Shown here piece after piece: positions 1 to 64,000 of a stretch of DNA of 64,000 nucleotides. How positions within the stretch are numbered: the first letter of the stretch is position 1; every line of letters starts with the position of its first letter. Location: positions 37,878 to 101,877 of the forward strand of contig JAFSTA010000164.1 in assembly GCA_017450695.1 (NCBI GenBank). Direction: 5' to 3'. The stretch is from Kiritimatiellia bacterium (GTDB lineage: Bacteria; Verrucomicrobiota; Kiritimatiellia; RFP12; UBA1067). The notes under the pieces are model-generated. The model had not been told where the DNA came from, made no database searches, and saw only the letters and a list, made by a program, of their open reading frames with translations. The position numbers were made by a program, and so were the translations under genes.

Positions 1-1611
1 ACGGGAACCGCAAGTGTGGTGGGCGGCAACTACGGGAACGGACATGTCCTGGTCTTTGCAGACCATCCGGAATATTTTCCCGCGACATGGGACATCGTTC
101 GCGGGGCGATCAAATTCACAACCGGGCGCGACGTAACCTGGAACATTCCCCAGAAACAACCGGGACAGCTCGTCGTGGGCGTCTATTGCAGCGCGTCTCC
201 CGGACCGATGGACGCGAACGTGTATCTGCAGTTGCTCCGTTCCGACGAGCTGGATATCATTCCGATTACAGAGTCGCAATGTCAGGAAGGAATCCTCCAC
301 CACATCGACGCACTTGTGATTCCCGGTGCCGGGCACGACACGAATCGGATCGACGGGCTTTTTACGCAGCTCGCTGTTGATCGTCGCAACCTTTTCCTGA
401 AACGGGGTGGGAAGGTTGTCACGTGGGGTAAGGCCGCGAAGCAGATTCGCGACGGTGCGACCGGTGTTTACAAACTCAAATCGGGCGACGAAGCCCTCGC
501 GACGCTGTTGAAAATCAAGGCTGAGGCATCCCCGCGGCAACCCGAGTTGCTGACTACGCCCGCAAAGGTCGCGCTCTATGCCGACCCGGCATCCGGGTGT
601 GCGGAATACTGGCACCTGTACCGGCTTTTGGAGTTCTCTCCGCTCTATTCGGTTTCGCTTGTGACCGCCGCCGATCTTCAAGGGGGAAAACTGGCTGGAT
701 TCGACTTGCTGGTGATCGGGAACGAGCGTCGTGCGAATCACGGAAAAACGTTGGGAGAGCGGGGGTGTAACGCGATTCGTGACTTTATACGGAAGGGCGG
801 TTCGTACTATGGGATTGGCGACGGTGCCTCGCTTCTGCTGGGCGGCGACGAACAAGGTGCGCCATCCAGAATCGGTGGTCTCGTTCCGTTCTGCGGGGAA
901 CCCGACAAGACGGATCGCGGTTGGTCGGAGACCTCTGTCCTCTTCCGGGAGTCCGCGTTTCCTGCGCTGGGAATCACGGGCGGAACGAAACGCTCGCTCC
1001 TCTACTGGGGCGGACCAGTCATGCAGCCCGGCCCGTCTGTACCCGAAGCGAATATCCAAGTCTTTGCCGAATTTTACGGGAACATGGTCAACACGCTCTC
1101 CGGGAAGAAACTCGCCCCGATGACGGGACGGGCCGCGATCATTGGCGGCACCTGCGGGAAGGGCAAGATTGTTCTGAGCACTCTGCATTCCGAGACATCC
1201 GAAGACACGCAGTGGATCACAGGTCGAATCTTGCGTTACCTGACGAACCGCAAGGCAGACCCGATCTATCCGGACCGCAGGAAGGGTGCGACCAGTGTGG
1301 CGTTCTACGTGGGAACGGTTACCAAGCGTGGGATGGAACTCGGGATGGATCTTTGCCATGAGGCGCGTTTCGACCTGCAGCCCGTTACCGATTACGAGAT
1401 CGGGCATGGTGCGCTTGAACATGCGGACGTGGTTCTTTTCCCGTCGGCGGTAACGGGCGGATATTCCGTTCTGCTCCGCGATTTCCTGAAGAAAGGCGGG
1501 AGAATCGTCGAGTTCGACCCGGAAAAGAAAAGCGTGACCCAACCGCAACCCGGTCAAGACATCCGTTTCGCGCGAAACAAGGACGAAGTCACCACCGCCC
1601 TTGCCCGTTGA
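1..1611 (+). CDS. BPL_N / class I glutamine amidotransferase-like repeat protein (5' partial)
   Basis: Frame is open from position 1. Repeated flavodoxin-like modules (DALVIPG, FDLLVIG..IRDFIRKGGSYYGIGDGA, YWGGP, GKGKIVLSTLHSE) resemble the biotin-protein-ligase N-terminal domain. Confidence 0.55.
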   Translation, partial: TGTASVVGGNYGNGHVLVFADHPEYFPATWDIVRGAIKFTTGRDVTWNIPQKQPGQLVVGVYCSASPGPMDANVYLQLLRSDELDIIPITESQCQEGILHHIDALVIPGAGHDTNRIDGLFTQLAVDRRNLFLKRGGKVVTWGKAAKQIRDGATGVYKLKSGDEALATLLKIKAEASPRQPELLTTPAKVALYADPASGCAEYWHLYRLLEFSPLYSVSLVTAADLQGGKLAGFDLLVIGNERRANHGKTLGERGCNAIRDFIRKGGSYYGIGDGASLLLGGDEQGAPSRIGGLVPFCGEPDKTDRGWSETSVLFRESAFPALGITGGTKRSLLYWGGPVMQPGPSVPEANIQVFAEFYGNMVNTLSGKKLAPMTGRAAIIGGTCGKGKIVLSTLHSETSEDTQWITGRILRYLTNRKADPIYPDRRKGATSVAFYVGTVTKRGMELGMDLCHEARFDLQPVTDYEIGHGALEHADVVLFPSAVTGGYSVLLRDFLKKGGRIVEFDPEKKSVTQPQPGQDIRFARNKDEVTTALAR

Positions 1612-1716
1612 ACGAGGCGCTTCGCATCGGCTGAAACGCGGGAAGCGGGGAAAGAAGGCCGACGGGAATCGACAGCATTCGATGCCACCGGTCTCACTTA
1701 TCCCCGTCGGAAGCGG

Positions 1717-1742
1717 TGGATGCGACTCCCCCGTCGCATCCA
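1717..1742. repeat. REP-like hairpin (10-bp stem)
   Basis: TGGATGCGAC-TCCCCC-GTCGCATCCA perfect inverted repeat beginning in a GTGG context. Confidence 0.6.
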
Positions 1743-1829
1743 GTTTGGGATGATACGAGCAAAAGGGCGCATCTCCGTAATTCAACAAGAGCCTGTGGTG
1801 CGCAAACACGGAATTTTTCGTGTCATGGT

Positions 1830-1904
1830 CTCATGCAGAGTTCGCAAAGTCCGCGAAGTTGCCGATTATTCCCTCCTTTGCGAACGCGGCGGACTTTGCG
1901 TGAG
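1830..1904. repeat. Imperfect inverted repeat built from 9-bp units
   Basis: Arms 1830-1858 and 1876-1904 match at 21/29 positions as reverse complements. Sub-units GCAGAGTTC/GCAAAGTCC/GCGAAG. Confidence 0.6.
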
Positions 1905-1998
1905 GTTGAATCTTCGCGTTCCGGTATCGCAGGTATCTACATGGATCACGGTGAAAAACGCAGATGCGCTCCGAGCAAAATCTGGTTTCAATACGGGC

Positions 1999-2027
1999 TT
2001 GAACAAGGGGGCGGGGAAAGGTATAAT
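1999..2027 (+). promoter_or_regulatory. sigma70-type promoter of the gltX operon
   Basis: TTGAAC-17 bp-TATAAT, followed by GAAGGAG RBS before ATG 2067. Confidence 0.75.
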
Positions 2028-2066
2028 AGACAACTCAATTTACCGTTTTTGAAGGAGTTGACTTGT

Positions 2067-3407
2067 ATGTCGGAGATTCGTGTTCGTTTTGCCCCCAGCC
2101 CGACGGGGAATGTCCATATCGGGAACATCCGTGCCGCGATTTTCAACTGGCTGTATGCGCGTCATACAGGGGGGAAGTTTTTGCTTCGCGTAGAGGACAC
2201 GGATCGGGAACGTTCCACCCCGGAGGCAATTCGGACTTTGCTGGAGGCGATGAAGTGGCTGGGGCTGGACTATGACGAGCCGGAAATGTACCAGAGCCAC
2301 AACACGGCCCGCCACCTTGCCGTGGCGGAGGACTTGCTGCGTCGCGGTCTCGCCTACAAGGATGACAAGGGCGGGAAGGGCGAGTGCGTGATTTTCCGGA
2401 TGCCGAAAGAGGGGAAGCTGGAGTACCACGACTTGGTGAAGGGCGACATGCACAAGAAGGCGAAGGACGTGCAGGATTTCGTGATTGTCCGCACGGACGG
2501 TACGCCCGTTTTCCACTTGGCGAATGTGATCGATGACATCGACCAGCGCGTGACGCACATTATCCGCGGCGACGACCATGTGGAGAACACGTTCAAGCAC
2601 ATCGAGTTGTTCAAGGCGATCGGTGCGCCGATTCCCCAGTACGCGCATCTGCCGATGATCGTGAACAATCAGGGCAAGCCCTATTCGAAGCGCGACGGCG
2701 CGGCGTTTGTCGGCGAGTTCCGCGAGCAGGGGTATCTGCCGGAGGCGCTCTTCAACTTCCTGTTGCTGCTCGGCTGGAATCCGGGCGACGACCGAGAGGT
2801 GCTGACTCGCCAGGAGATGATCGAATTGTTCTCGCTGGAGAAGTGCGGTTCCAGCGCCTCCCGTTTTGACATCAAGAAATTGCAGTGGATGAACGGCGAG
2901 TATATCCGCCAGACGCCGCGTGAGGAGTTTACAAAAGAGTTTGTCTCGCGTGTTCAGGCGGCGGGCCTTTCGGTTGGGGGAGTCAACCTCGACGGAATCA
3001 TCGAGCAGATGCAGGTGCGGACGAAATTCTACCGCGACATCCCGTCGAACTGCCGTTACTTCTTCACGGATGATTATCCGTTCGATCCGAAGGGAGTTTC
3101 CAAGCGGTTGCAGGGCGACGAGGTTCCGGCTCTCCTCGAAGAAGTTGCCGACGCCTTCGCGGGACTCGATACGTTCACGCAGGTGACGACGCATGACGTC
3201 GTGGCTGGAAAGGCCGCCTCGAAGCAGGTCAACATGGGTGTGCTGATTCACCCGGTCCGCGTTGCGGTGTCGGGACTGATGGAAGGTCCGGGGCTTTTTG
3301 AGATGCTGGAACTGATCGGCAAGGATCGCGTGATTGCCCGACTGCGCCACGTGGCGGCGATTCTCCGCGATCCTGCGAAACAGTTGCCGACGCTGGAGAC
3401 GGTATGA
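2067..3407 (+). CDS. gltX: Glutamate--tRNA ligase
   Basis: RVRFAPSPTG, HIGN (HIGH), LRVEDTD, THIIRGDDH, PYSKR (KMSKS). Start reassigned to ATG 2067 after the RBS. Confidence 0.95.
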   Translation: MSEIRVRFAPSPTGNVHIGNIRAAIFNWLYARHTGGKFLLRVEDTDRERSTPEAIRTLLEAMKWLGLDYDEPEMYQSHNTARHLAVAEDLLRRGLAYKDDKGGKGECVIFRMPKEGKLEYHDLVKGDMHKKAKDVQDFVIVRTDGTPVFHLANVIDDIDQRVTHIIRGDDHVENTFKHIELFKAIGAPIPQYAHLPMIVNNQGKPYSKRDGAAFVGEFREQGYLPEALFNFLLLLGWNPGDDREVLTRQEMIELFSLEKCGSSASRFDIKKLQWMNGEYIRQTPREEFTKEFVSRVQAAGLSVGGVNLDGIIEQMQVRTKFYRDIPSNCRYFFTDDYPFDPKGVSKRLQGDEVPALLEEVADAFAGLDTFTQVTTHDVVAGKAASKQVNMGVLIHPVRVAVSGLMEGPGLFEMLELIGKDRVIARLRHVAAILRDPAKQLPTLETV

Positions 3408-3460
3408 CTTTCAAATCCGCCGACTACGGACCGGCGGATGGACGAAGATAGGAAACACAC

Positions 3461-6400
3461 ATGATATTCAGAGACTTTTTCTCGACGGAAACAAAGCCCG
3501 GAAGTTTTTTCCGGAAGATTGACTGGAGCGCGTTCGCGACGGCCACGATCGTTTCGTTTCTCGTGTACTTCTTGACGTTGGGACCATCCGTCACGCTGGA
3601 AGACTGCGGGGAACTGGCGACGGCAGGCGACCACCTGGGGGTGCCGCATCCTCCCGGTTACCCGATCTGGACGATGTTCGCCTATCTCTTCGCGCGACTC
3701 TTCAGTTGGGTCACGTTTCAGGGACAGCCGACACCCGCGTGGGCAATCTCGCTGATGTCCAGCGTGTTCGGCGCGATTGCCGCCGGTTTCACCGCGATGC
3801 TGATCACGCGTTCCGCCTCTGACCTGTTGCGTCACCGGACGGCGGGGCAGGGGACGGATGAACCGGAAGACGGTCTTGCCTTCACCGAAGTTTTCTGCTG
3901 GGCGGGCGGTGTCGCGGGCAGTCTCTGTTTCGCCTTTTCTCCCGTCATGTGGTCGCAGGCCACCATCGTGGAAGTCTATTCGCTCAACGCCTTCTTCCTG
4001 ATGTGGATTTTCCTGTTGACCTACCGCTGGATGCGGCAGCCGAGCGACAAGATCCTGTGGCTGACCGCATTCGTGTTCGGGCTGGGCTTGACGAACTATC
4101 AGGTGCTCCTGTTGGCGATGGCCCCGTTGATTGTCGTGGTCTTCCTGAGCAACATTAAGCTTTTCCGCGACTTCCTGCTGGTCGGCATCCCGATTGTTTT
4201 GACGGCTCATGCGTTGCAGATCGGCGCCGAACAGGCCGCTATTCCCGGAATCTCTGGTCCCGCCTATGCGAAATTCGCCATTCCGAAAGTTTTGGAAAAG
4301 AAGGGATCGATGCTGTATCAAGCGGCGCCCTCCTCGACCCTTCTGATTTTTGCGATTTGCCTGATTGCGCTTGGCGTCGGGTTTGCCGTCTGGGCGTATC
4401 GCAAACGCGGCGCACTGGTGGAGCGTGCCGCGATTGAAAAACGCGCGTCCTCTCTTTCCGTCACGGCATCCCAGTCGATGCCCCTGTTGCAGCATGGTAC
4501 TGAAATCGCATGCGGTCTTGTCGCGGCGGGCGGAGTGTTGTTGCTCGCCGCGGGACTCTTCACGCATGAACAGACCGTTACCATGCTGAACTATCCCTTG
4601 ATGAAGCCGGCTGTTTACACCAGTGTTCTGGGGATTGTGGCGTTGATCTCCGCCGCCTGTATCGGCGGCGCGTTGCAATTCCGCGAGAAGGCGACAGAGG
4701 AAAAGACGGTGGTCTGGCTCTCCGTGGCTGTCGCCCTGTCAGCCATTCTGATTATCGTGCTGGGCGCGTTGCCGAGCGCGAAGATCCCCGACAACTATAT
4801 GGGGGCCGCTTTTGACTGGGCGTTTCCGTCGATGATCCTGGGCGCGTGTCTCTTGGTTCTGGGGCTGTTGTCTGCGACCGTGAAGCGCGGGGTCTTCTAT
4901 GCGATTCCCGTGGCCATGATGCAACTCACCGTCTTCATCCTGTTGAGGAAGGGGGGCATGAACGGATTGCAGCATCCTTCGACCTGGTGGTTCTGGTGGC
5001 CGATCGTCTGGAACTTCTTGATCCTGGGACTCGCCTGGCTGGTCCTGCCGAACGGGAAGACCGTCGCCCTCACGACGATATTCTCGGAACTCGGCGCGGC
5101 GTTTTACGTCTATATGCCGATCGTCTCAGATCTGCGCAACCCTCCGATGAACTGGGGTTACCCCCGCACGTGGGAGGGATTCAAGCACGCGATCACGCGC
5201 GGACAGTACGAGAAGATCAAGCCGTCGGACATTTTCAATTCCAACCTGCTGAAGCAACTGGGATTCTACTTCACGGACTTGCGTGTACAGTTCACGTTGA
5301 TTTGCGCCGTTCTCGGATTCCTTCCGTTCACACTCTGGAGTTTGCGCTGGAAGGATTCGACGGTGGTCAAACCCGCACTGCCTATTTCCGACGGCGATGC
5401 CGCCAACGGGCAGACATCCTTCCCCGCCGGAAAAACCGGCGTGTTCCCGCGCCAGTTCGTAGGCTTCGTCTCGCTGGGTGTGAGCGTCATTCTGATGTTC
5501 CTCTCCGCCTATCTGCTGTTGCGTCCGGAGCTTACTTCCGAGGTCAAGATTTCCGTGGCCGTTTCCTACCTGTTGCACTTCGCGACGTTGGTGTACGGCG
5601 TCGCCTGCCTGGCCGTCGGGCATCGGTTCAAGGGCGTCTATGTCGCGGCGATCCTCTATCTCGTCACCAGCGCGCTGGTTCTCCTCTCCGAGGCGATGGG
5701 GGGCGAACCGGTCATGCGGCTTGACAAGATCCTCATTGCGGACATCTTCCTCTTCCTGCTCGTCGGTGCGGTCACAATCGTCTTCGAGCAGATACGCCAG
5801 TTCGTCCAGCGCACGTGGGAGACGCATGATTACTCGGAAAGCATGACCGTGGGTATCACGCTGGCGGGGATTGCCGCGATGATCTGCCTCTTCCTTGGCA
5901 AGGGGCTGCTTGTCGTGCTCGCGAAGGATCCGCTGATGGCTACACTCACCGTCAAGCTGGGGGCGCTGAGTCTGGCGGTCCTGCTACTGGTAGGTATCTG
6001 CGCCGGTGCCTTCTATCTGCGGAAGTTCCTGCAGGAGAAATTCGACTTCCGGTTTGAATCGGACAACACGAGCCAGCAATGGTTGATCGCGACGGCGGCG
6101 GGCTTCTTCATGATGTCTGTCGTACTGGTCGTCTTGGCGAACGTGAAAGGCGACTTGCAGGACTCCTTCATCCAGAAGGTGAAGTTCATCAGCTCGCACG
6201 GCCTCTTCGCCATCTGGATCGGATACGGCATGGTCTTCGGTCTGGTCATCGCCAACCGCGTGTGGAATTGGGTTGTCCGCAGTTTCTTCAGCGGAACGGC
6301 CGACATGACGGGGCGGGACTCGGGAGACCGCAAGCAACTGCTCCATATCGGACGCTGCGCGCTTGTCGTCTGCGTGCTGCTGGCTTCCGCTATCCCGATC

Positions 6401-7984
6401 TACGAGAACTACTTCAACAAGTGGATCGCGTTCGCGCTGGGTGGTTCCGAGCAGAACGGGCACGACTACGGCTGGCAGTTCGGCAACTACTCGTTGCGCG
6501 GTGCCAAGGCGATCACCGAGGAACTGGATGCGGACGAAGAGCCGTTGCCGAATCCGCTCTATCCGAAAGAGATGGGACCGGGCGCGATCTTCTTCGGCGG
6601 TACGGATCCGGGGCGTTTCGTTCCGACCTACATGATCTACTCCGCCGATGTCCGTCCCGATGTCTTCCTCATCACGCAGAACGCGTTGGCGGACAACACG
6701 TACATGGCGGTCGAGCGCGACCTCTACGGCGACAACATCTGGATTCCGACGCCGGAGGAGAGTGCGCAGGCCTTCCAGATTTATGTCGATGAGGTACAGG
6801 CCGGCAAGCGTCCCAAGAACGCCGCGCTGACGATTGAGAACGGGCGTGTCCAGGTCAGCGGCGCGTTGGGCGTGATGGAAATCAACGGCATCCTCTGCGA
6901 GATGATGTTCCGCAAGAACAAGCGCCTGCATGAGTTCTTCGTGGAGGAGAGCTACGTGATCCGGTGGATGTATCCGTACCTGACGCCGAACGGACTGGTC
7001 ATGCGGATCAACCCGGAGAAGTGTGACATTGTTCCGCGCAATGTGATCGACGATCTCGATTTCTGGGACTGGTACAGCCGTAAGCTCGTGAAGAGCCCGC
7101 AGTTCCGGCGCGACGTTCCCGCGCAGAAGTCGTTCTCCAAACTCCGGAGCGCGATCGCCGGCCTCTATGCGGATCACCGGATGTTCCCCGAGGCGGAAAG
7201 CGCGTTCCAAGAGGCTCGTTGCCTCTACCCGGTCAGCCCGGAGGCGAACTTCCGGATGATTCAAGAGGTGCTCCTACCCCAGTCGCGCCATGACGAGGCG
7301 ATCGACATCCTGCAGGATTACACCAAGCGGGATCCGAACAACGAGCGGGGGAGGGACTTCCTCAAATACTTGGTTGATGTCAAGGCGACGATGGCGACGC
7401 GCAATCGTTTGGTTTCCAAGTATCAGACGGAAAAGAAGCTCACCGATGCCGAGATGCTTGAACTGGCCGAGGCGTTCCGCAAGCTGGGGCAGGTCAGGGA
7501 GGCGGCTCAGCTGTTGATGCAGCTTGCCTCGCAGCCCGGAAAACAACCGAAAGAGGTGTACGACCTCGCGATGACCCTCGCGGGAATGCAGCACTATCAG
7601 GAGGCAACCACCTTACTGGATCGGGTTCAAGACTACATTCTCCGATTGCAGGCTGATGACCTGTGGCTTGTGGCGCAGGTCTATTCCTGCGTGAACGACC
7701 TGGACAAGATGGCGGAACCGCTGCGCAGGTGCCTTCAGCTGAAACCCACCCACTGGGAGGCATGGATTACGATCGCCCAGATCTACAACCAGCGCGGACA
7801 GCGTGCGGAGGCGATTTCCGCAGTCGGGCGCGCCCTGACCCACGGACGTGAACAGGCGTGGAAACGTCTTCAGGAACTCGCGGATCTCCAGCCTGTCGTA
7901 CAGGCCGTGGTGATGAGAATGCAGCAACATCAGAAAGCGACGGCTGGAGGACTCCAGCAGTTGCCGTTGGGACCGAGGAAGTGA
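3461..7984 (+). CDS. DUF2723/TMEM260-like multi-pass membrane glycosyltransferase with C-terminal TPRs
   Basis: N-terminal PSVTLEDCGEL..LGVPHPPGYPIW, WSQATIVEVYSLN, PPMNWGYP; many TM helices; TPR-like helical C-terminus. Confidence 0.8.
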   Translation: MIFRDFFSTETKPGSFFRKIDWSAFATATIVSFLVYFLTLGPSVTLEDCGELATAGDHLGVPHPPGYPIWTMFAYLFARLFSWVTFQGQPTPAWAISLMSSVFGAIAAGFTAMLITRSASDLLRHRTAGQGTDEPEDGLAFTEVFCWAGGVAGSLCFAFSPVMWSQATIVEVYSLNAFFLMWIFLLTYRWMRQPSDKILWLTAFVFGLGLTNYQVLLLAMAPLIVVVFLSNIKLFRDFLLVGIPIVLTAHALQIGAEQAAIPGISGPAYAKFAIPKVLEKKGSMLYQAAPSSTLLIFAICLIALGVGFAVWAYRKRGALVERAAIEKRASSLSVTASQSMPLLQHGTEIACGLVAAGGVLLLAAGLFTHEQTVTMLNYPLMKPAVYTSVLGIVALISAACIGGALQFREKATEEKTVVWLSVAVALSAILIIVLGALPSAKIPDNYMGAAFDWAFPSMILGACLLVLGLLSATVKRGVFYAIPVAMMQLTVFILLRKGGMNGLQHPSTWWFWWPIVWNFLILGLAWLVLPNGKTVALTTIFSELGAAFYVYMPIVSDLRNPPMNWGYPRTWEGFKHAITRGQYEKIKPSDIFNSNLLKQLGFYFTDLRVQFTLICAVLGFLPFTLWSLRWKDSTVVKPALPISDGDAANGQTSFPAGKTGVFPRQFVGFVSLGVSVILMFLSAYLLLRPELTSEVKISVAVSYLLHFATLVYGVACLAVGHRFKGVYVAAILYLVTSALVLLSEAMGGEPVMRLDKILIADIFLFLLVGAVTIVFEQIRQFVQRTWETHDYSESMTVGITLAGIAAMICLFLGKGLLVVLAKDPLMATLTVKLGALSLAVLLLVGICAGAFYLRKFLQEKFDFRFESDNTSQQWLIATAAGFFMMSVVLVVLANVKGDLQDSFIQKVKFISSHGLFAIWIGYGMVFGLVIANRVWNWVVRSFFSGTADMTGRDSGDRKQLLHIGRCALVVCVLLASAIPIYENYFNKWIAFALGGSEQNGHDYGWQFGNYSLRGAKAITEELDADEEPLPNPLYPKEMGPGAIFFGGTDPGRFVPTYMIYSADVRPDVFLITQNALADNTYMAVERDLYGDNIWIPTPEESAQAFQIYVDEVQAGKRPKNAALTIENGRVQVSGALGVMEINGILCEMMFRKNKRLHEFFVEESYVIRWMYPYLTPNGLVMRINPEKCDIVPRNVIDDLDFWDWYSRKLVKSPQFRRDVPAQKSFSKLRSAIAGLYADHRMFPEAESAFQEARCLYPVSPEANFRMIQEVLLPQSRHDEAIDILQDYTKRDPNNERGRDFLKYLVDVKATMATRNRLVSKYQTEKKLTDAEMLELAEAFRKLGQVREAAQLLMQLASQPGKQPKEVYDLAMTLAGMQHYQEATTLLDRVQDYILRLQADDLWLVAQVYSCVNDLDKMAEPLRRCLQLKPTHWEAWITIAQIYNQRGQRAEAISAVGRALTHGREQAWKRLQELADLQPVVQAVVMRMQQHQKATAGGLQQLPLGPRK

Positions 7985-9543
7985 CGGGGGAAGGAAGTAG
8001 AGTTCGGGCTGTAGGCTGGCTTCTCTTCGGGGGACTGGTTTGTCTGGCGCTGGCATTCCGGCTGCCGCATCTGCCGGATCGACCGATGCACGGAGACGAG
8101 GCGAACCAGGCTGTTCGCGCCGGGATGCTGATGGATCAGGGGGTGTATCACTACGATCCCTCCGACCATCACGGTCCGACGCTCTACTATGCCGCGCTGC
8201 CGTTCTGCCGTGCGACCGCATCCCGCTTCCCGGAAACGACGGAGTGGAACTTCCGGCTCGTGCCCGTCTGCTTCGCGGTCTTGACCATGCTCTGGATGTG
8301 GTTGCTCGCGAAAGGGCACGATACCGAGGTTGTGCAAGGGGAGACGGATCCCACCGGTCGCCACGTTTGGCAATGCGGAATCCTCTTCGCCCTTCTCTTC
8401 TTCGCCGTCTCCCCCGCGTTCGTGTACTACAATCGCTTCTTCATCCAGGAGTCCTTGCTGGTCTGTTTCCTGACCGGGATGTTCTGGACGGCGCGGTTGT
8501 GGTGCCGCACAAGGCGCGTGGCGGCAGCTGTTGCGTTCGGCGTCTTCGCCGGACTGTGCATGACGACGAAAGAGACGTTCGTTCTTTCCTTCACGGCCGC
8601 GTTTTTGGCGGTCGTGCTGAATCTGCTTCCCCGTTCCGCAAGACCGGGTGATGGGTTCTGGCGGGCGTTTGGGAAGGCGACCGCCGTCGCTGCCTTGGCG
8701 GCAGCTTTCGTATTCGTCTTGTTCTACTCTTCCTTCTTCACGTACTGGCAGGGGGTGAAGGATGCGCTCTTCTCGACGGTGGGGACCTATTTCCACCGGG
8801 CGACGGGGGTACCGGAACACCAGCATCCGTGGTGGTTCTATCTTCAGACGGTATTCTGGTTCAAGTACGGGCGCGGTCCGCTTTTCAGCGAAGCGTTCCT
8901 GTTCCCGTTCGCGATTTTGGCTGGAATCTACGCCTTCCGTTCGCCACGCCGTTTCGCGTTACGCTTCCTCCTGTTGTACACGGTGATTCTGACTGTCCTG
9001 TACAGCCTGATTCCCTACAAGACGCCTTGGTGCGCGCTCACGTTCCTGCATGGTTGGATTCTTTTGGCGGGTATCGGAGTGGCGGTTTGTTTCCACACGC
9101 GCACAACGGCGGCGGTCGGTATCATACTCGCGCTCGCCTTGGCTAGTTGGCACGGAACGCAATCCGTGCGGGCCGCTTTCCGTTATTCCGCCGATCCTCG
9201 GAATCCCTACGTGTATGCCCACACGGGGGGCGATTGCCTCAGGCTGGTGGAGGAGATTGAACGGTGTGCGGCGAAAGCGAATGGGTTCGACACGCCGATC
9301 GCGTTTGGTGTCCAGCCGTCGGACACGTGGCCGTTGCCGTGGTATCTGCGCCGGTATCGGCATGTCGGGTACTGGACGAACGCGCAGGAGATCCCGTTGC
9401 AGTTTTCCCCGTCGCTTCTCGTGGTGGGGGCGGACCAGGGAGAGATTGCCGCCGCACGATTCGGCGAAGGAAAGGAATCTTCCTTCTACGGGGTGCGTCC
9501 CGGTACACTGGTGATTTTGTTTACGCCAAAGGAGAATGAATGA
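7981..9543 (+). CDS. TIGR03663/Agl23-like GT-C (PMT/GT39-like) membrane protein
   Basis: PMHGDEANQA, YHYDPSDHHGPTLYY, SPAFVYYNRFFIQE, YKTPW, WPLPWYLR. GTG start overlaps the upstream TGA (GTGA). Confidence 0.75.
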   Translation: MTGEGSRVRAVGWLLFGGLVCLALAFRLPHLPDRPMHGDEANQAVRAGMLMDQGVYHYDPSDHHGPTLYYAALPFCRATASRFPETTEWNFRLVPVCFAVLTMLWMWLLAKGHDTEVVQGETDPTGRHVWQCGILFALLFFAVSPAFVYYNRFFIQESLLVCFLTGMFWTARLWCRTRRVAAAVAFGVFAGLCMTTKETFVLSFTAAFLAVVLNLLPRSARPGDGFWRAFGKATAVAALAAAFVFVLFYSSFFTYWQGVKDALFSTVGTYFHRATGVPEHQHPWWFYLQTVFWFKYGRGPLFSEAFLFPFAILAGIYAFRSPRRFALRFLLLYTVILTVLYSLIPYKTPWCALTFLHGWILLAGIGVAVCFHTRTTAAVGIILALALASWHGTQSVRAAFRYSADPRNPYVYAHTGGDCLRLVEEIERCAAKANGFDTPIAFGVQPSDTWPLPWYLRRYRHVGYWTNAQEIPLQFSPSLLVVGADQGEIAAARFGEGKESSFYGVRPGTLVILFTPKENE

Positions 9544-12500
9544 TGTTCCATCCTGTTTCAAACAAGACTGATTTCCCCGCGATAGAACGCGATATGCTCG
9601 CGTTTTGGGAATCGGACCAGACCTTTGAGAAAACGCTCGCGAAAACGGCGGAGAAACCCGATTACGTGTTTTACGACGGTCCTCCGTTCGCGACCGGTTT
9701 GCCGCACTACGGTCATCTGCTGGCGGGGACGATCAAGGACATTGTGCCGCGTTACCAGACCATGCGCGGGTTCCATGTCGAGCGCCGTTTCGGGTGGGAC
9801 TGCCACGGGCTGCCGATCGAGGCGCTGGCGCAGGACGCGCTCGGCGTGAGCGGTGCCCCCGCGATCAAGGCACTTGGTGTGGACGTGTTCAACGAGAAGT
9901 GCCGTTCGATGGTCTCGACCTACGTCAACGAATGGAAGAAGACCGTCACGCGCATGGGGCGCTGGGTCGATTTTGATCATGGGTACAAGACGATGGATCG
10001 CGATTTCATGGAGTCCATCTGGTGGGTGTTCAAACAGCTCTGGGATCAGGGGCGCATCTATAAATCCTACCGCGTCGTGCCGTATTCCCCGAAGCTCAGC
10101 ACGCCTCTGGCGAATTCCGAGGCGAGCAGCAACTACAAGGATGTGCAGGACCCGACGATTACCGTCCGGGCGAAAGTCCTCTCCGGCGCGAAGGCGGAGT
10201 GGGGAACGACCTACCTGTTGATCTGGACGACCACACCGTGGACCATCCCGGAGAACCTCGCTATCTGCGCGGGCGCGGAGATCGACTACGTCGCGGCGAA
10301 GGACGTGTCGGATGGGGCCGTCTATATCTTGGCGGAAGCCCGGCTGGAGTCCGTTTTCCACAAGAAGTCAGAGTACGAGATTGTGGCGCGGATGAAGGGA
10401 AACGATCTCCTCGGCTGGACGTATGAACCGATCTTTCCGTTCTTCGCGGACTTTGCGAAGGACGGCTGTTTCCGCGTCTTGAATGACAACTATGTCAGCA
10501 CGGGCGACGGTACGGGACTCGTGCATATCGCGCCGGCCTACGGAGAGGACGACTTCCGCGTCTGCAAGGCGGCGGGTATTGAGGTCATCGCCGATCCTCT
10601 GGACGCCTCCTGCGCCTTTACCGAGAAAATCCCGGAGTACCAGGGACGTTTCTGCAAAGATTGCGACAAGGACATCATCCGCCGCCTGAAAGAGGGTGGC
10701 AAGCTGGTCCATCAGTCCACCATCGTCCACAGCTATCCGTTCTGCGAACGCACGGAAGCGCCGCTCATCTACCGCGCGATCAACGCGTGGTACGTGAGGG
10801 TGGAGGATATGCGCGACGCGATGGTCGCCAACAACGAAGGTGTCCACTGGATGCCCGACTACGTCGGTACGCGCCGTTTCGCGAACTGGCTGAAGGACGC
10901 CTGCGACTGGAATATCTCGCGGAACCGCTTCTGGGGTTCCTGCATCCCCGTGTGGATTGAGGAAAAGGACCCGACGGACTCGACTCCTCCCGAAATGATC
11001 TGCGTCGGTTCAATCGCGGAACTGGAAGCTCTTTCCGGCGAAACGGTCAATGACCTGCACAAGCATTTTGTCGATAAGGTCGTCATCCGCAAGGGCGGCA
11101 AGACCTTCCGCAGGACTCCCGAAGTGCTGGACTGCTGGTTTGAATCCGGCTCCATGCCCTACGCGCAGGATCATTACCCCTTCGCGCAGAAGTCTGGCGT
11201 GGACGGCACGCCCCCGCCGCCGCGCTGGGCGGATTTCATCGCCGAAGGCTTGGATCAGACTCGCGGCTGGTTCTTCTCGCTGATGCGCCTCTCCACCGCC
11301 CTGTTCGGAGTCTCCGCGTACAAGAACGTCGTCGTCAACGGCCTTGTCCTGGCGGAAGACGGAAAGAAGATGTCGAAGCGCCTGCACAACTATCCGGATC
11401 CGGTGAATGTGATTGAAGAGTACGGTGCGGATGCGGTGCGTCTCTACATGATCTATTCGCCGGTGGTGCGTGCGGAAGATCTGCGTTTCTCCGAGTCGGG
11501 TGTCAAGCAGGTGTTGCGCGAACTCTTGATCCCGTGGTGGAACGCCTACAGCTTCTTCGTCACATACGCGAATGTCGATGGTTTCTACGAGACAGAGGTG
11601 ACGCATCCCAACAGTGCGAACCTGCTCGACCGCTGGATCGTCAGTTCGATGGAGACGCTCGTACACGATGTCACGGAAGCGATGGACAATTACGACCTCC
11701 AGCGCGCGGTCCGCCCGTTCGTCGCGTTCATCGAGGCGTTGACCAACTGGTACATCCGCCGTTCTCGCCGTCGTTTCTGGAAGTCGCAGAACGACGCGGA
11801 CAAGACGGACGCCTACCGCACGTTGCGCTATGTGCTGGTGCAGCTGTGCAAGGTCGCGGCGCCCTTCACGCCGTTCATCAGCGAGGCGATCTATCGCAAT
11901 CTGCGCGGTGCTTCCGATCCCGAATCTGTGCATCTCTGCGATTTCCCGACCGCTGACGCTTCGGCGCGTGACGAAGAGCTGGAACGCAGCATGGCGCTGG
12001 TGCAGCAGATCGTCGGACTGGGGCGGCAGCTCCGCACGGAGAACGATTTGAAAGTTCGCCAGCCTCTTTCCGCCATCCACCTCGTCTCCGCGAAACTGGA
12101 CCTCGCGAAGGAACTGGGAGGTGCGTTTGAAGAACTTTTGCTGGACGAGCTCAACATCAAGTCCGCGACGTACGGTCGTGATGAGACGGCGTTGGCGGAC
12201 ATCACCGTCAAGGCGGACTTCCGCAAGCTCGGTCCCCGCTTCGGTGCGAAAATGAAGCTCGTCGCCGGTGCGATCGCGAATCTGGATACTACGCAGATCG
12301 TTACGCTGTTGAACGGCGGAACGGTGAAGTTGACGCTCTCCGACGGAAGTGATGCGGAGATCGGGGAAGGGGATGTCACCTTGCGCCGCGCACCGAAAAA
12401 CGGGCTGGTTGTCGCTTCGGCAGGAGATGTCGTCATTGCGGTGGAGACGGAGCTGACGCTTCCGCTCGTGCAGGAAGGATTGGCGCGTGAATTCGTGAGT

Positions 12501-12758
12501 CGCGTGCAGAACCTGCGCAAGGAGGCTGATTTCGATGTCGTGCAGCGGATCACCGTGACTGTCGATGGCGATGCGGAACTTCGCACGGCAGTCGAGAGCT
12601 TTGCCGACTACTGCAAAGGTGAGACTCTCGCGGACGAAATTCGCTTTGCGCCGCTTCCCGATATCGAGGAGGTCGTGTTGAACGGCCATTCCACAAAACT
12701 TTCAGTCGCGAAAGTGACCGCGACGCGTGAAGGTTGTCAGGAAGGCAATAGGCAGTAG
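9540..12758 (+). CDS. ileS: Isoleucine--tRNA ligase (type 2, eukaryote-like)
   Basis: FYDGPPFATGLPHYGH, GWDCHGLP, WTTTPWT, KMSKR; type 2 C-terminal domain. Confidence 0.95.
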   Translation: MMFHPVSNKTDFPAIERDMLAFWESDQTFEKTLAKTAEKPDYVFYDGPPFATGLPHYGHLLAGTIKDIVPRYQTMRGFHVERRFGWDCHGLPIEALAQDALGVSGAPAIKALGVDVFNEKCRSMVSTYVNEWKKTVTRMGRWVDFDHGYKTMDRDFMESIWWVFKQLWDQGRIYKSYRVVPYSPKLSTPLANSEASSNYKDVQDPTITVRAKVLSGAKAEWGTTYLLIWTTTPWTIPENLAICAGAEIDYVAAKDVSDGAVYILAEARLESVFHKKSEYEIVARMKGNDLLGWTYEPIFPFFADFAKDGCFRVLNDNYVSTGDGTGLVHIAPAYGEDDFRVCKAAGIEVIADPLDASCAFTEKIPEYQGRFCKDCDKDIIRRLKEGGKLVHQSTIVHSYPFCERTEAPLIYRAINAWYVRVEDMRDAMVANNEGVHWMPDYVGTRRFANWLKDACDWNISRNRFWGSCIPVWIEEKDPTDSTPPEMICVGSIAELEALSGETVNDLHKHFVDKVVIRKGGKTFRRTPEVLDCWFESGSMPYAQDHYPFAQKSGVDGTPPPPRWADFIAEGLDQTRGWFFSLMRLSTALFGVSAYKNVVVNGLVLAEDGKKMSKRLHNYPDPVNVIEEYGADAVRLYMIYSPVVRAEDLRFSESGVKQVLRELLIPWWNAYSFFVTYANVDGFYETEVTHPNSANLLDRWIVSSMETLVHDVTEAMDNYDLQRAVRPFVAFIEALTNWYIRRSRRRFWKSQNDADKTDAYRTLRYVLVQLCKVAAPFTPFISEAIYRNLRGASDPESVHLCDFPTADASARDEELERSMALVQQIVGLGRQLRTENDLKVRQPLSAIHLVSAKLDLAKELGGAFEELLLDELNIKSATYGRDETALADITVKADFRKLGPRFGAKMKLVAGAIANLDTTQIVTLLNGGTVKLTLSDGSDAEIGEGDVTLRRAPKNGLVVASAGDVVIAVETELTLPLVQEGLAREFVSRVQNLRKEADFDVVQRITVTVDGDAELRTAVESFADYCKGETLADEIRFAPLPDIEEVVLNGHSTKLSVAKVTATREGCQEGNRQ

Positions 12759-12833
12759 GATTCCATTGCGTTCTCTTCCATCCTGTACATTCCCGCGCAT
12801 AGCGAGGGCGGCGGACGAACCAAATAGTCAAGT

Positions 12834-12864
12834 CTAGAGGTTCTAGAAGTTCTAGCCATTCTGG
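12834..12864. repeat. Orphan CTAG 9-bp-phase array
   Basis: CTAG at 12834, 12843, 12852 and CTGG at 12861. Confidence 0.65.
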
Positions 12865-12941
12865 AAGGTGCGCAGGTGCTAACCTTGAATTGATAGATCC
12901 CCCCTTAATGCCAATTCTTGCTTTTGCTGGGCGGATTTTTT

Positions 12942-12950
12942 TGCTATAAT
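12942..12950 (+). promoter_or_regulatory. Extended -10 promoter of smc
   Basis: TGCTATAAT in an AT-rich context about 28 bp upstream of GTG 12978. Confidence 0.55.
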
Positions 12951-12977
12951 CAATTTTTCTTTTTTGCGAGGGTAAAC

Positions 12978-15900
12978 GTGTATCTTAAACAAGTAGAGAT
13001 AACAGGCTTCAAAAGTTTTGCGGACAAGACGCGGCTTCAGTTCAACCCCGGCATGGTTGCGATCGTCGGTCCGAACGGTTGCGGGAAGAGCAATGTCTCC
13101 GATGCCATCCGTTGGGTTTTGGGAGAACAACGCCCGACCCAGCTTCGTTGTGCGCACATGGCCGACGTGGTGTTCAATGGGACGGACAGCCGGAAACAGC
13201 TGGGCATGGCGGAGGTGAGCATCACGTTCGCCGAGTGTGAAAAGGCACTTGGAACGGAATTCAACGAGGTTACGATCACGCGCCGTGTCTTCCGTTCGGG
13301 AGAAGGTCAGTACTTCATCAACAAGACACCCTGCCGCTTGAAGGACGTGAACCGGCTATTTATGGGAACCGGCATCGGGACGACCTCTTACTCCGTCATG
13401 GCGCAGGGCCAGATCGATGCGATCCTTTCCTCCCGGCCGGAGGATCGTCGCGCCGTCTTCGAAGAGGCCGCCGGCATCACGAAATTCAAGGCCGACCGCA
13501 AGGAGGCGTTGCGTAAACTCGATCAGACTTCCGCCAACATGGTGCGTCTGGACGATATGCTCCGTGAGGTGAAACGCCAGATCGGTTCGATGCAACGTCA
13601 GGCGGGGAAGGCCCGTCGGTACAACGAACTGCATACGGAGCTGCGCGGGTTGGACATCTTCCTGACCAAGCGTCGGATCGCGGCGCTGGACGAGAGGCTG
13701 GCTCAGATTGACGAGTCTCTCAAATTGCTGGAAGGAGAGATTCAGGCGCATCAGGATTTCGTTGCGGATCAGGAGGCGGCTTCGTCGCGGATGCACGCGG
13801 AGATGCATGAGATTGAAGAGCAGATCAACCGCTTTACCGAACAGGCCGCGCAGGCGGACAATGCCTTCATCCGTGCGCAGGAGGTGATCAAGACCAACCG
13901 CGAGCGGATCGACGAGTACAAGGCGTGGGCGGAACGCGACAATTTGGAGATTTCCGCAACGCAGCACCAGATCGACCAGATGAAACTGCAGGTCGATTCG
14001 CTGGAGCAGAAACGCCTTCTGACCGTGAAGGCGATGGAGACGGAAAAGGTCCGCTTGGAAGAGGCGCAGGAAAAATTCGACAGTCACCGCGAGGAACTGG
14101 AGGCGACGAGATCCCAACTCCAGAAGGATCGTCAGCAGCAGGTCGTTTGCGAACGGCGTTGTTCCGACATCCAGCAGAAGCTCTCGGAGATGGATAGCCG
14201 TCAGCGCGAGATTCTGCTGAAGCGAGATCGCCTGACCGCCGAGCACACGCAGTTGAGTGAGACGCTTGCCGCCACGGAAAAGACACGCGACGAAATCGCC
14301 TCCCGTCTGGCCGGATACCGCGAGGGCGTGGAGCAATGCGAGGCGAGGTTCGAGACGTTGGAGGAGTCGCGCGCGCAAGCTTCCGACGAACTGCATCAGC
14401 TGCAGGAAGAGAACATGCGGATGCAGTCCGAAGCTGCCGCCACACGCGCCAAACTGGATTTGCTGAACGATTCCCAGGAGTCCGCCGACGATTATTCGGG
14501 CGGTTCCAAGCTGTTGCTGGACACCTCGAACCCGCTCTCGATCGAACCGGGCGAGGTGCTGGGGACGCTCGCCGAAAAAATCACTGCCGCGCCGGAGCTT
14601 CGTCTGGCGGTCGAGGCGAGTCTCCGCGCTTGGCTGGATGCCATTGTGGTGAAGGATGCCGCCACCGCACAGGCGCTTTTCGCGAAGTTGTTGGCGCATG
14701 GCGAACACTCCGCCGCGAAGTTCATTCTGGCAGTCGGCGCACCTGCCGCCCCATGCGGCGAGGCCCCTGTCGGACTTCCGCGTCTGCTGGATCGCGTGAC
14801 CGTCGAAGCCGACTTTACGGAGGCGGCTGAGCGGTTGATCGGGCGCGTGTACCTGGCGGATTCACAGGCATCGATTCCGCAAGGCTGGTTTGCGGAGGCA
14901 CGCGGATTTTCCGTCGTCACCCGCGAGGGTGTGATTTTCCATGCCGACGGGTGCGCGGAACTTTGGATGCCGGAGAACGCGGTTTCCAGCCCGCTCGCGC
15001 GGCGCATGTTGGTCTCGCAGACGAGCGGGAGGCTGGACGAGCTGCAACAGCGGATCGAACAGTCCAAACGGCGGCTGGAGGAGTTGAACGCGCGCGTCGC
15101 GGAACTCACGCTGGAGTTGCAGCAGACGCGCAGGGAACTGGACGAGGACCGCCGCAAGGCCGCGCAGACGGAAGGCGAGTTTCAGGCGATCGACCGCGAC
15201 GCCACACGTGTCCGTCAGCGTCTGCAAAGTGTCGAGCAGGAATTGGCCGCCGTCAAGGAATTGACCGCGAACGATGACGAAGAGCGTGTCGCCCTCACGA
15301 ACGAGTTCGACACCCTCTCCCGTCAGCGGATTGATCTGTTGAACGCGACGCAGGAGGCATCCGCTCGCCTGGAGGTGATGGAGAGCGTGTACAGCCAGTT
15401 GAGCCAGGAGCTGACGGAGGCGCGGATTCAGGTCTCCAGCCTGACCCAGCAGTTGACCTACACCGATTCCCAGCGGAACTCCGTGCAGGAGCATATCGAC
15501 GAATTGAACAAGACGATCGAGGGCCGCAACTCCGGTCTGCAGTCGTACCGCAACAGCATTGAAAAACTCCACCATGAGATTGAACAGTTGACCGGTACGC
15601 TCGAACCGCTCCAGCTTGCCTCGGAGGAACTGCACGGGAAAATCGACGCGACGCGCCAGACCCGTCTCGCGAAGCAAGGCGAGATCGACCGCGTGGATGC
15701 GTCGTTGCTGGAGCGCCGCAGAATGCTGGATATCTCGCGTGAGAACAAGTCCAAGGCGGAACTGGAGCATCAGGAATCCAGTATGCGCCGTCAGAACCTC
15801 TTCGACCATATCCTCAGCGAGTACGACCTCGACGAACATGCTTTCATCGCGGAAGCGGATCCTCCGTGGAAGGAGACGAAAGGGGTACCGCCCCCGGTCC

Positions 15901-16574
15901 CCGAAATCGAGCAACGGGTGCAGCAATTGCGTGCGGACATCCAGGCGCTTGGCCAGATCAACTTCGCGGCGATTGAAGACTACAAGGCATTGGAAGAACG
16001 CTATGCGTTTCTGAAGGCGCAAGAAGAGGACCTGACCAATGCGAAGACCGAAGTGCTGAATGTGATCCAGCAGATCAACACGCAGTCCTACGAGATGTTC
16101 AAAAAGACATTCGATCAGGCGAACGAGAACTTCCGCGCGATGTTCGGCAAACTCTTCAACGGTGGCGAGGCTCGTCTGGTCATGCTGGAAAATCAGGAAG
16201 ATCCGCTGGAGTGCGGCGTCGATATCATCGCGCGTCCGCCCGGCAAGCGTCCGCAGTCCGTCACGCTGCTTTCCGGCGGCGAGCGCACGATGACGGCGGT
16301 GAGCCTGCTCTTCGCCATCTTCATGATCAAGCCCGCCCCGTTCTGCATCCTCGACGAGTTGGACGCCGCGTTGGATGACAGCAACATCGGTCGTTTCGTG
16401 GATGCGTTGAAGGGGTTCCTGACGCACTCCCAGTTCCTGATCATCACCCACAACCAGCATACGATCGCGGGATCCGACATGGTCTATGGTGTGACGCAGC
16501 AGGAAAAGGGCGTCTCGAAAATCCTCTCGATCTCGCTGGCGGATATCGGAAAGAAGGGGGAAATCAAGGTATGA
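12978..16574 (+). CDS. smc: Chromosome segregation protein SMC
   Basis: GFKSF, Walker A GPNGCGKSN, coiled coils with hinge, LSGGE signature, ILDELDAALD, IITH. Confidence 0.95.
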   Translation: MYLKQVEITGFKSFADKTRLQFNPGMVAIVGPNGCGKSNVSDAIRWVLGEQRPTQLRCAHMADVVFNGTDSRKQLGMAEVSITFAECEKALGTEFNEVTITRRVFRSGEGQYFINKTPCRLKDVNRLFMGTGIGTTSYSVMAQGQIDAILSSRPEDRRAVFEEAAGITKFKADRKEALRKLDQTSANMVRLDDMLREVKRQIGSMQRQAGKARRYNELHTELRGLDIFLTKRRIAALDERLAQIDESLKLLEGEIQAHQDFVADQEAASSRMHAEMHEIEEQINRFTEQAAQADNAFIRAQEVIKTNRERIDEYKAWAERDNLEISATQHQIDQMKLQVDSLEQKRLLTVKAMETEKVRLEEAQEKFDSHREELEATRSQLQKDRQQQVVCERRCSDIQQKLSEMDSRQREILLKRDRLTAEHTQLSETLAATEKTRDEIASRLAGYREGVEQCEARFETLEESRAQASDELHQLQEENMRMQSEAAATRAKLDLLNDSQESADDYSGGSKLLLDTSNPLSIEPGEVLGTLAEKITAAPELRLAVEASLRAWLDAIVVKDAATAQALFAKLLAHGEHSAAKFILAVGAPAAPCGEAPVGLPRLLDRVTVEADFTEAAERLIGRVYLADSQASIPQGWFAEARGFSVVTREGVIFHADGCAELWMPENAVSSPLARRMLVSQTSGRLDELQQRIEQSKRRLEELNARVAELTLELQQTRRELDEDRRKAAQTEGEFQAIDRDATRVRQRLQSVEQELAAVKELTANDDEERVALTNEFDTLSRQRIDLLNATQEASARLEVMESVYSQLSQELTEARIQVSSLTQQLTYTDSQRNSVQEHIDELNKTIEGRNSGLQSYRNSIEKLHHEIEQLTGTLEPLQLASEELHGKIDATRQTRLAKQGEIDRVDASLLERRRMLDISRENKSKAELEHQESSMRRQNLFDHILSEYDLDEHAFIAEADPPWKETKGVPPPVPEIEQRVQQLRADIQALGQINFAAIEDYKALEERYAFLKAQEEDLTNAKTEVLNVIQQINTQSYEMFKKTFDQANENFRAMFGKLFNGGEARLVMLENQEDPLECGVDIIARPPGKRPQSVTLLSGGERTMTAVSLLFAIFMIKPAPFCILDELDAALDDSNIGRFVDALKGFLTHSQFLIITHNQHTIAGSDMVYGVTQQEKGVSKILSISLADIGKKGEIKV

Positions 16575-17221
16575 GCACACCGATTCGCGGAATCATTTTC
16601 GACTACGGCGGAGTCATTTCCCTGCCGCAGGTCAAGGACGAACTGTATCCCTTCCTCGAAAAGCGGTTCGGAATTTCGGAGAAGACCGTACTCGAAGGGT
16701 ATCGGAAGCACCGTTGGGCAGCAGACGCCGATCTGCTCAACATGGAACAGCTCTACCGCAAGATTCTGGAGGACAACGGCGTGACACGCTGCCTGATCCC
16801 CGCGCTCCTTTCCTATCTCGCCGACGCGGACTTCCGTAGCTGGGCGCACCGGAATCCAGAGACGCCCGAATGGATTCGCGAGCTGAAAGGGCAGGGGTAC
16901 AAGATCGGAATCCTGACGAATATGCCGACCTCGTTCCTGCCGTACTTCGATGCGGTGGCGCACGATGTCCGCGCGATGGCGGACGCGGAGGTTGTTTCGG
17001 GTATCCATCACCTCGTCAAGCCCGACCGCGAGATCTTCGACCTGATGTCCCGCACAATCGGCATCCCCGCGCACGAACTGCTCTTCTTTGATGACTTGGA
17101 ACGAAATGTCCAGGGCGCGGAGGAAGCTGGATTCCACGCCTCCCTCTTTACGGGCGTCGCCGCCGCCAGGCAGGTGTTGGCGGCAGGGTACGAACTGTTG
17201 GGAAAGGACTTGAACGCATGA
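16571..17221 (+). CDS. HAD family hydrolase/phosphatase
   Basis: IIFDYGGV, GILTN, KPDREIF, LFFDDLERNV..AEEAG. Confidence 0.85.
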   Translation: MSTPIRGIIFDYGGVISLPQVKDELYPFLEKRFGISEKTVLEGYRKHRWAADADLLNMEQLYRKILEDNGVTRCLIPALLSYLADADFRSWAHRNPETPEWIRELKGQGYKIGILTNMPTSFLPYFDAVAHDVRAMADAEVVSGIHHLVKPDREIFDLMSRTIGIPAHELLFFDDLERNVQGAEEAGFHASLFTGVAAARQVLAAGYELLGKDLNA

Positions 17222-18579
17222 ATTGGACTCGCCTCTCGTGTTTCGCCACGTTTTGTTTTGCTCTCTCCGTCCGCGCCGGGCAACCTCAGTTTTCCGGTCC
17301 CGAAAACTGGACGATGATCCAGACGAACGCCATCGCCGCCTGGCAGCAGTCTCAGGCCGCGCTTCCTGACTGCAAGGTCTGGAAGGGGGTTGTCGCCGAT
17401 GGGAAGAAGAAGGAGGTCCGCCTTCTCGCGGAGGCGGTCGGGCACAGCATCGGGATCACCACCGAATTCGCGATTGTCGGCCCGCTCAGCGACCGCGCCT
17501 ACGAGACGGCGACCGTCTCCGTCGCGATGCCGAGCGATGTGGCGCGCGCGATGGAGTCGCTCGGTCTCCCGCGCGGAAAGTGCAACGCCACCTCGCGCTT
17601 TCACTTCTGGCCGGTCGGCGAACATGTCGCGCTCAGCTACCGGCGGATTGAAGCGAAGGACGCGAAAAGTGAACCGATCGCCTCGCTTTTTGAGGACAAA
17701 GAAACTGAGAGCCCCATGCTGGGGAACGATGGTCTCGTCTTCACGGGCGGCAACTGGCTTGCCGGGGGTTGCCAAACCGACACGAACATGCCCTCTTCCA
17801 TCGTCTCGCTCTACAATGCCAGCGATACGATTTTCGATGTGCCGTCCCGCGTCAACCAGACCGATGTGTACGGTCGCCTGACGTTGGCGAAACGTCTGAG
17901 GCGTGGCGAACTGGTGGAGTTCACCTTCCGTCCGTTGCTGGCGAACGGGAAACTCCGTGTCCTGCCGCTCACCGTCTCGGTTCTTCCATCTGCGGAGGGA
18001 CTTGCCGCGCAGGTCACGGGGGATCGAACGGGAACGATCGGCGAAAAACTCTCCTTGCAGGATCTGATCCGCAACCTTCAGCGCGTGGTGAAGGAGGGGA
18101 TGGAGCCGTTTATCACGCTTGACTTCGCGCAGGATCTGACGGTGCAGCAGGCAACCGAAGTTGCCACCGTGTTCCAGATGCTGGACGGGAAGGGCGTGAA
18201 GATGATCGGCAAGGCTGCGAACGGCCTTTACTTCCAGGCCTTCCTGCCCGAATCCAAATGGCGGGAACGGAAGGATCGTGTTCCGCAGCCGTTTGAATTG
18301 CACTTGACGCGGACGGCGGACAGAACTCTGCGCAAGGTGCTGACTTTCATCGAGGAGGATTGGTCGGGAGAATCCCTGGACCCCGAACTGAAACCGCACG
18401 ACTACGAATTCAAGGAGTGGGACGAGCTTCTGCCTCTCGTTGTGAAAAGCGGGGGGAAGGACAACAAGGTCGAACTGCTTTTCGTCTTCGCGCCGAAAGA
18501 CCTGCCTTTGCGCGATCTTCTGCCCGGTGTCATCGCCGTTGATTCCCGCCTCCGTACCGTCTATGTATTTGGCGAGTGA
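17218..18579 (+). CDS. Secreted YdjY-like domain protein
   Basis: Signal peptide; EFAIVG..RAYET..PSDVARAMESLGL and LVFTGG..SIVSLYN resemble PVC YdjY-like proteins (recalled, not searched). Confidence 0.5.
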   Translation: MNWTRLSCFATFCFALSVRAGQPQFSGPENWTMIQTNAIAAWQQSQAALPDCKVWKGVVADGKKKEVRLLAEAVGHSIGITTEFAIVGPLSDRAYETATVSVAMPSDVARAMESLGLPRGKCNATSRFHFWPVGEHVALSYRRIEAKDAKSEPIASLFEDKETESPMLGNDGLVFTGGNWLAGGCQTDTNMPSSIVSLYNASDTIFDVPSRVNQTDVYGRLTLAKRLRRGELVEFTFRPLLANGKLRVLPLTVSVLPSAEGLAAQVTGDRTGTIGEKLSLQDLIRNLQRVVKEGMEPFITLDFAQDLTVQQATEVATVFQMLDGKGVKMIGKAANGLYFQAFLPESKWRERKDRVPQPFELHLTRTADRTLRKVLTFIEEDWSGESLDPELKPHDYEFKEWDELLPLVVKSGGKDNKVELLFVFAPKDLPLRDLLPGVIAVDSRLRTVYVFGE

Positions 18580-18630
18580 GGCGGCGTCATCCGCTTCGGT
18601 AAACGGACGGGGCAAGCCCCCGAACCCCGT

Positions 18631-19005
18631 TCAGCCTCCCGGCGGACGTTCCGTGTTCCACGCGCTCCCTTCCGCAGCGGCCGGCAGGTCGTCGTTTCGC
18701 GTTTGCTCTTCGAAAGCGGTGGACCAGTTGAAGCGGGACACAGCATAGTCGTGCGCTTCCGTTTCCGTTGAATCGACCCACAGCTCGCACTGGCGCATGA
18801 CCGTCTTCAATGCGTCCGCCGCTTCGTCCGGCGGATACTTGTACTTCTTCAAAAGCCGCTTCATGAGCATGCGCATGTTGGCCCTCGCGCTCTCGCGCTT
18901 GTCCCAATCCACCGTCCGGTTGCGGCGTAGCTGGTCGGTCAGCTCCTTCGTGAGCTGGATGAGTGTGTCGTCGGTGTAGAACTTGCGCACCGCCTCGGGC
19001 TTGCT
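18631..19005 (-). pseudogene. hsdR: 3' remnant of type I restriction subunit R (DUF3387-like C-terminus)
   Basis: SKPEAVRKFY..LTKELTDQLRRNRTVDWDKRESARANMRMLMKRLLKKYKYPP..VMRQCELWVD is the HsdR C-terminus. No nuclease or helicase portion upstream. Confidence 0.8.
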
Positions 19006-19017
19006 CCTGCCCAGTCT

Positions 19018-19042
19018 GCAAGGGCGAGGGCGCCCTTGCTAC
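19018..19042 (-). repeat. GTAG-type REP-like hairpin at the hsdS/hsdR junction
   Basis: Minus strand GTAGCAAGGGCG-CCCT-CGCCCTTGC; 9-bp stem 19018-19026/19031-19039. Confidence 0.6.
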
Positions 19043-19066
19043 ATCGACACTCTTCCACTCGCTCAT
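19043..19066 (-). pseudogene. hsdS: 5' remnant of type I specificity subunit S (about 8 codons)
   Basis: AGGGAGG RBS then MSEWKSV, a typical HsdS start in the expected position after hsdM. The sequence then breaks into the hairpin and the hsdR tail in another frame. Confidence 0.55.
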
Positions 19067-19088
19067 TCGTCGCCTCCCTTCTGCGAGG

Positions 19089-19218
19089 CTAGCTAAGCTA
19101 GAAGTTCTAGTTGCTCTAGAAGTGCTAGAAGCTCTAGAATAGCTAGAAAAGCTAGAACCGCTAGAAAAACCAGACCGGCTAGAAGCCCTAGAAAATCTAG
19201 CCACACTAGCCTTCATAG
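19089..19218. repeat. CTAG 9-bp-phase array downstream of the four-helix-bundle gene
   Basis: CTAG at 19089, 098, 107, 116, 125, 134, 143, 152, 161, 179, 188, 197, 206; CCAG at 19170 and ATAG at 19215; variable 5-nt spacers. Confidence 0.9.
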
Positions 19219-19245
19219 CCAGGCCCGCGTCTTTTTCTGCCGTTG

Positions 19246-19911
19246 TCATCGCGCTGGGGCTCCTTTGTCAACAGCTGCAAGGCGCGCCCTCAGCCGTTCG
19301 ACTTCTCGCCGCAGCGCGTCATTTTCGGCCTTGAGAGCGGCGATTTCTTCGTTCTGCGTCTTGCGCCGGCCTAGCCTTGCCGCAGTCATGCGCTCCCGTA
19401 TGCCGCCGTTCTCGGTGAAGTCCTTCGCCTTCGCCGCTAGATGCGTCGCCATCATCTTATCTACCATGTGGCAGAGCGTATTCGCGCAATTCGCAAACTC
19501 CTCGTCGGACCACTTCTCGAAGAACGGCTTATAGTCCTCTTCGCGGTTGTTCGCGCGGCAGAACTTCAGCAATCCATCATAACGGGGGTGAGTCTTGTCC
19601 CAGATCGGCAGATTGCGGCTTTTGAGATAGTCGAGGTAGTCCTCCTTCAGCTCCTTGATGCTCGCGCGGGCCACGTTCAGCAGCTTCAACTCCATCTCGG
19701 TCGATGTGACGCCGTCAGCAAATCCTTCGACGATGTTCTGCTTGCCGCTACGCGCAGCCTGCACCATCTGATCCACCGTGCGGTCTCCGTGCTTGGGTAG
19801 AAACCGCCGGCAAAAGACATACGTCATCTGGTAGAGCACCACTGTCTTCTGGTAGAAGTAGAGGTTCTCCCATTTGGTTTGGGCATTCAAAACTTTCACT
19901 TGCTCAGCCAT
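19246..19911 (-). CDS. Four helix bundle suffix domain protein (TIGR04258-like; Avd/23S-IVP fold)
   Basis: LYFYQK, DRTVDQMVQAARSGKQNIVEG, ELKLLNVARASIKELKEDY, FTENGGIRERMTAARL, C-terminal coiled coil. Confidence 0.85.
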   Translation of the reverse strand: MAEQVKVLNAQTKWENLYFYQKTVVLYQMTYVFCRRFLPKHGDRTVDQMVQAARSGKQNIVEGFADGVTSTEMELKLLNVARASIKELKEDYLDYLKSRNLPIWDKTHPRYDGLLKFCRANNREEDYKPFFEKWSDEEFANCANTLCHMVDKMMATHLAAKAKDFTENGGIRERMTAARLGRRKTQNEEIAALKAENDALRREVERLRARLAAVDKGAPAR

Positions 19912-19926
19912 TCGAAGGGATCCTTT

Positions 19927-19984
19927 CTAGAAGAGCTAGAAGTTCTAGTGTCTCTAGAAGCTCTAGAAAAGCTAGAACAACTAG
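19927..19984. repeat. CTAG 9-bp-phase array upstream of the four-helix-bundle gene
   Basis: CTAG at 19927, 936, 945, 954, 963, 972, 981; flanked by GATCCTTT at 19919-19926 and 19986-19993. Confidence 0.9.
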
Positions 19985-20004
19985 AGATCCTTTTCTCGCC
20001 TGCT

Positions 20005-21528
20005 TTACACCTCATAGCCAATCGCCTTCAAGTTCTTCCTGATCGCCGCCTCTAGCCGCGCCGATTCGCCAAAGAGTTCGCCCAGTTCGCCGGTAAGCCG
20101 CTTCATCTTCGCCTTGAACGGTTCGCCGTCGTCTTCCTCCACTTTGCCACCCGCATAGAGGCCCGGCGTGAGCTTGTATTTCTTCTCGGCGATCTCATTC
20201 GTGGTGGCGACGGCGGCGAATCCCTCCTGCTTGCGGAAGCGCCCTTCGCGGAACTTCGCGAACGTGTCCGCAATCTTCGCGATGTCCTCGTCCGAGAACG
20301 CGCGGTGCGTCCTATCCACCATGGAACCGAGCGAGGTGGCGTTGATGAAAAGCGTCTTGCCGGGCTGGTCCTTCGCGCGGTTAAAGAACCAGATCGTCAC
20401 GGGAATGGTCACCGAGTAGAAGAGCTGCGGCGGCAGAGCGACGATGCCCTCCACGAGATCGTTCTCGATGATCGCCTGGCGGATTTTGTCCTCGCCGCCC
20501 GTCGCGCTCGTGAGGGCGCCGTTCGCAAGCACGAGGCCGATGCGGCCCGACGGCTTCAGGTGCGAAATCATGTGCTGGATCCATGCGTAGTTCGCGTTGC
20601 CGTCCGGCGGCAGACCGTACCGCCAGCGCGGATCGTCCTTCACCTTGTCCGCGCCCCACTTCTTCTGGTTGAACGGCGGATTGGCGAAGATGCGGTCCAT
20701 CTGTTTTCCGGCGTGGAGGTCGTGCATGAAGGTGTCCTCGTGGACAGGACCGAAGTCCGCGCCGATGCCGCGGATGGACATGTTGATCTTCGCCATCTTC
20801 CAGGTGTCGGGGTTCGCCTCCTGTCCGAACACCGACACGTCGCCTCTGTTCCGGCTGTGCTCCTTGATGAACTTCAGCGACTGCGAGAACATGCCGCCCG
20901 ATCCGCAGCATGGGTCGTAGATGCGCATTCCCGAGGCAGGCTGCAGCACCTCCACGAGGACGCGCACGATGCTTTCGGGCGTGTAGTATTCGCCGCCGAG
21001 CTTGCCCTCGTATTCGGCGAAGTGCTGGATGCAGTATTCGTAGGTACGCCCCAGCAGATCGCGGTTCGCCTCCACGTCACCGAGGGGAAGCTCGTTCGTG
21101 AAAAGGTCGATCACGTCGCCGAGCATCGCCTTGTTGATGTCCGTCGAGGCGTAGAACTTCGGCAGCACGCCCTTCAGCGACCGGTTCTCGCGCTCGATGG
21201 CGATCATGGCGTTGTCGATCGTCTGGCCGTTCGACGCGTCGTGCGCGACGGCGGCGATCTTCGCCCAGCGCGCGGACTTCGGCACGAAGAAGATGTTCTC
21301 CTCCATGTACGCGTCGCGGTCCTCTTCCTCGCCGTAGTCCTGCTTCTTCAGTTCCTGATAGCGCTTCTCGAACGCATCCGAGATGTAGCGCAGAAACAGC
21401 AACCCCATCAGCACCTGACGGTACTGCGTGGCGGGCAGCTTGCCGCGCATCAGCTCCGCGGCGTTCCAAAGCTTGCCCTCGAATCCCAGCGTTGCCGTCG
21501 ATTTGGCAGAACTTTTGCTTTTCGCCAT
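20005..21528 (-). CDS. hsdM: Type I R-M system DNA methyltransferase subunit M
   Basis: LWNAAELMRG, GEYYTP, YDPCCGSGGMF (motif I), ANPPFN (motif IV), ANYAWIQH; RBS CAGGAG before ATG 21528. Confidence 0.92.
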   Translation of the reverse strand: MAKSKSSAKSTATLGFEGKLWNAAELMRGKLPATQYRQVLMGLLFLRYISDAFEKRYQELKKQDYGEEEDRDAYMEENIFFVPKSARWAKIAAVAHDASNGQTIDNAMIAIERENRSLKGVLPKFYASTDINKAMLGDVIDLFTNELPLGDVEANRDLLGRTYEYCIQHFAEYEGKLGGEYYTPESIVRVLVEVLQPASGMRIYDPCCGSGGMFSQSLKFIKEHSRNRGDVSVFGQEANPDTWKMAKINMSIRGIGADFGPVHEDTFMHDLHAGKQMDRIFANPPFNQKKWGADKVKDDPRWRYGLPPDGNANYAWIQHMISHLKPSGRIGLVLANGALTSATGGEDKIRQAIIENDLVEGIVALPPQLFYSVTIPVTIWFFNRAKDQPGKTLFINATSLGSMVDRTHRAFSDEDIAKIADTFAKFREGRFRKQEGFAAVATTNEIAEKKYKLTPGLYAGGKVEEDDGEPFKAKMKRLTGELGELFGESARLEAAIRKNLKAIGYEV

Positions 21529-21596
21529 TTTCTTCTCCTGTAAATGTGTATTAGGATAACAAATTCCGGCGCGAAACACAATGCGTGACTCCCGCC

Positions 21597-22547
21597 TCAG
21601 CTGCTGTAGAAACGACGGGAGAGGCGTTTGAAGGCGACGGAGAGGAGCAGGAAGGTGACGGCGGGAAGGATACCGTTCACGCCCGCACCGAGGCAGAGCG
21701 TAGCCTGAAGCAAGAGGAGGTTACGGATGTGGCCGCCGACCGTTTCCGGAACCGGCTGGATGAAGTAGAAGACGCTGCCGAGAAACCAGGCGCGCATCAG
21801 GGAGATCACCGCGAAGAAACAGAGAAGCGGCGTGACGAAAGAGGGCAAGTGGCGGGCCTGGATGGAGAACCAGGCAAAGGCGGGAAGGGTGATGACTAAG
21901 GCAACAAAGGGAAACTGGCGAAAACGCGTGCGTTTCGCGTCAACCTCGGTCTCGTGTTTCGCCACCTGCGAGAAGCCGGTCACATAGAGCGTGACGGCGA
22001 GAAACGCGAGCGAGACGGGAATCAACGGGCTGATGTCGGTAGATTCCAGATGATAAAAACGTGGGTTCGCCGCCAGTATGCCCAACAGGAAGCTGCCACC
22101 CCGGCAGAGTCCCATCGCCAAGACGCCGATAACCGGGACGCGCTTCAGGAAGGCATCATAAAGAAAGATGAGAGTCGCCAGGGCGACCGCCGCGAACAGG
22201 GTAGGGCGGTTGAGCAGGGTGGCGAGGTTCAGACCGAGCAGACCGACCAAGACGGCGAAGATTCTCGCCTGGTGGATGGAGATCGCGCCGGAGGGAATGG
22301 GGCGGTCAGGACGGTCGCGCCGATCCTCCTCCACATCCATCACATCGTTGAGGACGAGCCCGAACAGGTAGAGGCAGAGCGAGCAACCGACGACCAACAA
22401 GAGTGCGTGCAGGGAAAGTTGCTGCGCGTCCGGTGCGGAGGCGAGAAGGAAGCCGGCGACCGGTTCCCCCGGAACGGTCAACAGGTTGGGCACGCGGCAC
22501 AGGGCAAGCCAGGCGCGGCTCACGGACGGGGTGGTTGCGTCAGACAT
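21597..22547 (-). CDS. UbiA family prenyltransferase (EboC-like)
   Basis: LCRVPNLLTVPG, LNDVMDVEEDRRDRPDRPIPSG, LYD, MGLCRG; multi-TM. Confidence 0.85.
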   Translation of the reverse strand: MSDATTPSVSRAWLALCRVPNLLTVPGEPVAGFLLASAPDAQQLSLHALLLVVGCSLCLYLFGLVLNDVMDVEEDRRDRPDRPIPSGAISIHQARIFAVLVGLLGLNLATLLNRPTLFAAVALATLIFLYDAFLKRVPVIGVLAMGLCRGGSFLLGILAANPRFYHLESTDISPLIPVSLAFLAVTLYVTGFSQVAKHETEVDAKRTRFRQFPFVALVITLPAFAWFSIQARHLPSFVTPLLCFFAVISLMRAWFLGSVFYFIQPVPETVGGHIRNLLLLQATLCLGAGVNGILPAVTFLLLSVAFKRLSRRFYSS

Positions 22548-22550
22548 GGG

Positions 22551-23645
22551 CTACTCTTTCTTTCCCGCGAACTCCGCGTTCAGCTCCGGGTAGATCATGC
22601 ACTCGACCGATGCTTTCTTCAAGAGCGACTTGTAGAATTCGTTTTTCGCCGTTTCCAGTTTCACATGCTGGATTGTGTCCATGATCCGTTTCCGATTGAT
22701 CGGGACTTCGCGCAGGAGGATTTGGGAGAGTCGGATTTTCTCGGGCGTTGCGGGAGAGGTCTCCGTCTTTTCCTTGGGCGGAATCTTTTCCGTTACCTTC
22801 AGAAGGTGGTACCCCATCGTCGAATGGACCACGGGACTGATCTCGCCGACCTCGAGCTTAAACGCCACGTCATCGGCGGCTTTCGGCAAAAGGCCGCGTG
22901 GGATTACGCCTAGGTCGCCGCCGTCCTTCTTGCTCTGGCACTGCGAAACGTTGCGGGCGACCTCCGCGAAATCGGCGCCGTCGAGAATCTGCTTCCGGAT
23001 TTTTTCGAGCGTCATGACGGAGAACTCGTTCGTCTTGACGATCTCCTGGATGCTGTGATCGATCTCCTCCTGCGAGATCTTCAGCTTGCTGCGTACCGCG
23101 ACGTTCCACAGCTTCTCGATCACGATCCCGTCCTCGAACTCTTTGTGCATCGTTTCGGGATCGAGCGGTCCCTTGTTGAAGAAGTCGTTGGTTGTCCAGT
23201 TGCGCCTGCGCATCGTGGCGGCAAGCGTCTGGAGGCTGTTCGCGCGATCGGCCGGCGTGACCTGGATCTTTTGACGGATCGCCTCATTCATCAAGACGGT
23301 CTTAAAGATGAAGGTACGGATGGAACGCTTGCGGTAATACTCGATCGCCTCATCCATTTTGTTGGAGGGGATTATCAGGTGTTCCGTGCGGATTGCATCC
23401 GTCAAAAAACCCTTCGCGCGTTTTTCCATGTCCGCGAACGTCAGCGGGGTGTCATCGACCTGCGCCACGATTTGGTTGGGGTCTTCCAAAAAGCGAGCTA
23501 CGGCTTGCTGGGAGGCGGAGCCGGAAGCGCCGGAAGATGAGCCAGGCGCGTTCTTCTCGGAAGACGTAGAGTTCTTTCCGCACCCGAGGAAGAGCAGGAT
23601 CGAGATAAAGATGATCGCCGAACAGAAAACAGGGACTTTCCGCAT
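22551..23645 (-). CDS. Parvulin-type peptidylprolyl isomerase lipoprotein (PrsA/SurA-like)
   Basis: Lipobox FLGC; GADFAEVARNVSQCQSKKDGGDLG, GEISPVVHSTMGYHLLKV. Confidence 0.85.
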   Translation of the reverse strand: MRKVPVFCSAIIFISILLFLGCGKNSTSSEKNAPGSSSGASGSASQQAVARFLEDPNQIVAQVDDTPLTFADMEKRAKGFLTDAIRTEHLIIPSNKMDEAIEYYRKRSIRTFIFKTVLMNEAIRQKIQVTPADRANSLQTLAATMRRRNWTTNDFFNKGPLDPETMHKEFEDGIVIEKLWNVAVRSKLKISQEEIDHSIQEIVKTNEFSVMTLEKIRKQILDGADFAEVARNVSQCQSKKDGGDLGVIPRGLLPKAADDVAFKLEVGEISPVVHSTMGYHLLKVTEKIPPKEKTETSPATPEKIRLSQILLREVPINRKRIMDTIQHVKLETAKNEFYKSLLKKASVECMIYPELNAEFAGKKE

Positions 23646-23848
23646 AACAGGATTCCTTTCAAAAAGTTGCCATCCATTTTACAGGAAAAGAAGCCGGATT
23701 CATAGGAGAAAAGTTGGGGGTATAAGTTCGTAAGTTCGCCGGGTAAGCGCGTTCAGCCGGTTGACCGAAAATCAAAAAAAAGATTTTTGGTATTTACTCA
23801 ATTTGACATTTTGCTAAAATGTGTCATTCCTAACGAGCTACGAAGGAT

Positions 23849-24844
23849 ATGCAGATTCAGACAATAGCATACGCACTACCGGATCAGGTGCTGGACAATC
23901 GGACGTTGAGCCAATTGTACACGGGGTGGAGTGAAGAGAAGATCTTCAACAAAACCGGCGTGTCGAAACGTCATGTGGCGGTGACGGAAACAGCCGTGGA
24001 TCTGGCGGAGAACGCCTGCAACCAGCTCTTTGCCCAGGGCGTGGATAAGACGCAGGTAGATTTTCTCCTGTTGTGTACGCAGTCTCCCGATTACCGTCTG
24101 CCGTCATCCGCCTGCATCCTGCAGGATCGGATCGGGCTTCCGAAGAGTTGCGGCGCAACGGATATTGACTTGGGGTGTTCCGGCTACGTGTACGGTTTGG
24201 CCTTTGCCAAGGGACTGCTCGCTACGGGAATGGCGCGGAAGGTCCTGCTCGTTACATCTGATACCTATACCAAATATCTTCATCCGATGGATCGCTCCGT
24301 GCGCACCATCTTCGGTGACGGTGCGGCAGCTACCCTGATCACGGGGGATGGGGCAGGTGAAATCGGCGAGTTCGTTTTCGGAACGGACGGTTCCGGTGCG
24401 GGGCAGCTGATCATCCCGACCGGCGGCAGCAAGGAGCCGATGACGCCGGAGAGCGGTGTGGCGGTCGAAGACAAGTTCGGCAATGTCCGTTCCCGCGACA
24501 ACCTGTACATGAACGGGCAGTCGATCTTCCGTTTCACGCTGCGCGTGGTCCCGAAGGCTGTGGAAGAAGTGCTGGAAAAGAACGGGATGCGGAAGGAAGA
24601 CATTGACCTCTACGTGTTTCATCAGGCGAACGCATTCATGTTGCAGGCGCTCCGCAAAGAGATGGATCTTCCGGAAGAGAAGTTTTACATCAACATGGAA
24701 GATGTCGGCAATACCGTATCCTCCACCATCCCGATCGCGCTGAAGCGCGCGGAAGAAGAAGGACGCCTGACGCGCGGCATGAACGTGATGATGGCCGGAT
24801 TTGGGGTGGGGCTCTCTTGGGCGGCAACCATTGTCCGCTGGTAG
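23849..24844 (+). CDS. fabH: 3-oxoacyl-ACP synthase III family protein
   Basis: DLGCSGYVYGL (catalytic Cys), FGDGAAA, FHQAN, GNTVSSTIP, GFGVGLSW. Confidence 0.85.
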   Translation: MQIQTIAYALPDQVLDNRTLSQLYTGWSEEKIFNKTGVSKRHVAVTETAVDLAENACNQLFAQGVDKTQVDFLLLCTQSPDYRLPSSACILQDRIGLPKSCGATDIDLGCSGYVYGLAFAKGLLATGMARKVLLVTSDTYTKYLHPMDRSVRTIFGDGAAATLITGDGAGEIGEFVFGTDGSGAGQLIIPTGGSKEPMTPESGVAVEDKFGNVRSRDNLYMNGQSIFRFTLRVVPKAVEEVLEKNGMRKEDIDLYVFHQANAFMLQALRKEMDLPEEKFYINMEDVGNTVSSTIPIALKRAEEEGRLTRGMNVMMAGFGVGLSWAATIVRW

Positions 24845-24931
24845 AGTGGCTAGAAGCGCTAGAATGGCTAGAAGCGCTAGCCAGCTACCAACCAGCTACA
24901 AGCTATAAGCTGCCAGCCACCCGCTACCAGT
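24841..24931. repeat. Orphan CTAG 9-bp-phase array followed by AGCTA-type short repeats
   Basis: GTAG 24841 (contains the fabH stop), CTAG at 24850, 859, 868, 877, then CCAGCTACAA-like and AGCTATA-like units. Confidence 0.75.
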
Positions 24932-25071
24932 CACCTCATTTCGTGGTGATTTTTCCGCCCGAAAAAATCTGAAAATGCGGCTTTATTTTTCCTGCTGGCT
25001 TTGCTATACTGTTTTCCGTTTTCATTTCCAGCGGATGCTGGTTTTCGGATTGATTAACGAAGGAGATTGGA

Positions 25072-26223
25072 ATGAAGAAGCCCGTTGCTATTTTCGCGAT
25101 TTTGTGTTCGACGCTTTGTTTCATGGGGTGCAATAAGGCAACAGCCGTTGACAAGGATGGGAAGCCTGCCCCTCTCTCGCCTGAAGTGGTCGAGCAGAAA
25201 ATGCAGACTGCCGGTCAGCCCGCAGCCGCTCAGCCGGCAGCCGAAGTGCCGCCCGTGAAACCGGCTGATCCGAACGAGGTGCTCATTTCTGTCGGCGATG
25301 CGAAGCTCGTGCGCAAGGATCTCGATGCGCAGGTGAATGCGCTCATCAAGGCGCAGAACGTTCCGGCGGAACAGATCCAGATGGCGAAAAACTACTTCGA
25401 GCAGAACCTCGCCCGTCAGTTCGTCGTCCGCACCGTGCTGATGCAGAAGGCGACGGAGGATCAGATCACGATCACCGATGAAGAGAAGAAGAAGCGCGTG
25501 GATGAGATCAACGAGCAACTGAAGAAGAGCAACACGACGCTGGAAGAGCAGCTGGCGAAATCCCCGTTCGGCAAGGAGACGGCGCAGAAGGAATTCGATG
25601 ACGGAATGTTGCTCGACAAGCTGTTGAAGGTTGCGGTCGTCGATAAGATCGAAGTGAAGCCGGAAGAGGTCAAGAAGGAGATTGACGCGATCAAGGCCAA
25701 CAACGCGAAGGTAGAGGAAGAGAACAAGAACCTCGACGCGAAGAAGGGCGAAGCAAAGAAAAAGATCGAGGGGTTGAAGAAGCAGATCGCCGACGGCGCG
25801 GATTTCGCGAAGCTGGCGAAGGAACACTCCGATTGCCCCAGCAAGGAGAAGGGCGGCGACCTGGGCGAGTTCCAGCGCGGCCAGATGGTGAAGGAGTTTG
25901 AAGAGGCCGCCTTCACGCAGCCGATCGGCAAGGTGGGCGAGATCGTCGAGACGAAGTTCGGGTACCACCTGATCCTCGTGACCGCGAAGAATCCTGCGGT
26001 CGAGGCGAAGGATGGCAAGCCGGCGAAGCCGGAGACGGTTAAAGCCTCGCACATCCTGGTGAAGACTCCGGAAGCCCAGCAGCCCCGTCCCGTTCCTTCG
26101 GAAAAGGAAATGATGGAGATGCTGAAGAACCGTCAGGCGCAGCAGTCTATCCAGACCTACATCCAGGATCTGATCAAGAAGGCGAAGATCGAGAACAAGG
26201 CCTTCCCGGATATGAAGTTCTAG
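25072..26223 (+). CDS. Parvulin-type peptidylprolyl isomerase lipoprotein (PrsA-like)
   Basis: Lipobox FMGC; GADFAKLAKEHSDCPSKEKGGDLGEF.RGQMVKEFEEAAF, ETKFGYHLI, VKASHILV. Confidence 0.9.
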   Translation: MKKPVAIFAILCSTLCFMGCNKATAVDKDGKPAPLSPEVVEQKMQTAGQPAAAQPAAEVPPVKPADPNEVLISVGDAKLVRKDLDAQVNALIKAQNVPAEQIQMAKNYFEQNLARQFVVRTVLMQKATEDQITITDEEKKKRVDEINEQLKKSNTTLEEQLAKSPFGKETAQKEFDDGMLLDKLLKVAVVDKIEVKPEEVKKEIDAIKANNAKVEEENKNLDAKKGEAKKKIEGLKKQIADGADFAKLAKEHSDCPSKEKGGDLGEFQRGQMVKEFEEAAFTQPIGKVGEIVETKFGYHLILVTAKNPAVEAKDGKPAKPETVKASHILVKTPEAQQPRPVPSEKEMMEMLKNRQAQQSIQTYIQDLIKKAKIENKAFPDMKF

Positions 26224-26231
26224 TTTTGCGT

Positions 26232-26308
26232 GTGCCTGTAGCTCAGTTGGACAGAGCACAAGATTCCTAATCTTGGGGTCGCGGGTTCGACTCCCGCCAG
26301 GCATACCA
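26232..26308 (+). tRNA. tRNA-Arg (anticodon CCT)
   Basis: Acceptor GTGCCTG/CAGGCAT, D arm TAGCTCAGTTGGACAGAGC, anticodon stem CAAGA-TT CCT AA-TCTTG, T loop GGTTCGACTCC, encoded CCA. Confidence 0.95.
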
Positions 26309-26324
26309 GTTTGGGTGGTGGCAG

Positions 26325-26432
26325 GTAGGTGCCGCGTCCAGAATGACGCGGAACAGAACTGGGGCGTTTCAGGTCTGCGGAGAGGTGATTGGAGCGTTCG
26401 GTTGCGCGGCAGAGATGCCGCGCTTCCTTTTC
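26325..26432. repeat. Pair of REP-like hairpins after the tRNA; the second may act as a terminator
   Basis: GTAG-GTG-CCGCGTC-CAGAAT-GACGCGG (26325-26351) and GCGCGGCA-GAGA-TGCCGCGC-TTCCTTTT (26404-26431). Confidence 0.5.
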
Positions 26433-26502
26433 CAAACTCCCAGTCCCGCTTTTCGCTTTCAGTTGGGCGGCTTGCCCGCCTGTAGTCACAAAGGAGTTCA
26501 AA

Positions 26503-27804
26503 ATGAAGAGTCGTTGTCGTGTTTGGCTGTTTGCCGTCTCTCTGTTCGCTTGTGGTTTGACCGCTTCGGCGAGGTTGCAGTTCTCGATCGTTTCGGATCA
26601 TGCGGACTGCCTCTACCGGTGCGGGGAGGTGGCGACCTTCACCGTGACCGTGACGGAAAGCAACGAGGTTCGTGCCACATCTGGCGAGGTCCGTGTTCGC
26701 GTGGACAACTTTGGACCGCAGGAGCAAGGGATATATACCTTCGATCTGTCGAAGCAGAATCCTTTTACGGTGAAGGGAACCCTGGACACCCCGGGATTCC
26801 TCCGTCTTTGTCTCTCCGGCAAGAATGCCAAGGATCTCGTGTGGAGTGTCGGGTACGAGCCGGAGAAGATCGAGAAAGGTTCTCCCTCGCCCGCCGATTT
26901 CGATGCCTTCTGGTCGGCTGCCGCCGCCCGTCTTGAGTCGGAGGTTCCGATCGATGCGCAGATGACGCGGATCGAGGAACGCTCCACGGCGGATTTCGAC
27001 TTTTACCGTGTCAGCTTCGCCACCTTCGGGCGTCGCGTTCACGGGTACCTTTCGATTCCCAAAGACGCTTCGCGTGCGCCCTTCCCGGTGTCGGTTCAAG
27101 TTGCCGCCGCAGGGTTCGGGAACTGGACGAACAACATGGGGGGAAGGAAAGACCGCATCAATCTGTTCTTTGCAGTCTATCCGTTTGAACCCGACTGGAA
27201 ATGGCAGGAGAAAAACCTGAAGGCGAAGTACGACGAGATGGATGCCGCCTATCGGAAGAACTATGGGACAGGGTATTCGTGCGCGGGAATCGCCGATTCG
27301 CGCGAGTCTTATTTCTTCTATCCGGTCATCCTCGGGATCAACCGCGCGATCAACTGGCTGGCGGCCCGTCCGGATGTCGATCGGCAGAACTTTGTCTATT
27401 CGGGAACCTCGCAGGGTGGGGGATTCGGATTCTACCTTTGCGGATTGAACAAGCATTTCACCAAGGGCGCGTTTTTCGTGCCGGCGATCACCGACACGCT
27501 CGGTTACCTCAAGGGACGCATGAGCGGCTGGCCGCGTATCATTGAAAGCCAGCCGGAGCAGAAGAAGGCGGAGGCGTTGAAAAACGCGCCGTACTTTGAC
27601 GGCGCGAACTTCGCGGCTCGTATCCGCATCCCGGTGCGCGTGGCGGTCGGTTTCTCCGACACGACCTGTCCGCCCTGTGCGGTCTATGCCGCCTTCAACG
27701 CCATCCCGGTTGCCGACAAGCAGATGACGCATGGCTTCGGCATGACGCATTCGTGCCGCGGTGACATCTACAACAAGCTCGGCAAGTGGCTGGAAACACG
27801 CTAG
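26503..27804 (+). CDS. Acetylxylan esterase (CE7/AXE1-like), secreted
   Basis: Signal peptide, PADFDAFW, nucleophile GTSQGG, YFDGANFA.RI, GFSDTTCPP, H in GMTHS; RBS AAGGAG. Confidence 0.85.
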   Translation: MKSRCRVWLFAVSLFACGLTASARLQFSIVSDHADCLYRCGEVATFTVTVTESNEVRATSGEVRVRVDNFGPQEQGIYTFDLSKQNPFTVKGTLDTPGFLRLCLSGKNAKDLVWSVGYEPEKIEKGSPSPADFDAFWSAAAARLESEVPIDAQMTRIEERSTADFDFYRVSFATFGRRVHGYLSIPKDASRAPFPVSVQVAAAGFGNWTNNMGGRKDRINLFFAVYPFEPDWKWQEKNLKAKYDEMDAAYRKNYGTGYSCAGIADSRESYFFYPVILGINRAINWLAARPDVDRQNFVYSGTSQGGGFGFYLCGLNKHFTKGAFFVPAITDTLGYLKGRMSGWPRIIESQPEQKKAEALKNAPYFDGANFAARIRIPVRVAVGFSDTTCPPCAVYAAFNAIPVADKQMTHGFGMTHSCRGDIYNKLGKWLETR

Positions 27805-27854
27805 GCGGCGCACATTACGTCGCCTAAGATGGGTTGCGCTGCCGCGCAACCCAC
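27802..27854. terminator. Two hairpins between convergent genes
   Basis: TAGGCGGCG..CGTCGCCTA and TGGGTTGCGC-TGCC-GCGCAACCCA (27830-27853). No classical U-tract, so it may be REP-like instead. Confidence 0.4.
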
Positions 27855-27873
27855 AAAACCTTTTTCCGTCGCC

Positions 27874-28386
27874 TTATTTCTTTTCCAGCAGGGATTTCAG
27901 GTGTTCGACGTAGGGCTTTCCGCCGCCCTGCTTGTAGCCGGTGCGTGCCAGTTCCTTGCCCTCCGCATCGATCAGGAGAACGGTCGGATAACCTCTGACA
28001 CCGTAGTCTTTCGCGAGTTTCTGGTTTTGGCGCTTCACCTTGTCTGAGATCTTCTTCGATTGAGGGAAGTCGGCGATGAAGAGGACGAGATTCTCTTTCG
28101 CATACTTTTTGAACTCTTTCGATTCCAACACTTCGTTGTGAAGTTTCACGCACCACGGGCACCAGTCGCTTCCGGTGAACAGCGCGAAGATCGGAAGTTT
28201 CGATTTCTCCGCCTCTTTCTGCGCGGCCTCGAAGGAATCCAGCCAAGTAAACTTTTTCTTGTGCGCGGTAGCCGTATTCAGCGGTGTCAACTGGCGCGGC
28301 GGCTGCGGGTTGAGCGGTGCGATGTCACCAAACGCGAATGAGCCGATCAAGGCGCATCCGATTCCCAGTAGGATTGTTTTCTTCAT
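27874..28386 (-). CDS. Secreted thioredoxin family protein
   Basis: Signal peptide, FTGSDWCPWCVKL, YGVRGYPT. Confidence 0.9.
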   Translation of the reverse strand: MKKTILLGIGCALIGSFAFGDIAPLNPQPPRQLTPLNTATAHKKKFTWLDSFEAAQKEAEKSKLPIFALFTGSDWCPWCVKLHNEVLESKEFKKYAKENLVLFIADFPQSKKISDKVKRQNQKLAKDYGVRGYPTVLLIDAEGKELARTGYKQGGGKPYVEHLKSLLEKK

Positions 28387-28428
28387 CTCATTTCTCCTTT
28401 CGGTTCATTTCGACGAAACGAGGGTCAC

Positions 28429-28890
28429 TTACCTTGTTTCGGCGAGAACTTTCACTACGATTTTCTTGACGAGTGATGCCCCATCCGTGGAAAGACAGGG
28501 GGCATGCGGTTCACCGGGGAAGAGGACCATGCATACGCCCTCCTTCACAAGACAGAGCATTGGCGTTCCGTGGCAGAACGCGCAGTCGGTCTCCGCGTCG
28601 TAAGGTGAGATCTCCTTTTTCCCGGCATCCGACGGCATATACCCGATCAGCTCATTTCCCGAGATGATGTACTGGATGTCGATGTACCGGCGATGGGTTT
28701 CGAACCTTCCCTCCGTATGCTCTTTCGTCAGGTAGGTCTGGACATTCGCGTAGAGACGGTCGCCATCCAAGTTGATCCGTCCATCCGGCAACGACGCCAA
28801 ATCCGTTTCACGCAAAAAGGCAAAGGCGCGTGGGAAGAGCGGGTGGATTGCCTCGTAGCGGGCGGAACGTTTCAGTTCGTCAAGAATCAT
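28429..28890 (-). CDS. YhcH/YjgK/YiaL (DUF386) family protein
   Basis: FETHRRYIDIQY, YDAETDC, FPGEPHAP, KKIVVKV. Confidence 0.9.
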   Translation of the reverse strand: MILDELKRSARYEAIHPLFPRAFAFLRETDLASLPDGRINLDGDRLYANVQTYLTKEHTEGRFETHRRYIDIQYIISGNELIGYMPSDAGKKEISPYDAETDCAFCHGTPMLCLVKEGVCMVLFPGEPHAPCLSTDGASLVKKIVVKVLAETR

Positions 28891-28903
28891 GGCAATCGCC
28901 TCC

Positions 28904-30154
28904 TCATTCCGGAATCATCAAACGCCAGGGAATCGTACCGCTTTTCTTCGCCTTGAGAGGAATCGCGGTGGAGATAAGCCCTTCCGGTGCAGACGGAGGG
29001 GTTACGCCAGTGGTCGCGACAGGTGCGGGAGCAGCAGGCGCGGGTGCCTTTGCCACAGAGGCCTGCGCAGGTTGCGATGCCGTCGCGGGGGGAGTCGCAA
29101 TCTGGGCAACGGCAGGCGCGGGCGTTGGAGGCTGCGTCTGCGCCGTCGCGGGGGGAACGCTAGCAGACTGAACTGCCGTGGGTGTCTTTGCCGCGGGAGC
29201 AGGCGTGGGAGCCTTTGACGCTACAGCGACTGGCGCAGGTTGCGGTGCCGGAGCGGGGCTGGTGGTTGGGGCAACGGCAGGCACGGGTGCTGGAGGCTGT
29301 GTCTGCGCCGTCGCGGGGGGAACGCTGGCGGGTTGAGAAACGCCAGCGGATTGCGGTGCCGGAGCGGGGACGCGAGCTGGTTGGGCAGGCGCGGCAGAAG
29401 CGGCGTAGCTTTCCGGAGCGGGGACGTGTGCGGGGAGTTGCGCCGCTTTCCGTTTCGCCTCGTCTTGTTCCTTCAGCTGACGATAGTAGGATGGCGGTTT
29501 GAGGATGCCGACGCCGCGCGAATCGTACTGGGGGGATGTCCAGGTTAACTCCTGCGACTTCTGCTTTTCTTCCGCTTGTTTTTGATTCGCCTCCTGCTGT
29601 TTCTTCAGCTGTTCTTGGAACTGCTGGTTCTGCTGTTGCATGGCGAGCATTTGTTCGCGCAGCAGTTCCAAATCCGATTTCTTCTTCTCCTCTTCTTTTT
29701 TGTCCAGTTTTGCCGCGAGCGCGTTGAGGCTTTCCAGTTGCTTGGCCACTTCGGGGGGGAGCGCGGCTTGCGGTTGTTGCGCGGGAGGCGTCTGCACGAC
29801 AACCGGCTGCGGTTGCGTATAGGGCTGCTGCATCCCTTTGTTCAAGGCCGCGTCCAACAGCTTCGCCTGAAGCGAGGACATCTGGTTGAACATCGAGAAT
29901 CCGATCGCGAAGAATCCGGCGATCACAAGGACAAGGACGGCCGCGAACGTGATGGAGAGTTGCACCACGCGCTTACGCGCCTGGGCACGTTCCGTCTCGA
30001 TGTAGTCCTGAAACGCTTTCAGGACCGGGAACTGCTCCATGCCGGATTGCGACGCGGCGTTGTACAACGCGACGAATCCGCCGCCTTGCTCGGGTGGTGG
30101 AGGCGGGAATGGCGGGGCGTTGGGCGGAATGTTTTTGGGAGGAATGTCGTTCAT
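28904..30154 (-). CDS. Single-TM hypothetical protein with coiled coil and Pro/Ala/Thr-rich repeats
   Basis: Start MNDIPP after GAAGGAG; TM segment; Gln-rich coiled coil; duplicated ASVPPATAQTQPP..PAVA. Confidence 0.7.
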   Translation of the reverse strand: MNDIPPKNIPPNAPPFPPPPPEQGGGFVALYNAASQSGMEQFPVLKAFQDYIETERAQARKRVVQLSITFAAVLVLVIAGFFAIGFSMFNQMSSLQAKLLDAALNKGMQQPYTQPQPVVVQTPPAQQPQAALPPEVAKQLESLNALAAKLDKKEEEKKKSDLELLREQMLAMQQQNQQFQEQLKKQQEANQKQAEEKQKSQELTWTSPQYDSRGVGILKPPSYYRQLKEQDEAKRKAAQLPAHVPAPESYAASAAPAQPARVPAPAPQSAGVSQPASVPPATAQTQPPAPVPAVAPTTSPAPAPQPAPVAVASKAPTPAPAAKTPTAVQSASVPPATAQTQPPTPAPAVAQIATPPATASQPAQASVAKAPAPAAPAPVATTGVTPPSAPEGLISTAIPLKAKKSGTIPWRLMIPE

Positions 30155-30185
30155 CTCTTCTCCTTCTGGCTTGTCCGTAATTCGG

Positions 30186-31085
30186 TTAGACGGCGGCGTC
30201 GGCACCTGCGGTTCGGGCGGCGGCCTCCAGCGTGTTAAACAGCAACATGGTGATCGTGAGCGGCCCGACTCCACCCGGAACCGGCGTGAGGAGCGAGGCC
30301 ACTTGGCTAACGGAATCAAAATCCACGTCTCCGCAGAGGCGGTAGCCGCGCGTGCGCGTCGCATCGGGAATGCGGTTCACGCCGACATCGATGACGACGG
30401 CGCCGGGCTTCACCATGTCACCCGTTACGGTGTTGGCGTGACCGGCGGCTACGATCAGGATATCCGCGTTCTTCGTGTAGAATGCCAGGTCGCGTGTACG
30501 CGTGTGGCAAATGGTGACAGTCGCGTCCCCTCCCGGTCCTTTGCGAGAGAGCAGGTGGGCGACGGGCTTTCCAACGATGTTGCTCCTTCCAATTACAACC
30601 GCGTGTTTGCCGGCGGTTTCGACTCCGGCCTTCAGCAGCATCCGAATAATCCCGTGCGGGGTGCAGGGGAGGAAACAGGGAAGCCCGATCATCATGCGCC
30701 CGACGTTGACAGGCGTGAATCCATCGACATCTTTTTCAGGGGAAATCGCTTCAATCACCGCATTCTCATCGATACCTTTGGGAAGGGGAAGCTGCACCAG
30801 AATTCCGTGAATCTGGGGGTCCGCATTCAGCTGTTGAACCACCGCCACGATTTCGTTCTGCGTCGCGGTGGCCGGAAGGCGGATTTCCTTGGAACGGATG
30901 CCCGCTTCGGCACACGCCTTCTCCTTCGCGGTGACATAGGAGACAGAGGCAGGATTCTCGCCGACCAGAAGCACGCCCAGACCGGGTTCGATTTGTTTCG
31001 ATGCTTTCAGTTCTGCGACCTTACCGCGAATTTCCTCCCGCATTTCTGCGGCAAGTTTTTTCCCGTCCAACAACTCTGCGCCCAT
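30186..31085 (-). CDS. folD: Methylenetetrahydrofolate dehydrogenase/cyclohydrolase
   Basis: HGILVQLPLP, EKDVDGF, PCTP, IGRSNIVGKP, TPVPGGVGPLT. Confidence 0.95.
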   Translation of the reverse strand: MGAELLDGKKLAAEMREEIRGKVAELKASKQIEPGLGVLLVGENPASVSYVTAKEKACAEAGIRSKEIRLPATATQNEIVAVVQQLNADPQIHGILVQLPLPKGIDENAVIEAISPEKDVDGFTPVNVGRMMIGLPCFLPCTPHGIIRMLLKAGVETAGKHAVVIGRSNIVGKPVAHLLSRKGPGGDATVTICHTRTRDLAFYTKNADILIVAAGHANTVTGDMVKPGAVVIDVGVNRIPDATRTRGYRLCGDVDFDSVSQVASLLTPVPGGVGPLTITMLLFNTLEAAARTAGADAAV

Positions 31086-31336
31086 CTTCGATTTACTCCG
31101 TGTGATCAAGAAAGGAATACTTTAGCAAAAATCAAGCGACCCGGCGAGAAAATTCGTTCGTTTCGATTGCGACCGAGAAATTCAAGGTTCGCCCCCTAGA
31201 ATGACGCGAAGTTCGAGAACCTCAAGGCTTGCCTATCAGTTGGCTGAGTGAGCGGCGGCATCTGTCGTCGTCCTCTTTTCAGGCTTGACAGGAGGGATGG
31301 GAAAATAGCAGACTAGTTGCTTTTGGAGGGTGTCGG

Positions 31337-31978
31337 ATGAGTGACGTCAACTCAGTAGCTTTGCCAACCGTACGGCGTTTGCCGTTGATGTTACGCCATA
31401 TCCAGGAGCATATTGCGGCTGGGGATGGTTTCGTCTCCAGTTCTCTGCTCGCCAAAGAGCTTCAGATGGATCCGATTCTCGTGCGGAAGGCGTTGGCCGC
31501 GACGGGCGTGGTCGGCATTCCGCGTCTCGGTTTCCCGGCACGCGAACTGGAACGGTCGATCCTCGCGTTTCTGGGATGGGACAGCATGACGGATGCCGTG
31601 CTGTGCGGCGTCGGGAACATGGGGCGCGCGTTGCTCGGGTATCAGGGGTTTGAACAGTACGGGTTGCGGATTGTCGCGGCGTTCGATATCGATCCGGACC
31701 TCATCGGGAAACGGATCAACCGGATTGAGGTTCACGCGATGCGCCGGATGAAACAGCTGATTCAGAAGATGACGGTGAGGATCGGGATTCTTACCGTTCC
31801 CGCCGATGTGGCGCAGGCTGTCGTCGATGCGATGATCAGTGCGGGGATTTGCGGGGTTTGGAATTTCACCCCATCCAAACTGATTGTTCCGGACGGGGTT
31901 GTCGTGCAACGGGTCGATCTCGCGTCCAGTCTCGCGGTTCTCTCGCATAAGCTGGCGGCGCTCAGCGCGAAACAGTAG
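31337..31978 (+). CDS. rex: Redox-sensing transcriptional repressor Rex
   Basis: PTVRRLP, VSSSLLA..VRKAL wHTH, GVGNMGRAL, AAFDID, GVWNFTP, VDL. Confidence 0.88.
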   Translation: MSDVNSVALPTVRRLPLMLRHIQEHIAAGDGFVSSSLLAKELQMDPILVRKALAATGVVGIPRLGFPARELERSILAFLGWDSMTDAVLCGVGNMGRALLGYQGFEQYGLRIVAAFDIDPDLIGKRINRIEVHAMRRMKQLIQKMTVRIGILTVPADVAQAVVDAMISAGICGVWNFTPSKLIVPDGVVVQRVDLASSLAVLSHKLAALSAKQ

Positions 31979-31988
31979 GGGAGTGGAA

Positions 31989-34331
31989 ATGGTCAGGATG
32001 CGAATTTGTGCTGTTGCGCTTGGTGTGTTGTCTTGTTTTGACCCCATGTTTGCCGAGGAGGTTTCTCCCCTTCGCCAACGTGTTCTCTCTCAGGCGCCTT
32101 CGGTTCTTTTCGTAACGCGAAAGCAATACCGCAAGGATCATCACAACACGGCGACGCTCTTTCAATGCGGAGAGGTCAACGAGAAGTCCTACGACACGGA
32201 GGGCTGCCTCAAGATTCTGGATGTGAAGTCGGGACTCGTCGAGACGTTGTTCGATCCCGGTAAAGGCGCGACGGTTCGTGATCCGGACGTGAGCTTCGAC
32301 GGGAAGCGTGTCGTTTTCGCCATGCGGAAGAACGCCTCCGAAAACTACCACATCTACATGATCGAGCTGGAAACCAGCGCTGTGAAACAGTTGACCCGGC
32401 AGTGCGATGTCACGGATGTCGATCCGTGCTGGTTGCCCGACGGCGGAATTGTCTTTGCCTCCACGCGAGAACCGAAGTACTGCGGTTGCAACAACCGCAT
32501 CATGTGCAACCTCTTCCGGATGGAGGGGGACGGCGCAAACATTTACCAGATCGGGCGTTCAACGCTTTTCGAGGCGCATCCGTTCGTGATGGACGACGGA
32601 CGGATTCTGTACGACCGTTGGGAGTATGTGGATCGGGATTTCGGCAGTGCGCAGGGGCTGTGGACGTGTAATCCCGACGGGACGGCTCATGCGTTGTACT
32701 GGGGTAACAACACGGAGAGTCCCGGTGGAATCTTGAACGCGCGTACACTGCCGGGTGACGGTTCGCGCGTGCTGGCTGTGCTGGGCGCGTGCCACAACCG
32801 TCCGTGGGGTGCGCTGGGGTTGATTGACCGCAAGAAGGGAATCGATGGACCGGTTCCCGTGATTCGCACCTGGCCGTCGAATTATCTGCATCAAGTTTGC
32901 GTTTCGAGTGACAAGTACCGGATTGATTCGCCGAATTCGGTTCCGTTGAAGTATCAGGATCCGTTTCCCTTGGATGACGCGCATTACTTGTGCGTGCGTC
33001 AGATGGATGCGAAATCCGAGGCGACCGGAATCTTCTGTCTGGATGCCTCGGGTGCGGAGGAGTTGCTGTACGCTGAGGCGCCGGGGTGCTTCGATCCGAT
33101 GCCAATCCGCCCCCGCAAGTTGCCGCCCGTCCGTCCCCGGCAACGGAATTTCGATTCGCCGCACGCGCCAGGACGATTCTACTTGCAGAATGTCATGATC
33201 GGTACGCACATGGAGGGTGTCGCCCCCGGTACGATCAAGGCCCTGCGCGTGATCGAGTCCCCGGAGAAGCGTAACTGGACGCACACCTATTGGGGCGGAC
33301 AGGGAACGCAGTGGCCGGGAATGAACTGGCTGAACTTCGAGAACAAGCGGATTCTCGGTACGGTTCCCGTGGAGGCGGACGGGAGCGCGTATTTCGAGGT
33401 TCCCGGCAACACCTTCGTCTTCTTTCAGGCGTTGGATGAGAAGGGGATGATGGTGCAGTCGATGCGTTCCGGCACATACGTGCAACCGGGGGAGACGTAC
33501 GGGTGCGTGGGATGTCACGAGAACCGCATCGGCGGAACGCCTGTGACCGACCAGGTGCTGGCGATGCGCCGTCCGCCCTCTCGGCTGGATGGATGGCAGG
33601 GAATGCCGCCGCGCCTCTTCTCGTTCCAGCGCGAGGTTCAGCCGATCTTCAACCGCCATTGCGTGTCGTGTCACGACTACGGGAAACCCGCCGCCGAGAA
33701 GTTGAACCTGGCGGGCGACCGGGATACCGTTTTTTCCACCTCGTATGTGGATCTCTGGTTGCTGGGCGGCATCTCTTGCGTGGGTGCGGGCGGCGCGGAA
33801 ACACGCCCCGCTCTCTCGTGGGGTTCGCGCGTTTCGAAAATCGTGCGGATGTCGCAGAACGGTCACGGGCGCGTGCAGCTCTCGAAACCCGAGATGGACA
33901 CGCTGATCGCCTGGTGCGATCTGAACGCGCCGTACTATCCGAATTTCGAGTGCGCGTATCCGCAGAATCAGGCGGGGCGTTCCCCGCTATCCTTTGCGGA
34001 GGTGAAGCGGGTGCAGCAGTTGAGCGGTGTGAAGCTGGCGGATCAACACTGGTACAGGCAGCGGTCACAGTTCAGTTTCGACCGTCCTGAAGTCAGTCGG
34101 ATTTTGACATCGGCAATCTGTGCCACGAATGAAAGCGCGCGCGCCGAGGTGTTGTCAATCATTCGGAAGGGGCAGGAGCGTCTCTACGCCAAGCCGCGCA
34201 ACGACATGGACGGGTTCTACCCCTGCGAGAAGGATGTTGCGCGGCTGAACAAGTACGAGAAGAGTCAGGCTCGCGAGGAACAGGTGTACGCGGCGATCCG
34301 CGAGGGACGGAAGCTCTACGATGAGGAATAG
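31989..34331 (+). CDS. HzsA-like protein (beta-propeller, hydrazine synthase alpha middle domain, two CxxCH)
   Basis: DPDVSFDGKRVVF, DPCWLPDGGIVFASTR, ILYDRWEYVD, ILGTVPVEADGSAYFEVP..FQALDEKG..QSMRS, CVGCHE, CVSCHD. Confidence 0.8.
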   Translation: MVRMRICAVALGVLSCFDPMFAEEVSPLRQRVLSQAPSVLFVTRKQYRKDHHNTATLFQCGEVNEKSYDTEGCLKILDVKSGLVETLFDPGKGATVRDPDVSFDGKRVVFAMRKNASENYHIYMIELETSAVKQLTRQCDVTDVDPCWLPDGGIVFASTREPKYCGCNNRIMCNLFRMEGDGANIYQIGRSTLFEAHPFVMDDGRILYDRWEYVDRDFGSAQGLWTCNPDGTAHALYWGNNTESPGGILNARTLPGDGSRVLAVLGACHNRPWGALGLIDRKKGIDGPVPVIRTWPSNYLHQVCVSSDKYRIDSPNSVPLKYQDPFPLDDAHYLCVRQMDAKSEATGIFCLDASGAEELLYAEAPGCFDPMPIRPRKLPPVRPRQRNFDSPHAPGRFYLQNVMIGTHMEGVAPGTIKALRVIESPEKRNWTHTYWGGQGTQWPGMNWLNFENKRILGTVPVEADGSAYFEVPGNTFVFFQALDEKGMMVQSMRSGTYVQPGETYGCVGCHENRIGGTPVTDQVLAMRRPPSRLDGWQGMPPRLFSFQREVQPIFNRHCVSCHDYGKPAAEKLNLAGDRDTVFSTSYVDLWLLGGISCVGAGGAETRPALSWGSRVSKIVRMSQNGHGRVQLSKPEMDTLIAWCDLNAPYYPNFECAYPQNQAGRSPLSFAEVKRVQQLSGVKLADQHWYRQRSQFSFDRPEVSRILTSAICATNESARAEVLSIIRKGQERLYAKPRNDMDGFYPCEKDVARLNKYEKSQAREEQVYAAIREGRKLYDEE

Positions 34332-34373
34332 GAGTTTGGTGTTGGCTGCCAGCTAAGTGAGAAAGGAGTTCAC

Positions 34374-37300
34374 ATGAAACGTGATCAGGAAATGAGGTTT
34401 GGATGGAGCGGCTTGCTTTGGCTGGCCGTCGGTTCGCTGTTTTCGGAGTGTTGGGCGGTCGAAGCGTTGCCGCAGCAACCGTTGCTGAAGCGCGATACGG
34501 TCATTGCGGCGGCGCGTGAGGTCACGGCGGAGAGGTTCCCCGACGCGGATTCGGCGATGGTGGATGACGCGGTGTCGGTGGCGTACCGTGAAGACGGAAC
34601 GGACGAGACCTGGGATGACGAGTACATCAAGGTCTTGACGGAAAAGGGACGCCGCAATGTCTCGGTGCTGACGCTCGGATTCAACGACTTCTATGGGTCG
34701 GTACGTGTCGTGAAGGCAGAGATTATCAAGGCCGACGGGCGTGTGATCGATGTCGATGTCGCGAAGAACAGTCGCGTGATGATTGATTCCGGGCAGATGA
34801 AATCCAACATCTATGATCCGAGTCAGAAGCGGATGACGCTCTCCGTCCCCGGCCTTGAGGTGGGCGATATCCGCCACGTGCTCGTCTGCCGCGAGACGTT
34901 GAAGACGCGGATGCCGGATGCCTGGTGCGACTATCAGACCTTTGAGGCGGATGTGCCGATCATCCAGACGAGCTACTCCGTCTCCGTGCCGAGCAACCGT
35001 CCGCTGGCGCGCGTCGTGCTCCGTTCTCCCGTCACCAACACGGTCACGACCAGCGTGACGCAGCAGGAGGGCGGGCGCACCTTGCAGACCTGGCGCGTGA
35101 AGAATGTGCCGCAAATGTTCCCCGAACCTTCCATGCCGGCCGCCTACACCGTCGTGCAGCGGCTGTTGCTGAGTACGGTTCCCGACTGGGAAACCGTCTC
35201 GCGCTGGTACTGGAAGCTCTGCGAGAAGCCGCTTTCGGATATTACGCCTGAAATGCGCGAGAAGGTTGCCGAGTTGACCAAGGACGCGAAGACGCGCGAC
35301 GAGAAGATGCGGGCGATTTTCAAATTCGTCTCGCAGCAGATTCGGTACATGGGCGTGACGACCGAAACCGTCGCGCCGGGCTATGAGCCGCACAATGTCA
35401 GCGTGACCTTCCACAACCGGTACGGCGTTTGCCGCGACAAGGCTGCGTTGCTCGTCACGTTGCTGCGCCTGGCCGACATTCCCGCCTATCCCGTGCTGAT
35501 CAATGTCGGCCCGAAGATCGACGAGGAAGTACCGTTGCCCTATTTCAACCATGCGATCACGGGGGCGGAAGGCGAGGACGGCTCGCTGGTGCTGATGGAC
35601 TCCACCAACGAAAGCACACTTGATTTGTTCCCTGCCTACTTGGGGAACTGCTCGTATCTCGTGGCGAGCGAGAAGGGGGAGCCGTTGCGCGTCTCCCCGA
35701 TCTACCCCGCCGAGAAGGAATTGGTCAGGATCACGACCAAGGGCGGGATCGACGAGATCGGAACCGCGACTTTCAAAAGCTCGTTGCAGTTCGACGGAAT
35801 CAATGACGATGCCTACCGCAGTCACTTCTTGCGCATCAAGAAGGAGCAGCGCCGCGTTTTCTTCGAGAAGATTTTGAAGGCCCGTCTCTCCGGTGCGGAG
35901 GTGATGCGCTGCGAGATCCTTCCCGAGAATCTTCAGGATACCGCGACCCCGTTGTCGGTGGAAGTGGCGTACCGCGTTCCGAATTACCCGGTGCGCGGCG
36001 AGAAGCTCGATACGCTCCCCCTCCCGTGGCTGGGAACGGCTTTCGGGTATGTCAATTTCGTGGTCGGGCAGACGGGATTGAAGGAACGCAAGTATCCCTA
36101 CCAGACTGAGATCGCGTGCGGTGTCGAGGAGCGCGTCACCCTGAACCTCCGCGACGGCATGAAGAGCGAGAACGCCGAGCTGCCGCCGGTGAAAAGTATC
36201 GACAGGGGGCATGTCGAATTCGTGCTCTCGATGGAGCTGGACGGGCAAATGCTGAAGGCGCGTCGGCAGTATCTGGTGAAGACCGTCGAGTTTTCCCCCG
36301 AGGAGTACCAGGTCTTGAAGGGAACGCTGGAAGAGATCGAGGAGGCAGGAAAGTTCTGTCCGCTCTTCCCGGCGAAAGGGAAGAATCTGGTTCCGGACGA
36401 GGAAATCCTTTTCGACCGCGTGGAAACGGTTTTGGGGTCGGAACACGACTGGTCTTCCGTGCATACCTGGTCGAAGAGGATCCTCTCGTACAACGGAACG
36501 AAAAAGGCGGCGGAGGTAAAGATCGGCTACAATCCCGTCTGGCAGTCGCTGGAACTGGTTTCCGCGGTCGTCTCGAACGCGAACGGGAAGGTCTTCCATG
36601 CCAAGCAGGAGGAAATCCACCAGATGGATCTCCCGTGGGTCGCCTCCGCGCCGCGTTATCCGGCAGGGAAACAGATGGTCGTCAACCTGCCCGGCGTGGA
36701 GATCGGCAGCGTCATCACCGTCACCACGCGCTTCCGCCAGATCGACTCGCCCTTTTATTCCCGCGTACAGTCTTTCGGCGGATTCACGCCCATCGGCGAG
36801 GAGTTTTTCTCCCTGACCGTGCCGAACGGGCTGACGCCGAAGTTCCAGACCTACAACCTCGACTCGGTCGTGGGCCGGGTCTCGACCAACGACACGGGCG
36901 TCGTCTATTCGTGGACGGATCACAACCGCGAACCGTTGAAGACGGAATCCTCCCTGCCGCCGTGGCACTTCTATCAGCCGACGCTCTACCTGACCTTCGG
37001 CGATTGGAAAACCTACGCGGGCGAGGTGTCGGCGGCGTTTGAACGCGCTCTGTCGGGAAGCGAGGCAGCGACAGCCAAGGCGAAGGAGCTGACGGCGACC
37101 GCGAAGAGCGACCGCGAGAAGGTTCTGGCGATTCGCAAGGAGATCATGCGGACGATTCGCGTGGCGGGTCCCGGTTTCCTGGAGCTTCCGTTCTCGACCC
37201 TCTCCGCGCCGGACCGGACCTTGGCCGATCGCTACGGTCATGCGGCGGATCGCGCGCTGCTGCTGTTGTCGATGCTCCGCGCGGTCGGTTGCCAGGCGGA

Positions 37301-38192
37301 AATCGTGCTGGCCTCCACCGACGACTCGCGTTATCCGCGTTATCGTCAGCCGACACGCGACTATCCGCAACAGCGCTACTTCCGCGAGCCGATCGTGCGG
37401 GTGCGTTGCGGCGAAGACACCTACTATCTCAACGAGGGGACGCAGTACAGTGAACTGGGGACCTCCGACATCGACGGTTCCTATATCCTGAAACTGGACG
37501 GGACGATCGAGACGGTTGAGGTTCCGGAGAGATTGAAAGACCGTGATCGTGAAGAGATGACCGTGGATTTGGATGCGCACGGGTTGGCCACCATTACCGT
37601 CACGAACTGGTATTTCGGCACGAGCGTCGGCACCTTCCGCCAGGCCTACAAGGAGATCCTTCCCGAAGATCTTCGCCGCCATACGCTGGAGGTCGTCGGC
37701 GCACTGGCGAAATCCGCCGAACCCGATTCGCCGCTCATTTCCGAGACGGACGCCTATCCCGGCTACCAGACCTTCCGCGCCAAGGTTCCGCACTATGCGA
37801 TCCTTCAGGGAAATCGGATGACCCTGCGCGTCCGTGACTTGCTGGAGCAGATTTTCCCGATGCGTGAAGACACCCGCGAGAACCCCATCTTCCTTTCCGA
37901 GGTGAGTTTTTCCGAGTTCGTCTATCGGGTTCTCTTCCCGAAGGGATTCACGTCCTTCCCGATTCTCCCGCGCTCGTTCTCGTGGACCCTGCCGAACGGT
38001 GTCGGCACCGTTTCTTTCCGCGTGGAGAAAACGACGACTTCCGAGGGACGGTGCGCCCTGACAATCACACGGACGATCAACCGGAAAAGCGGTTTCCTTC
38101 CCGCCGAGTTGTATCCGTCTGTTCTCGAATACAACCGCCTGATGACCCACCCCGCACGATTCACGATTGTCGCTGAAAGGGAAGACAAGTAG
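34374..38192 (+). CDS. DUF3857 / transglutaminase-like domain protein (tandem)
   Basis: Signal peptide; PGLEVGD (DUF3857), IRYMG..YGVCRDKA, FNHAI, MDST; second degenerate module LPGVEIGSVI..RYGHAADRA. Confidence 0.8.
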   Translation: MKRDQEMRFGWSGLLWLAVGSLFSECWAVEALPQQPLLKRDTVIAAAREVTAERFPDADSAMVDDAVSVAYREDGTDETWDDEYIKVLTEKGRRNVSVLTLGFNDFYGSVRVVKAEIIKADGRVIDVDVAKNSRVMIDSGQMKSNIYDPSQKRMTLSVPGLEVGDIRHVLVCRETLKTRMPDAWCDYQTFEADVPIIQTSYSVSVPSNRPLARVVLRSPVTNTVTTSVTQQEGGRTLQTWRVKNVPQMFPEPSMPAAYTVVQRLLLSTVPDWETVSRWYWKLCEKPLSDITPEMREKVAELTKDAKTRDEKMRAIFKFVSQQIRYMGVTTETVAPGYEPHNVSVTFHNRYGVCRDKAALLVTLLRLADIPAYPVLINVGPKIDEEVPLPYFNHAITGAEGEDGSLVLMDSTNESTLDLFPAYLGNCSYLVASEKGEPLRVSPIYPAEKELVRITTKGGIDEIGTATFKSSLQFDGINDDAYRSHFLRIKKEQRRVFFEKILKARLSGAEVMRCEILPENLQDTATPLSVEVAYRVPNYPVRGEKLDTLPLPWLGTAFGYVNFVVGQTGLKERKYPYQTEIACGVEERVTLNLRDGMKSENAELPPVKSIDRGHVEFVLSMELDGQMLKARRQYLVKTVEFSPEEYQVLKGTLEEIEEAGKFCPLFPAKGKNLVPDEEILFDRVETVLGSEHDWSSVHTWSKRILSYNGTKKAAEVKIGYNPVWQSLELVSAVVSNANGKVFHAKQEEIHQMDLPWVASAPRYPAGKQMVVNLPGVEIGSVITVTTRFRQIDSPFYSRVQSFGGFTPIGEEFFSLTVPNGLTPKFQTYNLDSVVGRVSTNDTGVVYSWTDHNREPLKTESSLPPWHFYQPTLYLTFGDWKTYAGEVSAAFERALSGSEAATAKAKELTATAKSDREKVLAIRKEIMRTIRVAGPGFLELPFSTLSAPDRTLADRYGHAADRALLLLSMLRAVGCQAEIVLASTDDSRYPRYRQPTRDYPQQRYFREPIVRVRCGEDTYYLNEGTQYSELGTSDIDGSYILKLDGTIETVEVPERLKDRDREEMTVDLDAHGLATITVTNWYFGTSVGTFRQAYKEILPEDLRRHTLEVVGALAKSAEPDSPLISETDAYPGYQTFRAKVPHYAILQGNRMTLRVRDLLEQIFPMREDTRENPIFLSEVSFSEFVYRVLFPKGFTSFPILPRSFSWTLPNGVGTVSFRVEKTTTSEGRCALTITRTINRKSGFLPAELYPSVLEYNRLMTHPARFTIVAEREDK

Positions 38193-38210
38193 GGGGGGCG
38201 CTGCGCGCCA

Positions 38211-38266
38211 GCTGAGAAGCTGAAAAGCTGAGAAGCGGGGAAGTGGAGAGGCTGAGAAGTGGAGAG
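38211..38266. repeat. 8-bp tandem repeat (GCTGAGAA family), 7 units
   Basis: GCTGAGAA GCTGAAAA GCTGAGAA GCGGGGAA GTGGAGAG GCTGAGAA GTGGAGAG. Confidence 0.75.
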
Positions 38267-38327
38267 GCGCATCTCGCGTGTCCGGTTTATCCAGAATATC
38301 CGGCTAACTTATCGGCAAGGGGTTCAG

Positions 38328-39257
38328 ATGAAAAAGAATTGGGTTCGTTCGGTGTTGTTTTTCGCGTGTGTTGGATACGCCTGTTCCACGTTTGTCGCGA
38401 CGGGGGAAGAGGTGCCGCTCGCGGATCCTTTTATCTTGTGTGCGCAGGATCGGTACTACGCCTACGGGACGCACTCGCCTGACGGAATCGCGGTTTACAC
38501 CTCAGACGATTTGCGCAACTGGAAGGCAGCGGGGCTTGCGCTCTCCAAAGAAGACAGCTACGGGGAAAAGAACTTTTGGGCACCGGAGGTCTATCGGTAC
38601 AAGGGAAAGTACTATCTCTTCTACACCGCGAACGAACACATTTGCGTGGCGACGGCGGATCATCCGCTCGGACCTTTCCGTCAAACCGTGAAAAGACCCA
38701 TGCTGGACGAGAAGGCGATCGACAATTCCCTGTTCGTGGATGCCGACGGAACGCCTTACCTGTTTTTTGTCCTCCTTCGCGGGGAGAATGCGGTCTGGAT
38801 GGCGGAACTGGAACGCGATCTCTCGCGTGTCAAAACCGAAACGCTGCGCTTCTGTACGCATGCGGAGCAGGCGTGGGAGTTGCAGATGGGAAAGTGCAAT
38901 GAAGGGCCATTCGTCCTGAAGCACGGCGGTGTCTATCACCTGACCTACTCTGCCAACGATTTCCGATGCAAGGGATACGGGATCGGGTGTGCGACGGCGA
39001 AGAGCTTGATGGGACCTTGGAAGAAACTTCCGGACAATCCGATCCTCACTCGATACGGAGATCGCGTCGGTGTCGGCCACCATTCGTTCTTTACCGATCG
39101 GAACGGCGCATTGCGCGTCGTCTTCCACACGCACAACAGTCCGGAGCAAGTCGCTCCCCGTACCATGCATATCGCCGATGCCTACTGGCACAGCGACCGC
39201 CTGTGCATCGACCTCTCCCGCGTGATCGACGCACGGGAGGAGCGGAGCAGGGAGTAG
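38328..39257 (+). CDS. Glycoside hydrolase family 43 protein
   Basis: LADPFI, FWAPEV, AIDNSLF, NEGPFV, YSAN, GHHSFF; signal peptide. Confidence 0.9.
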   Translation: MKKNWVRSVLFFACVGYACSTFVATGEEVPLADPFILCAQDRYYAYGTHSPDGIAVYTSDDLRNWKAAGLALSKEDSYGEKNFWAPEVYRYKGKYYLFYTANEHICVATADHPLGPFRQTVKRPMLDEKAIDNSLFVDADGTPYLFFVLLRGENAVWMAELERDLSRVKTETLRFCTHAEQAWELQMGKCNEGPFVLKHGGVYHLTYSANDFRCKGYGIGCATAKSLMGPWKKLPDNPILTRYGDRVGVGHHSFFTDRNGALRVVFHTHNSPEQVAPRTMHIADAYWHSDRLCIDLSRVIDAREERSRE

Positions 39258-39296
39258 TCGAAAGACATCGATGGCTATCGCCTGCAATCGATTGCC

Positions 39297-39336
39297 CAAC
39301 CACCGCACTACTCAACCACCTAACCACCCGACCGGC
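39297..39336. repeat. Degenerate 8-bp repeat (CAACCACC family)
   Basis: CAACCACC GCACTACT CAACCACC TAACCACC CGACCGGC between convergent genes; similar run near 52222-52241. Confidence 0.45.
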
Positions 39337-39361
39337 AGCAAGCGAAGGAAATCGCGCCAGT

Positions 39362-41863
39362 TTACCGGATGCTCATGATGGAGCCGACTTGGTAGATGCG
39401 TTCGGCGCAGCCGATATCGACACCGCGTCCCCAGACGCGCGGGTTGCCGTAAAGGTCGGTCGTGCCCTCTGTCATCCACGTCTCCACAACGCCCTTGTTG
39501 AATTGTGGGGAGTTGGCCGCCGGTGTGACATTGCCGCTCATCATGTCCTCGAAAATCGGAGCCTCGTTCAGGCAGTGGTTTGCCTCCGTGAAGCGCAACG
39601 GCAGGGCGGGCCAGACAAGGCAGTAGGTATAAGGGTTGCTCCCGTCTTCCCGGCACCAGTCGGCGCTGGTGTCAACCGAACCCTTCACCAGCGGATCCTG
39701 GAAGACGCAGTTCACGAAAGAGGCACCCCAGCGGTGGTGGACATTCCCGCTGGCGGTGGAGCTGTTGTTCGAAACAAAGGTACAGGACGAGACGACTACA
39801 TCGCTGTACGTGACCAGGACCAACGCGCCTCCGGCGGCATCAACTTTGTTAGCGGTATCGGTTGTGCGGTTGAACGCGAAGAACGAATTACGGATCGTTC
39901 CCGGTGTCTCATTCGCGCTGTTTTCGCGGATGCTGACAGCGCCGCCCTGCCGCAGGGAGGTGTTATTTGTGAAGACGCAGGAGTCTATCGTGAAATACGC
40001 GGCGTGATTCCAGGATGCTCCGATTGCGCCACCGCGAGAGCCTGTTGAATTCCCTACGAAAACGCAGTTCGAAACTGTACACCGGCTATTGGATGTTTGC
40101 GTCCAAAGGAAGATAGCGCCTCCGCCCTGATTATCACTTACCGTATCCGGATCGGTGCTGTTCTCCTCGAAGCGAGAGTTGAGGAAACTTACATTCGAAT
40201 CGTTACAAATGCGGGCGACGCCGCCGGAAAGCCGCGAGGTGTTCCGATAGAAGAAACAGTTGTCACAGCGGGCTGTTGTAAGGTTGACCTGATCCAGGCA
40301 GGAACCCAGCGCAGCCAGATTGTTTGAAAAGACACATGAATTCATGGACAGCTGGGTACCGTTTTCCTGCAAGCGGATTGCTCCGCGCGAGTTGCTAGAG
40401 TCAGAGAGGGGCTGACTCTCGTTTCCGGAGAGTTCACACTGGTCCAGCGTAACGGATACCTTTCCCTGAACCTGTAGCGCGCTGCCGTAAAGCGCAATGT
40501 TGCCTCGGAATTTCGCACCGGAGAAGACAAGCGGTTTCTTGCTGTTCCGGAAACGAGCCGCGCCGCCGCAGTCAAGCGAACGGTTCGCGATAAACGTCGT
40601 GTTGGAGCAGTAAAGCTCGCTGTCGGCATTGCTTGCCTCGAATGCGGAACTATACGTCGCAAAGTTGTTGGTGAAGGTGCATCCCACCATCGTCAGCGTA
40701 CCTGCGCCAAGTGTGACCGCGCCACGCCCACTCATCGCCGGCGCGTTCGTGACGGCTCGGTTGTCGGCGAAAAGACAGTTTTCAATCCGTACCAGATTCT
40801 TGTCTCCGGGACTGACTAAAATTGCCGAACCGTAAGAATCGTTCCGGGTTTCGGAGACCAGGGTGTTGTTGGAAAAGACGCAGTCGGTGATGAGGGCAGG
40901 TGTCGTGGTGGAGGTTGAACCGATATTGACGGTCGCCCAGCAGTCGGTCGCGCAGTTCCCGCTAATGATGCAGTTGGTCATGGTGAATGTCCCGTACATG
41001 GCGGCGGCGACGGAGGAATGCCCTACCGTCCAAAGACGGTTGTCCAGCAGCTTGCATCCCTCCATGTACTTCACCCGGTGGACGCCAGCGCAGAAACTCG
41101 CGAGGTTTGAGGAGATGGTACAGTCGATCAATCTCCCCATGGGACTTGAGCCGTTTTGAGGTTCTCCATAGACGCCCGCAGCACCGCTGTCGGGCGAATT
41201 GGTCGCCACATTGCCGGTGATCAGGCAGTTGATTGCCGTGGCGTTTGCCTGTGCCATCCGGATTCCCGCGCCCCTGTACAGGGCTGTGTTGTTTTTCACG
41301 GTAGAATCGATCAGCAGTCCGTTGTTGTAGATACAGACGGCACCTCCACGCTCGGCTTGTTCGCCGCTGGTATAGGGGTTGTGGCAACCGGTAATGACAC
41401 AGTTGGAGACGACACTGAGGTAATTGCCAGAGTCGTTCCCCAGTCGGATCGAACCGTTGCAACTGTTGCGGAGGTATCCGTTGGTGAAGGTAATGCCCGA
41501 CACCTCCACGTTATAGGCGAGGCGCAGAAGCTCGCGATCACCGGGACCGACGAGAATCACATCGTCCGGATTTCCCGTCTCGCTCCGGATGATGTCCTTT
41601 GTGCCGTCGGTCTTCGCGCCCGCGCACCCCATCGCGTCGGAAAGCTCGTAGGTGCCGGACGCGATGACAACCTCGTCGGCGGCATTGTTGTTATGCACCC
41701 TGCTGACGGCTGTGTTGACGCTGGAATAGACGGCGGTCCACGCGCGCCCCGACGGATCGACACCCGTCGGATGCACATAGTACGTGCCGGAATGCACAAA
41801 CAGGGGAGAAAGCCCCGCCGCGAGCGAGAGAATCACACAGAATCTAGACTGGCTAACCTTCAT
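39362..41863 (-). CDS. Secreted right-handed parallel beta-helix repeat protein with choice-of-anchor-Q-like C-terminus
   Basis: Signal peptide; many C.F.NN.A..GGA repeats; C-terminal DLYGNPRVWGRGVDIGCAE. Confidence 0.8.
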   Translation of the reverse strand: MKVSQSRFCVILSLAAGLSPLFVHSGTYYVHPTGVDPSGRAWTAVYSSVNTAVSRVHNNNAADEVVIASGTYELSDAMGCAGAKTDGTKDIIRSETGNPDDVILVGPGDRELLRLAYNVEVSGITFTNGYLRNSCNGSIRLGNDSGNYLSVVSNCVITGCHNPYTSGEQAERGGAVCIYNNGLLIDSTVKNNTALYRGAGIRMAQANATAINCLITGNVATNSPDSGAAGVYGEPQNGSSPMGRLIDCTISSNLASFCAGVHRVKYMEGCKLLDNRLWTVGHSSVAAAMYGTFTMTNCIISGNCATDCWATVNIGSTSTTTPALITDCVFSNNTLVSETRNDSYGSAILVSPGDKNLVRIENCLFADNRAVTNAPAMSGRGAVTLGAGTLTMVGCTFTNNFATYSSAFEASNADSELYCSNTTFIANRSLDCGGAARFRNSKKPLVFSGAKFRGNIALYGSALQVQGKVSVTLDQCELSGNESQPLSDSSNSRGAIRLQENGTQLSMNSCVFSNNLAALGSCLDQVNLTTARCDNCFFYRNTSRLSGGVARICNDSNVSFLNSRFEENSTDPDTVSDNQGGGAIFLWTQTSNSRCTVSNCVFVGNSTGSRGGAIGASWNHAAYFTIDSCVFTNNTSLRQGGAVSIRENSANETPGTIRNSFFAFNRTTDTANKVDAAGGALVLVTYSDVVVSSCTFVSNNSSTASGNVHHRWGASFVNCVFQDPLVKGSVDTSADWCREDGSNPYTYCLVWPALPLRFTEANHCLNEAPIFEDMMSGNVTPAANSPQFNKGVVETWMTEGTTDLYGNPRVWGRGVDIGCAERIYQVGSIMSIR

Positions 41864-42047
41864 ATTGCAAACTCCTCATACTACCCACCGCCTGTCGCAT
41901 GGTCATCCAAAATCCTTGCCTGCGACGGCGTAAGTCAAACACACGCCAATCACTTTACCCGTTTCCAAGGAAAAGTCAATCAAAAAGCGGAGGTGTGTCG
42001 GTGGGAGGAGGCTAGCGAATCGCCCGCCCCGCGCCGTGTCCGGCGCG

Positions 42048-42148
42048 GCGCAGAACCCGCGCACGTGCGAGCGGCGCAAACAGTGAAACACCAGACGGCG
42101 CACAGATTACCGCGCAGAACCCGCGCACGTGCGAGCGGCGCAGAACCC
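42048..42148. repeat. Direct repeat with internal palindrome
   Basis: GCGCAGAACCCGCGCACGTGCGAGCGGCGCA at 42048-42078 and 42112-42142, plus partial third copy GCGCAGAACCC. Confidence 0.75.
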
Positions 42149-42169
42149 CTCCCCGCACCCGTTTGCCGC

Positions 42170-44080
42170 CTACTCCGACACGCGGAAGATGGCAGGTTCG
42201 AAGGGTTTCCAGGTTGACGTAATCCGGTTGCCGTCCAGTTTGGCGGCGGGGCCGAAATCGGTCGTGAGTTTCGAGAACGGTGCGGAGAGCGTGATGGTTG
42301 CGGTCGTCTCTTTGTCCGAGGCGTTGACCGCCAGCACGTAGGCGGTTCCGTTGAGTTTCCAGGTTCGGACGGCGAACTCTTCGCCTGCTTCGTGTTCCGC
42401 TTGCGGCGCGGTCTCGCCGGAGAGCATCACCTGCTCGTAGCGCTTGATTTCGCGAGCCATTTCGCAGACCATCGGCCATGTTTTCTCGAACGGATCGTGC
42501 GCCGTTTTCTTGTGGATGTCGAACCAAGAGTAAAAGATCAAGCCGTTCGCGCCGCCCGCGATGCACTGCCAGGCCATCGACCGAAGTTCGAAGAGGGTGG
42601 GGAACCGCTGTTTCTTCGCCTCTTCGCCCTTTTTGTAAACAGCCCAGTCCATCGCTTGCGGAACCATCCAGATCGGCTTTTCGCCGAACGTCCTGTCCGC
42701 AATCTGCCGGATCTTCTTCAGCATATTTCCGAGAAACGCGCCCGGCACGGGATAGTGGTCGATGCCCAGCACGTCGCAGGTCTGCTGGTAGCCCTGCGGA
42801 TCTTGATAGAGAACCACCCAGGTCGGATGATCCACATCATTCTGTTCCATGAATGCCTGATGCGCCTCCATCCGGGGGCGGAACGGGTGGAGCGGCAGCT
42901 CGTCGTTCATGTACCAGCCTAACAACGCGGGATGCTCGCGGAACGCCACGACCTTCTTTCCGATGTAGGGCAGTTCTTCCTCTTCCGTCTTGACTCTCGG
43001 CCAGCTGGATCCGGCGTACACGTCTTTCACCGAGTAGATGACATGGATGTCCTTCTCGTGAAGCCAGTCCATCTGTTCCCGCGTCGCTTCCGCGTAAGGC
43101 ATGATACAGTTGAAAGGCCCTTGCGCGAACACTTCGAGCTCATCCTTTTTGATCCCGCCCCAGTACATTCCGAGCGGGAAGAACGGCTTGCCTTCCACAA
43201 GCAACCGGTTGTCGGTTGTGAAATCGATCTTGCGTTTCGGTTTCGCGGTGACTCTCGTCAGCGTGTTGGTCGCCGCGCCGATTTCCTGTCCAGATTCGTT
43301 GTCGCGCAAGGTGAACGATAGGCTGTATTTTCCCGTCGGCAGCTTCGAGGAGTCGATTTCGCAAAACGCCTCTTGGGGAGTGATGCGGGCGGGTGTCTTC
43401 TCCAGCACGGTCTTTCCGTTCTCGTCCACAAGCCGGAAGGTGCCGCTTCGATTCGAGCGGAGGCTTTTTCTCAACGCGGCGTGTACGCGGATGGTCTCGC
43501 CCGCATAGACGTTGCGATATCCGGAACAGACCAGAGCCGCGACAGACGGAGGGAAGTACTCATCCACCGTCACATCGTCAAAGTGGATCTCGCCGACGCA
43601 GTTGTGGTCGGCGAAAACCGAAACATGGACTTTCGCTGCCTTCTCGGGCAGTTCTTCCGTCATCCCCTCCAGTAGTTTCCACTCGCCCTTCGTGGATGGA
43701 AAACTGAATCCGCTGTATCCGCCGCCCAGCCACTTTCCATTCGCGTCGCGCCACTCCACGCAGATACGCGCCGACTGCGAACCGCCCGTCACCTTGTCAA
43801 ACTTGACCCAGGCGGAATACTTGTAACTGTGAAGCGGCTTCGCGGGAATATTCTGCGAGAAGAGCAGATACAGCTTGGGGTTGTCATTCGTCCACACGAC
43901 ACCGCGACTCCCGTTGCGCCCCACACCGTCTTTGACGGCAAAGACGCGGCGGTCTCCGTACCACCCGACAGGATTTCCGTTCCCATCCTTTTCCTCAAAG
44001 TTCGGATTCCGCACCAGGTTCTCTCCCGTGGCGAGATGGACGGCTACGGCACAAAACAACATCCCCAACAAACGTTTCAT
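42170..44080 (-). CDS. Secreted carbohydrate-binding (CBM4/9-like) plus putative glycoside hydrolase TIM-barrel protein
   Basis: NLVRNPNFEE..FDDV CBM; GKPFFPLGMY, HPALLGWYMNDE, IDHYPV, WMVPQA, AGGANGLIFYSW. Confidence 0.7.
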   Translation of the reverse strand: MKRLLGMLFCAVAVHLATGENLVRNPNFEEKDGNGNPVGWYGDRRVFAVKDGVGRNGSRGVVWTNDNPKLYLLFSQNIPAKPLHSYKYSAWVKFDKVTGGSQSARICVEWRDANGKWLGGGYSGFSFPSTKGEWKLLEGMTEELPEKAAKVHVSVFADHNCVGEIHFDDVTVDEYFPPSVAALVCSGYRNVYAGETIRVHAALRKSLRSNRSGTFRLVDENGKTVLEKTPARITPQEAFCEIDSSKLPTGKYSLSFTLRDNESGQEIGAATNTLTRVTAKPKRKIDFTTDNRLLVEGKPFFPLGMYWGGIKKDELEVFAQGPFNCIMPYAEATREQMDWLHEKDIHVIYSVKDVYAGSSWPRVKTEEEELPYIGKKVVAFREHPALLGWYMNDELPLHPFRPRMEAHQAFMEQNDVDHPTWVVLYQDPQGYQQTCDVLGIDHYPVPGAFLGNMLKKIRQIADRTFGEKPIWMVPQAMDWAVYKKGEEAKKQRFPTLFELRSMAWQCIAGGANGLIFYSWFDIHKKTAHDPFEKTWPMVCEMAREIKRYEQVMLSGETAPQAEHEAGEEFAVRTWKLNGTAYVLAVNASDKETTATITLSAPFSKLTTDFGPAAKLDGNRITSTWKPFEPAIFRVSE

Positions 44081-44291
44081 TTGATCTCCTCCGATTTCAG
44101 AACAAAAACAATTCCATTTTAGAAGCGGGTATCCCCCCTGTCAATAGCGAAAGGAGGGGAGGAGGAGGGCGGCTGACGCCGCCAGCTGAGAGGCGAGGCT
44201 GACAAGCCAGTTCAGGAGTTTTGCAGGGGTACGTTCCGTCGCCCCCGTTCTGCCAGGTGCCGCCCCGTCCCTTTCAGCCGTGGTTTTTGGG

Positions 44292-44320
44292 TTGAACGGG
44301 TTGCTTTGATTTGCTATAGT
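44292..44320 (+). promoter_or_regulatory. sigma70-type promoter of the accD operon
   Basis: TTGAAC-17 bp-TATAGT with extended TG; AAGGAG RBS downstream. Confidence 0.7.
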
Positions 44321-44365
44321 AACCGCCGTCGTTTGACGATGGTTTCTTGTTTAAGGAGTCAAAGT

Positions 44366-45196
44366 ATGGCATGGTTTGAAAAAGCGTCGGAGGCGCCGTT
44401 GCGTGTACCGACTGAAGCGTTGTGGACAGTTTGTCCGCATTGCAAGGCCTACATCGCGAAAGAGGAATGGAAGGCTGCGCAGAAGGTTTGCCCGAGGTGC
44501 AACTATCACGGGCGCATGACCGCGCAGGAGCGGATCGCTCTGCTTGCGGATGCGGGAACATTCCAGGAAATCAACGAGGCTGTCACGGCGAGTGACCCGT
44601 TGCGCTTTGAAGACGCGAGCGGGAAGTATGTTGACAAGGTCGCGAAGGCGAAAGCCAAGACGAAGGAGACGGAGTCGGTCACGACGGGACGCGCGGAAAT
44701 CGAGAAGCATCCCGTGGTTTTGGCCGTGATGGATTTTGCCTTCCTGGGCGGCAGCTTGGGGAGCGGTTGCGGTGAGCGTATCGCCCGTGCCGCAGAGACG
44801 GCCGTGAAGGAACGCCGTCCGTTCATCATCGTCTCCTGCTCTGGCGGGGCGCGGATGCACGAGGGCATCATCTCCCTGATGCAAATGGCGAAGACCAGTG
44901 CGGCGATCGCGCGGGTCAAGGCCGCCGGGATCCCGTACCTCTCCGTGTTGACCGATCCGACGACAGGCGGTGTTTCCGCCAGCTACGCGATGTTGGGCGA
45001 CCTGAACATTGCCGAGCCGAAGATCATGATCGGCTTCGCCGGACGCCGCGTGATTGAAAACACGATCAAGCAGAAACTGCCTGATGATTTCCAAACCGCC
45101 GAGTTCACGTTGCAGCACGGTTTTGTCGATGCGATCGTGGAACGGAAAAACCTGAAGGCGTTTCTCGCCAAGACACTTGTTTACGCGGGGTTCTGA
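44366..45196 (+). CDS. accD: Acetyl-CoA carboxylase carboxyltransferase beta
   Basis: Zn finger CPHC..CPRC, MDFAFLGGSLG, SGGARMHEG, DPTTGGVSAS, GFAGRRVI. Confidence 0.95.
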   Translation: MAWFEKASEAPLRVPTEALWTVCPHCKAYIAKEEWKAAQKVCPRCNYHGRMTAQERIALLADAGTFQEINEAVTASDPLRFEDASGKYVDKVAKAKAKTKETESVTTGRAEIEKHPVVLAVMDFAFLGGSLGSGCGERIARAAETAVKERRPFIIVSCSGGARMHEGIISLMQMAKTSAAIARVKAAGIPYLSVLTDPTTGGVSASYAMLGDLNIAEPKIMIGFAGRRVIENTIKQKLPDDFQTAEFTLQHGFVDAIVERKNLKAFLAKTLVYAGF

Positions 45197-45200
45197 GACT

Positions 45201-46022
45201 ATGGCTACGAAGAAAACTGGTTCGAAGGCGACGGCGTGGGAGTCTGTGCAGCTGGCACGGAATCCGGGACGCCCGAATATCTACGAGTACATCGAGAACG
45301 TCTGTTCCGACTTCACCGAGTTGCACGGCGACCGCCTGTTCGGGGATGACCGTGGAATGATCGGCGGCTTCGCGACGATCGGCGGCAAGAAGGTGATGCT
45401 GATCGGGCACCACAAGGGGAAGAGCGTGGAGGAAAACGTCGAGGCGAATTTCGGCATGGCGTCCCCGGAAGGCTACCGCAAGGCGAAACGGTTGATGACG
45501 CTCGCCGCGAAGTTCCATCTTCCTGTCGTTTCGTTCGTCGATACGCCGGGCGCCTATCCCGGTGCCGAGGCGGAAGCGCGCGGTCAGGCAGAGGCGATTG
45601 CGCACAACCTGGAGTTCATGTCCACGCTGAAGACCCCGATCGTGGTCGTGGTCGTCGGGGAAGGCGGCAGCGGTGGCGCGATCGGGATCGCCGTGGGAGA
45701 CAAGATCCTGATGCTGGAGAACGCCGTGTATTCCGTCGTTTCTCCCGAAGGATGCGCGTCGATTCTCTGGCGCGACGGGAAGAAAGCTCCCGACGCGGCG
45801 GCAGCTCTGAAGATCACGTCGGATTCCCTGCTGAAATTAGGGGTGGTCGATGGCGTGATCCCGGAACCCGCGGGCGGTGCGCACAAGAACATCAAAGCCA
45901 CCGCGCTCGCCGTGAAAAAGGCGATTGTTTCAGCCTTGGACGAGCTGGCGAAAGTCAAGCTGGACGATCTGGTCGAGCGGCGGTACGCGAAGTTCCGCGC
46001 GATGGGCAACTATTTTGATTGA
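45201..46022 (+). CDS. accA: Acetyl-CoA carboxylase carboxyltransferase alpha (short form)
   Basis: ELHGDRLFGDD, FGMASPEGYRKA, DTPGAYPG, GEGGSGGA, SPEGCASILW. Confidence 0.95.
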   Translation: MATKKTGSKATAWESVQLARNPGRPNIYEYIENVCSDFTELHGDRLFGDDRGMIGGFATIGGKKVMLIGHHKGKSVEENVEANFGMASPEGYRKAKRLMTLAAKFHLPVVSFVDTPGAYPGAEAEARGQAEAIAHNLEFMSTLKTPIVVVVVGEGGSGGAIGIAVGDKILMLENAVYSVVSPEGCASILWRDGKKAPDAAAALKITSDSLLKLGVVDGVIPEPAGGAHKNIKATALAVKKAIVSALDELAKVKLDDLVERRYAKFRAMGNYFD

Positions 46023-46027
46023 TCGCC

Positions 46028-46771
46028 ATGCGGCAGGTTCCGTCCCATCTGATCAACGAACTCGAATCCGCGCTCGGATACGAGTTCGTTGATTCTTCTT
46101 TTTTGCAGGTCGCCTTGACGACACCGTCGTACAAATCCGATCGACCGCGTGAAAGGAATGTACAGGATAATCAGCGGCTGGAGTTTCTGGGCGATGCCGT
46201 GTTCGGTCTGCTGGCGACCGAACAGCTCTTCGACAATCACCGTACGGATGACGAAGGCAGCCTGACTGCCCGGCGCACGCACCTGGTGAGCGGTGTCGCA
46301 TTGGCTCGCCTGGCGCACAAGATCCACCTGGGCGAGTATCTCATTCTCGGAAACGGGGAAGAGAAGTCGGGAGGACGGACGCGGGACAAATTCCTTGCGG
46401 ATGCGATGGAGGCCGTCTTCGGCGCCGCGTGGTGCGATGGCGGACTGGAAGCCGTGCGCCGCATCTACCGCCATCTCCACGTGGGCGAGGAATCCACCTC
46501 GATGAACGAAGTGCTGCTGGAAAACCCGAAAGGGGAGTTGCAGAAGTTTTGCCAGCGCCGCCATTGGGCGAACCCGGTTTACGAACTGCTCGATTGCAGT
46601 GGTCCGTCCCATGCGCCGACCTTTCTCGTGCGTGTCCAGATCCAATCCGGGAAGGAAGCGGAAGGGACGGGGAAGAGCAAACATCTGGCGGAGTCGTTCG
46701 CGGCGCAGAATCTGGTGCGGCAGCTGATTTCCTGTGGCGAGCTTTCCCTGGACGGAGAACGCCACGGATGA
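46028..46771 (+). CDS. rnc: Ribonuclease III
   Basis: NQRLEFLGDAV, LADAMEAVFGA, dsRBD NPKGELQ..GPSHAPTF. Confidence 0.93.
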   Translation: MRQVPSHLINELESALGYEFVDSSFLQVALTTPSYKSDRPRERNVQDNQRLEFLGDAVFGLLATEQLFDNHRTDDEGSLTARRTHLVSGVALARLAHKIHLGEYLILGNGEEKSGGRTRDKFLADAMEAVFGAAWCDGGLEAVRRIYRHLHVGEESTSMNEVLLENPKGELQKFCQRRHWANPVYELLDCSGPSHAPTFLVRVQIQSGKEAEGTGKSKHLAESFAAQNLVRQLISCGELSLDGERHG

Positions 46772-47427
46772 AAACGAGTACGTTGGCTTTCGAGACTGCT
46801 CACTGGGACGAGACTCCCTCCGTCATTCTGGCTGGAGTCGATGAGGCAGGACGCGGATGTTTGGCGGGCCCTGTCTATGCGGGCGCGGTTTCGATGCCGC
46901 GAAACGTCGCCGAACGGTTCTACGCGGGCGAGCTGGCGGGGTTGACCGACTCGAAACAGTTGTCAGAACCCCAACGCGAAGAGTATTTTCGAAAAATCAC
47001 CGAACACCCGGAGATCGCTTTCGCCACCGGTGTTTGCACGGCGGCGGAGATCGACCACCTCAACATTCTTGCCGCCACGCATCTGGCGATGCGACGGGCG
47101 TTGGAGGCGCTGTCCGTGCCGGTCGGTTTTGCGTTGGTTGACGGGTTGCCCGTGCAGGGGTTGCCCGTTCCGTCGCAGGCGATTGTCAAAGGCGATTCCA
47201 AGAGTTTTCTCATCGCTGCCGCCAGTGTCGTCGCCAAGGTTTCGCGGGATCATTACATGACCGAGTTGGCCAAGCTCTATCCGCAATACGGATTCGAGAT
47301 CCACAAGGGCTACGGGACCACGATGCACATGGAAGCCCTTTTCCGCTACGGTGCCACCCCCGAACACCGCCATACCTTTCGTCCCGTTCGGGATGTCGAA
47401 GAAAGTCTGCCCGGGTTGTTTTCGTAG
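46768..47427 (+). CDS. rnhB: Ribonuclease HII
   Basis: GVDEAGRGCLAGPV, DSKQLS, LVDG, KGD, AASVVAKVSRD, HKGYGT. Confidence 0.95.
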   Translation: MKTSTLAFETAHWDETPSVILAGVDEAGRGCLAGPVYAGAVSMPRNVAERFYAGELAGLTDSKQLSEPQREEYFRKITEHPEIAFATGVCTAAEIDHLNILAATHLAMRRALEALSVPVGFALVDGLPVQGLPVPSQAIVKGDSKSFLIAAASVVAKVSRDHYMTELAKLYPQYGFEIHKGYGTTMHMEALFRYGATPEHRHTFRPVRDVEESLPGLFS

Positions 47428-47643
47428 GTGCTAGCCTCTCTCGTGTCTTTCGTGGCGCACGACACAAGGGATGAGGCGTGCGTGTGCGGAGACGCGACAC
47501 GCAGCCGTCAGTTCCAGTTCTCCCCCTAGCCGTGTGTCTCTGCGTGCGGAAGTGCTTTCGTTTCTCAGCTGCCGCTCGGAACTCAGAATTGAGAACTCGG
47601 AACTGGCAGCGTCAGCAGCCGCCTCCTCTTTTTCACTTCTGAA

Positions 47644-47672
47644 TTGACAAACGGCTCGTAAGAGAGCAAGAT
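47644..47672 (+). promoter_or_regulatory. Putative serC promoter
   Basis: Perfect TTGACA at 47644; weak -10 (CAAGAT) at 17-bp spacing. Confidence 0.4.
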
Positions 47673-47746
47673 ATTGCCTCCTTTTGAACGTTAACGGTGC
47701 GGATGTTCCGTATCAGCGTTCACGGAATAGGAGCATGGATTAGGTT

Positions 47747-48823
47747 ATGGCACGTGTTTACAATTTCAGCGCGGGACCTGCGGTTCTGCCGCTTGAGGCG
47801 CTTCAGGATGCACAACAGGATCTCGTGGATTACAAGGGATCGGGAATGTCCGTGATGGAGATGTCCCATCGCGGAAAGGAATACGACGCCCTCCACAACG
47901 AGGCGATCGCGAATCTCCACGAGCTGTTGGGCGTGGGCGATGACTATCAGGTTCTTTTCCTGCAGGGTGGTGCCAGCCTTCAGTTCGCCATGCTGCCGAT
48001 GAATTTCCTCGGGGCGGGGCAGACCGCTGATTATGTCAATTCCGGACACTGGGGCGCAGCCGCGATCAAGCAGGCGCAGATTATCGGGAACGTCAATGTG
48101 GTTGCGGATACTTCGAAGGATTTGCCCGCGCGAATGCCCGATCTCTCCGGCGTGGCGTGGACGCCCGGTGCGGTCTATGCGCACATGACGACCAACGAGA
48201 CGATTTCCGGTGCGCAATACAAGGAGATGCCGACGGTGGCGGCTCCTCTGGTGGCCGATATGTCCTCGGATATTCTTTCCTGCCCGCGCGACTACAACCG
48301 CTTCGCGATGTTCTACGCGGGCGCGCAGAAGAATCTTGGCCCATCCGGTGTGGCGTTGGTTGTGATCCGCAAGGATTTCGCGGCCGAGGCTGGGAAGGCA
48401 TTGCCGGCGATGCTGCGCTACCAGACCCACATTGACAAGAATTCCCTTTACAACACGCCTCCGTGCTTCAGCATCTACATGATCTGCCTGACGACCCGTT
48501 GGCTGAAACAGGTCGGAATCGAGAACCTCTACCGCCAGAACGTCGAGAAGGCCAAGAAGATTTATGACGTGCTGGATTCTTCCAGTTTCTATCGCGGCAC
48601 GGCGGAGAAGGCGTATCGCTCTGACATGAATGTCACCTTCCGTACCCCTACCGAGGAGCTGGACGCGCTCTTCGTCAAACAGGCGGGCGAGAACGGGATG
48701 AAGCAGTTGAAGGGACACCGTTCCGTCGGCGGAATTCGTGCCTCGATCTACAACGCTTTCCCGATGGCGGGCGTAGATTGCCTCGTGGACTTCATGAAAG
48801 AGTTCGAGCAGCGGAACGGGTAG
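47747..48823 (+). CDS. serC: Phosphoserine aminotransferase
   Basis: YNFSAGPAVLP, MEMSHR, LFLQGGA, DMSS, YAGAQKNLGP, KGHRSVGGIRASIYNA. Confidence 0.97.
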   Translation: MARVYNFSAGPAVLPLEALQDAQQDLVDYKGSGMSVMEMSHRGKEYDALHNEAIANLHELLGVGDDYQVLFLQGGASLQFAMLPMNFLGAGQTADYVNSGHWGAAAIKQAQIIGNVNVVADTSKDLPARMPDLSGVAWTPGAVYAHMTTNETISGAQYKEMPTVAAPLVADMSSDILSCPRDYNRFAMFYAGAQKNLGPSGVALVVIRKDFAAEAGKALPAMLRYQTHIDKNSLYNTPPCFSIYMICLTTRWLKQVGIENLYRQNVEKAKKIYDVLDSSSFYRGTAEKAYRSDMNVTFRTPTEELDALFVKQAGENGMKQLKGHRSVGGIRASIYNAFPMAGVDCLVDFMKEFEQRNG

Positions 48824-48826
48824 GGG

Positions 48827-49333
48827 ATGGAAGCCTTGCGCGTAATGGGCGTTGACACGTCGCTTCGTTCCACGGGAATCGGAATTCTTGATGCCGTCGG
48901 TTCGACGATGCGCCCCGTCTATTACGGTTTGATCAAGAATGCGCGGGATGTGCCTTTGTCGGCGTGTCTCGCGCATCTTCGTGCCGAGATTGAGACGCTG
49001 ATCACGCAATACACGCCGGCGGCGGTGGCTATCGAGAGTGTGTTCTACGGCAAGAACGTGAAGACCATGCTCTTGCTGGCGCATGCGCGCGGAACCGTAA
49101 TTGCCCAGTGCGCCACGCTTGTGATTCCCGTTTTCCAGTACGAGCCGCGTCGTGTCAAGCAGGCTGTCGTGGGATTCGGCGGGGCGGAGAAGATTCAGGT
49201 GCAGTGCATGATCCGCTCGCTGTTGGCGTTGGATACCGAGCCTCCCGATGACGCGGCGGATGCGCTCGCGCTCGCCATCACCCACCTTCACTGCCATACC
49301 GGAATTGCGGCGCTCTCCGATCAGCCGATATGA
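48827..49333 (+). CDS. ruvC: Holliday junction resolvase RuvC
   Basis: MGVDTSL.STG, VAIESVF, HARG, YEPRRVKQAVVG.G.AEK.QV, DDAADALALAI. Confidence 0.92.
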   Translation: MEALRVMGVDTSLRSTGIGILDAVGSTMRPVYYGLIKNARDVPLSACLAHLRAEIETLITQYTPAAVAIESVFYGKNVKTMLLLAHARGTVIAQCATLVIPVFQYEPRRVKQAVVGFGGAEKIQVQCMIRSLLALDTEPPDDAADALALAITHLHCHTGIAALSDQPI

Positions 49334-49381
49334 TCGGAATTCAGATTCCGGAACGTGTCCCGGTGTCGGACGGAGGCAGGT

Positions 49382-50026
49382 ATGAAAATCTGCAAGCGAA
49401 CCTTGGAGACCTTGTGCCGACTCGCGAAGTCGGGGCGCGTTGTCGTGTTTGACACGGAGACGACCGGCGGGATGTCCTGGGACGAGATTTGCCAAATCTC
49501 GGCGGTCGAGTATGTCGAGGGAAGATTCACGCGTTCCCTGAACGTGTATCTCTGCCCGACCTGTGAAATCAATCCGTGGGCTGAACGTGTCCACGGGCTT
49601 TCGTTGGAGTATTTGCAGGAACACGGTGTTGATCCCGAAGAAGGGATGCGCCGTTTTTTTGATTTCTTGGGAAACGATGTCTTGCTGGTGGCGCACAACA
49701 ATCGTTTCGATATGAGGATGGTGCAGCAGGAATGTGTCAAGTTCCATCTGCAATTTGAACCGGTTGGTGTCGAGACCTGCGATACGCTGGCCCTGTCGCG
49801 CCATCTGCGCCCGGATTTGGAAAGCCACAAGCTGGCGGTCCTGATTGAGGCTTTGGGTGTGGAAGGCGTCAACAGCCACAATGCGCTTGATGACGCTTTT
49901 GCCTGTGCGGGCGTATTCTGGAAGCTCCTCGAACAGGTGGACTCGGGGCCGCCGGAACAGCACGAGTTGCCGCTCTTTCCCGAAACGGCTGGACACAACG
50001 CGCCAGCTGAAAAGCGGAGAGGCTGA
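49382..50026 (+). CDS. DEDDh 3'-5' exonuclease (DnaQ-like)
   Basis: VFDTETTG, LVAHNNRFD, CDTL, HNALDDA. Confidence 0.88.
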   Translation: MKICKRTLETLCRLAKSGRVVVFDTETTGGMSWDEICQISAVEYVEGRFTRSLNVYLCPTCEINPWAERVHGLSLEYLQEHGVDPEEGMRRFFDFLGNDVLLVAHNNRFDMRMVQQECVKFHLQFEPVGVETCDTLALSRHLRPDLESHKLAVLIEALGVEGVNSHNALDDAFACAGVFWKLLEQVDSGPPEQHELPLFPETAGHNAPAEKRRG

Positions 50027-50055
50027 GAAGCGAATGAAAGGCGGCATGGCTTTGG

Positions 50056-50437
50056 ATGGTTAAATGATGAAATGGTTCAATCGCCGCTGACGCGGCTTTA
50101 ACTCGACCGGATCCACTCGTCGGCAGTTCGTCAATTTACCCATTTAAAGCGAAGCGGTTTACCTTTCCCAACATTCCTCTGTTGGATAATTTGGAAAAAA
50201 CACGGAACCCACGGAACGGATCCATGAGGATGTGGCTGGGGTCTCCTGATTCCCCAGTCGGCTGGTATCTGGTATCACACGTTGCACAATGTGATACCAA
50301 ACAAAAGACAAAGAAACAGAGGCGGAATCGGAACGGATGATTATTCTGTGTGTTCCGTGTATTCCGTGGTCCTCTAATTGTCCAACGACGGAATCACGTT
50401 CACGAAACTTGGGATTATCCCGTGTATTCCGTGGTTG
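50056..50437. repeat. Composite intergenic repeat and palindrome cluster
   Basis: ATGGTTAA-type units plus AATCGCC..GCGGCTTTAA (50056-50101) with inverted partner at 50141-50163; CACGGAA/TTCCGTG 9-bp-unit inverted repeats (50200-50437); perfect IR TGGTATCACA-N10-TGTGATACCA (50270-50299). Confidence 0.7.
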
Positions 50438-50580
50438 TTTTTCGTTCAAAAACGGCGGTGAATTCCAGAGATGCCCCCGGCTTGATGTCAAGTCAAGTTT
50501 TGTATTTCCACGGGGGGATAACTTCGGTATAATACAGGGCGAGTTTGTTGACACAAGAGTGAGTAGAGTTGAGGTCTGCT

Positions 50581-50919
50581 ATGACGATTGTTGAAATTGT
50601 GGAGAAGATGGGAGCCGAGATTCTTGTGAAGGGCGAGGAATCGGAAACCCCAGTTAAGTTTGTCGTCTCTTCGGACTTGATGAGCGATGTGCTGGTTGTG
50701 GATGAGGAGAACATTTTGTTGTTGACCTCCTTGGCGAGCGATCAGGTTTTGCGCACGGCGCAGATTGTCGGTGCGGTTGGTGTGATCGTAGTCAACGGGA
50801 AACCGTTGCCTTCCTCTATGGTGAATGTCGCGAATGATTTGCGTATGACGTTGGCCACTACGAAACTTTCCCAGTACGAGGCGTGTATCGCCGTTTACGA
50901 AATTTTGAAACAGTCATGA
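50581..50919 (+). CDS. DRTGG domain protein
   Basis: SSDLMSDVL, LLLTSL..QVLRTA, VNGK, YEAC; TATAAT at 50528. Confidence 0.85.
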   Translation: MTIVEIVEKMGAEILVKGEESETPVKFVVSSDLMSDVLVVDEENILLLTSLASDQVLRTAQIVGAVGVIVVNGKPLPSSMVNVANDLRMTLATTKLSQYEACIAVYEILKQS

Positions 50920-51893
50920 GCGACACGACGAACGAAACCGGAAAAGATCCGATGAAGGCGGCGTTTCCGCCGCCGGACGGTGTTCAGTATGAGGGACAGC
51001 CGCTTGTACTGCTGGAACTGATTCAGCGGCTCAAGGTGCGTGACGTGATGACGAAAGATCCGCCATCTGTCGCTCCCTCCGTCACAATGCGCGAGGTGCA
51101 GACACTGATGCGTACCCAAAAGATCAGCGGGGTTCCCGTGGTCGAAAACGAACGCTTTTACGGGTTGGTTTCCCTCGACGATATCATCCGTGCGCTGGAC
51201 GGCGGGTATATCGACGAGCCGTGTGCGGACCACATGACCACGAAGCTGGTTGACCTGGAAGATGACATGCCGCTTTCGTTTGCGCTGCGTTATTTTGACC
51301 GGTACCACTATGGTCGCTTCCCTGTGATCAGTCGCGGGCAGAGGCTGGTAGGAATCATCACCCAGCGAGACATCAACCGCGCCCTTCTGGTAGAGCTGAC
51401 AAATGAACTCAACCGGTTGGAGAGCCAGACGACCACGAACGGGGACGATCCTTCTTCCGGTCTTTACGTATTGCGAGAATTTCCGATTTGCAAGTACGAT
51501 TTCGAGAATGCGGGCAAGGCCGCGAACCAGATCAAGAAGGTCCTGCAGGAAAAACAGTTCCCGTCCAAGATTATCCGTCGCATCGCGGTTGCCGCCTACG
51601 AGTTGGAGATCAATCTCTGCGTGCATTCGGACGGCGGGGTGCTCTCGTGGAAGATCGTGAACGGCAAGTCGGAGATCGTATCCCGCGATGCGGGGCCGGG
51701 AATCGAAGACGTGGAGTGGGCGTGCCGCGATGGCACTTCCACCGCCAGCGAATGGATCCGTTCCCTGGGGTTTGGTGCCGGGATGGGGCTCGCCAACGTG
51801 AAACGCGTTTCGGACGAGTTTGAAATCTCGTCCAAGAAGGGGACTGGTACCATCATCAAATCCACGATTACGCTTTCCCACGTGACGAGTTAG
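50916..51893 (+). CDS. CBS-pair plus anti-sigma-factor/HATPase_c-like kinase fusion
   Basis: Two CBS domains (ISGVPVV, GRFPVI), then DFENAGKAA, AYELEIN, DAGPGI, GFGAGMGLANVKR. Confidence 0.85.
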   Translation: MSDTTNETGKDPMKAAFPPPDGVQYEGQPLVLLELIQRLKVRDVMTKDPPSVAPSVTMREVQTLMRTQKISGVPVVENERFYGLVSLDDIIRALDGGYIDEPCADHMTTKLVDLEDDMPLSFALRYFDRYHYGRFPVISRGQRLVGIITQRDINRALLVELTNELNRLESQTTTNGDDPSSGLYVLREFPICKYDFENAGKAANQIKKVLQEKQFPSKIIRRIAVAAYELEINLCVHSDGGVLSWKIVNGKSEIVSRDAGPGIEDVEWACRDGTSTASEWIRSLGFGAGMGLANVKRVSDEFEISSKKGTGTIIKSTITLSHVTS

Positions 51894-51978
51894 CGTGTCA
51901 AGTTGTGCGGTGTGCTGGCGGCGGACTATTGCTCAGAAGGTAGAACGGGAACAACTCCAAGGACAACTGTCATTCAAC

Positions 51979-52186
51979 GCGCGGGCTAACTCGCCCGCGC
52001 CCGTTGCAAATCTAGCTGCCGGTTGAACGGAACGCTGGTTTTTAGATAGGGGGAACACGCGGGCGAGTTAGCCCGCGCACCTTCTACATGGTTCTTCCCG
52101 ATGTTGTCTCTGTTGTTTCCCAGTCCTCGTCTATAAGTTGACCGGATAAGCGTGTTCAACCGGCAGGCTCGTCGCCCGCGCGCCAC
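51979..52186. repeat. REP/REPIN-like cluster
   Basis: Perfect 21-bp IR 51979-51999/52058-52078, perfect 13-bp IR 52016-52028/52154-52166, third related hairpin 52162-52186. Confidence 0.75.
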
Positions 52187-52365
52187 ATGGGAATGGAAAT
52201 GAGGATAAGTTCCTATCCTTCTACCACCCAACCACCCAACCTTGAGCTGATGCCAAGCTCCCCGCTAAATTTTCGGTATCGACAATTCTTGGTTTTTGGT
52301 GCATACTAGTCAAAGCGATTTTGCAAATAGGGTTTCCATCGGGAAACAGGAAAGTGGTGAAAGCT

Positions 52366-55308
52366 ATGGATAGTGCAGAACAGGCGAACATTGTGACGGA
52401 TCCGATCGATGAAGCGAAGTGCCCAAAATGTGGAGCGGCTTTGGAAGTCGGTGGCATTCCTGCGTTTACCGAAATCGAATGTCCGACATGTCAGGCGACC
52501 TTCCCCGTGCCGGCAAAATTCGGGAATTTCCTTTTGCTGAAGTGCCTCGGTCAGGGGGGGATGGGCGGTGTCTATCAGGCGATGGACACGGGGCTCAACC
52601 GCGAGGTGGGCATCAAGGTAATGCTGAAGAGCCTCGGGGACGATCCGCAGTTCGTCGAGAACTTCCAGCGTGAGGCGCAGGCTGCCGCCAAACTCAACAA
52701 TCCCAACATCGCCCAGATTTACGCGTTCGGCAAAGAGAACGGGCAGCCCTATATCGCGATGGAACTGTTGACCGGCGGCAGCCTCGACAAGATGATGGCG
52801 AAAGACGGTCCGCTGGATCCCGGTATCGTCATGCGCATCGGTGAACAGATCGCGCGGGGGCTGAGCGACGCCGCCGACGCGGGACTGGTTCACGGCGATG
52901 TCAAGCCGGAGAACATCCTTTTCGACAATGACCACAACGCCAAACTCGTCGATTTCGGTCTGGCGGCGATGATGTCGCCCGAAAATGAAATCTGGGGAAC
53001 TCCGTATTACATCTCGCCGGAAAAGGTGTTGCGGCAGAAGACGGATTTCCGCGCGGACATCTACTCGCTGGGCGGGACGCTCTACCATGCGATTTGCGGT
53101 GTGCCGCCCTTCGATGGCCCCGACCCGTCGGCGGTTGTCAAGGCGCGTTTCGAGACCCCGCTGAAACCGATGTCGGAGATTCGCAAGGGAATCTCGCCGG
53201 AGCTGGAGGCGATCATCGCGCGTATGTTGGAGACGGATCCTGCCAAGCGCTATCCGACCTACCGTTCGCTCTTGAACGATATCGAAAAATATCTCAAGAC
53301 GATCGGCCCCGTGTCGATGAAGGCGAAGAAAAAGATCGTGATTAAGGGATCCAAGGCGGCCAGTGCGGCCACCGCCGCGCCGTCGGCGTCGGACACGCAG
53401 TTGCCCGAAGGTATGACGCCGATCACCGATCTGGAGACGGGTGCGGAGTTGACGCCCATCACGGATATTGAGGAAGAGGACAACCGGGCGGACAAGTATC
53501 GCGGCTGCAAGCTCTTCGCCTTGATCGGACTCGGGTTCGTCCTGTTGGCCGGCTTGGGTGTCGGCGGCTGGTTCTGGTATGACGCCGCGCAGGAGAAGGG
53601 GAAGGAAAAACAGGAACAGCGTGCCTTGGTTGACGGGATTGAGAAGTATCGCGCAGCGATTCAGGACCATGTCCAGAAGGCGAACCTTTCCCTCGACAAG
53701 GTGAAGAAGTATCCCGAAGAGGCGTTGAAGATCGCCGACGGGATCGCGGCGGAGGTGGGCGAGGTTTTGAACGAGTCGGCGCGCGAACAGCTGAAGAAGG
53801 TGGAGGTACCCGAACTTCCGTTGCCGCCCGAATTCAGTGATCAGCCCGAGCAGGGACAGCAGGCGGCGGCAGCTCCGCAGAACGCGGAGACGAACGCGCC
53901 CGCCGCGAGCACCAATGCGGTCGCCGATGCGGGGGCGCTCACCAACAAGCTGGCCGAGATCCAGAAGAAGGTTCTCGACAGTTTTGCGAAGGCGAAAATG
54001 AAGCCCGAAGACATGGCGAAAATCATGATGCAGGCGCAATTGGGCCAGCTGAAAGAATTGCCGCCCGCGCTGGCCGCCGTGACGAACGAGGCTATCGCGC
54101 TGTTGAAAGATGTGCCGGTCGATGAGTTGCTGAAACTCCCCGAGGCTGCCGCCATTCCCGAACCGATGAAGCAGTTTCTGAAAAAGCAGCTGGAGACGGC
54201 TGGAGTTGCCGCCGCGCCTGCGGCAGAGGAGACCCCTGCGGAGGAAGCGCAGCCGGAACAGCAACAGGAAGAAGAGCCGAATGACGGCGCGACAATCGTC
54301 GCCTCCGTACAAGGTGTGTACGAGGAGGTCTATCAGATTCAAGCCGCGTACTCGCTGGCGGAACGTATGGTCGCGAAGATCAAGGAGACCGCGCAGGAGG
54401 CCGAGAAGTACAAGGAGGACAACCAGACGACGCATGATGCCCTGAAGAAGATCATGGATCGGATCAGCAAGATGTATCAGATGTTTGTCACGGATACGCA
54501 CATCACCAAGATGGGGAGTGCCGTCGCCCGGATCCGCAAGGCGCCCGATTCCGTCCGCACGGAAATCTCCTCGCTGCTGGAGATGAGGCGTCAGGCGAAG
54601 CTCGCCGCGGAAAAGAAGGCGAAGGAGGAGGCGGAAGCCGCCCAACGCCAGAAGGAGGCGGAAGAGCTGAAGGCGAAGACCGATGCGGAGGTGCAGAAGG
54701 TTCTCGCCGGCGAGCAGATCATCCTCGAAAATCTCAAGGATCTGGAGTTCAAGAAGGCTCTCCGCAATCTGGACGAGATTAAGGAGGAGCTAGAAACGGA
54801 CGGCGGCAAAGATGCGTTGACCAATGCCAAGTTGCGCGTGCGTGGTCTGGAGGCTTTCCACGACCACATGGTCACGAATGTCGTTGGCTACAAGTCTGCG
54901 CGTGGATGGTCCATCAGCGCATCGGATAAACGCCAGATCACGCTGAACGGTAAGAACAAGATCCTGTGGAAGGAGATCTACAACAACCGGACGGAAATTT
55001 TTGTCGAGCTGCTTCGCAGCAAGGTTGATAATGACGACGAGATGAAGAGTCTGCTGTTGAGTCAGCGCAGGAAACTTCTGCAGAACGCCGCGTTGGCCTT
55101 GATGGTCTTCTGTCAGGGCGGTCCGTACGCGGCCTCCGCGAAGAAGGAGGCGAAGCGGCTGGTTGACAAGGCGATTGAAAAGATGGATGTGCCGGAAGAG
55201 GATGTCAAGTTGCTGATACCCGCTTTGTACGAAGAGGCCGCGCCGCTCGCGCCTGCGGCTTCGGATGCCAACGAGAAGGAAGAAAAAGAAGAGAAGGAGG
55301 ATAAGTAG
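52366..55308 (+). CDS. Membrane Ser/Thr protein kinase with N-terminal zinc ribbon
   Basis: CPKC..CPTC; LGQGGMGGVY, VGIKVM, HGDVKPEN, DFG, GTPYYISPE, DIYSLG; one TM; long helical C-terminus. Confidence 0.9.
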   Translation: MDSAEQANIVTDPIDEAKCPKCGAALEVGGIPAFTEIECPTCQATFPVPAKFGNFLLLKCLGQGGMGGVYQAMDTGLNREVGIKVMLKSLGDDPQFVENFQREAQAAAKLNNPNIAQIYAFGKENGQPYIAMELLTGGSLDKMMAKDGPLDPGIVMRIGEQIARGLSDAADAGLVHGDVKPENILFDNDHNAKLVDFGLAAMMSPENEIWGTPYYISPEKVLRQKTDFRADIYSLGGTLYHAICGVPPFDGPDPSAVVKARFETPLKPMSEIRKGISPELEAIIARMLETDPAKRYPTYRSLLNDIEKYLKTIGPVSMKAKKKIVIKGSKAASAATAAPSASDTQLPEGMTPITDLETGAELTPITDIEEEDNRADKYRGCKLFALIGLGFVLLAGLGVGGWFWYDAAQEKGKEKQEQRALVDGIEKYRAAIQDHVQKANLSLDKVKKYPEEALKIADGIAAEVGEVLNESAREQLKKVEVPELPLPPEFSDQPEQGQQAAAAPQNAETNAPAASTNAVADAGALTNKLAEIQKKVLDSFAKAKMKPEDMAKIMMQAQLGQLKELPPALAAVTNEAIALLKDVPVDELLKLPEAAAIPEPMKQFLKKQLETAGVAAAPAAEETPAEEAQPEQQQEEEPNDGATIVASVQGVYEEVYQIQAAYSLAERMVAKIKETAQEAEKYKEDNQTTHDALKKIMDRISKMYQMFVTDTHITKMGSAVARIRKAPDSVRTEISSLLEMRRQAKLAAEKKAKEEAEAAQRQKEAEELKAKTDAEVQKVLAGEQIILENLKDLEFKKALRNLDEIKEELETDGGKDALTNAKLRVRGLEAFHDHMVTNVVGYKSARGWSISASDKRQITLNGKNKILWKEIYNNRTEIFVELLRSKVDNDDEMKSLLLSQRRKLLQNAALALMVFCQGGPYAASAKKEAKRLVDKAIEKMDVPEEDVKLLIPALYEEAAPLAPAASDANEKEEKEEKEDK

Positions 55309-55310
55309 TC

Positions 55311-57296
55311 ATGCAGGGAATTCACATTACGGGATTGGACGCAACGATCATTGTCGTCTTTCTGCTGTCCGTGATTTCGATCGGAGTGGCGGCCACGAAG
55401 AAAGCCAGCAAGAGCGCGGCGGATTTCTTCCTGTCCGGGCGCTCGATGCCGTGGTGGCTGCTGGGCGTTTCCATGGTCGCCTGCACCTTTTCGTGCGACA
55501 CGCCGAACCTCGTGACGGACATCGTCCGCCGGCAGGGCGTTTCCGGGAACTGGGCCTGGTGGGCGTTTCTGCTCACGGGTATGCTGACCGTTTTCGTCTA
55601 TGCCAAGCTCTGGCGCCGTTCCGCGTTGAACACGGATCTCGGTTTTTACGAGATCCGGTACAGCGGCAAGCCGGCCGCCATTCTGCGCGGATTCCGCGCC
55701 CTCTACCTCGGTGTGTTCTTCAACGTGATGATCATGGGGTCCGTTTCGTTGGCGGCGATCAAGATCGGTCAGGTCATCTTCGGTCTCTCTCCCTTGATGA
55801 CGCTGGTTTACGCCATGATCGGCGTCGGCATCTACGCGACGCTGGGCGGTTTGACCGGTTCGATCTGGGCTGACTTCTACCAGTATTCCATCGCCATGAT
55901 CGGCGCGATCTTCGCCGCCGTTTACGCGATTAAGACCTCCGACCTCGGCGGGTTCTCCTCCATGTCCGGCATGATCGACAAGTTCGGCGAACTGGGCATT
56001 CAGGCGAAGCTCTCGCTCTTCCCGTCCTTCTCCGAGGGGGGACTCTCCACGGTGATGACGATCCTGATCCTGCCGGTCGCGATCCAGTGGTGGAACGTCT
56101 GGTATCCCGGGGCTGAACCGGGGGGCGGCGGGTACATTGCCCAGCGTATGCTTTCCGCCAAGGACGAGAAGAACGCGGTCGGCGCGACGCTGCTGTTCAA
56201 CTTCCTGCACTACGCCATCCGCTCGTGGCCGTGGTTGCTGGTGGCGCTGGCGTCCCTGATCGTTTTCCCGATCACCCCGACGGCGGAGAAGGATGCCGCC
56301 AAGGCATGGCTCAAGGACAACGCGGCCATCGTGCAGACCTACGAGAACGAGCAGACCAAGCTGGTCGCGGAGCAGGTCGCGCTCATCCGCCAGAAACGCG
56401 CGGAGGCGAACGGGATCGGGAGTCTGGCGAAAGCCTTCCCGAAAGTCGATGAGCATTACCTGAAGGACGACTTGGCGTATCCCGCCATGATCTCCCGTAT
56501 GCCGAAAGGCTGGCTCGGTTTGATCGTCGCCTCGCTGATCGCCGCCTATATGTCCACCATCGCCACGCAGTTGAACTGGGGATCGTCCTACGTCGTGCAG
56601 GACTTCTACCTCCGTTTCATCAACCCCTCGGCTGATTCCAAAAAGGCCGTCGCGGTCGGGCGGATTTCGATGGTGTCGCTTCTGGTGTTGACCGCGCTGG
56701 TCGCGCTTTGGCTGCAGAGCGCGAAGGACTCCTTCGACATCTTGCTCCAGATCGGTGCGGGTACGGGTCTGCTCTACATCCTGCGCTGGTTCTGGTGGCG
56801 CATCAATGCGTGGAGCGAAATCTCCGCGATGATCATTTCCTTCCTCGTGGCCTGTTTCTTCCAGTGGGCGGCAGGACCGCTCGGCGTCGAGTCCGCGCTG
56901 GAAAACGCGGGGATGCTGAAGGTGATGGACTACAGTTCCTGGAAACTGATCATCGGCGTGTTGATCACGACGATCGGCTGGGTTTGCGTGACCTACCTGA
57001 CCAAGCCGGAAAAGGAAGAAATCCTCACCTCCTTCTGCCAGAAGATTCACGCGGGGGGACCGGGATGGAAACAGATCGCGGCGAAACTCTCCGAGGCAGA
57101 CCATCCGAAAGAAGCCTGGGACGTGCCGACCGGAATCCTCTGCATGATGATCGGCTGCCTCGCCGTGTGGTCCTTCCTCTTCGGTATCGGATACCTGCTC
57201 TACGGACAGCAGACGCTGGGCATCGTGCTCGTCGTCATTTCCGTTGTTTCGACAACCGGTTTGATGAAACTTGCCGGGAAAATCAAGCTGAGCTGA
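55311..57296 (+). CDS. Sodium:solute symporter family protein
   Basis: DFFLSGRSMPWWLLGVSMVA, GGGGYIAQRMLSAKDE, AAYMSTI.TQLNWGSSY; multi-TM. Confidence 0.92.
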   Translation: MQGIHITGLDATIIVVFLLSVISIGVAATKKASKSAADFFLSGRSMPWWLLGVSMVACTFSCDTPNLVTDIVRRQGVSGNWAWWAFLLTGMLTVFVYAKLWRRSALNTDLGFYEIRYSGKPAAILRGFRALYLGVFFNVMIMGSVSLAAIKIGQVIFGLSPLMTLVYAMIGVGIYATLGGLTGSIWADFYQYSIAMIGAIFAAVYAIKTSDLGGFSSMSGMIDKFGELGIQAKLSLFPSFSEGGLSTVMTILILPVAIQWWNVWYPGAEPGGGGYIAQRMLSAKDEKNAVGATLLFNFLHYAIRSWPWLLVALASLIVFPITPTAEKDAAKAWLKDNAAIVQTYENEQTKLVAEQVALIRQKRAEANGIGSLAKAFPKVDEHYLKDDLAYPAMISRMPKGWLGLIVASLIAAYMSTIATQLNWGSSYVVQDFYLRFINPSADSKKAVAVGRISMVSLLVLTALVALWLQSAKDSFDILLQIGAGTGLLYILRWFWWRINAWSEISAMIISFLVACFFQWAAGPLGVESALENAGMLKVMDYSSWKLIIGVLITTIGWVCVTYLTKPEKEEILTSFCQKIHAGGPGWKQIAAKLSEADHPKEAWDVPTGILCMMIGCLAVWSFLFGIGYLLYGQQTLGIVLVVISVVSTTGLMKLAGKIKLS

Positions 57297-57325
57297 CGGC
57301 CGGTCGCTTTGCTCCCCTTAAATGG

Positions 57326-57438
57326 TTAAATCGCCTTGCGGCTTTAAATCGCCTTACGGCTTTACATCGCCCTACGGCTTTAAATCGCCTTGCGGCTTTA
57401 AATCGCCTTGCGGCTTTAAATCGCCTTGCGGCTTTAAA
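57326..57438. repeat. 18-bp tandem repeat, 6 units
   Basis: (TTAAATCGCCTTGCGGCT)x6, with units 2 and 3 variant, then TTAAA and an inverted related unit to about 57457. Confidence 0.92.
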
Positions 57439-57613
57439 GGCCGAAGGCCGATTTCAAGATCGGAGTTTTGTCCGGGACGCGCCCTGTCGCGTCCGCATCG
57501 TTGAAAATAACCTCAGAACTGGCGTATCCGAGAAAACGGATATGGGACGAATTTCGTGATAGTCGAATCCGTTTTTTTGTGCTAAAATAGATTGATTTTT
57601 TGAGGGGAATCAA

Positions 57614-60600
57614 ATGAGACGCACATTTCCTGTTTTGTTGTCTGGTTTCATACTTGGGGCGGTTCTTGCGCAGGGGGCTGTTCCAGGACGCATTGTCCGT
57701 GTGGACATTCCGAAAGATAAGGCCACGCTGAGTTTGGCGGAGGTGCAGATTTTCTCCGGCGGGACGAACGTCGCCCTGCGGGGCGAGGCTTGCCAGAGCG
57801 AAACCGCGTACAACGCGCCCGCCTCTCGCGCCATTGACGGGAACACGAACACATCCTGGGGCGGCGGCTCGATCACCCATACGCCGGAGAACCATGCGAA
57901 CCCGTGGTGGGAGGTGGATCTGAAAGGGGAGTTCCCGATCGAGCGAATCGTCTTGTGGAACCGTATCGAGGAACCCAAGCGCCTGTACGGTTGCCGTGTC
58001 CGGATTTTGAACGCCAAGCGGTTGATCGTGTGGGAGCAGAGCGTCGCGGAGCCTTCCCCCAAGGACACCATGTTGACGGTCGATGAGAAGGGGACCCAGG
58101 TGGGCGAGATCGGAAAGCGTGTTCGGGGAAGACCCGCTACGCCTGAACAGGTTCTCGCCGTCTACCAGAAGCGGTCGAACTGGATGGACTCCGCGCTGGA
58201 TGTCACGGAGGCGTTGCCGGACGTCGGCAGCATGAACGCGCTTCTGCCTCGCCTGATGCAGGACTTCCCCGAGTCGAAGGAGGAGATTCGGCTGGAGTTC
58301 GGCAATCTTTGGATCTTCAAGGACAAGCCGTCGTGGGGACGCGAGAACCGCTGGAAGGAAATGGCGCAGCGGCTTGTGAACACGATTGATGACAAGGAGG
58401 TTCAGAAGCAACTTCAGGCAAAGGTCGATTCCGTCAAAACGCGCGAGGATTTAGCTCCTTTCCGTGCGGCATGGCGGCAGAACAAGGTGACGGGGAAGAT
58501 GCAACTCACGGCCTTGCGGCTCTTCCACGCGGAGGCGATGGAACGCGCCATTCGCGCCTATGCCAAGCAGTATCCGTCGGTGTATCGGCTGGACGCGCTG
58601 TTGTCGGAACTCAACTCCGTCCGCAAAGCCGTTGAGGAATCTGCGGCAGACGCGAAGAACAACGAGAAGCAGCGCGCGGCTGTCCAGGCGGTCGATCATC
58701 TGATCGCGGAGGTTTACGGAAAGCATCCGTTGCTTCAATTCAAGGAAATTCTCTTTGTCCGGCGTTCGTTCGACGGGCCGAGCGGGCTGCCGCACAACTG
58801 GCAGGGGAATTCTTCTATTCCGCTGCATGGTTATGTGAACGACCTGGTTCGCGCACCGCTTTGGCAACGGGAGGACGGGAAACCGGATATCATCTATGCC
58901 AGCAGCAGTTTCGTCGGGGATGTGGATCTCGATTACGATGCGGACCGTGTGATGTTCTCGACGGGCAAGGGGAATGAAAAAGGCTGGCGCGTCTTTGAAA
59001 AGCGTCTGGACGCTTCGGATCCCGTGCAGATTACGCCGGATGATCTGACCGACATCGACTTCTATGATCCGTGCTATCTGCCGGACGGCCGGCGGCTCTT
59101 TGTCGCGACGAGCGGATTCCACGGCGTCCCCTGCGTGACCGGCAGCGATTACGTCGGCAACTTGCACCTCATGGAAAAGGACGGATCGATCCGCCGTCTG
59201 GTTTACGATCAGGACAACAGCTGGTGTCCGATGGTGATGGACAACGGGCGCATTCTCTTCCTGCGGTGGGAATATACGGACTCCGCGCATTATTTCTCGC
59301 GTGTGCTGATGACGATGAATCCCGACGGGACGGATCAGCAGGAATTTTTCGGGAGCGGTTCCTATTGGCCCAACAGTCTCTTCTTCGCGCGGACGCTGCC
59401 CGGTTCCTCGACCAAGTTCGTCGGTGTGATCAGCGGGCACCACGGTCTCGCAAGGCAGGGAAAGCTCGTGCTGTTTGACGTGGCGCGGGGGCGCATTGAG
59501 ACGGCGGGCGCGATTCAGACGATTCCCGGTTACGGGCAGGAGGTGCCGAACAAGACGCGGGACCAGCTGGTGGCGGGAGTCGATCCTCTTTTCCTGCATC
59601 CCTATCCGCTCAATGACGATCTCTTCCTGGTCTCGCTGAAGAAGAATGGCGTGACGAAAGGGTTCATCGTGGCGTTGGCGGACCGGTTCGACAACCTGAT
59701 TCCGCTCTGGCAGTCTGCCGTGGACCATTTGTACGAACCGCTTCCGTTGCAGAAGCGGAAACGCCCCACGATGCCGTTGGACCGGGTGAAGAAGGGGGAG
59801 AAGGAATGCACCGTCTATATGGTGAACGCGCAGAACGGTCCTGGACTGAAGGGCGTGCCGCTGGGGAAGGTCAAGGCGTTGCGCGTTTTCTCCTACGAGT
59901 ACTCCCCGCGCAACACGGGCGGCCATTACCACATCGGGTTCGAGGGACCGTGGGACATCCGGACGATTCTCGGAACCGTTCCGGTGGAGGAAGACGGATC
60001 CTGCCTCTTCCGCTGTCCCGCCAACACGCCGATTTCCGTGCAGACGCTAGATGAAAACGGCCAGTCGATGCAGCAGATGCGTTCTTGGCTGGTGGGAATG
60101 CCGGGCGAAACGATCGCCTGTATGGGGTGCCACGAGAAGCAGAATGCGACAGCCCCGCGCGGTCCGTCGATCGCCGGACGGAAAGCGCCGCAGACCATCC
60201 GTCCGTGGAACGGTCCCCGGCGCGGTTTCGCCTTCGACCGCGAGGTTCAGAATGTGCTGGATCGCGCCTGCGTCGGATGCCACAACGACAAGACACAGAC
60301 GAAAAACGTGATCGGACAGACGATTCCGAGTTTCGAGATGACGCCGAAACACGGGTTTACGACCGCCTATTTCAACCTGATGAAATATGTGCGGCGCAAC
60401 GGTCCTGAGGGCGATTACCACATTTTGACGCCGCTGGAGTTCTTTGCCGACACCTCCGAGTTGATCCAGGTGCTGAAGAAGGGGCACCACGGCGTGAAAC
60501 TGACCGCTACGGAAATGGATCGGCTGGTGACATGGATCGACCTGAACGTGCCGTACTGGGGCACCTGGACGGAACGCGAGCAGTCACGCGGCGAGGATGC

Positions 60601-61660
60601 CGCGAAACGCTGCCAGCAGAATCTGAAGCGTCGCGCGGAAATGGCGAAGGCATACAGCGGAATCGACTACAATGCGGAAGAAATCGTAAACCCGTATCAG
60701 AAGGTTGCGTTCGAGCCGCCCGCGAAGGAGGCGCCTCCGGTCGCGAAGGACGCGCACTCCGCGCCCGTACCGAAGGCGCTGGATCGTCATGCCACGTTCG
60801 AAATTCCGCTCGCTACACGTCCCCTGCGTTTCGTCCGGATTCCTGCGGGAGAGTTTTCCATGGGGAGTTCTCGCGAGACTCCTGCGGAACGTCCCGTGAG
60901 CCGCGTCAAGATTGAGAAGGCGTTTTGGATGTCGGTAACCGAGGTCACGCAGAATCAGATGCGCGAGTTTATGCCGGAGTTCGACAACGGCGTCTATGAC
61001 AAGCATTACAAGGATCAGGTGAACCGCGGGTACTACATGGGGGATCAGGATCCGGACTTCGCGCAGCCAGGCCATGAGGACTTCCCCGCGATCCGTGTCT
61101 CCTGGGAACAGGCGAACCGCTTCTGCGAATGGCTCTCCCAGCGTTTCTGCAAGGGTAAGATGAAGGTGATGTTGCCGACCGAAGCGCAGTGGGAGTGGGC
61201 TTGCCGCGCCGGTACGGACACGCCGTTCCATTACGGTGGATTCGATGCCGATTTCTCGAAACGGGAAAACCTGGCGGATTCTCGTCTGGTGGAAATGGCG
61301 GTTTCGGGAATCGACCCGAAGCCGATGAAGAATCCGCCGGAGCTGTGGGACTACGAGTTGCGTGACGCGCGGTTCGACGATGGCGTGTTGCACCTCGCGA
61401 AGGTCGGCAGCTACGCGCCGAATGCCTGGGGACTTTACGATATGCACGGCAACGTGGCGGAGTGGACGCGCAGCGCCTACCGCCCGTACCCGTATCGCGA
61501 TTCCGACGGACGGAACAATTTCAATGCGGATGAGACGAAAACGGTTCGCGGCGGATCATGGTACCGCCGCCCGCACCGGGCGACTTCAACGTGGCGTTGG
61601 GGGTATCCCGGATGGATGAGGCCGTTCGATGTCGGCTTCCGCGTGGTTATCGAGGACTAG
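57614..61660 (+). CDS. Secreted F5/8(F-lectin)-like + HzsA-like (two CxxCH) + FGE/SUMF1 multidomain protein
   Basis: Signal peptide; RAIDGN..PWWEVDL; DPCYLPDG, LRWEYTD, LGTVPVEEDGS, CMGCHE, CVGCHN; IPAGEFSMGS, LPTEAQWEWACRAG, NAWGLYDMHGNVAEW, RGGSW, GFRV. Confidence 0.85.
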   Translation: MRRTFPVLLSGFILGAVLAQGAVPGRIVRVDIPKDKATLSLAEVQIFSGGTNVALRGEACQSETAYNAPASRAIDGNTNTSWGGGSITHTPENHANPWWEVDLKGEFPIERIVLWNRIEEPKRLYGCRVRILNAKRLIVWEQSVAEPSPKDTMLTVDEKGTQVGEIGKRVRGRPATPEQVLAVYQKRSNWMDSALDVTEALPDVGSMNALLPRLMQDFPESKEEIRLEFGNLWIFKDKPSWGRENRWKEMAQRLVNTIDDKEVQKQLQAKVDSVKTREDLAPFRAAWRQNKVTGKMQLTALRLFHAEAMERAIRAYAKQYPSVYRLDALLSELNSVRKAVEESAADAKNNEKQRAAVQAVDHLIAEVYGKHPLLQFKEILFVRRSFDGPSGLPHNWQGNSSIPLHGYVNDLVRAPLWQREDGKPDIIYASSSFVGDVDLDYDADRVMFSTGKGNEKGWRVFEKRLDASDPVQITPDDLTDIDFYDPCYLPDGRRLFVATSGFHGVPCVTGSDYVGNLHLMEKDGSIRRLVYDQDNSWCPMVMDNGRILFLRWEYTDSAHYFSRVLMTMNPDGTDQQEFFGSGSYWPNSLFFARTLPGSSTKFVGVISGHHGLARQGKLVLFDVARGRIETAGAIQTIPGYGQEVPNKTRDQLVAGVDPLFLHPYPLNDDLFLVSLKKNGVTKGFIVALADRFDNLIPLWQSAVDHLYEPLPLQKRKRPTMPLDRVKKGEKECTVYMVNAQNGPGLKGVPLGKVKALRVFSYEYSPRNTGGHYHIGFEGPWDIRTILGTVPVEEDGSCLFRCPANTPISVQTLDENGQSMQQMRSWLVGMPGETIACMGCHEKQNATAPRGPSIAGRKAPQTIRPWNGPRRGFAFDREVQNVLDRACVGCHNDKTQTKNVIGQTIPSFEMTPKHGFTTAYFNLMKYVRRNGPEGDYHILTPLEFFADTSELIQVLKKGHHGVKLTATEMDRLVTWIDLNVPYWGTWTEREQSRGEDAAKRCQQNLKRRAEMAKAYSGIDYNAEEIVNPYQKVAFEPPAKEAPPVAKDAHSAPVPKALDRHATFEIPLATRPLRFVRIPAGEFSMGSSRETPAERPVSRVKIEKAFWMSVTEVTQNQMREFMPEFDNGVYDKHYKDQVNRGYYMGDQDPDFAQPGHEDFPAIRVSWEQANRFCEWLSQRFCKGKMKVMLPTEAQWEWACRAGTDTPFHYGGFDADFSKRENLADSRLVEMAVSGIDPKPMKNPPELWDYELRDARFDDGVLHLAKVGSYAPNAWGLYDMHGNVAEWTRSAYRPYPYRDSDGRNNFNADETKTVRGGSWYRRPHRATSTWRWGYPGWMRPFDVGFRVVIED

Positions 61661-61662
61661 TT

Positions 61663-62175
61663 ATGGAATTCACCGAAGAACAGAAACAGAAAATCAGGGA
61701 TTGGCTTGCCGAGGGTGCCTCCCTCTCCGATGTGCAGTCGCGAATCCAGTCCGAGTTCGGGCAGAAGTTGACCTACCTGGATGTGCGGATGCTGGTGTTG
61801 GACATCGGCGCGACCGTGAAGGACAAGGAAGAGCCGAAGAAGCCTGAACCGAAGAAAGAGGCTACCGACTCCGATGCGGAGGATGCTGAGCCCGCTGACG
61901 GACAGATGTATGAGGACGAGGAAGAGATCCCGGACGGGGAAGAACAGGGGATTCATCCGGCGGTCAGCCTTTCGTTGGACAAGCTGGTCGTGCCCGGCGC
62001 GATGGTCAGCGGCGATGTCTCGTTCTCGGACGGGAAGAAAGGCCGTTGGCTGATCGACCAGTACGGGCAGTTCGGGCTCGACATGGGCGATCCGAATTAT
62101 CGTCCGGCGGAAGCGGATTTGCGCGAATTCCAGATCCAGCTGCGGAAACTGTTGCGTCAACACGGGTACATGTGA
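61663..62175 (+). CDS. Conserved hypothetical protein
   Basis: MEFTEEQKQKIRDWL.EGASLSDVQ..LTYLDVR; acidic linker; PGAMVSGDVSFSDG..WLIDQYG; in operon context. Confidence 0.7.
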   Translation: MEFTEEQKQKIRDWLAEGASLSDVQSRIQSEFGQKLTYLDVRMLVLDIGATVKDKEEPKKPEPKKEATDSDAEDAEPADGQMYEDEEEIPDGEEQGIHPAVSLSLDKLVVPGAMVSGDVSFSDGKKGRWLIDQYGQFGLDMGDPNYRPAEADLREFQIQLRKLLRQHGYM

Positions 62176-62192
62176 GAGAAGGAGAGAAGGGA

Positions 62193-62990
62193 ATGAAAAT
62201 CGGATTTCTCGGATCGGGGAAAATGGCGGAGGCGATTCTTGCCTCGGTGGTCAATGGCGGTATTTGCGAACCGTGGGATGTCACGGCGTGCGATGTCAGC
62301 GAGGAACGCCGCAAGCTGATGTCGGATGAGTATGGCGTGGTCACGACCGCCGACGCGAAGGAGGCTGTCGCCGATTGCAAGGTGTTGGTCGTCGCGGTGC
62401 GCCCGCAGGATCTCGATGTGCTGTTGCAGGACGTGAAGGAGGAATTGACAGAGAAACACCTCGTCATTTCGATCTGCGCCGGAAAGACGCTCAAGGTCCT
62501 GCGGAACGGAATCGGCAAGAAGCCCCGCCTCATCCGCGTCATGCCGAATCTCGGTCTTCGCGTCAACGAGGGAATGGTCGCGTACTGTGCCGACAAGAAC
62601 GCGAAGCCCGCGGACAAGAAACTGGTGCAGAAAATTTTCAGCGCGGCCGGCAAGGTTTTGGAATTGGCTGAGAAACACATGGATGCCGTCACCGCCCTGA
62701 GCGGTTCGGGACCCGCGTTCTTCGCGTACTGTCTGCAGGCGATGACGGAGGGCGGGAAGAAACTTGGCTTGCCGAAGGATGCCGCGTTGCTGTTGGCCGG
62801 GCAGACCATGCTGGGAACCGCCGTGTACCTCCAGCAGACCGGCGCGGACTTGGCGAAGTTTATCCAGGCGGTTTGCTCCAAGGGCGGGACGACCGATGCC
62901 GGGATGCAGGTCCTGGCGGCGTCGGATGTCGCCTCCGTCTATGCGGCGACGTTGGCTGCCGCTGCGAAACGTTCGGCCGAATTGGCTTAG
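62193..62990 (+). CDS. proC: Pyrroline-5-carboxylate reductase
   Basis: IGFLGSGKMA, ISICAG, RVMPN, DAVTALSGSGPAF, VCSKGGTT. Confidence 0.95.
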   Translation: MKIGFLGSGKMAEAILASVVNGGICEPWDVTACDVSEERRKLMSDEYGVVTTADAKEAVADCKVLVVAVRPQDLDVLLQDVKEELTEKHLVISICAGKTLKVLRNGIGKKPRLIRVMPNLGLRVNEGMVAYCADKNAKPADKKLVQKIFSAAGKVLELAEKHMDAVTALSGSGPAFFAYCLQAMTEGGKKLGLPKDAALLLAGQTMLGTAVYLQQTGADLAKFIQAVCSKGGTTDAGMQVLAASDVASVYAATLAAAAKRSAELA

Positions 62991-63005
62991 GGAAGATTCC
63001 GGACT

Positions 63006-63275
63006 ATGAAACGCAGGATCGGCTTTGTCGGGATCATTTTGGAAAACAAGGAACATGTGTCGGAGATCAACCAGGTGATCTCCGACCATTCGGAACTGGT
63101 TCTCGCCCGCGTCGGACTGCCGATGAAGGGGGCGGACACGGCGGGGGTCATCACGCTTGTCGTGGAGGCGACGACGGACGAGATGGGCGCCTTTGCCGGA
63201 CGGCTCGGAAAGATCGGAGGCATCTCCGTGAAGTCCGCGCTGGCAAAACAACGCGAATCGGAAATGACTGCGTGA
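63006..63275 (+). CDS. TM1266-family iron-only hydrogenase system putative regulator
   Basis: RRIGFVGIILE, INQVISDH..LARVGLP, VITLVVEA..GRLGKIGGISVKSA. Confidence 0.8.
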   Translation: MKRRIGFVGIILENKEHVSEINQVISDHSELVLARVGLPMKGADTAGVITLVVEATTDEMGAFAGRLGKIGGISVKSALAKQRESEMTA

Positions 63276-63297
63276 CTGAACTGCAAGGGAGATTGGA

Positions 63298-64000
63298 ATG
63301 AGAGGAAACTTTACGGACGAGACCCTTCGCGATGTGGTGTCTCATTTTCAGTTGTACGGGGATGTCTTGACGATCACGCCCTACGGAAGCGGGCATATCA
63401 ACGACACCTTTCGCGTCACGTTGGACTTGGCGGGGCGCGCGGTCGATTACATTCTGCAGCGAGTCAACACCGAAGTCTTCCGTATGCCCGAAATGCTGAT
63501 GGACAACATCGAGCGCGTCACCGCGCACCTGCATCAAAAATTGAAGGAGACGAAGGCGAAGGAACCGTCCAGACGCGCGTTGACGCTCGTGCGGACGATT
63601 GAAGGCGGAAACAGCTACATCGATGCTGCCGGTAACTACTGGCGGGTGTACCTTTTCATCGAACGCGCCCGGACGTTCGATGTCATCTCCACGCCCGAAC
63701 AGGCGTTCGAGGCGGCGCGCGCCTTTGCGGGATTCCAAAACCAGTTGGCAGACCTTCCGTCACCTCGGCTGGGCGAGACGATTCCCGCATTCCACAACAT
63801 CCAGTCGCGTCTTTCCCTGTTGGACGAGGCGGCCAAGTCCGATGTCAAGGGACGCCTCTCCGAGGTTTCTGCGGAGATGGATTTCGTGAACGCGCACCGG
63901 AAGGAGATGATGCGACTGATCGAGCAACAGGCGGCGGGAGAGATTCCGGAACGCATCACCCACAATGACACGAAGATCAACAACGTCATGTTCGATGACG
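63298..64000 (+). CDS. Aminoglycoside phosphotransferase family / N-acetylhexosamine-1-kinase-like (3' partial)
   Basis: Translated by hand from ATG 63298: PYGSGHINDTF, YILQRVN, WRVYLFIE, ETIPAFHN, ERITHNDTKINNVMFD; runs off the window. Confidence 0.85.
   Translation, partial: MRGNFTDETLRDVVSHFQLYGDVLTITPYGSGHINDTFRVTLDLAGRAVDYILQRVNTEVFRMPEMLMDNIERVTAHLHQKLKETKAKEPSRRALTLVRTIEGGNSYIDAAGNYWRVYLFIERARTFDVISTPEQAFEAARAFAGFQNQLADLPSPRLGETIPAFHNIQSRLSLLDEAAKSDVKGRLSEVSAEMDFVNAHRKEMMRLIEQQAAGEIPERITHNDTKINNVMFDD

Follow-up and report, generated by a model that had tools for sequence, protein, structure and literature searches.

The locus described here raises a question of partnership. In the genome of a Kiritimatiellia bacterium (5.03 Mb, 58.6% G+C), a gene for a four-helix-bundle protein, of a fold family to which the profile libraries and literature searched assign no function, lies between two arrays in which the tetranucleotide CTAG recurs in 9-bp phase. 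Do the gene and the arrays belong together and, if they do, what could such a protein have to do with repeats of this kind? We consider these questions for the window (the whole 64,000-nucleotide stretch of DNA that was analysed), for the genome that contains it, and for related genes in other genomes.

The helix-bundle gene and its flanking arrays

The initial annotation described 13 perfect and two degenerate CTAG units on one side of the gene and seven on the other, all in 9-bp phase, and our recount agrees, with one step of 18 bp (Table 1). Downstream of the gene, perfect units stand at 19089, 19098 and so on to 19161, and again at 19179, 19188, 19197 and 19206; every step is 9 bp except the one of 18 bp, which holds a degenerate in-phase unit (CCAG at 19170), while the second degenerate unit (ATAG) follows at 19215. 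This array begins 28 bp past the stop codon. The upstream array, in constant 9-bp steps, occupies the spacer between hsdM and the helix-bundle gene. The 5-nt spacers between units do vary, as had been proposed: the unit logo is approximately K-CTAG-M, and the spacer letters are free. The pattern CTAGN5CTAGN5CTAG matches the window 17 times, whereas 100 shuffles that preserve dinucleotide frequencies gave a mean of 0.00, and CTAG itself is scarce there (47 observed, 75 expected). A CRISPR-like reading was set aside, since neither the 9-bp period nor the 5-nt spacers come near the length it would require.

An 8-bp direct repeat, GATCCTTT, lies on either side of the upstream array (19919-19926 and 19986-19993, plus strand) and includes the ribosome-binding site of the helix-bundle gene. 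As a general target-site duplication this repeat was discarded: direct repeats of at least 7 nt flank only 17 of 168 arrays (3 of 168 displaced controls), and many of them are internal to the array.

Table 1. Positions in the window of the helix-bundle gene, its neighbours and the CTAG arrays.
Feature	Position	Strand	Basis
Solo 3-unit CTAG array, upstream of smc; copy of the composite element	12834..12855	none	Motif match
hsdR remnant, last ~70 residues of the C-terminal domain	18631..18990	-	PF11867 positions 258-327 of 329, E 3.6e-24
Downstream array, 13 CTAG + CCAG + ATAG, period 9	19089..19218	none	Motif positions and shuffles
Gene for 221-aa four-helix-bundle protein with TIGR04258 suffix domain	19246..19911	-	NCBIfam, Pfam, AF2, Foldseek
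Upstream array, 7 CTAG, period 9	19927..19984	none	Motif positions and shuffles
hsdM, encoding a type I methyltransferase subunit; adjoins the unit on its upstream side and lies outside it	20005..21579	-	PF02384 347 bits, HsdM_N 89 bits
Solo 4-unit CTAG array just after fabH	24850..24880	none	Motif match

The identification of the product as a four-helix bundle was upheld by two NCBIfam models, both above their cut-offs: TIGR02436 (34.8 bits, cut-off 24) and TIGR04258 (55.8 bits, cut-off 40), the latter covering residues 136-184, C-terminal to the bundle. Pfam PF05635 scored 30.9 bits, under its gathering score of 33.8. The AF2 model (pLDDT 87.6) shows a helical bundle followed by a 45-residue C-terminal helix, which is a coiled coil (residues ~171-215; coiled-coil peptide matches over residues 179-217). 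The top Foldseek matches, 2gsc and 2rld (TM 0.70-0.83, target-normalised; E 0.013-0.1), are the nearest solved structures and have five chains each. The suffix domain carries the most conserved, arginine-bearing helix of the family, and the residues invariant across all array types cluster there (F165, G169, G170, E173, R179, R183). No match to the HUH/Y1 tyrosine-transposase family was found in NCBIfam or Pfam, the fold being a helical bundle.

The gene had been placed between hsdM and the start of hsdS. The first of these neighbours stands (Table 1), with a TIGR00497 score (156 bits) below cut-off. The second does not: the gene on that side is an hsdR remnant, the open reading frame across the downstream array (18587-19249) matches no family, and none of the seven Methylase_S matches in the genome lies on the contig of the locus. 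Since hsdR is reduced to a C-terminal remnant and the contig has no Methylase_S, we regard the restriction locus as decayed; there is no intact set of hsdM, hsdS and hsdR of which the gene could be a member, and an hsdM relative lies upstream in only 7 of 80 homologous loci.

The protein shares its fold and family (PF05635/TIGR02436) with diversity-generating-retroelement Avd and with the proteins of 23S rRNA intervening sequences (IVS), and as in those systems the nearest structures are five-chain and the genes behave as insertions within transcription units. Unlike Avd, its neighbours are hsdM and the hsdR remnant, and the neighbouring genes scanned gave no match to a reverse transcriptase family. 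Unlike the IVS, it has no rRNA context: there is no rRNA match in 18400-20400, where only a chance miRNA match (E 0.83) appeared, and an Rfam scan of the locus returned nothing relevant. It differs from both in the additional suffix domain and coiled coil, and in having phased arrays rather than one long inverted repeat.

Contigs from four DNA runs over 18400-21700 were fragmentary, and none skips the cassette, which makes them uninformative on empty alleles at this site. Very high read depth at 19732-19842 stems from a conserved core common to the copies of other organisms.

Homologues, array types and co-occurrence

Confirmed relatives of the gene numbered 132, and 80 loci, from genomes of gut bacteria, were kept (L001-L080). 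Genomes labelled Kiritimatiellae or Verrucomicrobia supply most of L001-L025 (67-87% identity, tblastn), and Bacteroidales supply L026-L080 (62-71% identity), including the isolate Xylanibacter ruminicola KHT3. A CTAG array lies within 400 bp of the gene in 70 of the 80 loci (both sides 23, upstream only 15, downstream only 32); downstream arrays begin at a median of 11 bp past the stop codon, and overlap with the stop is frequent. Near the gene there are 123 arrays in 60.35 kb (2.04/kb), compared with 14 in 339 kb elsewhere in the loci (0.041/kb), a local enrichment of about 49-fold over the 80 loci.

Neighbours of the homologues are diverse and mostly co-oriented. Upstream (n = 70) we found Eco57I-type methylases (12), alpha-2-macroglobulin (6) and N6_Mtase (5), and also alaS, gyrA, ligA and rpsL; downstream (n = 71) a T5orf172 domain occurs in 13, and many of the other neighbours are housekeeping genes. 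The proposal that gene and arrays form a conserved unit is therefore borne out, with arrays close by in unrelated neighbourhoods and the gene-plus-repeat unit conserved across two phyla. A passive alternative would make the arrays slippage-prone, microsatellite-like fillers that accumulate where spacers tolerate them, and the gene a small ORF, mobile or dispensable, that settles in the same places without any tie to them; the 49-fold enrichment and the conservation of the pattern over two phyla speak against such co-location.

The suggestion that TIGR04258 homologues have periodic flanks holds for this subfamily and for several others, and fails for the family as a whole. Among 25 unselected TIGR04258 genes an array was detectable nearby in only five, and we rejected the arrays as a hallmark of the whole family, which is present in 107 of the 151 genomes of our class sample.

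Array geometry follows the protein tree. In a quick tree of the homologues, from which rows with internal stops or odd lengths (e.g., L023) were dropped, two clades stand out: one unites the six rows with period-8 arrays (support 96), the other the nine rows that lack CTAG arrays (support 99). The latter are flanked by (GATAGA-N3)n and then (N3-TCTATC)n at period 9, and genomes of this clade carry such arrays dispersed as well (15-43 matches, compared with 0-2 for controls). An out-of-sample check agreed: a copy in genome G114 is flanked by period-8 CTAG arrays, and its protein is 81-83% identical to those of the period-8 clade and 72-73% identical to period-9 proteins. Clade-specific flanks of this kind could arise from co-inheritance alone, since kin share labels. 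No residues separating the CTAG from the ATAG clade were seen in the suffix helix; because the helix is identical in sequence in the two clades, the determinant of specificity was not found there.

Within the genome of the window, four paralogues each have their own flanking type: C62 CTAG-9 (motif and period), C256 CTAG-8, C103 TCGA-10 and C217 TGTCG/CGACA; for C103, TCGA-10 arrays also occur within the gene itself and in the one that follows it. An exact scan by 4-mer and period found dispersed arrays of at least four units for CTAG-9 (52), CTAG-8 (8) and TCGA-10 (67), and GACA-7 (17) and CGAC-7 (11) arrays that may not be of the C217 type. The two flanks of a gene agree in motif and period, whereas paralogues of one genome differ, which again argues against passive co-location. 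In other genomes, the flanks of five additional genes hold arrays of CTAG-8, TCGA-10, TCCGGA-9 (observed on the downstream side only), TCGA-9 and TCGA-10; five more genes have GATC-9 arrays, and others the motif pairs GTGGAC/GTCCAC and GGGAC/GTCCC.

This range of motifs invites an explanation in terms of restriction and methylation, in which the motifs would be recognition sites of enzymes, the arrays sinks, sensors or decoys, and the bundle gene a passenger of defence islands. Short palindromes such as CTAG, GATC, TCGA and TCCGGA are the kind that type II enzymes recognise, and all four are found here. CTAG, which the initial annotation described as under-represented in many bacterial genomes, is about 7-fold depleted outside the arrays of this one (2514 occurrences genome-wide, compared with ~18,485 expected from base composition), and DNA methyltransferases of the two types above make up 17 of the 70 upstream neighbours, the window copy itself following hsdM. 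This account has no place for the non-palindromic motifs (GATAGA, GTGGAC, GGGAC, TGTCG), leaves the strict phase unexplained, and sits badly with neighbours that are mostly housekeeping genes (alaS, gyrA-like, ligA, rpsL); no cognate enzyme was found. We consider it very unlikely.

Genomes with the protein tend to be genomes with arrays. We compared two samples of 151 genomes each, the class sample and one of Prevotellaceae type, in both of which kin are not independent and many assemblies are drafts. Runs of four phased CTAG units (CTAGx4) occur in 4 of the 151 class genomes (G000, G114, G134, G074), and full-length homologues of at least 54% identity in three of these four (G000, G114, G134) and in none of the other 147; the homologue in G134 has a TCCGGA period-9 array downstream and none seen upstream. 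In the Prevotellaceae-type sample, arrays are present in 12 of 19 genomes with a close homologue and in 7 of 132 without one, such that 19 genomes have arrays, 7 have arrays only and 7 have the gene only (no 4-unit array). TCGA-10 arrays were found in 11 of 151 genomes, including both others with the closest homologues (G114 and G022) and 8 of the remaining 148. The link is weaker for GATC-9: by hand count, GATCx4 occurs in 21 of 31 genomes with a homologue of 65% identity or more and in 31 of 120 others, and the genomes richest in GATCx4, namely G023 (34), G136 (34) and G090 (22), lack a close homologue.

Two genomes are rich in CTAG arrays with no homologue found: G157, with 65 CTAGx3 matches and no homologue at E<=1e-5, and G244 of the Prevotellaceae-type sample, with 78 CTAGx4 matches. 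Because of these genomes, either arrays persist without the gene or the gene was missed in drafts; if the former, the protein would be unneeded for the short-term persistence of arrays.

Arrays dispersed between and within genes

The idea that the arrays serve only as boundaries of a cassette has to be abandoned, as they form a dispersed, genome-wide family with two more members in the window alone (Table 1), the second of which is trailed by a decayed periodic stretch to about 24935. Across the genome, CTAGx3 matches 156 times and its reversed control three times, and there are 88 arrays of at least three units at period 8 or 9. A crude gene caller (coding fraction 0.80) places 84 of these 88 between genes: 47 in tandem spacers, 17 in divergent and 12 in convergent ones, and 8 at contig ends. 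Some are found within operons, one of them separating yscI- and yscJ-like genes. One conserved, copy-like form is a composite element in which two period-8 arms, the first G-rich and the second of CCACC, enclose a conserved 4-unit CTAG module; there are about 55 copies (within 6 mismatches of the module). The genome also contains abundant array families without a matching paralogue, e.g., AACCACC-8 and AGCTGAGA-8. For passive co-location it can be said that arrays are widespread without the gene, that the genome has many such other periodic families, and that target-site duplications are not general.

Could the arrays act at the level of RNA? Transcribed arrays would then fold into rod-like hairpins, in which short helices of motif paired to motif alternate with small internal loops; the hairpins would flank the cassette mRNA and serve as processing or stability signals, as REP hairpins do in operons, with the protein unrelated or RNA-binding. 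There is a precedent in the same fold: RNase III excises 23S rRNA IVS elements, and RNase III stems surround those IVS that carry genes of this fold. The two arrays beside the gene fold better than dinucleotide shuffles (z = -3.3 for the downstream array, an interrupted hairpin, and -2.4 for the other flank), they abut the start and stop of the gene, and some arrays of this genome lie within operons, as with the yscI- and yscJ-like genes. Non-palindromic motifs always come as two inverted arms (GATAGA/TCTATC, GTGGAC/GTCCAC, GGGAC/GTCCC), which leaves room for fold-back. Spacers, in contrast, show no covariation, and shuffling the order of units left folding unchanged (mean z -0.22 for 71 CTAG arrays, +0.36 for 13 inverted-arm arrays), which ruled out selected hairpins with paired spacers. 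The locus has no Rfam match. Composite solo elements, furthermore, lie in both orientations relative to transcription (9 same, 12 opposite) and also in divergent (14) and convergent (5) spacers, and on this lack of bias a strand-specific role for the element was rejected. An RNA-level role is unlikely in our judgement, and the unbiased orientation fits a strand-symmetric role at the level of DNA; the arrays themselves are strand-symmetric, the motif being either palindromic or present as two inverted arms.

Alleles lacking the cassette, whose existence had been anticipated, were found at an orthologous site. In KHT3 the order is alaS, seven CTAG units, the helix-bundle gene, about ten CTAG units and a gyrA/parC-like gene. 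At the same alaS/gyrA-like site, L175 and L121 have neither gene nor arrays (the downstream gene is 94% identical), and L122 has two solo arrays of five and four units, 25 bp apart, without the gene, so that empty, array-only and array-plus-gene states are all represented.

Arrays also occur in frame within genes. CTAG arrays lie inside alaS of KHT3 and L122, reading, e.g., ...ASQASSASSASQAS..., and are absent from the orthologues in L121 and L175. The two alaS arrays are orthologous: CTAG is kept and the spacers have diverged, in genes 83.5% identical overall. The gyrA-like gene of X. ruminicola has a further in-frame array in its tail, and a GATC-type locus has in-frame arrays in hsdM and in the upstream ORF 108-1034, as well as arrays at domain junctions of the bundle protein itself. 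With empty orthologous sites and in-frame copies, the arrays behave as discrete insertions; they lack, as a rule, a conserved sequence bounded by terminal inverted repeats and a target-site duplication, the spacers being free. Retention of the motif in orthologous in-gene arrays while spacers diverge is a further point against passive co-location, which fits the observations poorly and which we regard as quite improbable.

From these comparisons, the gene-plus-array unit is heritable and has spread horizontally, its array geometry is specific to lineages, and cognate arrays are dispersed through the genomes that carry it.

A candidate partnership of protein and repeats

What kind of system, then, is this? 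The closest parallel known to us from the sources consulted is that of the RAYT genes (REP-associated tyrosine transposases). As set out in passages of PMC3337134, a RAYT is a short gene flanked by its own repeats, with one repeat type per gene type; each type is present in one copy per genome, several types can coexist, and the repeats are dispersed, mostly intergenic and capable of forming hairpins. The link between RAYTs and REPs or REPINs was inferred, in the same passages, from the same kind of evidence as that presented here (PMC3337134). The system described in this study likewise has a gene with flanking cognate repeats of a type specific to each gene type, a single copy of each type per genome, several coexisting types, and many dispersed, mostly intergenic and hairpin-capable arrays. 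The protein differs, as a four-helix bundle with no HUH/Y1 match, and so do the repeats: a REP is a conserved palindrome of 20-40 nt, whereas here the 4-6 nt motifs are phased, with free spacers and variable unit number, and also stand in frame inside genes.

In this last respect the arrays resemble intragenic MITEs and, above all, the Rickettsia palindromic elements (RPEs). The latter are described in the review PMC10969869 as palindromic repeats found in frame in unrelated, even essential, protein genes, to which they add peptide; the counterparts here are alaS, the gyrA-like gene and hsdM. RPEs differ in forming conserved families of ~150 bp that encode a conserved peptide, whereas the present arrays span 27-160 bp, conserve only motif and phase, and encode linkers rich in Ala/Ser or in Asp-x-Ser/Thr.

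A third comparison is with iteron- and centromere-type arrays bound cooperatively by small oligomers, such as MetJ boxes, omega heptads, ParR iterons and MraZ repeats; TRAP and HutP, in turn, are ring proteins that read phased triplets in RNA. Short motifs at a fixed phase of less than a helical turn, free letters between them, variable unit number, direct and inverted sub-arrays, and a position beside the gene of the presumed binder are all shared with the iteron-type systems. The differences are another fold, hundreds of dispersed sites including coding ones, and a partner ATPase or regulated operon that is not evident.

Based on these comparisons, we propose that the protein may bind its cognate phased motifs, and that gene and arrays may form a partnership like that of RAYTs and REPINs without a transposase fold; both the binding and any mobilisation are inferred, and we give the proposal about an even chance of being correct. 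As with RAYTs and their repeats, recognition of the phased motifs by the protein would be the most economical mechanism. The protein would act as an oligomer that binds nucleic acid, one site per phased motif, with subunit spacing setting the phase. Arrays dispersed through the genome would serve as its non-autonomous partners, and it would help arrays arise, spread or persist. Its target would be DNA rather than RNA. DNA binding is hinted at by relatives of the GATC and TCGA types, whose C-termini carry a C4 zinc ribbon of topoisomerase type (PF01396; 36.7 and 45.4 bits, against a cut-off of 32).

A wider version of this proposal, which we put forward tentatively and hold to be rather unlikely, is that TIGR04258 proteins are a new, non-HUH class of repeat partners. 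Each lineage would read arrays specified by nothing more than a 4-6 nt motif and its phase of 7-10 nt, and would have a part in making, spreading or maintaining them; the arrays would settle in intergenic spacers and, in frame, in essential genes (alaS, gyrA-like, hsdM), and the system would move between phyla in the gut. A search of the literature, mostly of titles and abstracts, returned no description of such phased arrays, and together the protein family and the short-repeat family look like an undescribed partnership.

These results have practical consequences as well. Arrays of this kind may break assemblies and can mislead gene callers, as when the array-spanning ORF of this locus was read as the start of hsdS. 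X. ruminicola KHT3, a cultured isolate and rumen commensal with one copy of the gene and many arrays, offers a possible model. For a fold family such as this one, phased short-motif arrays provide a concrete and testable partner. If the link is functional, it would be a second, structurally unrelated example of a gene-repeat partnership of the RAYT/REPIN type, and would explain why some essential proteins of gut bacteria contain unusual low-complexity inserts.

The direct repeat bordering the upstream array

The seven-unit CTAG array upstream of the four-helix-bundle gene lies exactly between two copies of an 8-bp direct repeat (GATCCTTT; see table), whose gene-strand form, AAAGGATC, contains the ribosome-binding site. 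The arrangement resembles a target-site duplication; among the 168 arrays checked, a bordering direct repeat was no general feature.

Features of the window (Win), of its genome (G000) and of loci of relatives (L003, L005 and, in genome G134 of the class sample, L224)
Feature	Location	Detail
8-bp direct repeat	Win 19919-19926, 19986-19993	exact borders of upstream array
CCAG, ATAG, CTGG	Win 19170, 19215, 12861	degenerate, in phase
AGCTGAGA-type array	Win 38210-38269	period 8, 6-7 units
Tandem repeat	Win 57326-57438	18-bp unit, 6.3 copies, 93% matches, TRF score 198
Decayed-looking periodic stretch	Win 24880-24935	GCTAC/CCAGC-rich, directly after 4-unit CTAG array
TCCGGA array	L224 (G134:C191), about 1592-1631	period 9, after 54%-identical relative
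Very long CTAG flanks	L005 2641-2925, 3640-3950; also L003
25-unit CTAG array	G000:C98:2490-2685	period 8, convergent spacer
Type III secretion basal-body genes (L102)	G000:C37:35500-39500	YscI/HrpB-like, YscJ/FliF-like

Motif variation and the flanks of relatives

Each of the three degenerate units in the table is CTAG altered by one step, and ATAG is itself the motif used by a sister protein clade. The TCCGGA units after one relative are another palindromic motif. The flanks of L005 and L003 hold at least 60 CTAG per locus, laid out as one half with G-rich spacers followed by another with C-rich spacers, so that the halves are inverted arms despite the palindromic motif.

Array families across the genome

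The longest array of the genome is the 25-unit CTAG array, which has a 16-bp super-period (CCTAGAAT/CCTAGACA); a five-unit CTAG array fills the spacer between the two secretion genes of L102. CTAG with period 9 (52 arrays) stands beside TCGA-10 (67; motif and period in bp), AACCACC-8 (about 65), AAGC-9 (30) and CCGG-9 (21), as well as the CAGC/CTGA period-8 family of the AGCTGAGA-type array, with about 50 arrays, for which no matching bundle-protein paralogue was seen in this genome. With so many families of periodic short-motif arrays, the load of phased repeats across the genome is unusual.
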